From Candidatus Nanopusillus sp. (GTDB lineage Archaea; Nanobdellota; Nanobdellia; Nanobdellales; Nanobdellaceae), in NCBI GenBank assembly GCA_028275775.1, contig JAPWTZ010000001.1, forward strand, positions 30,001 through 62,000: a DNA stretch of 32,000 bases. Reading direction: 5' to 3'. Both the position numbers and the translations under genes were made by a program. This document shows, one piece after another, positions 1 to 32,000 of this stretch; position 1 is the first letter of the stretch; the number at the start of each line of letters is the position of its first letter. Below the pieces are notes generated by a model, which made no database searches, was not told where the DNA came from, and worked only from the letters and a program-made list of their open reading frames with translations.

Positions 1-343
1 AATAAGATAAAAAATATGTATAATTATTAGAAATATTTTCATATATTTTGCTTTCAATATACTTGTAAAATAGGTATGGAACTCCTCCTACAAGATATAT
101 AACTATTATTAATATTGAAAATGTTATATAATTTTCATATAATTTAAATATTATCCCAAATATTCCAATAATTGCTGCAAATAAAATAGATATATATAGT
201 ATAAACCTATCTTCCTTGATATACGAACCAAAAACATTTATTTCTTTATAATGCAATGGATCCTTTACATTAAAAATTTGATCTATAAATCTTTCAATTA
301 ATCCCCTTTGATTTACTCTTTTATTATATGTATTAACTATCAT
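1..343 (-). CDS. Partial membrane protein (C-terminus beyond window edge), probable single-domain FlaJ/TadC-like (T2SS-F family) paralogue
   Basis: Not in the ORF track. My minus-strand translation from the ATG at 343..341 stays open to position 1: MIVNTYNKRVNQRGLIERFIDQIFNVKDPLHYKEINVFGSYIKEDRFILYISILFAAIIGIFGIIFKLYENYITFSILIIVIYLVGGVPYLFYKYIESKIYENISNNYTYFLSY. The layout matches the N-terminus of the 361..1227 protein: short head, two TM helices, then KY-x-E/S-x-K...N-x-x-Y-x-x-x-Y entering the T2SS-F domain. Confidence 0.45.
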   Translation of the reverse strand, partial: MIVNTYNKRVNQRGLIERFIDQIFNVKDPLHYKEINVFGSYIKEDRFILYISILFAAIIGIFGIIFKLYENYITFSILIIVIYLVGGVPYLFYKYIESKIYENISNNYTYFLSY

Positions 344-360
344 TATACTTTTAATTTTGG

Positions 361-1227
361 ATGTCAATATTTAAATATATGGCTAGTATACTTGATCAAT
401 TTTTTAGTGGTATAGAAAAAGATTTATTAGCAATTAATTCTAAAGAAGATCCTTCTAAGTATATATATAAAGCTAAAATATATTCAATAGGAATATCTAT
501 ATCTATATCAATATTAACATTTTTTTCTCTTTTAATATATAATATAAAAGTATATGGATCTTTTAATCCAATTTTTCCATTAATATTTGGAATACTTACT
601 GGTATCCTAGGACTCTTTGGATCTTTATTTTTATTTAAGAAATATCCATCAATAGAAAAACAGAATAGAGCCAGAAAAATAGATAATTCTCTATATTATG
701 CAGTGCTATATATGGCTTCTTTAGTTTCTTCTGGTGCAACTCCAAAAGCATTATTTGAATTATTATCAAAATATAGTGAATTTTCAGAAATAAAAAAAGA
801 AGCATCTGAAATAATATACTTAATAGATACTGTAGGATTATCATTACCATTAGCATTAGAAAGAAAAGCAGAATATTCTCCGTCAAAGAAATGGGCTTCA
901 ATATTAAATGGAATGAGATCTATAATAGTTGAAGGTGGAAATCTTGAAGAATATTTATATAATGAAGCTGAGAAATTATTTGATGAATATAAAAGAAAAA
1001 TAATAGAATATTCAAATAATATGCAAGTATTTTTAGAAATATATATTACATTAATAATTGTTGGGGTTATATTTGTAATTATATTAACTACATTAATGGG
1101 ATCTATTTCTGGAACAAACTTTCAATATATAGAATTTCTACAACTAATGAGTATATTAATAATATTACCAATGGGTACAGTTATGTTTATTATATTATTA
1201 AAATCGCTTAGCCCATTTGAAACATAG
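361..1227 (+). CDS. FlaJ/TadC-like type IV filament platform protein with a single T2SS-F domain
   Basis: ORF track. T2SS-F/FlaJ-type domain NSLYYAVLYMASLVSSGATPKALFELLSKYSEFSEIKKEASEIIYLIDTVGLSLPLALERKAEYSPSKKWASILNGMRSIIVEGGNLEEYL, flanked by N- and C-terminal TM helices. About half the length of a canonical two-domain archaeal FlaJ. Confidence 0.75.
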   Translation: MSIFKYMASILDQFFSGIEKDLLAINSKEDPSKYIYKAKIYSIGISISISILTFFSLLIYNIKVYGSFNPIFPLIFGILTGILGLFGSLFLFKKYPSIEKQNRARKIDNSLYYAVLYMASLVSSGATPKALFELLSKYSEFSEIKKEASEIIYLIDTVGLSLPLALERKAEYSPSKKWASILNGMRSIIVEGGNLEEYLYNEAEKLFDEYKRKIIEYSNNMQVFLEIYITLIIVGVIFVIILTTLMGSISGTNFQYIEFLQLMSILIILPMGTVMFIILLKSLSPFET

Positions 1228-1233
1228 TTATTT

Positions 1234-1896
1234 TTATTCTATACTAATATTAAGATTGTATATATTTAAAATATTTTGAACTAATTGATTATCATTTATT
1301 ACTTTAATTTCTCCATTTTCTAACCCACTTTTAATTATATCTACAAAATTTCCTTTTTCATATTTTAAATAATTCAAAATTTTCTCTGATATTGAATACG
1401 AAAGATAAATTATCAATGTATTATTTATATTATTTATATATGAAATTGGTATATTTGTAATTCCTTTACTAGTAAATACAAAAGCTCCACAAGAGTTATT
1501 TATACATAATATAAATGAATATTGAGGATACATAATATTTAATTTTGTATAATATAATTCATAATTTTCCATGTATAAAGAATTATTTAATAAATAACTA
1601 TCTACCTTATTAATAAATTCTATAGAAGTATTTGGATTACTAAAATTAAGATTTTTTGGATTAAATACACCATTTATCGACATCTTAATTATATCATAAG
1701 TTGTTAGATTTAGTTCATAATATCCAATTTCAGTCTCATTATCTGAAATATTATAAATATATGGTAATTTAAGAGAATATATTGGATAAAATAGATATCT
1801 ATAGATTATTGATGCAAAGATCATAAAAATTGAAAATATTATCAAAAAAATCAAAATTTTATCTCTAATAGATGACTTCTTCAATATTTCTTTCAT
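1234..1896 (-). CDS. Hypothetical membrane-anchored, sequon-rich protein
   Basis: ORF track. N-terminal TM anchor ILIFLIIFSIFMIFASIIY. The rest is Asn/Tyr/Ile-rich with many N-x-S/T sequons (NET, NLT, NFS, NTS, NNS, NNT). No family recognised. The 5' end overlaps the ndk 3' end by 32 nt. Confidence 0.5.
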   Translation of the reverse strand: MKEILKKSSIRDKILIFLIIFSIFMIFASIIYRYLFYPIYSLKLPYIYNISDNETEIGYYELNLTTYDIIKMSINGVFNPKNLNFSNPNTSIEFINKVDSYLLNNSLYMENYELYYTKLNIMYPQYSFILCINNSCGAFVFTSKGITNIPISYINNINNTLIIYLSYSISEKILNYLKYEKGNFVDIIKSGLENGEIKVINDNQLVQNILNIYNLNISIE

Positions 1897-2458
1897 AATT
1901 ATATATTTCTTCTGGCCTAAATATTATAGATATCTCTCTTTCTGCATCTTTTTCAGTTTCTGATGCATGAACAACATTTCTTAAAACCATCTTATTCCAA
2001 TTTGCATAAGCTATTGATACATGGGCATAATCTCCCCTAATAGTACCTGGTGGGGCTTTTAGTGGTTCTGTAGGTCCAACCAATTTTCTAACTTCTTCTA
2101 CACAATTAACACCTTCTAATACAATAGCAACTACTGGACCTGATGTTATAAAATCTATCAACCATTCTCTTATTATACTTCCAATTTTCTTTGGGTCATC
2201 AGTTCCAAATTCTTTTACAGGATCCAGTCCCATTTCTTTATATCTTGCTATTGTCTTATTTCCAACATTTTCCAACCATTTTTCATCAGCATAATAGAAT
2301 TTTTCTGCTTGTTCTCTTGTTAATTTTATCATCTTTAATCCCATAATTTTTAAACCAGCTCTTTCAAATCTAGATATTATTTCTCCAATAATTCCCCTTT
2401 TAACACTATCTGGCTTTAATACTACCAAAGTCTTTTGTATTAGATGTTTTCCATTCAT
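1865..2458 (-). CDS. ndk: Nucleoside diphosphate kinase
   Basis: LVVLKPDSVKRGIIGEIISRFERAGLKIMGLKM, GTIRGDYA, and the catalytic His context NVVHASE. Longer than a minimal Ndk because of an internal insertion. Its ATG overlaps the rpl24e stop (ATGA at 2455..2458). Confidence 0.9.
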   Translation of the reverse strand: MNGKHLIQKTLVVLKPDSVKRGIIGEIISRFERAGLKIMGLKMIKLTREQAEKFYYADEKWLENVGNKTIARYKEMGLDPVKEFGTDDPKKIGSIIREWLIDFITSGPVVAIVLEGVNCVEEVRKLVGPTEPLKAPPGTIRGDYAHVSIAYANWNKMVLRNVVHASETEKDAEREISIIFRPEEIYNYERNIEEVIY

Positions 2459-2634
2459 ACTTTATTATAAAAGGCTGTCCATTTTAGCTTTTTATTATCT
2501 CTCTTCATTTCCCAGTTTCTAATACATTTTCTTGAACAAAAATACAAAATAGTACCATTATTTAATGCATATATAATTCCAGTACCCGGTTCTATTTCAC
2601 TTCCACAATATGAACACTTATTTTTAACAACCAT
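2455..2634 (-). CDS. rpl24e: Ribosomal protein eL24 (L24e)
   Basis: Not in the ORF track (59 aa). My translation: MVVKNKCSYCGSEIEPGTGIIYALNNGTILYFCSRKCIRNWEMKRDNKKLKWTAFYNKV. It has the CxxC...CxxxC zinc-ribbon signature of eL24 and sits in the conserved archaeal rps28e-rpl24e-ndk order. Confidence 0.85.
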   Translation of the reverse strand: MVVKNKCSYCGSEIEPGTGIIYALNNGTILYFCSRKCIRNWEMKRDNKKLKWTAFYNKV

Positions 2635-2636
2635 CT

Positions 2637-2930
2637 TTAATCTTTCTTTTCAATTGGCATAGCCGATATTTCTGTTTCCCTTAATAATATTATATCTCCT
2701 TTTCTAACAGGTCCTATTACATTTCTTCTAAGTATTTTTCCAGAATCTGGACCATCAAGTACTCTTACAATAACATGCGTAGCCTCCCCCCTCATACCTG
2801 TTCTTCCAACGACATCTAATACTTCTGCTTTGTATCCCTTAGTCCATGTTACAATATTTTCTTTTACAACATTTTCTTCAGCATTTCTTATACCTTCTTC
2901 ACCTACTTTTGATACAACTTTTTTAGGCAT
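2637..2930 (-). CDS. rps28e: Ribosomal protein eS28 (S28e) with an N-terminal extension of about 25 aa
   Basis: Core AEVLDVVGRTGMRGEATHVIVRVLDGPDSGKILRRNVIGPVRKGDIILLRETE is the eS28 signature. There is no in-frame Met between the annotated start and the conserved core. Confidence 0.9.
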   Translation of the reverse strand: MPKKVVSKVGEEGIRNAEENVVKENIVTWTKGYKAEVLDVVGRTGMRGEATHVIVRVLDGPDSGKILRRNVIGPVRKGDIILLRETEISAMPIEKKD

Positions 2931-2982
2931 ATTGTAAGTAATTGAAAAATAATTTTTAAATCTTTTATTAAAATATGTAAAA

Positions 2983-5900
2983 ATGACATCTGAAAGTTCT
3001 AATTTAAATAATAATAATCAGGAAACAAAAGTTAATAGATTAAGAAAAATATTCTCATGGAATATACTAATAGATGTATTATTAATTATATTTATATTCT
3101 TATTTACTTTAGGATCAAAAGGTTTATTAATGAATTTCTTAGGAAATTTTTCTTTAGTAGGACCAGATGCATATTTAATGTTTAAATATTTTGAATCTTT
3201 AGTATTTAATCATACAGTAAATAGTTTTACATATAATTTAGATTATCCATTACCATTTTACTTATATAATAAAGATCTTGTATCATATTTAGCATTTTTA
3301 TCTTATTTAATGTTCCAGAACTCTGGTAATCAAATTATTACATTATTAAATATTTTACAAATACATCCAGCATCAAATATTATATTATGGTTAGCAGCAG
3401 ACTTTACAAATGCATATGTACCAGCAATTGCATCAATTATATTTTATTTCTTAGCAAAGAATATATTCAAAGATAAATATTTGGCACTTTTCTCTTCTAT
3501 GATTTTTGCAATAAATCCATTTTTAACAACAAGATTAATTTTATTTGATACAGAATTAGGGGCAATTATTTTCCTAGTATTATCTTTCTATCTTATAATT
3601 AAATACTTTAATGCAAAACCTGAGAATAATAGATACAAAAAGTTATTCTTAATTCTTTATTCAATTATTAGCTTGATAATATTTTATAAAACATCTTTAT
3701 TACCAAATCCCGATGTATATTTAACAATTGAATTATTTTTATTTTTCTTTGTCTTACTATTGTTATATCCAATATTCAAAGGTTCAAGAGCATATTATTT
3801 AACATTATTAATATTTACTACTGCATTAACTAGAAAAGGATGGGGTGGATGGATAATAATACCAATTGTATTTGGTTTAACATTATTAATTAGATACTTT
3901 TATGATAGAGATTATAAAGATATATATTTTTACTTACCATATATTGGATTTACAGGAATACTGGATAACTTATTAACACCCGGGGTTTTAGGAATTAATT
4001 TATTCTTAAGTTATCATAATCTATTTTTAGAACTTTCAATGATCTTAATATTTTTATATGAAACATTAAAAGATAATAAAATATTAGAAAAAATTATTGA
4101 AAATAGAGCATATCTATTAATATTATCTATTTTATCTGGATTAATTCCAGGAATACCTATATTCATTATAAATAAATATATTAAAGATAATAAACTACTA
4201 AAGAAATATATAATTTTTCTAATAATCTTAATTATATCTTTACCATTTTTAATTGATAAATTAATTACATCCTTCTTATATAATCCATTTACATATGCTA
4301 GAATGGGCTCTACAATTGCAGAATTTCAGCCAACCACTGCAGGATATTATTTAAGTTTGTTTGGACAAATAGGAGTAATATTAACTTATTTAGGTTTGGG
4401 ATATTTAATATTTGATAAAAATAAATCTAAAAATCTTTTAATATCTCAATTTCTATTTATATTTATATTAACTATATCAGAATTACTCATTGGTCCATCC
4501 ATGTACATTTTAATACTTTATTTATTAATATATTCCGTATTTATAACATCATATAATAAAGAAAACAATAAATATGATTTAATAAAAACAATATTTGAAA
4601 CATTCATGTTATCAATTGCCATTCAATTTATAGTATTTTCAGATTTAGTAATTAGTGGAATATATATAAGTATATTTATATCTTGGATTACTTTTTTAAT
4701 TTTAGTAATCTATATTTCTTTATTTAATAGAAATCTAACTGATGAAGAGATATTTGTATTATCATTATCATTTATAGCACTTATTGTAGGAAAATATATA
4801 TATGAATTGGTTTATTATAATGGTTTAGCTTTTCCATTATTATATATATTTGGCATAGAAATATTTAATTTATTTAAAGATGAATTTTCCAAATTAAAGA
4901 ATATTATAAAAGAAAATTTAATATTAATATTATTATTAATTTCATCTCTTTCTGGAATATCTCTATTTATATCAACAAATATATTCCTTTTCTTAATTCC
5001 ACTGATATTTTTAGCAATATATATTTCATATGAATATATATTAGATAAACATTTAGAACTATTTAATCTATTTAAATATAGTTTAATTTTATTTACAATA
5101 TTTGGTCTTTTATTTTCTACAAGCAATAAAATTTATGGATATCCTGGATATATAATAAACTATTTTTCAAGTGCTGGTCAATATGGAACTCCAAATTATG
5201 AAATAAATACTTTCTTATGGATAAGTCAAAATACTCCACAAAATTCTATTATAAATTCTTGGTGGGATTATGGATATTACATTTATGTATTAGGAAATAG
5301 AACTGCATGGATAAATGGTGCAAATGCATATCCATATTGGAATCATTTAATGGGTAGATATGGTTTATCTTCAGATAATATAACACAAACATTACAATTA
5401 TTCTATGTGCATGCAGATTATAATTACCAAACATTTAAAACATTAGAATTATTTAATGAAAATTCTATATTTTATAATTATTTGTATAAATATTTAGGAT
5501 TCAATAAAAATGAAGTAAATGAAATTGAAAAATTAAAAGATTCCTTAGGATATAAAAATTGGATAAATCTATTATATCAATTTAATGGATCTCTAGAATC
5601 AATTGCTTCATATAATTTATCCCAACAAGATATGGAATTACTAGAAAAATTATATAATATGAATTATTTAAAACCAGCATATTTATATATAGATCCTACA
5701 GATATAGGAAAATCCTTTGCTTTCCAATTTTTAGGATCAAATGAAAGTTATGATAAAGAATCATGGATATCTCAATTTGCATCTGGAACAACAATAAATC
5801 CAGGACCAACAATTCCTTCAATATATTATGATGGATATTATATATTTGCAACAAATAATAGTTTATTCTACTTTGGTCAAGAACCATTAGATCAAGATTT

Positions 5901-6561
5901 AAATATTAATGGAACTATAATAGATAGGTGTATATACGTACAAAACTTGGGTATAATTAACCAAAATAGTTGCGGGATAATAACTGGAGTTCAATTATTA
6001 TTTAATCAATCTATAGTAGAAAGATCTGGAATATATCAAACATTAAATATAGATAATATTAATCCAGATAATTTAATAGGAGCATATGTATATATTTATG
6101 ATCCATTAAATAATCAACAATATGTACTCTCATTAAAATATGTGGATATAGATGGACAATTAGTTACATTTAACAATTCTCAATATGGCGGATTACTATA
6201 TATAACTCCATATTATTCACTATTACAGCAAAACAATCCATTAGGATTATTCTTATATGCATATTTTATATCACAAAAAGCTACCCAATATGATTGGGTA
6301 CAATTATATTTCTTAAATAACAATTATAATGGAACATTTGATCTTGTATTTTATTCAAATTTATTATATGGTCTTCCGCCAATAATATATTATGATATTC
6401 CTCCAGCAAAGGTATGGAAAATTAATTTCCCAGAGAACTTTACAGTTCCAGATTATTTATATTGTATCTATCTAGCAACAAACATTCAACAAATAAATGA
6501 ATGTGGAAAAATATATAATTTGGCCTATTATGAAAATATGAAAAATTATTATGATGTATAA
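2983..6561 (+). CDS. aglB: Archaeal oligosaccharyltransferase AglB (STT3 family), unusually long at 1192 aa
   Basis: Long multi-TM N-terminal region followed by the WWDYG catalytic motif (NSWWDYGYYI, nt 5260..5274, in frame with the start at 2983). A large soluble C-terminal region follows. Confidence 0.9.
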   Translation: MTSESSNLNNNNQETKVNRLRKIFSWNILIDVLLIIFIFLFTLGSKGLLMNFLGNFSLVGPDAYLMFKYFESLVFNHTVNSFTYNLDYPLPFYLYNKDLVSYLAFLSYLMFQNSGNQIITLLNILQIHPASNIILWLAADFTNAYVPAIASIIFYFLAKNIFKDKYLALFSSMIFAINPFLTTRLILFDTELGAIIFLVLSFYLIIKYFNAKPENNRYKKLFLILYSIISLIIFYKTSLLPNPDVYLTIELFLFFFVLLLLYPIFKGSRAYYLTLLIFTTALTRKGWGGWIIIPIVFGLTLLIRYFYDRDYKDIYFYLPYIGFTGILDNLLTPGVLGINLFLSYHNLFLELSMILIFLYETLKDNKILEKIIENRAYLLILSILSGLIPGIPIFIINKYIKDNKLLKKYIIFLIILIISLPFLIDKLITSFLYNPFTYARMGSTIAEFQPTTAGYYLSLFGQIGVILTYLGLGYLIFDKNKSKNLLISQFLFIFILTISELLIGPSMYILILYLLIYSVFITSYNKENNKYDLIKTIFETFMLSIAIQFIVFSDLVISGIYISIFISWITFLILVIYISLFNRNLTDEEIFVLSLSFIALIVGKYIYELVYYNGLAFPLLYIFGIEIFNLFKDEFSKLKNIIKENLILILLLISSLSGISLFISTNIFLFLIPLIFLAIYISYEYILDKHLELFNLFKYSLILFTIFGLLFSTSNKIYGYPGYIINYFSSAGQYGTPNYEINTFLWISQNTPQNSIINSWWDYGYYIYVLGNRTAWINGANAYPYWNHLMGRYGLSSDNITQTLQLFYVHADYNYQTFKTLELFNENSIFYNYLYKYLGFNKNEVNEIEKLKDSLGYKNWINLLYQFNGSLESIASYNLSQQDMELLEKLYNMNYLKPAYLYIDPTDIGKSFAFQFLGSNESYDKESWISQFASGTTINPGPTIPSIYYDGYYIFATNNSLFYFGQEPLDQDLNINGTIIDRCIYVQNLGIINQNSCGIITGVQLLFNQSIVERSGIYQTLNIDNINPDNLIGAYVYIYDPLNNQQYVLSLKYVDIDGQLVTFNNSQYGGLLYITPYYSLLQQNNPLGLFLYAYFISQKATQYDWVQLYFLNNNYNGTFDLVFYSNLLYGLPPIIYYDIPPAKVWKINFPENFTVPDYLYCIYLATNIQQINECGKIYNLAYYENMKNYYDV

Positions 6562-7561
6562 AGAAATTTTAATTGCTATATTACCATTAATATTATCTTT
6601 TTTTGTTTCATATTATTTAATAAAAAAATGGATACCAATTGCTCATAAAGAAGGATATGTAGGAAAGGATATGAATAAGTATAATAAACCAGAAGTAGCA
6701 GAAATTGGTGGTTTATATGCAATAATTGGTATAATATTTGGAATATTATTATATATTGGATTAAAAGTATATATATTAGGAACTACACAGGATTTGGTAG
6801 AAGTATTTTCTATATTAACATTATTATCATTAACTACAATATTAGGATTATTTGATGATATATTAGGATGGAAAAAAGGATTAAAACCTCTACAAAAAGT
6901 ATTTTTATCATTTATATTGGCATTACCATTGATGATAATATCTGCAGGTAATTCATATATTAATTTACCATTTATTGGAGAAGTAAATTTTGGAATATTA
7001 TATCCACTATTAATAGTACCGATTGTAATAATGGGCACATCTAATGCATTTAATATGATTGCAGGATATAATGGTCTAGAGGGATCTATGGGTATTTTAT
7101 TAATTGGCGCAATTGGATTAGAATCATATTTAACTGGTAATTATTATTTAACAGAAATATCATTAATAACAATATTTTCAATAATAGCATTTCTAATATT
7201 TAATTGGTATCCATCAAAAGTATTTCCAGGAAATGCATTTACATATGGTATCGGATCTCTATTTGGTGCAATAGTAATATTAGGAAACCTTGAGAAATTT
7301 GGACTAATTTTATTTACATTATATTTCTTGGAATTAATATTATTTATAAGAGGACTATTAAATCATGTATATAAAGAAAACTTTGGAATACCTGATGAAA
7401 ATAATAATCTAAAAGAACCATATGATAAAATATATAGCGTTACCCATCTTGCAATTAGAATAAATAGAAAAATATTTAAGAAAGCAACAGAGAAAATGGT
7501 AGTATATACAATAATTTTATTACAAATAATAATAACAATAATTGCTTTTTTATATGGATAA
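6551..7561 (+). CDS. Polyprenyl(dolichyl)-phosphate HexNAc-1-phosphate transferase, GT4 / MraY-WecA-Alg7 family (AglH-like)
   Basis: Motifs LGLFDDILGWKKGL and NAFNMIAGYNGLEG in a protein of about 10 TM helices. The start overlaps the aglB end by 11 nt. Confidence 0.85.
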   Translation: MMYKEILIAILPLILSFFVSYYLIKKWIPIAHKEGYVGKDMNKYNKPEVAEIGGLYAIIGIIFGILLYIGLKVYILGTTQDLVEVFSILTLLSLTTILGLFDDILGWKKGLKPLQKVFLSFILALPLMIISAGNSYINLPFIGEVNFGILYPLLIVPIVIMGTSNAFNMIAGYNGLEGSMGILLIGAIGLESYLTGNYYLTEISLITIFSIIAFLIFNWYPSKVFPGNAFTYGIGSLFGAIVILGNLEKFGLILFTLYFLELILFIRGLLNHVYKENFGIPDENNNLKEPYDKIYSVTHLAIRINRKIFKKATEKMVVYTIILLQIIITIIAFLYG

Positions 7562-9302
7562 TTTAATTTATATCTTTTTTAATAAAGATACAAAAAAATT
7601 AGCTTATAATATTAAAATATTATATAATTTTTGCCAAAAAAACAATTTAAATCTAATTTGTATAACTTATAAAAAATACAAAGATATAGCAATGAAAATA
7701 AAAGAAAAATATGATTTAACATTTTATTTATTAGATAATAAAAAAGACATTAGAAAATTAAAAATTGAAGGAAATAATATAATAATATACAATAATATAA
7801 ATAAAAATATATATGATATATATGGAAAAAAGAAATTTAAAGATAATTTTATTGGTCTAATAAGAGAGAATTTCATAATTTTTCATTTAATAAATCCATA
7901 TATAATATTTGGAAAAAACATCAAAATATATGAAAATTTTTTATTAACATATTTTGGAAGTAAAAAATTCTATATAGATGAGAAATATAAAATTAACAAA
8001 TTCTTCTTAGAAGAATTATTTATTAATTTGATAATATATTATGATAAAACAATTAAAATTTTTAATAAGATATTGAATTTAAAATATTTTAAGGATTATA
8101 TACATGAAAAAATAGGATTAATAACATACAAAGCTATTACTTTTTTATTATTGGTAATTTTAGCTAGAATATTAACAGACGCATTTTATGGAGCATATGT
8201 ATCAATATATAATTTTTTAGGATTAATTGCTGGAATAATAGGATCTTCAAATATAATATTAACAAAATATCTATCAGAATATAAAGATAACAAATATATT
8301 AAAATAGATATATATCTAAAAATTATTTTTTCAATATTTATTCTTTTAATTATCTTCCTATTTCCCAGCTATTTCTTATCTACAACTTTCTATGGATATA
8401 GTTTTTCAGATATATTAATTATATACATAACTGCAATATTATTATCTTTAATTGGAGTTTATTTTTCTATATTTTATTCACAATTAAATATAAAATCTGT
8501 TAAAAATCTATATATATTAGAGTCTTTACTTAAATTTATTTTCATAGTTTCTTTATCAATTATAATAAAGAATGCTGGCTTTATATTTGGTTTGTTTTTA
8601 ACTTATTTTATTTTAAGTTTTGTTTATCTATATAAATTAAAGAAAAGTAATATTAATTTCATATCAATATTAAGAGAAAAAATTAATTTTAATGATTTTA
8701 AAAAATATATAAAATCTACTATTCTTATTAGTCTACCAATAACTTTATTAGGTTTATACTCTTCTATAGACATACAAATATTAAGGACATTCACAAATTA
8801 TACTACAGTTGGGGAATTCTATTCAGCATTGGTAATTGTATATACATTATCTGGAATATTTACTATAAATAATATAACATTACCTAGAATATTAAAATGG
8901 GAGAAAGAAAGAGTTATTAGAATAATAAATAAATTATTATTAATACAACTTCTAATTAATATAATATTAACTGGATTGATTATATTGATTGGACCTTGTG
9001 TAATACTATTTATCTTCGGAAAAAATTACCAATTATCAGCAAATATAATAAAATATCTCTCAATTATTTTAATAATAAATTCACTTAATGTATATAACTT
9101 AATATTATATAGAAAAGATATGGAAAAATATTATCCAATATATGCAATAACAACTGCCCTACTTTCAATAATTACTGATATTATATTAATATCAAATTTC
9201 AAATTATATGGAGCAATTGCTTCAGCAATATTGGCAAATGTATATATTGGATTAATAAGTTATATTATATATGAAACAAAATTCCATAATATCCCTTCCT
9301 GA
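7542..9302 (+). CDS. Probable oligosaccharide flippase (Wzx/RfbX-like, MOP superfamily) with a non-membrane N-terminal extension of about 190 aa
   Basis: The C-terminal ~400 aa form 10-12 predicted TM helices in a Wzx-like layout. The gene lies next to aglB and the GT4 gene. The call rests on topology and context, not on a strong motif. Confidence 0.55.
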   Translation: MLFYMDNLIYIFFNKDTKKLAYNIKILYNFCQKNNLNLICITYKKYKDIAMKIKEKYDLTFYLLDNKKDIRKLKIEGNNIIIYNNINKNIYDIYGKKKFKDNFIGLIRENFIIFHLINPYIIFGKNIKIYENFLLTYFGSKKFYIDEKYKINKFFLEELFINLIIYYDKTIKIFNKILNLKYFKDYIHEKIGLITYKAITFLLLVILARILTDAFYGAYVSIYNFLGLIAGIIGSSNIILTKYLSEYKDNKYIKIDIYLKIIFSIFILLIIFLFPSYFLSTTFYGYSFSDILIIYITAILLSLIGVYFSIFYSQLNIKSVKNLYILESLLKFIFIVSLSIIIKNAGFIFGLFLTYFILSFVYLYKLKKSNINFISILREKINFNDFKKYIKSTILISLPITLLGLYSSIDIQILRTFTNYTTVGEFYSALVIVYTLSGIFTINNITLPRILKWEKERVIRIINKLLLIQLLINIILTGLIILIGPCVILFIFGKNYQLSANIIKYLSIILIINSLNVYNLILYRKDMEKYYPIYAITTALLSIITDIILISNFKLYGAIASAILANVYIGLISYIIYETKFHNIPS

Positions 9303-10143
9303 TCTGTTTTTAGATATAATTACAAAAAGAATAGATATAAATAAAAATACTGGAAACATAAATCAAGAGATTAAATTAAAAGTTGGAGGAAATGCTGCAA
9401 ATTTTTCAATTGCATTAAGTAAAATTGGAATTAAAAATAAATTAATAGCTGGATGTAATAAAATTTCAGAATTAATATTTAAACAATATATAAAAGATAA
9501 AAAGTTAAAGATAAAATTTTTACCAATATATACAGATATTTCTATTACTATTAGTTTTGAAAATGATGACAGAATTATGATAACAGATCCAAAAGGTATT
9601 CAAATTGGAATTAATGAAATAAAAAAATATGAAAAAATATTAAAGAAAGCAAAATATATATTTTTTGGAAATTGGAATAATAATAAAAAGTCCAATGAAT
9701 TATTAAAATATATAATTAATTTAAATAAAGATGCTAAAATATATTTAGATATAGGAGATCCTTCAATAAATATTGAAAATTTAAATGAATTAATTAAAAT
9801 ATTGAAAGAAAATAAAATCTGGGTTTTTAGTTTAAATGAATATGAATTAGAATATCTAGGAAATTTTCTTAAATTAAATTATGAAAATCTATTAGATCTA
9901 GCAAATAAATTATATAAAATATTAAATGTAGAACATTTAGATATTCATTCTCCAGATTTTGTTTATTCTTTACCGTCAGGAATATATATAAAAATTGAGA
10001 AAGTTAAACCAATAATATTAACAGGAGCAGGAGATACATGGAATGCTGGAAATTTCTATGGATATTTAAATAATCTAGATAATAAAGATAGATTATTATT
10101 TGCAAACGAAATTGCTAAGAAATATATATTGAATGAATTTTAA
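9271..10143 (+). CDS. PfkB-family carbohydrate/nucleoside kinase (ribokinase-like)
   Basis: GGNAANFSIALSKIGI near the N-terminus and the TGAGDTWNAGNFYG signature near the C-terminus. Substrate cannot be called. Confidence 0.8.
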   Translation: MKQNSIISLPDLFLDIITKRIDINKNTGNINQEIKLKVGGNAANFSIALSKIGIKNKLIAGCNKISELIFKQYIKDKKLKIKFLPIYTDISITISFENDDRIMITDPKGIQIGINEIKKYEKILKKAKYIFFGNWNNNKKSNELLKYIINLNKDAKIYLDIGDPSINIENLNELIKILKENKIWVFSLNEYELEYLGNFLKLNYENLLDLANKLYKILNVEHLDIHSPDFVYSLPSGIYIKIEKVKPIILTGAGDTWNAGNFYGYLNNLDNKDRLLFANEIAKKYILNEF

Positions 10144-10160
10144 TCTTTTTTATAAAAAAA
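10144..10160. terminator. Bidirectional oligo-T tract between the convergent PfkB gene and tRNA-Asp
   Basis: The sequence is tcttttttataaaaaaa. It gives T6 on the + strand just after the PfkB stop (10141..10143) and T7 on the - strand immediately after the tRNA-Asp 3' end (10161). Archaeal RNA polymerase terminates at oligo-T. Confidence 0.45.
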
Positions 10161-10231
10161 CGCCCCCGCCGGGATTTGAACCCGGGTCACGGGATCGACA
10201 GTCCCGTATGCTGCCGCTACACCACGGAGGC
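10161..10231 (-). tRNA. tRNA-Asp (GUC), no intron, no encoded CCA
   Basis: Reverse complement: GCCTCCG TG GTGT AGCGGCA GCAT A CGGGA CTGTCGA TCCCG TGAC CCGGG TTCAAAT CCCGG CGGGGGC G. It folds as a full cloverleaf with U33 and anticodon GTC. It is a GC-rich island in AT-rich DNA. Confidence 0.9.
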
Positions 10232-10789
10232 TTAATATTCTCTATTATTTAATATACTTTTAATTTTTTCTTTAATTTTATTAAATATTTCTTCAGAATA
10301 AAATTTCTTATATTCTTTTAATAAATTAATTAATTCTTGATCAACATTAATTATTTTATCATCTATTAAATATTGTATAAATTGTGTTAAATTTGAAGGA
10401 TTATTTTTCAATCTTGCCCTTTCCCAATCTATTAAATAAATTTTATTATCCTTAATAATTATATGTTCATAAGGTCTTCTCATTTCTTCTTTTTCAATTT
10501 TTAATCTATCTAATAAAAATAAAATATCTAGAATATTATCTAAATATTTTTTCTTTTCTTCTAAATCTAAATCTTCAAATTTCTTCCCATCAATATATTC
10601 CATTTCTATTTCCAAATTTTTATCATTATAAGAAATAATTCTTGGAACAAAACCATAATTACTTAAAAGATCTAAAAAATATTTCTCTTTTTCATAGTTT
10701 TTATATAATTTATCCTTAAATTTTTTTATTATTGTACCATTTTCAGTTAAAAAAATTTCAGAATGCCAACCTTCACCAATCTTTTTCAT
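10232..10789 (-). CDS. Small atypical protein-kinase-like protein (archaeal RIO/Bud32-like, COG2112-type fold)
   Basis: Gly-rich loop IGEGWHSEIF, Lys in IIKKF, hinge MEYIDG, and LDRLKIEKEEMRRPYEHIIIKDNKIYLIDWERA...NPSNLTQFIQYL. The usual HG-x-L / HxD catalytic-loop residues are not evident. Confidence 0.5.
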   Translation of the reverse strand: MKKIGEGWHSEIFLTENGTIIKKFKDKLYKNYEKEKYFLDLLSNYGFVPRIISYNDKNLEIEMEYIDGKKFEDLDLEEKKKYLDNILDILFLLDRLKIEKEEMRRPYEHIIIKDNKIYLIDWERARLKNNPSNLTQFIQYLIDDKIINVDQELINLLKEYKKFYSEEIFNKIKEKIKSILNNREY

Positions 10790-12156
10790 TCAAATATAAA
10801 GTTAAAATCTTCAAATAATCTATATTTCTTATTATTTAATTCTTCTAATGGTTTTTCAAGCTCTTCAATTAAATTATATAATTCGTCTTCTTTTATTTTC
10901 TTTTCTTCTATATTTTTACTATTTATATTATAATATCTTATTGAATATATATTATCATTTACCTCTTTTTCCCCAATATATATTATAATATATGGTTTAT
11001 ATGTTGATTCTAATATTCTTGTCATATTACTTAATTGTGTTTTTGTAGTTTCAATATTTACAACTCTAATTTCTTTATTTTTCAAATTATTATATATTTT
11101 CATTGCATATTCTTTTATTTTATTATCTTTTTCTTTATCTCCAGTAAATATATCTAATATTGCAACCTGAATTGGTGTTAATACAAATGGTAACCTTCCT
11201 TTAAATGATTCTAAATATGCACCAATGAATCTTTCTATGGAACCCAAATAAGCTCTATGAATTATATATAAATTATCTATTCCAAAATAATCCTTTACTA
11301 ATTCAATAAGTTTAAAGTTCTTTGGTAAATTAAAATCTAATTGTATAGTACCCAATTGCCATTCCTTTTCTCCAATTTTCAATGTAAAATCATATTTTGG
11401 ACCATAAAATGCGGCTTCTCCAATTCCTTCATAAGTGGAGAAATTATATTTACTTGCCAATTTATTTATTACATTTCTCATTACATCTTCAACATATTCC
11501 CAATCTTCTTTAGAACCAGAATATTCGTTCATCTTGTTTGGATCATGTAAACTTAATCTTACTTTAAATTCAGATGCTTTTAAATTTATATTAAATACTT
11601 TCTCATACAATATTATCATTTCATCCATTAACTTTTCAATTTCCTTTTCCAATAAGTTTGGAGTAATAAATATATGAGAATCATCTTGAGTAAATGATCT
11701 TACCCTTAATAATCCGTAAACACTTCCAGAAGGTTCGTATCTATGTACAGTACCTAACTCAAATGTTCTAAATGGTAATTTTATTTTTCTATATTTTTCT
11801 AATAAATTAATAAAAATTAATATATGATGCGGACAATTCATTGGTTTAATTGCAAATTCTTCATCTTCTATATTAAATATATACATATTTTGTTTATAAT
11901 ATGAAAGATGACCTGAAATTTGATATAATAATGTATTTGTAATAATTGGTGTTCTTACCAGATAATATCCTCTTTTAACATGAAAATCTGTCAATATCTG
12001 AGATAATATATAATATGTTAGTCCACCTCCTAGAGAAAATAATTGTAGACCCTTTCCTAGAAGATCACCAAAATTCCTGTTTAACTTTTCTATCCTTCTG
12101 TCATGCTTTATCAATATATCAATCTCATCTCCAATATCTATATGGTCCTTTTCCAT
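10786..12156 (-). CDS. thrS: Threonyl-tRNA synthetase, catalytic plus anticodon-binding domains only (no N-terminal editing/TGS domains)
   Basis: KPMNCPHHILIF, LPFRTFELGTVHRYEPSGSVYGLLRVRSFTQDDSHIF and FYGPKYDF are class II ThrRS motifs. The protein starts at the DH-x-x-IG segment that precedes the catalytic core. Confidence 0.9.
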   Translation of the reverse strand: MEKDHIDIGDEIDILIKHDRRIEKLNRNFGDLLGKGLQLFSLGGGLTYYILSQILTDFHVKRGYYLVRTPIITNTLLYQISGHLSYYKQNMYIFNIEDEEFAIKPMNCPHHILIFINLLEKYRKIKLPFRTFELGTVHRYEPSGSVYGLLRVRSFTQDDSHIFITPNLLEKEIEKLMDEMIILYEKVFNINLKASEFKVRLSLHDPNKMNEYSGSKEDWEYVEDVMRNVINKLASKYNFSTYEGIGEAAFYGPKYDFTLKIGEKEWQLGTIQLDFNLPKNFKLIELVKDYFGIDNLYIIHRAYLGSIERFIGAYLESFKGRLPFVLTPIQVAILDIFTGDKEKDNKIKEYAMKIYNNLKNKEIRVVNIETTKTQLSNMTRILESTYKPYIIIYIGEKEVNDNIYSIRYYNINSKNIEEKKIKEDELYNLIEELEKPLEELNNKKYRLFEDFNFIFE

Positions 12157-12179
12157 TAAAAAATATGAATTAAAAAGTT

Positions 12180-12650
12180 TTATAAAAATAATTCATTTAT
12201 TTCATAATAAACTATATTATTTTCTATATCAATTATTGCCAATAAAATTTTATTTAAATTCTTTGAATCCATAAAATTTAAAATATCTTTAATATATAGA
12301 AATTCATTTTCATATATTGGATAAATATAATATAAAATTTTTTCTTTTTTATAATCTGCATATAAAATAATTGAGTCATTTTCTATATCTAAATAATGTC
12401 CTTTATTTCTTAAATCTTCAAACACATAAAATTTCTTCATATTTAATATATTTTTATATTTTTTAATAAAATCTAAAAAGTTGTTTATTCCTTCTAATTT
12501 TATCCATCCTTTTTTTATACAATATAAAGCTTCTTCTGGTTCTAAAATAATATGATCTTTATTCATTTTTCCAATTCTTCCTATTTTATCATAGAATTCT
12601 TTATTTAAAATAAATTTATTATTAAATTCTTTAACTATAATTTTTTCCAT
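12180..12650 (-). CDS. tRNA splicing endonuclease, structural (beta-like) subunit
   Basis: EndA-like fold signature YVFEDLRNKGHYL, but no catalytic His/Lys equivalents. It lies directly downstream of the catalytic subunit gene and overlaps it by 16 nt. Confidence 0.6.
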   Translation of the reverse strand: MEKIIVKEFNNKFILNKEFYDKIGRIGKMNKDHIILEPEEALYCIKKGWIKLEGINNFLDFIKKYKNILNMKKFYVFEDLRNKGHYLDIENDSIILYADYKKEKILYYIYPIYENEFLYIKDILNFMDSKNLNKILLAIIDIENNIVYYEINELFL

Positions 12651-13063
12651 CTTATTTCTAGAAATCTATAGTTATTATTATCCTTTATACAATATAAAAT
12701 TCTTTTTCTAGTACTATGTGCTACTCTATTTTTTGCTAAAAAATCATATATATCTATTTTTTCATTAATATTTATTGGAATAGCAACCCATTTTGAATGT
12801 TCTTCAATATTTTCATATATTCTAAATATACCACCAAATTTTAATCCTGTACCTAAATAATAACCTTTCTCCCTAAAATATTTATATATATCATAATATA
12901 ACTTAATTTTTTCATCTTTTAGGAAATAATTTATATCTAATTTATTATTTTTTTCATCATATACTTCAATTTCATTTTTTTCTAATAAATATAAAACTTC
13001 ATAGAAAAATAAAATCTTATCTTCTGATAAAAATACATTATCTTTATATAATACTCTTTTCAT
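12635..13063 (-). CDS. endA: tRNA splicing endonuclease, catalytic (alpha) subunit, short form
   Basis: YFREKGYYLGTGLKFGGIFRIYENIEEHSKWVAIP (catalytic Tyr and His context) and RVAHSTRKRILYC (catalytic Lys context). Confidence 0.85.
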   Translation of the reverse strand: MKRVLYKDNVFLSEDKILFFYEVLYLLEKNEIEVYDEKNNKLDINYFLKDEKIKLYYDIYKYFREKGYYLGTGLKFGGIFRIYENIEEHSKWVAIPININEKIDIYDFLAKNRVAHSTRKRILYCIKDNNNYRFLEIRWKKL

Positions 13064-13095
13064 CTAAATCTTAAATTATAAAAAATGTATAAAAA

Positions 13096-13168
13096 TGCCG
13101 CCGGTGGGACTTGAACCCACGACCTGTGGATTACAAGTCCACCGCTCTACCAACTGAGCTACGGCGGC
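13096..13168 (-). tRNA. tRNA-Thr (UGU), no intron, no encoded CCA
   Basis: Reverse complement: GCCGCCG TA GCTC AGTTGGTA GAGC G GTGGA CTTGTAA TCCAC AGGTC GTGGG TTCAAGT CCCAC CGGCGGC A. Canonical 73-nt cloverleaf with anticodon TGT. Confidence 0.9.
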
Positions 13169-13202
13169 AATAAAATATAAAATAATAAAAAAGTTAAAAT
13201 CT

Positions 13203-14054
13203 TTAACTTCCTCCTAGAGAAACTACTGATTGAGATAAAACAGCCGGTACAGCTCCTCCATATTGCGACGTATATCCATTTATTGGTGTTATTTGTATAT
13301 TATAATTTTCATTTACCGATAATCCATTAGGTAGATAATACATTATTTCATATAATTCTCCAGTTGTTAAATACACACTTTCCTGACTTATGGATAATCC
13401 AATTATTGCATATGGATTTTGAATTCCAGCCTCATTCATTGATTGCAATATTTGGAATACCTGATTTATACTTAATGGATATCCAATTATTGAAGAATTT
13501 AATCCTATTGTACATGAGACTAAAGTTCCATTTACATATGTAAAGTTTGTATATATATATTGATTTGTGAAATTATTTAATGTAGAACATACTTGTGAAT
13601 TATTTATTGTTACATTTAATACATTTACTTGGTTATCAAACATAAATCCAGTTATTATAAAACTTCCTCCCTGTAATACACCATATATAGATGTAGGCTC
13701 ATATTGAGAAGGCGCATATGAATATACATCTCCATTGCTATCTGTAATCAAAGTACTTACATATTCAAAACTAATTGGATTGGAACCTGGCATTAATGAC
13801 ACAACTGGTCCTAAGACTGTTATTTTTTGTAAATAGTTATTTAATTGACCATTTGATGGATCATATTGATATCCAAATACCTGTGTAATTTGCATACCTG
13901 TTGTTATTCTTTGTTCAGCTTGTGCACCTGTTTGTAATGCTTTCGATTGTAAAGAACTTGCTGTATATATTATTACACCGGCTGCTACTGCTGCCGTTAC
14001 TATTATTGCTATTAATATAATTAATGTTGACAAACCAAACTGTGCCCTTACCAT
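13203..14054 (-). CDS. Archaellin (FlaB/ArlB family)
   Basis: N-terminus MVRA|QFGLSTLIILIAIIVTAAVAAGVIIYTASSLQSKALQTGAQAEQ is the archaellin class III signal peptide plus conserved hydrophobic helix. Ala/Gly/Thr/Gln/Val-rich composition, unlike the Lys/Ile/Asn-rich neighbours. Confidence 0.85.
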   Translation of the reverse strand: MVRAQFGLSTLIILIAIIVTAAVAAGVIIYTASSLQSKALQTGAQAEQRITTGMQITQVFGYQYDPSNGQLNNYLQKITVLGPVVSLMPGSNPISFEYVSTLITDSNGDVYSYAPSQYEPTSIYGVLQGGSFIITGFMFDNQVNVLNVTINNSQVCSTLNNFTNQYIYTNFTYVNGTLVSCTIGLNSSIIGYPLSINQVFQILQSMNEAGIQNPYAIIGLSISQESVYLTTGELYEIMYYLPNGLSVNENYNIQITPINGYTSQYGGAVPAVLSQSVVSLGGS

Positions 14055-14101
14055 AATGAATTAAAAGATTTTAAACATTATAAATTTTACCTAAAAGGTA
14101 G

Positions 14102-15211
14102 TTATTTATTTAATAATGCAATTGTTTCCATATGATATGTATGAGGAAATTGATCAACCAAAATTATATTTTCCAATTTATAATTCCTTTTATTTATTAA
14201 AATATCTATATCCCTCTTTTGTGTTTCTGGATAACAGGAAACATAAACAATTCTCTTTGCATTAGATTCTAATATTTTTCTTATTACTTTTTTATGTAAT
14301 CCAGGTCTTGGTGGATCTACAATTATTTTATCTGCATTTATCTTTTCTAAATCTTCTACATTAGATAACAAAAATTTCACACTTTTTACATTATTTATTT
14401 CTTTATTTAATTTAAACATTTCAAAATTTTCCATATTATTATCTACAGCATACACATAATTAGAATATTTTCCAATTTCTATTGCATAAAAACCAGAACC
14501 AGAATATAAATCATAAATTATATCATTTTCATTTGGATCTGTAAATTCTCTTACATATTTTAATAATATTTCTGCAGTATAACTATTTGGCTGATAAAAA
14601 CTATTTGGCGAAATATAATAAAAATTATCTAGAGCCTTTTCTTTAATATATTTTTCTCCAGATAATAAATAATTTATATTTCCATATGAAACATCTGAAA
14701 TTGTATCATTTATTGACCAATAAAATGAATTAACATAATTTTTAATCTCATTATAAAATTCTAAAAATATGTTTTTATAATATTCTAAATTATCCGTTTT
14801 ATAAGTTATTATATTTACCATTCTCTCATTTGTAAATTTTCCTTCTCTTATTACAATATATCTTACAAAACCAGTATAATTTTTTGTATCCCATGGTTTC
14901 AAATTTTTATTTTTTATAAATTCTCTAAACTTATTTCTTATTATATTTGATTCTTGAGATTGTAAAAAACATTCTTCAATATTTACATATGAATACCATT
15001 TTCCATATTCTTTTAATCCTACTTCATAATTAGGACCAACAGCATAATCCATTCTATTTCTATAATAAATTATTTTTGGTGATTTTATAACTTCATCAGG
15101 TTCTCTTTTAAATATATCAATAAACTTCTTTATTTTATATTCTATTTGTTCATTATATGATAAATTCTGAATTTGACAACCACCACATTTTGGAAAATGC
15201 TTACATAACAT
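14102..15211 (-). CDS. RumA/TrmA-family SAM-dependent RNA (uracil-C5)-methyltransferase, no TRAM domain
   Basis: N-terminal Fe-S Cys cluster CKHFPKCGGC plus a later Cys (EECF). SAM motif DLYSGSGFYAIE, VDPPRPGL, nucleophile Cys in YVSCYPET, and C-terminal FPHTYHMETIALL. Confidence 0.85.
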   Translation of the reverse strand: MLCKHFPKCGGCQIQNLSYNEQIEYKIKKFIDIFKREPDEVIKSPKIIYYRNRMDYAVGPNYEVGLKEYGKWYSYVNIEECFLQSQESNIIRNKFREFIKNKNLKPWDTKNYTGFVRYIVIREGKFTNERMVNIITYKTDNLEYYKNIFLEFYNEIKNYVNSFYWSINDTISDVSYGNINYLLSGEKYIKEKALDNFYYISPNSFYQPNSYTAEILLKYVREFTDPNENDIIYDLYSGSGFYAIEIGKYSNYVYAVDNNMENFEMFKLNKEINNVKSVKFLLSNVEDLEKINADKIIVDPPRPGLHKKVIRKILESNAKRIVYVSCYPETQKRDIDILINKRNYKLENIILVDQFPHTYHMETIALLNK

Positions 15212-15249
15212 TAAGAATATTTAAAAATAAAATTTTAAAGATAAAAAAT

Positions 15250-15867
15250 CTATTGATATGCTTGATAGCCCAAAGAACTACATGAAGAATAACCTGTATA
15301 TGGATTTACAGCACATTGCATTATATCATAATATTGAGTTGGTGGAATTACTACTCTAAATCCCATTTGCAGATTACTTACAGAATAATTTATTGTTGCA
15401 TTTAAACATGGTCCTCCAATAATTGTTAAATTAATATTTGCTACTGAACGTGCTGGTATTACTTGTCCATAACTTAATGTTTCATTATATGTTGTATCAT
15501 ATACAGATTCTGCTATACCAATATTTGCAGCATCAGCTGAACTTTCAAATATTGGAGTTGTACATACTATATCACCATTTGGAGTTGTAAAATCAATAAA
15601 CCATCCCCTTAATGGTATGTCTGTTGGTCCTAGATTATATAATGTAAATGAAACTGTTGCTACACTTCCAAATTCAGAATATTCAACATCATGAATTGTA
15701 AATTCAGGTACTGCAGATTGTTGCTGATTTAATTGCAATTTTGTAATTGAATATCCAGCACTTTTTAAATAAACATCAACAATTATATAAGTACTTATTG
15801 CAGCTAATGCAACCAAAAATATAAAGAAAAAAAGCGATCCAAAGGCTTGTCCTTTCATTTTAGCCAT
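15250..15867 (-). CDS. Class III signal-peptide protein, archaellin-like or FlaF/FlaG-like minor archaellum component
   Basis: MAKMKG|QAFGSLFFFIFLVALAAISTYII followed by a beta-rich domain (TLYNLGPTDIPL). Overlaps the upstream archaellin-like gene by 8 nt. Confidence 0.5.
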   Translation of the reverse strand: MAKMKGQAFGSLFFFIFLVALAAISTYIIVDVYLKSAGYSITKLQLNQQQSAVPEFTIHDVEYSEFGSVATVSFTLYNLGPTDIPLRGWFIDFTTPNGDIVCTTPIFESSADAANIGIAESVYDTTYNETLSYGQVIPARSVANINLTIIGGPCLNATINYSVSNLQMGFRVVIPPTQYYDIMQCAVNPYTGYSSCSSLGYQAYQ

Positions 15868-16453
15868 ATAATATTACTGTTGGATATACTAATGCTGCCG
15901 GTGTTACACCTGATAGATCATATGGTTGTCCATTTGGTGGTATTACAGAGAATTCCCAAATTTGTGATGTTCCTAATGATACATTAGCATATACTAATAG
16001 TGCTGCCAAATCATTTGGTCCCAATACTCCATTATATAGTAATCCTGAATTATCTACCGAATCATGTTGATCAATATAGTAGTATCCTGTATATCCTGTT
16101 ACTAATGAAGAATTTGCTACAGCTCCTCCATATGTAAATACTTCTCTACCAGCTGGAGCATAGAATATTAATGCTGTTTGATTTAATAATATTGGCTGTG
16201 ATCCTGGTGCTAATCTTGTATATACTAAGAACTCTTGTACTGATTGTGATGTTGTATTAACATTTATACCTTCTACTCTTACAATTTCTACAGTTGTACC
16301 AGATGTTTGTACTGTTTGTTGTGCTGCAGCTGCTGCATGTCCTTGTGCACTGGTTGTTGCTCCAATAATTACTAATGCTGCTATTGCTGCTGTCAATGCT
16401 GCTGCTATAAATAATACCATTGCTGAAAAACCAGATCCTCCCTGACCTTTCAT
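15860..16453 (-). CDS. Short archaellin-like protein with class III signal peptide
   Basis: MKG|QGGSGFSAMVLFIAAALTAAIAALVIIGATTSAQGHAAAAAQQTVQTSG aligns with the archaellin N-terminal domain. Ala/Gly/Thr/Val-rich. Confidence 0.7.
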   Translation of the reverse strand: MKGQGGSGFSAMVLFIAAALTAAIAALVIIGATTSAQGHAAAAAQQTVQTSGTTVEIVRVEGINVNTTSQSVQEFLVYTRLAPGSQPILLNQTALIFYAPAGREVFTYGGAVANSSLVTGYTGYYYIDQHDSVDNSGLLYNGVLGPNDLAALLVYANVSLGTSQIWEFSVIPPNGQPYDLSGVTPAALVYPTVILYG

Positions 16454-16510
16454 ACCTTATTAAACACTCTTCCCATTTATATGAATTTGTTAATCAATAA
16501 TGATAACTTT

Positions 16511-16585
16511 TGCCCCCGCCGGGATTTGAACCCGGGTCATAGGGACGAAAACCCTATATCCTAGACCGGACTAGACGACGGGGGC
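16511..16585 (-). tRNA. tRNA-Glu (UUC), no intron, no encoded CCA
   Basis: Reverse complement: GCCCCCG TC GTCT AGTCCGGTCTA GGAT A TAGGG TTTTCGT CCCTA TGAC CCGGG TTCAAAT CCCGG CGGGGGC A. Anticodon TTC. A contiguous gene, not split. Confidence 0.9.
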
Positions 16586-16647
16586 GTATTTATTTTAGTT
16601 ATAAATAATACTATATAAAGTTTTATTTAAAATTTTATAACAATGTT

Positions 16648-18027
16648 ATGAATTTAAAAATATTATATATAATTTTAGGTAATATGGAAGAAATAATTAT
16701 AAGAGGTCCTTTAAATGAAGAAAAAATCAAAAAAATATCTGAAATATTAAATGAACCTGAATGGATGACAGATATAAGATTAAAAGGATTAAATTATTTT
16801 AATAAATTAGATTTACCAAAATTCGGACCTGATATAAATAATATTGACTTTGATAATATGATATATTATAGAAGTATAACTAAAGAAAACAGACCAAAAA
16901 GATGGGAAGATTTACCAGAGGATATAAGAAATAAAATAGAAAAATTGGGATTAAGAAGAGAATTTGAAAGAGAATTTTTATCAGGATTATTATATCAACA
17001 TGATTCTTCCTCAATATATAAGGAAATAAAAAAATATCTAGATCAAGAAGGTGTTGTTTTTATGCCTCTATCACAAGCAGTAAGAGATTATCCAGAAATT
17101 GTAAAAGAATATTTTGGAAAAGTAGTTTCTTTTGGAGATAATAAATTTGCAGCATTAAACACAGCAGTATGGAGTGGAGGGGTATTTATTTATGTACCAG
17201 AAAATGTTAAAATAAATTTTCCATTACAGGCATATTTTTGGATAGGAACAGAAAATCTAGGACAATTTGAAAGAACATTGATAATAGCAGATAAAAATTC
17301 AAAAGTAATTTATATAGAAGGATGTACAGCTCCAATATATAATATATCTTCTTTACATGCTGCAGTAGTAGAGGTTTTTGCAAAGGAAAATTCAGAAGTT
17401 ACTTATGCTACAATTCAAAACTGGTCAAGAAATATATATAATCTAGTAACAAAGAGAGCAAGAGTATATAAAAATGCTAAGATTAAATGGATATCCGCTG
17501 AATTTGGAAGTAAAGTAACAATGCTATATCCAGGATTAATCTTAGAAGAAAATTCTACAGGAGAAATTTATACAATATCAATTGCAAATGAAAATCAAAT
17601 AATAGATACTGGTGGAAGAATATTAGTAAACGGAAAAAATTCTAAAGGATATATTGTAACAAAATCTATATCAATAAATGGAAAAGCTGTAAATAGAATA
17701 GATATAAAAATATTTAATAATTCTGAAAATTCAAAGGTTATATCTAAATGTGATTCTTTGATAGAAGGAAATGGACTGGCAGAATCTGTACCAAGAATAG
17801 AAATTTACAATAATAAAAATTATTATAATCATGAAGCAAAAACTGAAAAAATAGATGAACAAAAATTACTTTATTTACAAAGTCTAGGTATAGATAAAAA
17901 GAAAGCTAAAAGATTAATATATATGGGATTTGCAGATGACATTCTAAAGAACTTTCCACCTTCTTATCAAATGAGAATTAAAAAACTACTAGAAATAGAA
18001 TTAGAGGAAATTGGAGGGTTTGGCTAA
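16648..18027 (+). CDS. sufB: Fe-S cluster assembly scaffold SufB
   Basis: SGGVFIYVPENVKINFPLQAYF, ERTLIIADKNSKVIYIEGCTAP and NWSRNIYNLVTKRARVYKNAKIKWISAEFGSKVTMLYPG. The true start may be the Met at 16684 (MEEIIIRG). Confidence 0.9.
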   Translation: MNLKILYIILGNMEEIIIRGPLNEEKIKKISEILNEPEWMTDIRLKGLNYFNKLDLPKFGPDINNIDFDNMIYYRSITKENRPKRWEDLPEDIRNKIEKLGLRREFEREFLSGLLYQHDSSSIYKEIKKYLDQEGVVFMPLSQAVRDYPEIVKEYFGKVVSFGDNKFAALNTAVWSGGVFIYVPENVKINFPLQAYFWIGTENLGQFERTLIIADKNSKVIYIEGCTAPIYNISSLHAAVVEVFAKENSEVTYATIQNWSRNIYNLVTKRARVYKNAKIKWISAEFGSKVTMLYPGLILEENSTGEIYTISIANENQIIDTGGRILVNGKNSKGYIVTKSISINGKAVNRIDIKIFNNSENSKVISKCDSLIEGNGLAESVPRIEIYNNKNYYNHEAKTEKIDEQKLLYLQSLGIDKKKAKRLIYMGFADDILKNFPPSYQMRIKKLLEIELEEIGGFG

Positions 18028-20340
18028 TTATTTAAATAACCAATTATATATTGTTTTTATATCTTTCTTTATTATTCTCCTAGCCTCAAACTTCTTAACT
18101 TTAAAATAATCAGATATTTTTGCAAAACTCCATGATAATAAAAATTTTCCTATCAATAATTCTTCCTTATCTATTTTTGGCTTATCCTTTTCTGTATATA
18201 ATAAATAATAGATATATAATAATTTTACAATATCAGCAGCAGCTTCATATGTCATAGGTGAAGATAAATAACCTTTTAGTCTTTCTATCTGATTATCTGT
18301 TAAATTCAATTTATAATGTGGTTTAAATTTGTAAGGTGTTTCTAACATTTTTAATATTAGTTCTGGTGATAAATCAAAATATACATCTGATATTTGATTT
18401 ATTAATCTCCATCTAAATTCATAATTTAACTTTTTAACTATTTTTTCTGATTCTTCATTTAGAGGCTTTATTACTATACCAGAATATTCTCCAGAAACCT
18501 TATTTTTTTCTGGAGATAAATGAACTAATACAAAATTATTTTTTTGCCAGAAATTCAATAATTCATAAGTTATACCAAAACTAGAACCAATCCAGTCATA
18601 ATTATTCTCTTTAGCCCAATTATATAATTTATCTAATGCTAAAGATCCCAAACCCATTCCTTGAATTTCAGGTACTGTAGCAATTCTAACAATCCTTAAT
18701 CCCTTTAATTTAGCAAATTCCTTTATTCTATAATGTTTTACTATTATATCTGGTATTATGTTTCCTTTTGGTTTATAATCTTTTAACATTTTATTAATTG
18801 TATCCTCATCTATACCACCTTCATATGCAATATGTATTCCATTTACAATCTTTCCATTTGATAATTCTAAAACAAAAGCATCATGATGTGGTGCATCAGC
18901 AAGCATTGCTATATCATTTGGTTTATTTTGATAATGTGCTAAAACATATATTCCAACGAAATTCTTTAATTTTGGATCATCATTATAAAACCATTCTTTC
19001 ATTGGTATTTTATAAAATCTTACATCTTTATTTTTTATTAATTCTTTATCACTCTCGTTAATTTCCGAAACTTCAGAATCTAATAATAATGTATCGTATA
19101 ACCATTTTTCAATTGGATCTCCTTCATTATATCTAATTGGTTCAATCATATTATATTTATATATCTTAAAATCTTTCAGAGAATTTAGATATTTCAAAAA
19201 TTTGACAGAAAAAGATCTGCCAGCACCTTCATATCCATGAATTGTAGAAGAAAATACAATTTTATCATATTTTTTAGTATATTCCAATAATATATTTATA
19301 CCAATACCTGCAGCTTCATCAACAAACAATATATCATATTTTTTTCCCAATATTTCAGATGGCTTTCTATATTCAATATATATTTTATTGTTTATTGCTA
19401 TTTTTCTCTCACTTATTTCTTTATATTTTATATTATTCTTATTTAATCCCAACTTTAAGAATTCAAATAGAGTTTCTACATTATTAAATTCTGGAGATGT
19501 TATACCTATATCATATACTTTTTTACTATTTAATAATATTTCTGAAATTCCAGAAATTACCAAACCAAGAGAAGCACTTTTTCCTCTTCCTCTATCTGCA
19601 ATAATTAAATATATTGATTTTTCATCATTTAACAAATTTTCTAAAAGAGAAAGAACATTTACCTGATCTTGTGTTAAACATAATTTATATATTCTATCTG
19701 AAAACTTTCTATTATCTGGCAATAATATTTTCTTTCTTCCAGGCGGATATGCTTCTTCCAATACACATTCATCATTTATTCCTTTTATTAATCCTTTTTC
19801 TATATCATATATAATTATATTATCATACTGAAGTAATTTATTCTTGAATCTATGTTCAAAATATTTTTTTACATCTTCCAATTTATATGGGGGAGTTAAT
19901 AAATGTTCATGAAAGGTTGTATAATTTTCTTCAAAATGTTCAAAATCTTTAATTAAGAAAAACGCAATGCCCATTCCAGATAAAGTTTCAATAATTCTAC
20001 CTATATAATCTGGGGTTAGAGATTTGTACATATCTAAAATTAATATATCATATGTTTTTCCCAAAATTTCTTTAGAATCTTTATATTTAATTTTTTCTAT
20101 ATCTAAAAAATCTACCTTTTCTTTTAATTTTTGAAATCTATATAAATAATCTCCATTAAAATCTTCAGAGATATATAAAATCTTTATATTATTTTTAAAA
20201 TTCTTAATTCTTTCATAATATATTTTTAATAAATTAGATAATATATCAAAATAATCTTTACCTGATAAAACAACAATTCCTCTATGGTTATTTCTAATTA
20301 TTTTACATAATAACCTATTATAATCATTCAATATATCCAT
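18028..20340 (-). CDS. tmcA: RNA cytidine N4-acetyltransferase TmcA / Nat10 homologue
   Basis: Helicase-type P-loop ADRGRGKSASLGL, DEAA-like FVDEAAGI, and GNAT acetyl-CoA motif RIVRIATVPEIQGMGLGSLAL. Size of 770 aa and domain order match TmcA/Nat10. Confidence 0.9.
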   Translation of the reverse strand: MDILNDYNRLLCKIIRNNHRGIVVLSGKDYFDILSNLLKIYYERIKNFKNNIKILYISEDFNGDYLYRFQKLKEKVDFLDIEKIKYKDSKEILGKTYDILILDMYKSLTPDYIGRIIETLSGMGIAFFLIKDFEHFEENYTTFHEHLLTPPYKLEDVKKYFEHRFKNKLLQYDNIIIYDIEKGLIKGINDECVLEEAYPPGRKKILLPDNRKFSDRIYKLCLTQDQVNVLSLLENLLNDEKSIYLIIADRGRGKSASLGLVISGISEILLNSKKVYDIGITSPEFNNVETLFEFLKLGLNKNNIKYKEISERKIAINNKIYIEYRKPSEILGKKYDILFVDEAAGIGINILLEYTKKYDKIVFSSTIHGYEGAGRSFSVKFLKYLNSLKDFKIYKYNMIEPIRYNEGDPIEKWLYDTLLLDSEVSEINESDKELIKNKDVRFYKIPMKEWFYNDDPKLKNFVGIYVLAHYQNKPNDIAMLADAPHHDAFVLELSNGKIVNGIHIAYEGGIDEDTINKMLKDYKPKGNIIPDIIVKHYRIKEFAKLKGLRIVRIATVPEIQGMGLGSLALDKLYNWAKENNYDWIGSSFGITYELLNFWQKNNFVLVHLSPEKNKVSGEYSGIVIKPLNEESEKIVKKLNYEFRWRLINQISDVYFDLSPELILKMLETPYKFKPHYKLNLTDNQIERLKGYLSSPMTYEAAADIVKLLYIYYLLYTEKDKPKIDKEELLIGKFLLSWSFAKISDYFKVKKFEARRIIKKDIKTIYNWLFK

Positions 20341-20383
20341 ATATAAAATATTAACTAATTACTTATAACTGTTTTTAGAAAGA

Positions 20384-20528
20384 TGTTAACCTATTGTTAA
20401 CATTTTGTTAAAGAAATATTAAATTGCGTTAAAACATTAAAACACCTTGTTAATAGGATATTAAATAACAGATAAATGTTAATTAAATGATGTTAAAATG
20501 TTAATCATATATGTTAAATAAATGTTAA
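20384..20528 (+). repeat. Array of ten direct (A)TGTTAA boxes: nine exact TGTTAA and one CGTTAA
   Basis: Box starts are at 20384, 20395, 20406, 20427 (CGTTAA), 20448, 20477, 20491, 20499, 20512 and 20523. Eight of the ten fall on a lattice of about 10.7 bp. Boxes 1 and 2 extend to palindromic GTTAAC / TGTTAACA. Confidence 0.85.
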
Positions 20529-20529
20529 A

Positions 20530-22302
20530 TTAAAGTAAATAATATCTTAATTTCATATCAAGTGATTTTAATAATTTTTGATCATCTACAAAAACTATAG
20601 ATAATCCTTTAGATATTCCTCCAGAATATAATCTAGAAGTTCTTCCAGAAGCCTGTAAATATGTTTTAAGATCTACAATATTTAAATATATATTTTTATT
20701 TTCATCTATTTCTATAGAAACATCCGGATTTTCTTTTAATTTATCTAATATTTCTTGTCTATCAAGATAAATTTTCAAAATATTATACAGTGTTAATATA
20801 TCATCAGCAAAAGACTTTAAGTATCCGACCAATTCAACATTATTTCCATTTAAAAAGTCAGAAATTAACTTTAAATCTCCAGAAGACATTTTTTTCATAT
20901 TTTTTCTCAATCTTGTAAGAATCTTTGTTATTTTATCTTTTTCTATCTCCGATATATAAGGTAAAATTAAGTTAGATAAGATAATTATGTTCATTATATT
21001 TTTCTCAAGATTTTTTATATTTATCTTTATCTTTGGTATACCCAAAAATATTGCATATTTTATTCTTTCAGGCATATTAATTCCTCTTGTTAATATCCCA
21101 TATGGATCTGTAATACTAATTAAGAAATTTATTTTTCCTTCATAAAAATCATTTAATATATTTTCAATTTCTTTTGTTTTTGTTTTTGAATATATTAAAC
21201 CAACTTTTACATTATTTGATATTAAATAATTATAAATTTCTTTCATATATTCTATTCCTTTCTCTTTTGGAACAAATATTAATGCTCCATCCTCCAACTC
21301 TTTTAATAAATTCAATAATTCTTCTTTTATATCTTTCTTAGGAATATAATATACATCTATAACATTTCTAATCTTTGAACTTCCAGTTCCAATAGTAAAG
21401 TTGGCTAGTTCTTTATATAATCTGACTCTTTTTCCCCTTAAACTACCAGTAGCTGAAGATAAAACAATTATTCCATGATTTTTATTTTTGATTTCTAAAA
21501 ACCTTTTATATAAATCACTATTAAAATCTAATTTACCAGCCAATTTTAGATCTATTATTTTTTTAGCAATATTTATATCATCTTCATTATAACCAATTAA
21601 AATAAATAGTTTTTCAATATTTTTTGATCCTTTAAAGAATGAATCTACATCATCTACAAAAGCAATATCAAATTTTTTATCCTTTAATATTTCAAAATTT
21701 TTAGTTAAAAATTGGTTTGAAATAATTAATATGTTAAATTCATCACTCTTTATTTTTTCTTTAATTTCTTTTTTATTACCACCATAATATGCTATAAACT
21801 TTATATTTAGATTTAGACTACTTATAAATTTATCAAATAAATCACTAAATTGTTTTACAAGTAATCTTGTAGGTAATATTATTATTATCTTTTTATTGTA
21901 TTGACTAGAAAAGTAGATAGATGAAATTATAATAAATGTTGATTTTCCAACACCCGTTGGTGCTATCATAGAGAAACTATTGTTCTTATATAATCTAATA
22001 AACCACATTATTTGTACTTTCCATGGATCAGAATTTAATATTTTTTTAAAAAAATCAGAAAATTTATTAATCTCTTTATATAAATTATAAATATTTGAAT
22101 AATCTTTTAATTTTCCTTTTTCAGATAATTTTTTATATAGAAGTTCCCTAAAATTGCTTTCATCCTTTATATTTAATAATTCTAATATATCATTATCATC
22201 TAGATCATTTTCACATGGAAGACCATTTGAAAGTCTATAAGAAGAAATTATACCATTACAATTAAAACATAAATTTTTTATATATAAAGGAATGTATTCC
22301 AT
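20530..22302 (-). CDS. rgy: Reverse gyrase, N-terminal helicase-like subunit only (split reverse gyrase)
   Basis: N-terminal Cys zinc-finger region (CFNCNG...PCEN), Walker A APTGVGKST, motif II FVDDVDS, SATG, and motif VI YLQASGRTSRLYSGGISKGLSIVFVDD. The ORF stops about 35 aa after motif VI, where the Toprim/topoisomerase IA part would begin. Confidence 0.85.
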   Translation of the reverse strand: MEYIPLYIKNLCFNCNGIISSYRLSNGLPCENDLDDNDILELLNIKDESNFRELLYKKLSEKGKLKDYSNIYNLYKEINKFSDFFKKILNSDPWKVQIMWFIRLYKNNSFSMIAPTGVGKSTFIIISSIYFSSQYNKKIIIILPTRLLVKQFSDLFDKFISSLNLNIKFIAYYGGNKKEIKEKIKSDEFNILIISNQFLTKNFEILKDKKFDIAFVDDVDSFFKGSKNIEKLFILIGYNEDDINIAKKIIDLKLAGKLDFNSDLYKRFLEIKNKNHGIIVLSSATGSLRGKRVRLYKELANFTIGTGSSKIRNVIDVYYIPKKDIKEELLNLLKELEDGALIFVPKEKGIEYMKEIYNYLISNNVKVGLIYSKTKTKEIENILNDFYEGKINFLISITDPYGILTRGINMPERIKYAIFLGIPKIKINIKNLEKNIMNIIILSNLILPYISEIEKDKITKILTRLRKNMKKMSSGDLKLISDFLNGNNVELVGYLKSFADDILTLYNILKIYLDRQEILDKLKENPDVSIEIDENKNIYLNIVDLKTYLQASGRTSRLYSGGISKGLSIVFVDDQKLLKSLDMKLRYYLL

Positions 22303-22343
22303 ATTTTCTTTTATTTTAAAAATTAATTTAAAAATATTTTATT

Positions 22344-22943
22344 ATGGATATATCAGATATAATTACCTACTTACAAAAAGAAAAAGAGAAGAAAACATTA
22401 CAAAATTTACAAAAAGATTTCTATGTTAAAGTATCAGAATTATTAAAAAAGTATAAAAAACAATTAGAAGCATATAAATCTGATAGTAAAGAATATAGAG
22501 AAATTATTGCAACAATGGATAGACTAAAAGAAACATTATCAGAATTGATAAATATAAGAATTAGCAAAATAATAAATAATACATTATTAGAAGTTAAAGA
22601 AGATTTAAATATAATATCGGAAGATTTTTTAGAAGAAGAAGAAAAATTATTATATTCTCTTATAAAGAAGATATTAAAGTCATACAAAGAAAATATACAA
22701 AATAAGATTATTAATGGAGAAGAAATAGATATTAATAAATTTTTTTCAGATATAAACATAAATATTTCATTATATCAAAATAAAATAGATAAAAAGATTG
22801 TTATTATTAAAAATCAATTACCAAAGATTGTTGGACCAAATGGAAAAATATATGGACCTTTTAAAGTTGGAGATATAATAATATTAAATAATAACTTTGC
22901 TGAGAAACTAGAAAACACCGGAATAGGAAAAATAATTAATTAA
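22344..22943 (+). CDS. GINS complex subunit, Gins51(Gins15)-like
   Basis: Helical N-terminal domain (LQNLQKDFYVKVSELL...LINIRISKIIN) and a small C-terminal beta domain (IVGPNGKIYGPFKVGDIIILNNNFAEKLENTGIGKII). This is the A-then-B domain order of Gins51. Assigned by pattern memory only. Confidence 0.6.
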   Translation: MDISDIITYLQKEKEKKTLQNLQKDFYVKVSELLKKYKKQLEAYKSDSKEYREIIATMDRLKETLSELINIRISKIINNTLLEVKEDLNIISEDFLEEEEKLLYSLIKKILKSYKENIQNKIINGEEIDINKFFSDININISLYQNKIDKKIVIIKNQLPKIVGPNGKIYGPFKVGDIIILNNNFAEKLENTGIGKIIN

Positions 22944-22975
22944 ACTTATAAAATTATTTAGTATAATTATCTTTA

Positions 22976-23290
22976 ATGAAATTACCAAAGACTGTTAACA
23001 AATATTGTCCATATTGCAGAAAAGTTACTGAACATAAAGTAATCATTATAAAAAGCGTAAAAACTAGAGCTGGTTTAGTTTGGGGTGCTAGAAGAGCTAG
23101 AGAAGGAAAAAAAGGTAGAGGAAATAAAGGAAAATATAGTAAAAGACCTCAATCACAAAGAAAAAGAGGAATTATAAAAACATCTAAAGGAGTTGATATA
23201 AGATTAGAATGCAGTGTATGCAAAAAGCAAACTATATGGAAAATAAAAGGTAGATACAAGAAAGTAGAGTTATCAACTGCTATAAAATGA
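22976..23290 (+). CDS. rpl44e: Ribosomal protein eL42 (L44e)
   Basis: KYCPYCRKVTEHKV...GARRAREGKKGRGNKGKYSKRP...ECSVCKK. Zinc-ribbon Cys pairs and the basic core of L44e. Confidence 0.9.
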   Translation: MKLPKTVNKYCPYCRKVTEHKVIIIKSVKTRAGLVWGARRAREGKKGRGNKGKYSKRPQSQRKRGIIKTSKGVDIRLECSVCKKQTIWKIKGRYKKVELSTAIK

Positions 23291-23757
23291 AGTCAAAGCT
23301 ATATTTTGAGGCATTTTCTAATGATAAAGATAAATTAACAGAATTTTTAAATAAAACATTTGAAGCAGTATCAAAATTCAAAAATTTTCAAGTAATAGAT
23401 AAAAAAATTGCTGATCCTATAACAAAAGATATAAAAACCCCAGATGGAAAAACTATAAGTGGATGGTCATCATATTTAGAAATATATGCAGATTTCAAAG
23501 ATTTTGATTCATTAATAGATTTTATACTATTTTATACACCATCAAGAATTGATATAGAAGATATAAAAGAAATGAGAATTATAACAAAAGATAATGAAAT
23601 AAAATATAACAAAGAAAAAATCAATTTATTATTAAATCAAATACCCCAAGCTATAAATATGAAAGTATCCGCATTATTGAACATATATCTTGCACAAATT
23701 AAAAAAGATTCTAAAGGACCAGATAATAAATCATTAACAAATTTAAAAATAAAATAA
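23287..23757 (+). CDS. Hypothetical protein, translationally coupled to rpl44e
   Basis: ORF track. ATGA overlap with the rpl44e stop. No motif recognised. It occupies the position where rps27e normally follows rpl44e in archaea, but it has no S27e zinc ribbon. Confidence 0.5.
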   Translation: MKSKLYFEAFSNDKDKLTEFLNKTFEAVSKFKNFQVIDKKIADPITKDIKTPDGKTISGWSSYLEIYADFKDFDSLIDFILFYTPSRIDIEDIKEMRIITKDNEIKYNKEKINLLLNQIPQAINMKVSALLNIYLAQIKKDSKGPDNKSLTNLKIK

Positions 23758-23761
23758 AATT

Positions 23762-24559
23762 TTATCCATAATAATATCCAGAACTTTTTTCTCTCTTTAT
23801 TTTTTCTTCCTCTAATTTCTTAATCATATTCAAATCTTTTTCTATTTTTTCTTTTAGTTTCTTACCCTTTTCTTTTAAATCATTTGTATCAACCTGAAAG
23901 TCATATAGCTTACCTAAGATTTCTAATGCCTTTGAAGCACCAAAATATCCATTTATTTGATTTGATAAATATGTTTCAACCAATAATAAATAAGCTGGTT
24001 TTTTAAATAGTTGAGAATAATATAAAAATAATCCACTCATTCCAACAACAGTATTTGATTTATATAAGTTTAGTTCTCCTAATTTTTCTTTTATCTTATT
24101 TACATCATAATATTTATTTAATGCAAATAAATAATTTGGATTTTCTGGTTCTAATTGATGTGAACCTATTCCACCAATTATACTTATTTCTAATAAATTA
24201 AATTTACTTATTATTCTGAATAATTTATTCATGAATTTATATCTAAAGTATAAAGATAGTCCAGGATCTTCTAAAATTGCTATCTGAAAATTGCCATATA
24301 ATACTAAAAAATTATAATTACCAATTGGAACAGAATATAATTTATAACTTATATTATCTGATATGTATCCATCTTTATTTATTTTAACTACATCAGGAAA
24401 AAAGTCTGTAATTATTCTTCCAACAAGTTTTCCTTTATAAGTTTCTATTAATTTTTTTCCAACAATTTTTGATAAATTTCCAAATCCTCCGCCTATTGAA
24501 TAAAGAAAAACTATATTATTCATATTTTTTATTTTCTCTTTATCAATTATAAATTCCAT
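23762..24559 (-). CDS. PAC2-family proteasome assembly chaperone/activator-like protein (PbaA/PbaB-like)
   Basis: IVFLYSIGGGFGNLSKIVGKKLIE...VGRIITDFFPDVV...IIGGIG...VVGMSGLFL fits the PAC2 layout. The C-terminus ...SSGYYYG ends in an HbYX-like Tyr-Tyr-Gly. It sits in the conserved archaeal aIF2alpha-nop10-PAC2 order. Confidence 0.7.
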   Translation of the reverse strand: MEFIIDKEKIKNMNNIVFLYSIGGGFGNLSKIVGKKLIETYKGKLVGRIITDFFPDVVKINKDGYISDNISYKLYSVPIGNYNFLVLYGNFQIAILEDPGLSLYFRYKFMNKLFRIISKFNLLEISIIGGIGSHQLEPENPNYLFALNKYYDVNKIKEKLGELNLYKSNTVVGMSGLFLYYSQLFKKPAYLLLVETYLSNQINGYFGASKALEILGKLYDFQVDTNDLKEKGKKLKEKIEKDLNMIKKLEEEKIKREKSSGYYYG

Positions 24560-24565
24560 AATATA

Positions 24566-24742
24566 TTATAGTATATTATTTCTATATAAAATTTCTCTTT
24601 TCATTTTTCTTCTATAATCGCCCCATTTATCATCTGGAGAAAATTTAGGAGGTATTATTCTAGATGTTTTATTACTACAAATTGGACAGATTTCTTTAAA
24701 TGTATATATTTTACAACTTTTACATTTTCTAATCTCTTTCAT
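24566..24742 (-). CDS. nop10: H/ACA RNP protein Nop10
   Basis: Not in the ORF track (58 aa). My translation: MKEIRKCKSCKIYTFKEICPICSNKTSRIIPPKFSPDDKWGDYRRKMKREILYRNNIL. It has the CxxC...CPxC zinc ribbon plus the PPKFSPDD..YR motif. The start overlaps the aIF2alpha 3' end by 14 nt. Confidence 0.85.
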   Translation of the reverse strand: MKEIRKCKSCKIYTFKEICPICSNKTSRIIPPKFSPDDKWGDYRRKMKREILYRNNIL

Positions 24743-25505
24743 ATTTATTTATTTCATAAATTATATTATAATTTTTAGCTTCTCTATTTATTAATTCAAG
24801 CATTTCTTTTTCCTTTTTTTGCAAATCAGATGGGCTTATTGTAACATATTTTAACATATATGTTGGAGATCCTAAATACTTAATCATTATATTTAGATCC
24901 CTTATCTTTTTGAGAAATTCCTTTATTTTATATATTCCATCTCCATCTAGACAATATGCCTGCATTATATATGTAAACTCATATTTTGGTGGATTTAAAT
25001 AATCAATTATATATTTATATAATAGATCGGAATATTTTTTACTTATTTTATATTTCTCTAAAACACTCTTTCCATTTATATAAGCTTCTAAAAATACACT
25101 ATAAAGTTTGTTTTCTGGAACAATTTTAAATACTATATCCTTTTCCAATTTATCCATATCTATATTTTCTTTTTCACTCATTATTTTTAATATATTATAA
25201 GCAACCATTTCTCTTTTATATTCAAAAATCTTTGCCTTTTGTTTGTTTTTATCAACTCTTTTTAATGATAAAGTAACTAATCTATTATTTACATCTACAT
25301 CAAGTACTAAACATACAATCTTTTTACCTTCTCTAACTAAAATTCTTGGATTTGTTATTCTTCTATTTGATAATTCATCTATTGGAATTATACCATTAAA
25401 ATTCTCATATTCATCTAAACTAACTTTTACACCTATATCTGATATATCATTTACAGTACATATAACATAATCATTAACTCTTGGATAATCTTTTCTCTTA
25501 TACAT
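24729..25505 (-). CDS. eif2a: Translation initiation factor aIF2 alpha subunit
   Basis: S1 domain YPRVNDYVICTVNDISDIGVKVSLDEYENFNGIIPIDELSNRRITNPRILVREGKKIVCLVLDVDVNNRLVTLSLKRV. Size and context (next to nop10) fit. Confidence 0.9.
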   Translation of the reverse strand: MYKRKDYPRVNDYVICTVNDISDIGVKVSLDEYENFNGIIPIDELSNRRITNPRILVREGKKIVCLVLDVDVNNRLVTLSLKRVDKNKQKAKIFEYKREMVAYNILKIMSEKENIDMDKLEKDIVFKIVPENKLYSVFLEAYINGKSVLEKYKISKKYSDLLYKYIIDYLNPPKYEFTYIMQAYCLDGDGIYKIKEFLKKIRDLNIMIKYLGSPTYMLKYVTISPSDLQKKEKEMLELINREAKNYNIIYEINKYERD

Positions 25506-25549
25506 TTCTTAAAATATATTAAAAATACTTATTAAATTTATATATAACT

Positions 25550-26524
25550 TTAAGTTTTAGTTATTGGAATATTATATATATTTTCTTCATAACAATTATA
25601 TGAAAGGTTCATTAGAACATATGCTGGTATTTCTAAATTTGAATTTAATAAACTTTGAATTTCTGGATTATTTTGTGCTAATTGTTGTATATTTATACTA
25701 CATGATATTGTAGATGAATTTATTGGAACATTTTGTGTTGGTGTACATGAGAAACCTCCAACTCCATTTGGTATATTTATTTGATTTGCCGCAATAATAT
25801 CCAATTCTGCATTTACATTAAAAGTAGCTTGACTATTAGAATATACATTGCTAAAACATCCAACAGAATCTTGGAAAGATATTGAAAAATATATATTTCC
25901 GTTAGTTTCATTTACGTTAATAGTAGAAGATACTGGCGTTATTGGAGATGACGAATAATATACAGGTTCACTTAGTGTTATTTGACTATTAGAATAATTT
26001 AATTGTAATGGAATTAATATATTAGTAACAACATTTGATATATTATATTCTACAACAATTGGTATTTGAGTAGGTACTATTTGAAGACCTGGACTTAGAG
26101 AAACTTCAATATTTCCAATAGTAGAATTTGAAGGAATAAGTTGATTAGAAGAAGAATTATAAGTTGGCGGTTCTGCATTAAAATTACCTGAGTAAGGAGA
26201 AGATAAAGCATAACTATAAATATAATATGAAACTTCTAGTTGAGTATTTGACATTGTATAAATATTGTTAACATAAATAACAGGTAAATTATAATTTAAA
26301 CCACTTGATTCACTATAATTTAATGAAGAAGGAGCTTGAATATATAAATATACGTTTCCAGGCTGATTTAATGCCCATGAGGGTTGATATAAATTGGAAT
26401 TTCCCATATTAAAAAATCCTAAATTTCCAGATCCAATATTACCAATTGGACATGTAGAAAAATAAAATAGAGTAGTACCTGTAAATAATATTGGTAACAA
26501 ATATACAAATCTGCCCGACTTCAT
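25550..26524 (-). CDS. Hypothetical secreted/surface protein, Asn/Ser/Tyr/Thr-rich and sequon-dense
   Basis: N-terminal hydrophobic signal MKSGRFVYLLPILFTGTTLFYFSTC. I count at least eight N-x-S/T sequons (NYS, NSS, NST, NIS, NYS, NET, NSS, NLS). Almost no Lys or Glu. No family recognised. Confidence 0.5.
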   Translation of the reverse strand: MKSGRFVYLLPILFTGTTLFYFSTCPIGNIGSGNLGFFNMGNSNLYQPSWALNQPGNVYLYIQAPSSLNYSESSGLNYNLPVIYVNNIYTMSNTQLEVSYYIYSYALSSPYSGNFNAEPPTYNSSSNQLIPSNSTIGNIEVSLSPGLQIVPTQIPIVVEYNISNVVTNILIPLQLNYSNSQITLSEPVYYSSSPITPVSSTINVNETNGNIYFSISFQDSVGCFSNVYSNSQATFNVNAELDIIAANQINIPNGVGGFSCTPTQNVPINSSTISCSINIQQLAQNNPEIQSLLNSNLEIPAYVLMNLSYNCYEENIYNIPITKT

Positions 26525-26567
26525 TAAATATATTTTTACTTTATTAATTAAAAATTTTATTATAATA

Positions 26568-26885
26568 TTAACCTGAAGTGTTTGTACTATTTTGATTATT
26601 AGATGTTAATTCATTTAAATTAACATTTCCATTTAAGGTATTTTGAATAATATTAAAAGCCTGATGAGCATCATTGATAAATTGTATCGTATCATTTGCA
26701 ATAATCTGGAATGTTTTATATCTTTCTAAATATCCATAAATCTGATTATGATATAAATAAACCACTATTATCAAAATTATTAAAATTAATAAAGAAATCA
26801 ATCCACCACCAGAAGAACTGTCATTTTTCTTTATTCTTAAAGTAATAGTATTTGGCTGATTTAATTTAAGCTGTTTATTACTCAT
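26568..26885 (-). CDS. Hypothetical small single-pass membrane protein
   Basis: ORF track. One TM helix (GGLISLLILIILIIVVYLY) after a polar head of about 25 aa, then an Asn/Gln-rich tail. Co-oriented between the two surface-protein genes. Confidence 0.45.
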   Translation of the reverse strand: MSNKQLKLNQPNTITLRIKKNDSSSGGGLISLLILIILIIVVYLYHNQIYGYLERYKTFQIIANDTIQFINDAHQAFNIIQNTLNGNVNLNELTSNNQNSTNTSG

Positions 26886-27037
26886 ATAAAAAATAAAATT
26901 TTTGGATATTTATAAGTTTAACTAAAATATAATGATTTATTATTTTAAGAAATTGTTCAACCTGCTTTAAAAATAAAGGAACCATCATAGTAGAAAGTAA
27001 TAATATTAACATGATTATAAATTTTTATTTATGATTT

Positions 27038-28096
27038 TTAGGATATCTGTAAATAATCTATTTTAAGATAATTGTCTGTCTTTATCTCTAATAGATTCTC
27101 TGGCAATAAACAATTATATATATTTATCGCATATGCTCCAACAGATGAACTTATGTTATATATACAATTATTATTTAGTATAACTTCTCCAGAACCCTGA
27201 CCAACTACTATATCCAATATATAGTTTGTTAAATTATTTGGAAATGCTATATAAAATATATTGCTCTCCGATTCTATATATAGATTATTTATATTAACTG
27301 GATAAGATGATATTAGACTAATTGTATTTTCTCCAACATTTAAATATGGGGTTAAATAAAATAAATTAGAACATGAAGATAAAGGAATTGATAATCCATT
27401 TACAATCAATTCTACATTTTGAGGAGAATATGGACAAAAATCATAAAACATATATACATCTCCAGATATATAATAATAGTTAAAATTTAATGATGAAAAT
27501 TTTAGATAATTTATATTTATATTATTCAATATCCCATTCCCATTAAATATTATACTAGTTGGAGAAAATACTATTTTTAACTCATTATCTCCATTATATA
27601 AATAATTTGGAGAAACAAAGATACTTATTTCACCATTTTGGCATCCAGAATATAATTCATAATTATTTACATATATTGTAAATTTTCCATTATTACATGT
27701 AGAATATGCAGTAATATTTACTCCATTATAATTATTAGAATAATAGAAATACAAACTTTTGCTAACCGTTCCATAAAATATATTTGTTTCAAAATTCAAA
27801 GTCCCTAAATTAATATAATATACGGGAATATAACTTCCTATTGTATAATTACTCGCTATATAATAATAATTTTGACTTTTTGATAATTGTATATTTTGAA
27901 AAACATATTGTTTACTTATACTTATACTTATATTTGAAATATTTGAAGGAAAAAATAATGACATATTAGTTCCATTAATTAATTGTTGTAATACATATTG
28001 TTTATATTGATATGGAAGAAGTACCCAGTATATAAAAATTACTATACCTAATAATATAAAGAATATACCCAAACCTGTTGTTTGCAATTTTTTCAT
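27038..28096 (-). CDS. Hypothetical N-terminally anchored surface protein, Asn/Tyr/Ser/Ile-rich and sequon-dense
   Basis: MKKLQTTGLGIFFILLGIVIFIYWVLL anchor. I count at least eight sequons (NGT, NMS, NIS x3, NYT, NIT, NLT). Several Cys pairs. No family recognised. Confidence 0.5.
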   Translation of the reverse strand: MKKLQTTGLGIFFILLGIVIFIYWVLLPYQYKQYVLQQLINGTNMSLFFPSNISNISISISKQYVFQNIQLSKSQNYYYIASNYTIGSYIPVYYINLGTLNFETNIFYGTVSKSLYFYYSNNYNGVNITAYSTCNNGKFTIYVNNYELYSGCQNGEISIFVSPNYLYNGDNELKIVFSPTSIIFNGNGILNNININYLKFSSLNFNYYYISGDVYMFYDFCPYSPQNVELIVNGLSIPLSSCSNLFYLTPYLNVGENTISLISSYPVNINNLYIESESNIFYIAFPNNLTNYILDIVVGQGSGEVILNNNCIYNISSSVGAYAINIYNCLLPENLLEIKTDNYLKIDYLQIS

Positions 28097-28121
28097 ATTT
28101 TAATAGAATATTCTTTAATAT

Positions 28122-29138
28122 TTATAATTTATATCTTAATTTCCCAACAATACAAAATCTATCAATTAATTCAAAATTATTAGCATTATTATTTACAAAA
28201 TATATTTCTGCATCTATTTTATCTAAAATATTAAATAAATTTATAATTTTATCAATATTATTTTCTTCTTTCATTTTTTTAAAACATTCCTCAGAAATTA
28301 AAACATATTCTATATTATTATACATTGCATTATTATACACTTCATCATATCCAAATGCTACCATATTTTTTTGCATTAAATATAATATTTCTTCAATTAA
28401 TTTGTTTATTTCTAAAATTTCTAAGCTTTTCAATGTTTCATAATATTCTGTTCTTCTAACAAATTCATATATACCATTTACACCTCCATTAGATACCTTA
28501 TATATTTTTATATTTTTTATATTTAATTTATCCTTTATATAATCATAAAATTCTTCAGGATAAAATAATGGACCAATTATACATAGAAATTTAACATCAT
28601 AATCTTTTAATGTATTTAAAAATTCTGAAAATATTTTATATAATTTTGCTTTTTCTTCAGGATCTCCCTTATTTATCTTATAATATTCTTCCTTTATAAT
28701 TTTTATCCCATTATTTATTATACCCAAAGCTATCTCATTATTATCTATAGATATTACAAAAATATTTTCTTTTTTTCTGGAAGATTTTTCCAATATTTTT
28801 TCTTCATATTTTTTTATTTCTTCTTTTTTATACAATGTAAATTCTGAAGATATCCTTATATCAAATGTATGATAATGTCCAATAGAATCTTTATCACTTG
28901 AATCAATTATTTTTCCAGAAATCCTTAATGAATCTTTATATTCAGAAAATTTAATATTTTCAACTTCTATTTTTATTTTTATTTTTTTCTTTTCCTTCTC
29001 ATTCTCAAATTTTAATGTTCTATAATCATATCCTTCTATAATATCTCCTACATTAATTATTTTATATAAATATAATAAATCTACTTCATCTTCTACTTTA
29101 ATTTTTATTGTTTTTTTATCTACTATTTCATACTTCAT
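28122..29138 (-). CDS. pelA: Pelota / aDom34 mRNA surveillance factor
   Basis: N-terminal domain IKIKVEDEVDLLYLYKIINVGDIIEGYDYR (E-x-x-DLW/Y...GD signature). C-terminal eRF1-like domain VAFGYDEVYNNAMYNNIEYVLISE. Typical size of 338 aa. Confidence 0.85.
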   Translation of the reverse strand: MKYEIVDKKTIKIKVEDEVDLLYLYKIINVGDIIEGYDYRTLKFENEKEKKKIKIKIEVENIKFSEYKDSLRISGKIIDSSDKDSIGHYHTFDIRISSEFTLYKKEEIKKYEEKILEKSSRKKENIFVISIDNNEIALGIINNGIKIIKEEYYKINKGDPEEKAKLYKIFSEFLNTLKDYDVKFLCIIGPLFYPEEFYDYIKDKLNIKNIKIYKVSNGGVNGIYEFVRRTEYYETLKSLEILEINKLIEEILYLMQKNMVAFGYDEVYNNAMYNNIEYVLISEECFKKMKEENNIDKIINLFNILDKIDAEIYFVNNNANNFELIDRFCIVGKLRYKL

Positions 29139-30118
29139 ATTATTAATAATATTAAAGAGAGAAATATTGGAGGAACAAATGGTGCTCCTTCTTTTACTTT
29201 TACTTTTATATCATTGTATTCTCCTAATTTTTTTAATATATTAATTTCCTCTTTTGATAAACCAAATCTTCCAATAAACAATTTATTCTGAAATATATGA
29301 TAAAATATTATAATAAATGGCATAGAATAATAAAAGAAAATTTTGTTTAGAAAATAAAATATTAATGGTAAAATTATAGTAAATAAAATAATAAAAGAAT
29401 TTATCAATTTATTATTATTCTTAAATTTTAATATATATTTATTTTCTTTTTCATAAATATCAAAATATTTACTCAATATTTCTTTATCTTCTTCTTTTAT
29501 ATTATTAACTTCTATATTATCCTCTATCCAATCTCCCTCAACCAATTCATTTACATTTCTTATAAATGTTAATTTTTCTTCTAAATCTTTTGATATATAT
29601 CTAAATAAAAAATATGATATATATATGAAAATTAAAGAAATTAATAGATAATAAATATCAAAATATAAAAAGAAGAGGTTAATAAAATATATAGAAACCA
29701 ATACTGAAATAATATTAAAAATGGAAATATAATATTTTTTTCTATTTTCTTTATATATTTTAATAACCTCTATATTATGAAATATAAATCCAAACAATAT
29801 TAAGTAAAATAAAAATAATATTATCTTATATAGAGAAAAGAAAGATAACAGAAAGAATATTGAAAAGAAAATAAAAAGATCTCCAATAGCTAATAATCTG
29901 AATAAATATAAAAATGTAAAAAATAGAAGGATATAATATGAAAATATAAGATTTTCTGGATAAATATTCTGAATAATTAAATATAAAAAGTAAAAAACGT
30001 TAAATATCAACAAAATATATATTATTATATCATCTACAGATTTATATTTTATATCTTGATATGAAGAATATGCTAATATTATTATATCAAATATCAATAA
30101 AGGAAGCATTTCATTCAT
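29135..30118 (-). CDS. A24-family preflagellin/prepilin peptidase-like membrane protein (FlaK/PibD-like) with extra C-terminal region
   Basis: The first catalytic Asp context AYSSYQDIKYKSVDD resembles the FlaK N-terminus. The second candidate Asp is in LLAIGDLF, a GxGD-like variant. After about 6 TM helices come a charged soluble segment and further TM helices. ATGA overlap with pelota. Confidence 0.6.
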   Translation of the reverse strand: MNEMLPLLIFDIIILAYSSYQDIKYKSVDDIIIYILLIFNVFYFLYLIIQNIYPENLIFSYYILLFFTFLYLFRLLAIGDLFIFFSIFFLLSFFSLYKIILFLFYLILFGFIFHNIEVIKIYKENRKKYYISIFNIISVLVSIYFINLFFLYFDIYYLLISLIFIYISYFLFRYISKDLEEKLTFIRNVNELVEGDWIEDNIEVNNIKEEDKEILSKYFDIYEKENKYILKFKNNNKLINSFIILFTIILPLIFYFLNKIFFYYSMPFIIIFYHIFQNKLFIGRFGLSKEEINILKKLGEYNDIKVKVKEGAPFVPPIFLSLILLII

Positions 30119-30154
30119 ATAAAAAATAAAAAATACAATTCTTATAAATAATTA

Positions 30155-30208
30155 TTATGATGATGTGGACACAATCTGAATTAATGATGAAAGGAGTAGC
30201 TACTGATT
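30155..30208 (+). ncRNA. C/D box sRNA (2'-O-methylation guide)
   Basis: C box ATGATGA 30157..30163; 12-nt guide TGTGGACACAAT 30164..30175; D' box CTGA 30176..30179; 4-nt linker; C' box ATGATGA 30184..30190; 12-nt guide AAGGAGTAGCTA 30191..30202; D box CTGA 30203..30206. This is the canonical archaeal architecture in an otherwise unassigned spacer. Confidence 0.8.
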
Positions 30209-30236
30209 TTTAAATTTCTATATATTAATATTTATT

Positions 30237-30593
30237 ATGCCATTAATAATACCATCCCCAGAATATGCTAAAAGAAGGAAATTATTACAAATCAATAATA
30301 AAATTAAAAAATTAGAGAAGGAGGGAAGTGGAAAAATAACTTTGGTATTAAAGAAGGAAATAGATCTAAATAATGTTGACGAATCTTTAAAATTTGTATC
30401 AATGTTAAAAGAATTGGAAGGAAGAAACTTCTTTGATGAATTATACATTGTTAAATCTGATAAGGTGTTTGATTATTTGGATATAGAAAAAGGATTAAAT
30501 CAAAAAAGCATAGATAAAGAAAAACTAATAAAATTATATGATATAATAAGTAGACTTTCTGATATAATAAATAAAATTAAAAAAATCTATTAG
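30237..30593 (+). CDS. Hypothetical small charged protein
   Basis: ORF track. Lys/Glu-rich helical composition typical of this proteome. Preferred over the overlapping antisense ORF 30218..30448, which is low complexity. No family recognised. Confidence 0.45.
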   Translation: MPLIIPSPEYAKRRKLLQINNKIKKLEKEGSGKITLVLKKEIDLNNVDESLKFVSMLKELEGRNFFDELYIVKSDKVFDYLDIEKGLNQKSIDKEKLIKLYDIISRLSDIINKIKKIY

Positions 30594-31750
30594 TATTTAT
30601 ATTCTTCCTCTTTTATATTTTTAGGTAACAATAATCTCTTTATATTTTCTATATCATTCTCTAATATTTTTATTTTTTCTATTTCATTTATTATATATTC
30701 AAAATTGGCTAAATCAATAAAATTCTCTATTTTCTTTATTTTATTCATTAAATTTTCATAATCTGACAATACAGATTCTAATATATCTTTAGAATCATAA
30801 AGTTCTGCTTTTACTTTTCTTATTTCTTCCTTAATATTATTTAAACCTTCCTCTAATTTACTATATTTTTCATTAATTTCCTCAACTTTATCCATTTCAT
30901 TTATTCTAGATCTTAAGTCTACAACTAAATTATTTAATTCTTCAAATAATGCATATATGCTATTTAATCTGTTTTCGAAGTTTATGTACTTGTTATATAA
31001 TTCTTCATAAGCTCTAAATTGTTTTATATTTTTAATATCATCATTTGTTAATTGCAATAAATAATTCATATTATTTATTTTATTATTGATTTCAGAATAT
31101 TTTTCTTCATATTTCTTTTCTATTTCTTCTAATTTACTATTAATATTATATAGATCTTTTTCTTTTATCTCATTTATCATTTCAGATATTTTATTGTATT
31201 GTAATAGATCTTTAGATAAGTTATCTATTGTTTTAGATATTAAATTTGCTAAATTATCTACTTTTGCTTTTAGATCATTAAAATCATTAATATTTGTATA
31301 TGAATCTTCTACTTTATTTAACCTATCTATTAACTCTTCTATTTTATTTCTTAATTCTTTTATACTATTTATAGAATCCTCATATTTTGTTATTTTATTA
31401 CTTAGAGAATTTATATCAAGTTCTAATTTATTTATTTTCGATTTTATATTTACTATAGCAGAATAATCAACAAAGTTTTTCTGATTATTTTCTAATACAT
31501 CTACTTTTAATTTTAAGTCATTTAAATATCTTACTTTATCTAATAAATCTTCATTTAGTATTTCTTTATAATTATTTAATATTTTTTCTACATTTTTTAA
31601 TTCTTCTTTCAAAGCTTTTAACTGATTATTAAATTCTTCTTTATCTACAAAATTATTTAAGCTTCTTTTTATTTCAGATATTTTATTATTAAAATTTTTT
31701 ACATAGGAGAAAAATTCATCAATTAGCTCTGAATCTTTACTTAAATCCAT
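30590..31750 (-). CDS. Hypothetical long coiled-coil protein
   Basis: ORF track. 386 aa of almost uninterrupted heptad-like Lys/Glu/Asn/Leu/Ile sequence (for example LKALKEELKNVEKILNNYKEIL and IKELRNKIEELIDRLNKVED). No TM helix and no enzymatic motif. Confidence 0.6.
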   Translation of the reverse strand: MDLSKDSELIDEFFSYVKNFNNKISEIKRSLNNFVDKEEFNNQLKALKEELKNVEKILNNYKEILNEDLLDKVRYLNDLKLKVDVLENNQKNFVDYSAIVNIKSKINKLELDINSLSNKITKYEDSINSIKELRNKIEELIDRLNKVEDSYTNINDFNDLKAKVDNLANLISKTIDNLSKDLLQYNKISEMINEIKEKDLYNINSKLEEIEKKYEEKYSEINNKINNMNYLLQLTNDDIKNIKQFRAYEELYNKYINFENRLNSIYALFEELNNLVVDLRSRINEMDKVEEINEKYSKLEEGLNNIKEEIRKVKAELYDSKDILESVLSDYENLMNKIKKIENFIDLANFEYIINEIEKIKILENDIENIKRLLLPKNIKEEEYKY

Positions 31751-31785
31751 AAACTAATTATGTATGATAAATTTTATTAAACTTA

Positions 31786-32000
31786 TCATATATTTTTTAA
31801 TAATTCTTTTCTTATCTCATCAATTTCTTTTTTTATCATATCATATTTTAATTCTAAACTATACAATCTTTTTTTAATATCATCCATATCTTTAAATTTT
31901 AAACTTATTTCCATTAGAACTATTTTTAGATCCTCTAATAATTTATTATATTCATTATTTTTATCAATTATATTTTTTAATTTTAAATATTTCTCATAAA
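31786..32000 (-). CDS. Partial coiled-coil protein (N-terminus beyond window edge)
   Basis: Not in the ORF track. My minus-strand translation is open from the window edge to the TGA at 31786..31788: ...YEKYLKLKNIIDKNNEYNKLLEDLKIVLMEISLKFKDMDDIKKRLYSLELKYDMIKKEIDEIRKELLKNI*. Same composition as the downstream coiled-coil gene. Confidence 0.5.
   Translation of the reverse strand, partial: YEKYLKLKNIIDKNNEYNKLLEDLKIVLMEISLKFKDMDDIKKRLYSLELKYDMIKKEIDEIRKELLKNI

Follow-up and report, generated by a model that had tools for sequence, protein, structure and literature searches.

The window analysed here, 32 kb from the genome of a Candidatus Nanopusillus species, a tiny archaeon of hot springs, contains only about 5% of non-coding DNA. 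On its minus strand, rgyN and tmcA follow each other and are separated by a spacer of 189 bp (Table 1). The product of tmcA makes ac4C in RNA, a modification tied to growth at high temperature. The GINS51 gene, at 22344, is 1.8 kb from the array described below. A first-pass annotation had named TmcA, the helicase half of reverse gyrase and GINS, and Pfam domains bore out these three identities. The spacer itself contains no ORF of at least 20 aa and gave no match to Rfam, either at the gathering threshold or at E values up to 10. Its predicted RNA fold is not more stable than that of shuffled sequences (z = -0.9), and a structured non-coding RNA or a small ORF was rejected on these grounds. 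With 83% AT, the spacer differs in composition from the other spacers of the window (90-98%).

Table 1. Features of the rgyN-tmcA locus and of the archaellin promoter (window coordinates; all on the minus strand, boxes written in the sense of the genes).
Feature	Position	Strand	Remarks
rgyN, helicase-like half of split reverse gyrase, 590 aa	20530..22302	-	Pfam zf_Rg, DEAD, Helicase_C; homologs; upstream of the array
rgyN-tmcA intergenic spacer, 189 bp	20341..20529	-	Defined by ORF boundaries; contains the array (20384-20528) and, at 20341-20376, the stretch of the tmcA core promoter
Box 10, TTAACA	20523..20528	-	On-lattice; directly after the rgyN stop (TAA-t-TTAACA); position kept in nearly all Nanopusillus relatives
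Box 9, TTAACA	20512..20517	-	On-lattice
Box 8, TTAACA	20499..20504	-	Off-lattice by -0.25 turn; in the 8-bp doublet TTAACA-NN-TTAACA
Box 7, TTAACA	20491..20496	-	On-lattice half of the 8-bp doublet
Box 6, TTAACA	20477..20486	-	Off-lattice by -0.31 turn; overlaps an on-lattice TTAA (AATTAA 20481-20486)
Degenerate lattice site, TTAATA	20459..20464	-	TTAA core invariant among relatives
Box 5, TTAACA	20448..20453	-	On-lattice
Degenerate site, TTAATG	20435..20440	-	Inside the strongly conserved stretch TTTTAATGTTTTAAC
Box 4, TTAACG variant	20427..20432	-	On-lattice; A/G switching between strains
Degenerate lattice site, TTAATA	20417..20422	-	
Box 3, TTAACA	20406..20411	-	On-lattice
Box 2, TTAACA	20395..20400	-	TTAATA or TTAACA among relatives
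13-bp insertion ataggTTAACAtc with box 1 (20384-20389)	20382..20394	-	Window only; gap in 13/13 other aligned close spacers and in the named genomes
tmcA core promoter	20361..20376	-	TATA TTATAAGT 20361-20368 (-28 to -21 from ATG); A-rich BRE-position aaaaacag 20369-20376
tmcA, tRNA/RNA cytidine acetyltransferase, 770 aa	18028..20340	-	Pfam TmcA_N, NAT10_TcmA_helicase, GNAT_acetyltr_2; homologs; downstream of the array
Single TTAACA box	16488..16493	-	Just upstream of BRE/TATA (TATAAAT 16475-16481) of the archaellin gene 15860-16453

Most of the spacer is filled by short direct repeats. A pattern search on the plus strand returned nine exact TGTTAA hexamers (starting at 20384, 20395, 20406, 20448, 20477, 20491, 20499, 20512 and 20523) and a single CGTTAA at 20427, that is, at offsets of 0, 11, 22, 43, 64, 93, 107, 115, 128 and 139 bp from the first box, identical to those annotated before. 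Since rgyN and tmcA are both encoded on the minus strand, the sense of the box is TTAACA. The degenerate NNTTAA sites previously listed at 20417, 20459 and 20481 were also found, as were two palindromes (GTTAAC at 20385-20390 and TGTTAACA at 20395-20402), together with one more degenerate site, CATTAA at 20435, that had been missed. Adjacent boxes are mostly 11 bp apart, and both off-lattice boxes fall in a recurrent doublet spacing of 8+13 bp; the 8-bp doublet TTAACA-NN-TTAACA is kept in relatives and in L002, L003 and L156.

To evaluate this clustering, all hexamers with at least three different letters were counted across the window: TGTTAA, with 9 copies in 150 bp, forms the largest cluster, and the runner-up reaches 6. 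In simulated sequences (200 each under Markov models of order 1 and order 3), no hexamer exceeded 6-7 copies, and the mean maximum was 4.2; in this comparison with a Markov background, which had been proposed as a check and which we ran on the window, the cluster lies beyond every simulation. Outside the array, the background of TGTTAA in the window is about 0.16 copy per 189 bp, both strands together. The boxes are phased, with a Rayleigh R of 0.81 at 10.6 bp, and 8 of the 10 lie within 0.06 turn of a 10.7-bp lattice, as had been claimed. Chance would yield such a phasing with p of about 0.002 if the test is restricted to helical periods (10-11.2 bp), and with p of about 0.03 if every period from 7 to 15 bp is allowed. 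When the TTAA tetranucleotide alone was followed across the 32 kb, the spacer gave the highest Rayleigh-Z peak of phasing, and the TTAA lattice does not run on into the flanking coding DNA.

We then collected orthologous loci by scanning genome contigs and metagenome contigs, with 12-32 kb examined per locus; the relatives include Ca. Nanopusillus acidilobi (CP010514.1), Ca. Nanobsidianus stetteri, Nanobdella (AP019769.1), Nanoclepta and a YN1-type genome. All of the more than 20 orthologous Nanopusillaceae spacers carry a TTAA lattice, whose period is 10.5-10.9 bp. R reaches 0.95 among lineages, and the pooled optimum of the period is 10.7-10.8 bp. The lattice is kept even at 63% TmcA identity, where the sequence between the sites is unrelated. 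In each locus the spacer is the strongest TTAA phasing peak, and therefore the phasing is not a genome-wide periodicity. The absence of the array from close relatives, which the first-pass annotation had named as part of an outcome that would speak against it, was not observed, since an array is present in every close spacer compared. The alignment of orthologous spacers upheld the conservation of phasing but not that of box number: TTAACA counts range from 2 to 11 among strains, and TTAA cores from 9 to 30 per spacer. In a more distant lineage, rgyN and tmcA are only 4 bp apart and no array is present, although the neighbourhood is syntenic; spacer, promoter and array therefore behave as one inserted module. 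A literature search returned no description of the array.

Selection on the individual positions was estimated from an alignment of 14 unique close spacers, the window included. Mean pairwise differences amount to 0.069 in the TTAA cores and 0.276 in the columns between boxes, as compared with 0.217 at the four-fold degenerate sites of tmcA, and the conservation of the cores is significant even against A/T-consensus columns alone (Mann-Whitney p = 6e-8). The TTAA cores are thus under purifying selection, evolving about three times more slowly than four-fold degenerate sites, and the inter-box DNA is neutral. Positions 5-6 of the hexamer change at a near-neutral rate among close strains (0.196 vs 0.217). 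The array of boxes that had been annotated is real, but what evolution keeps on the helical lattice is the TTAA core and not the whole hexamer.

These data bear on the possibility that the array is a neutral by-product, a decaying 11-bp minisatellite generated by replication slippage in AT-rich non-coding DNA, whose period would simply be the unit length. TRF does report 11-bp periods, with 64-88% matches, TTAACA copy number varies from 2 to 11, and phage contigs carry pure 11-bp tandem repeats of TTAACA. In addition, the window has gained one unit: its 13-bp insertion is a recent gain, and the array evolves through gain and loss of units of about 11-13 bp. However, this possibility is opposed by cores that are threefold more conserved than four-fold degenerate sites, between neutral columns, and by a lattice that survives across lineages with dissimilar inter-site sequences. 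The period of 10.6-10.7 bp is moreover maintained through mixed spacings of 10, 11, 21 and 32 bp and is not a strict 11 bp. Finally, these genomes, with only about 5% of non-coding DNA, keep a spacer of 170-307 bp at this place, a conserved element that is therefore a conspicuous investment. We consider a purely neutral origin to be very improbable.

The array spans positions -44 to -188 relative to the tmcA ATG and stops about 15 bp short of the TATA box, on its upstream side, a location that supports the operator array previously listed among its candidate functions. Archaeal activators bind upstream of the core promoter (PMC5512572). The tmcA promoter fits the promoter pattern of the window, 'aaacTTATAAAT' at about -30, and it is conserved, with a mean pairwise difference of 0.108 vs 0.217 for neutral sites. 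Relative to the TATA box, the phase of the lattice is -0.01 turn in most strains but reaches +0.20 turn in the window and -0.19 turn in N. acidilobi. This drift of +/-0.2 turn among strains does not support a strict phase coupling and speaks against a fixed face-of-helix contact with the basal machinery.

Two other suggestions made for this region found no support. An intrinsically curved promoter is not indicated by a wedge model, in which the spacer is bent by 21 degrees per 31 bp vs a window median of 19 (66th percentile), a value that is a model prediction only; the model was checked on A4T4N2 (80 degrees per 31 bp) vs T4A4N2 (3.5 degrees). A TAAC-N5-GTTA core like that of the Pyrococcus Phr heat-shock operator is found in the window only, where it is created by the strain-specific 13-bp insertion. 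This palindrome is missing in all of the more than 20 relatives and is therefore incidental; its position in the window, -44 to -66, does not overlap the promoter or the transcription start.

The repeats might also act at the RNA level, as (UUAACA)n in a rgyN-tmcA co-transcript (3' UTR or leader) recognized by an RNA-binding protein or used for processing or termination. In the Nanopusillus clade every hexamer is on the transcribed strand, the first box adjoins the rgyN stop codon, and rgyN has no strong oligo-T terminator. On the other hand, a DNA-helical period in every lineage would be pointless for a single-stranded RNA, the core is palindromic with mixed flank orientation in two loci (L005/L006, see below), and a TATA box belonging to tmcA itself follows the array, at -28. 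Taking into account also the unremarkable fold and the lack of Rfam matches mentioned above, we regard an RNA element as very improbable.

A chromosomal site, either an iteron-like replication origin or a centromere-like partition site, had also been put forward; in the latter case a segregation adaptor would bind it, as ParR binds the 11-bp repeats of parC on plasmids. Such a site would fit direct repeats at helical spacing, the presence of one such array per 12-32 kb locus examined, the GINS gene 1.8 kb away and the comparable TTAACA arrays of phage contigs, one of which adjoins a parS-like palindrome; a degenerate four-box pattern gave at least 120 matches in viral contigs, and the genes beside the phage TTAACA arrays had no informative Pfam match. 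Against it, Pfam and NCBIfam searches and the gene lists of relatives revealed no orc1/cdc6, ParA, ParB, SegA or SegB in the 32-kb window or its flanks, and no Rep, ParA, ParM, ParR or ParB-like gene was found in the window or in the syntenic loci. The ten 6-bp boxes have all one orientation, without ORB-like dyads, and the spacer, with an AT content below that of the other spacers, has therefore no unwinding element. Within the 32 kb, GC skew tracks the coding strand, with no switch at the spacer. The spacer is furthermore missing in a syntenic related lineage, and its box number is not constant. The position of the spacer in the records of complete genomes (0.59, 0.59 and 0.04) is uninformative with regard to an origin. 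The origin proposal finds no support in gene content, box orientation, composition or local skew and was rejected as the main reading, and the centromere-like one is left without support, with no par genes nearby; together we judge them very unlikely.

The sequences flanking the cores add a second, less deeply conserved layer. In three diverged lineages, C occupies position 5 at 10/15, 14/19 and 12/16 sites, in genomes of 22-26% GC. The G/C fraction is 0.75 at offset 4, adjoining the core, and 0.11-0.18 at offsets 6-8. A G/C peak beside the core and none half a turn away fits base-specific, directional recognition. The trailing CA is clade-specific: a directional TTAACA is present in the Nanopusillus, YN1 and KM4331 lineages, and the Nanoclepta-type loci L005 and L006 display a bare TTAA lattice in which the orientation of the flanks is mixed. 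In GCA_053994055.1 the array is missing.

The same hexamer occurs at another promoter. The only other spacer copy of TGTTAA in the window is at 16488, as had been claimed, in the archaellin promoter. Outside the array, only 2 TTAACR boxes are present in the remaining 1,441 bp of non-coding DNA of the window. An alternative archaellin site, at 16501-16506, reads TTATCA in the window and TTAACA in other strains; between these two positions, close strains show an apparent reciprocal turnover of the box, seen in two haplotypes only. Several lineages have this hexamer just upstream of the archaellin BRE, frequently as a pair with a spacing of 13 bp. This hexamer, common to the array and the archaellin promoter, suggests a small regulon. 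However, L005 has TTAACA boxes at its archaellin promoter despite the bare TTAA lattice at tmcA, and therefore one TTAACA-reading factor cannot account for the deepest conserved layer.

This arrangement is reminiscent of the EarA sites of Methanococcus maripaludis and Thermococcales, where four 6-bp boxes lie immediately upstream of the BRE of the archaellum (fla/arl) promoter, the first site being 9-11 bp from the BRE (PMC5512572; PMC10665913). In both cases repeated 6-bp boxes precede the BRE/TATA in an AT-rich genome, and the archaellin promoter of Nanopusillaceae also has TTAACA just upstream of the BRE, often in two boxes. The EarA consensus is nevertheless TACATA (PMC10665913), vs TTAACA/TTAA here, and EarA uses 4 boxes, vs 10-14 here plus degenerate sites over 140-250 bp. 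The target of EarA is the archaellum operon and the main target here is tmcA, and EarA sites are not known for strict helical phasing, which here extends over more than 13 turns. The EarA gene usually adjoins the archaellum cluster; no EarA homolog was detected with Pfam and NCBIfam in the window, including the ORFs beside the archaellum genes.

Other known systems share the geometry of the array. Many short direct repeats about 11 bp apart, on one face of the DNA and at a promoter, characterize parC/ParR of plasmid R1, the omega heptads and the ParG boxes, in which cooperative binding builds an uninterrupted nucleoprotein scaffold, by which the promoter is repressed as well. Direct repeats spaced by about one helical turn are common to both, but parC-type sites adjoin their own par genes on plasmids, whereas the array lies on a chromosome, between housekeeping genes and without par genes, and the repeats are unrelated. 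Similarly, the pho boxes of OmpR/PhoB and the MraZ boxes are directional short boxes placed head-to-tail every 10-11 bp upstream of a promoter, and are read on one DNA face by a wHTH protein (PhoB) or by the ring-forming, AbrB-like MraZ. They are bacterial, comprise 2-4 units and have no TTAA core, in contrast to the 13-30 units of the array.

A different explanation involves chromatin without any dedicated factor: phased TpA steps would ease bending in one direction and thereby position or nucleate a histone hypernucleosome, Alba or a TrmBL2 filament, and the positioned protein would set a boundary beside the tmcA promoter. TA steps at each helical turn, in TTAAA/TTTAA contexts, are classic rotational signals for histone wrapping, for instance in Widom 601. 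Like the array, Widom 601 and archaeal histone SELEX sequences carry TTAA/TTTAA-type TpA steps once per turn, over about 150 bp. This explanation agrees with the fact that the palindromic TTAA core on its lattice is more deeply conserved than the directional hexamer, and with the flanks without orientation of L005/L006, and TrmBL2 is plentiful in these organisms (PMC4935971). The pooled period, however, is 10.7-10.8 bp, and the nucleosomal period of 10.0-10.2 bp, which is that of Widom 601-type sequences, gives a summed Z of only 6-10 vs 35. Half a turn from the TpA step G/C is not enriched, so that a nucleosome-type positioning signal, which combines a period of 10.0-10.2 bp with out-of-phase G/C, was rejected. 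Flexibility would not require the strong and directional C that three lineages have at position 5, and the hexamer of the archaellin promoter points to a specific reader. We consider this factor-free explanation unlikely.

We therefore favour, at about even chances, a reading of the array as a platform on which a putative factor binds cooperatively on one face of the DNA, and which serves as an upstream operator or activating sequence for tmcA. Among the functions suggested by the first-pass annotation, the general one, cooperative protein binding to phased direct repeats, has the best support, from selection on the cores, phase kept in independent lineages, directional G/C and the same hexamer at a second promoter. 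The binding of a protein, the identity of the binder and the direction of its effect on tmcA are inferred. In the proposed mechanism, the spacer is a cis-acting DNA element with 13-16 TTAA-core sites (30 in one lineage), which follow each other at one per helical turn, about 10.7 bp, and so lie mostly on the same side of the duplex. A putative DNA-binding protein would occupy them cooperatively, reading successive grooves on that face, and would form a nucleoprotein scaffold of 140-250 bp, from the rgyN stop codon to about 15 bp before the tmcA TATA box. Such a scaffold would act as the operator or activating array of the tmcA promoter and would probably also be a barrier uncoupling tmcA from read-through of rgyN.

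The binder could be a TrmBL2-like, wHTH or RHH factor, each of which is a candidate only; Pfam and NCBIfam scans of all unannotated ORFs of the window revealed no regulator or DNA-binding family. TrmBL2 is highly abundant in N. acidilobi and N. equitans (PMC4935971) and is a cooperative, filament-forming wHTH chromatin protein and repressor (PMC4877046). In the TrmBL2/TK0471 filaments of Thermococcales, wHTH domains occupy adjacent major grooves with one contact per turn (PMC4877046), but the binding is largely non-specific and the known motif is TGM (TATCAC-N5-GTGATA), not TTAA(CA); its tie to the spacer is an analogy.

A more speculative possibility, which we regard as quite unlikely, is that the lattice could be a sensor of DNA geometry coupling tmcA expression to temperature and DNA topology. 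From thermal untwisting, the helical repeat of relaxed DNA at 70-85 °C is estimated to match approximately 10.6-10.9 bp, unlike that at 25 °C. As the repeat of the lattice matches the helix at these temperatures, the sites would align on one face, and be occupied cooperatively, only at a particular temperature and superhelical density. In a variant, TTAA could be a methylation site and the cluster could work like SeqA-GATC clusters. If true, a sensor located between the gene of a reverse-gyrase subunit and tmcA would control a thermoprotective RNA acetyltransferase in an organism with very few regulators.

Read as a binding platform, the array is a new example of a familiar regulatory architecture. 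The genomes of Nanopusillaceae, which live as obligate ectosymbionts, are about 600 kb in size, and, to our knowledge, almost nothing is known about their gene regulation. The array allows one to ask if the control of tmcA is separate from that of the reverse-gyrase gene. The natural series of arrays, with 2-11 hexamers and 9-30 TTAA cores on a constant lattice between diverged flanks, constitutes a data set on what phased arrays require. Finally, as a defined element that the cultivated Ca. Nanopusillus acidilobi and Nanobdella aerobiophila both carry, the array may serve as bait for the first sequence-specific regulator or chromatin organiser of the phylum.

The window, with a GC content of 22%, belongs to the genus Nanopusillus (Nanopusillaceae; Nanoarchaeota/Nanobdellota). 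TmcA shares 95% identity with the Ca. Nanopusillus acidilobi 7A protein and 94% with its Ca. Nanobsidianus stetteri counterpart; for rgyN, identity to Ca. N. stetteri is 93%. Both genes flanking the array are on the minus strand, so that the spacer follows rgyN on its 3' side and precedes tmcA on its 5' side, and the box reads TTAACA in the transcribed direction. We recovered the nine exact TGTTAA boxes of the first-pass annotation, its single CGTTAA, its degenerate NNTTAA sites and both of its short palindromes at exactly the coordinates it gave. With 9 copies in 150 bp, TGTTAA forms the top cluster among the non-trivial hexamers of the window, followed by a coding TGCTGC/GCTGCT cluster of 5-6 repeats; the highest hexamer cluster in 400 Markov simulations of the entire 32 kb was 6-7. 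The boxes are phased with a Rayleigh R = 0.81 at 10.6 bp (p ~0.002 with helical periods only, ~0.03 for any period of 7-15 bp). Both by cluster size and by phasing, the array exceeds chance.

Coordinates of the features in the window and in other retrieved loci (L-numbers)
Feature	Position	Strand	Remarks
rgyN-tmcA spacer	20341-20529		189 bp, between two minus-strand genes
rgyN	20530-22302	-	helicase-like half of split reverse gyrase; zf_Rg and DEAD domains
tmcA	18028-20340	-	TmcA_N, helicase and GNAT domains
Extra 13-bp unit	20382-20394		ataggTTAACAtc
Archaellin gene	15860-16453
TGCTGC/GCTGCT cluster	16322-16345		inside archaellin gene
Archaellin promoter region	16475-16506
TTAACR box	16488-16493		sense orientation, just 5' of BRE/TATA
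NDK gene	1865-2458
L24e gene	2459-2636	-	apparent 178-bp spacer
S28e gene	2637-2930
tRNA-intron endonuclease domain genes	12180-12650; 12635-13063	-	adjacent, overlapping
Coiled-coil protein gene	30590-31750	-	386 aa
Gap between rgyN and tmcA, L129	6755-6760		4 bp
Broken tmcA frame, L146	1526 onward
Phage-contig array, L121	7040-7190
Phage-contig array, L039	11560-11720
Phage-contig array, L066	4340-4540
Phage-contig array, L097	260-370

The order eIF2a, Nop10, PAC2, (MJ0538, L44e, GINS51), rgyN, spacer, tmcA is the same in all Nanopusillaceae loci retrieved, and every retrieved spacer of this gene order, 167-307 bp long, contains the element. Nanopusillus strains carry 2-9 TTAACA and 13-16 TTAA in the spacer; we counted nine TTAACA in locus L002, eight in L003, and 11 TTAACA with 30 TTAA in the 307 bp of the YN1-type complete genome AP031373.1. 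In Nanobdella aerobiophila the sites read TTTAAY, and the Nanoclepta-type lineages (L005, L006/L128) show bare TTAA of mixed flank orientation. With evolutionary distance, the TTAACA hexamer wanes while the helical lattice of TTAA cores persists. The best TTAA period is 10.5-10.9 bp in each lineage (pooled optimum 10.7-10.8 bp), all lineage p values are below ~0.01, and R reaches 0.92 and 0.95 in the most distant lineages. By a sliding-window scan, the spacer is the strongest TTAA-phasing peak of each 12-32 kb locus, and the lattice ends at the boundaries of both flanking genes. Box distances to the tmcA ATG of ~48, 59, 70, 80, 112, 144, 152 and 176 recur among lineages whose inter-box DNA cannot be aligned. 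In one metagenome contig (L146, Ga0074075_19632), with 27 bp more of upstream spacer, stop codons break the tmcA frame after ~25 codons, which makes it a pseudogene unless assembly or sequencing was at fault.

We then compared 14 distinct aligned spacers from close strains by their mean pairwise differences per column class. TTAA core columns differ by 0.069 (83% of them invariant), tmcA core promoter columns by 0.108 and four-fold degenerate sites of tmcA from the same strains, our neutral reference, by 0.217; from these values the cores are evidently under purifying selection, stronger than that on the tmcA promoter. Positions 5-6 ("CA") differ by 0.196 and inter-box columns by 0.276, or 0.252 if only A/T-consensus columns are taken, and by this measure inter-box DNA drifts freely. 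As C occupies position 5 in 10/15, 14/19 and 12/16 TTAA sites of three diverged lineages with genomes of only 22-26% GC, this position is maintained over the long term, though loosely. The extra 13-bp unit is carried by the window alone among the aligned spacers; arrays thus enlarge through unit duplication.

In the more distant nanoarchaeon GCA_053994055.1 (L129; rgyN 48% identical), spacer and array are absent and tmcA nearly abuts rgyN; the tight pairing is therefore older than the array-bearing spacer. In GCA_964573185.1, tmcA is at another location behind a 29-bp gap, and downstream of the most distant split rgyN (39% identity) both tmcA and the array are missing. Together, spacer, promoter and array resemble a single module that was inserted between two genes which ancestrally lay close together.

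Promoters in the window follow the pattern 'aaac-TTATAAAT', ~23-30 nt 5' of the ATG. The tmcA core promoter, aaaaacagTTATAAGT at -36 to -21, is retained in relatives, and the array, at -44 to -188 from the ATG, is wholly upstream of it. Archaeal activators usually bind upstream of the core promoter, while repressors sit over the promoter or over the site where transcription begins (PMC5512572). Neighbouring TTAA sites are mostly 11 bp apart (31 cases), then 8 bp (14), 13 bp (11) and 10 bp (9), the 8- and 13-bp spacings pairing up as two-turn doublets. The phase between lattice and TATA is not strictly constant: most strains have -0.01 turn, the window +0.20 and N. acidilobi -0.19.

The first-pass annotation had proposed a protein-binding array, had listed an origin and a curved promoter among its possible identities and had noted a resemblance to the Phr core. 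This interpretation is supported in part: for the protein-binding array, but not for origin, curvature or Phr. In a dinucleotide wedge model, the static curvature predicted for the spacer is at the 66th percentile of the window; the same model reproduced both curved A4T4 and straight T4A4. Against an origin, no orc1/cdc6 was found in the window and no dyad element in the spacer, whose AT content is below that of other spacers and at which the skew does not switch. The array is at ~0.59 of record length in both N. acidilobi (CP010514.1) and Nanobdella (AP019769.1) and at ~0.04 in the YN1-type genome AP031373.1 (L156), positions that are uninformative on the origin. The Phr-like palindrome is the product of a strain-specific insertion and is missing from all relatives. 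We also rejected a nucleosome-type signal, the period being wrong and the G/C maximum adjoining the core instead of being half a turn off, an RNA element (no Rfam match; fold not stable, z = -0.9) and a coding role, as the spacer holds no ORF of at least 20 aa.

Non-coding DNA of the window amounts to 1,630 bp and contains only two TTAACR boxes beyond the array, one of them at the archaellin promoter. N. acidilobi, N. stetteri, L002, L156 and L005 likewise have TTAACA just upstream of the archaellin BRE, in many cases preceded by another box at a distance of 13 bp. Close strains show two haplotypes at these positions, TTATCA...TTAACA versus TTAACA...TTAGCA, and L002 and L005 have TTAACA at both; from two haplotypes only, this looks like binding-site turnover. 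The geometry, hexamers just upstream of BRE, is similar to that of the EarA system of Methanococcus and Thermococcales, in which TACATA boxes of 6 bp directly precede the archaellum-promoter BRE (PMC5512572; PMC10665913). The window itself yielded no EarA-like gene.

Several other genes of the window were noted. The unusually GC-rich interval between the S28e and NDK genes is a small unlisted gene for the zinc-ribbon ribosomal protein L24e (~58 aa; MVVKNKCSYCGSEIEPGTG...). The two endonuclease genes match tRNA-intron endonuclease domains, N-terminal/Sen15-like and catalytic, which suggests a heteromeric splicing endonuclease. ORFs 2983-6561, 25550-26524, 27038-28096, 1234-1896 and 30237-30593, one of them of 1,192 aa, gave no Pfam or NCBIfam match; the product of 27038-28096 may be a surface protein, since it is rich in Asn, Tyr and Ile with a hydrophobic N-terminal segment. 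The gene for the coiled-coil protein lies on the margin of the archaellum/pilus gene neighbourhood; its product matches SMC/Rad50 coiled-coil regions and the archaea-specific SMC-related protein weakly, below threshold.

TTAACA arrays with 11-bp spacing are also present in phage contigs (IMG/VR), with 6-8 boxes and variable inter-box sequence, so that the design principle is widespread. That of L121 comes directly after a parS-like palindrome, TGTTCCACGTGAAACC; a Pfam search of the ORFs beside these arrays gave no informative match.

What we observe at tmcA is a selected, helically phased TTAA-core lattice that stays within non-coding spacer DNA upstream of the promoter. Such an architecture is of a known kind: ParR/parC, pho boxes and MraZ boxes are phased short-repeat arrays supporting cooperative protein binding, as are EarA sites. 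The array does not pass the defining tests of any specific family considered, and the literature searched contained no description of this element. We infer that a protein occupies the sites cooperatively along one face of the helix. It would build an extended scaffold over the array, with a modulating effect on the tmcA promoter; by occupying the gap, beginning at the rgyN stop codon, the scaffold would also keep the rgyN and tmcA transcription units apart. Candidate binders are TrmBL2, an abundant, filament-forming wHTH protein (PMC4935971; PMC4877046), or a dedicated wHTH, RHH or AbrB-type factor. Since L005 has TTAACA boxes at its archaellin promoter yet a bare TTAA lattice in the spacer, the array may consist of two layers: the TTAA lattice would be the older one, with a structural role or a chromatin protein as its possible ligand, and the clade-specific factor sites would have been superimposed on it. 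Conserved and measurable, the element lends itself to experiments, and cultivated strains carry it, in a phylum where gene regulation is still almost unexplored.
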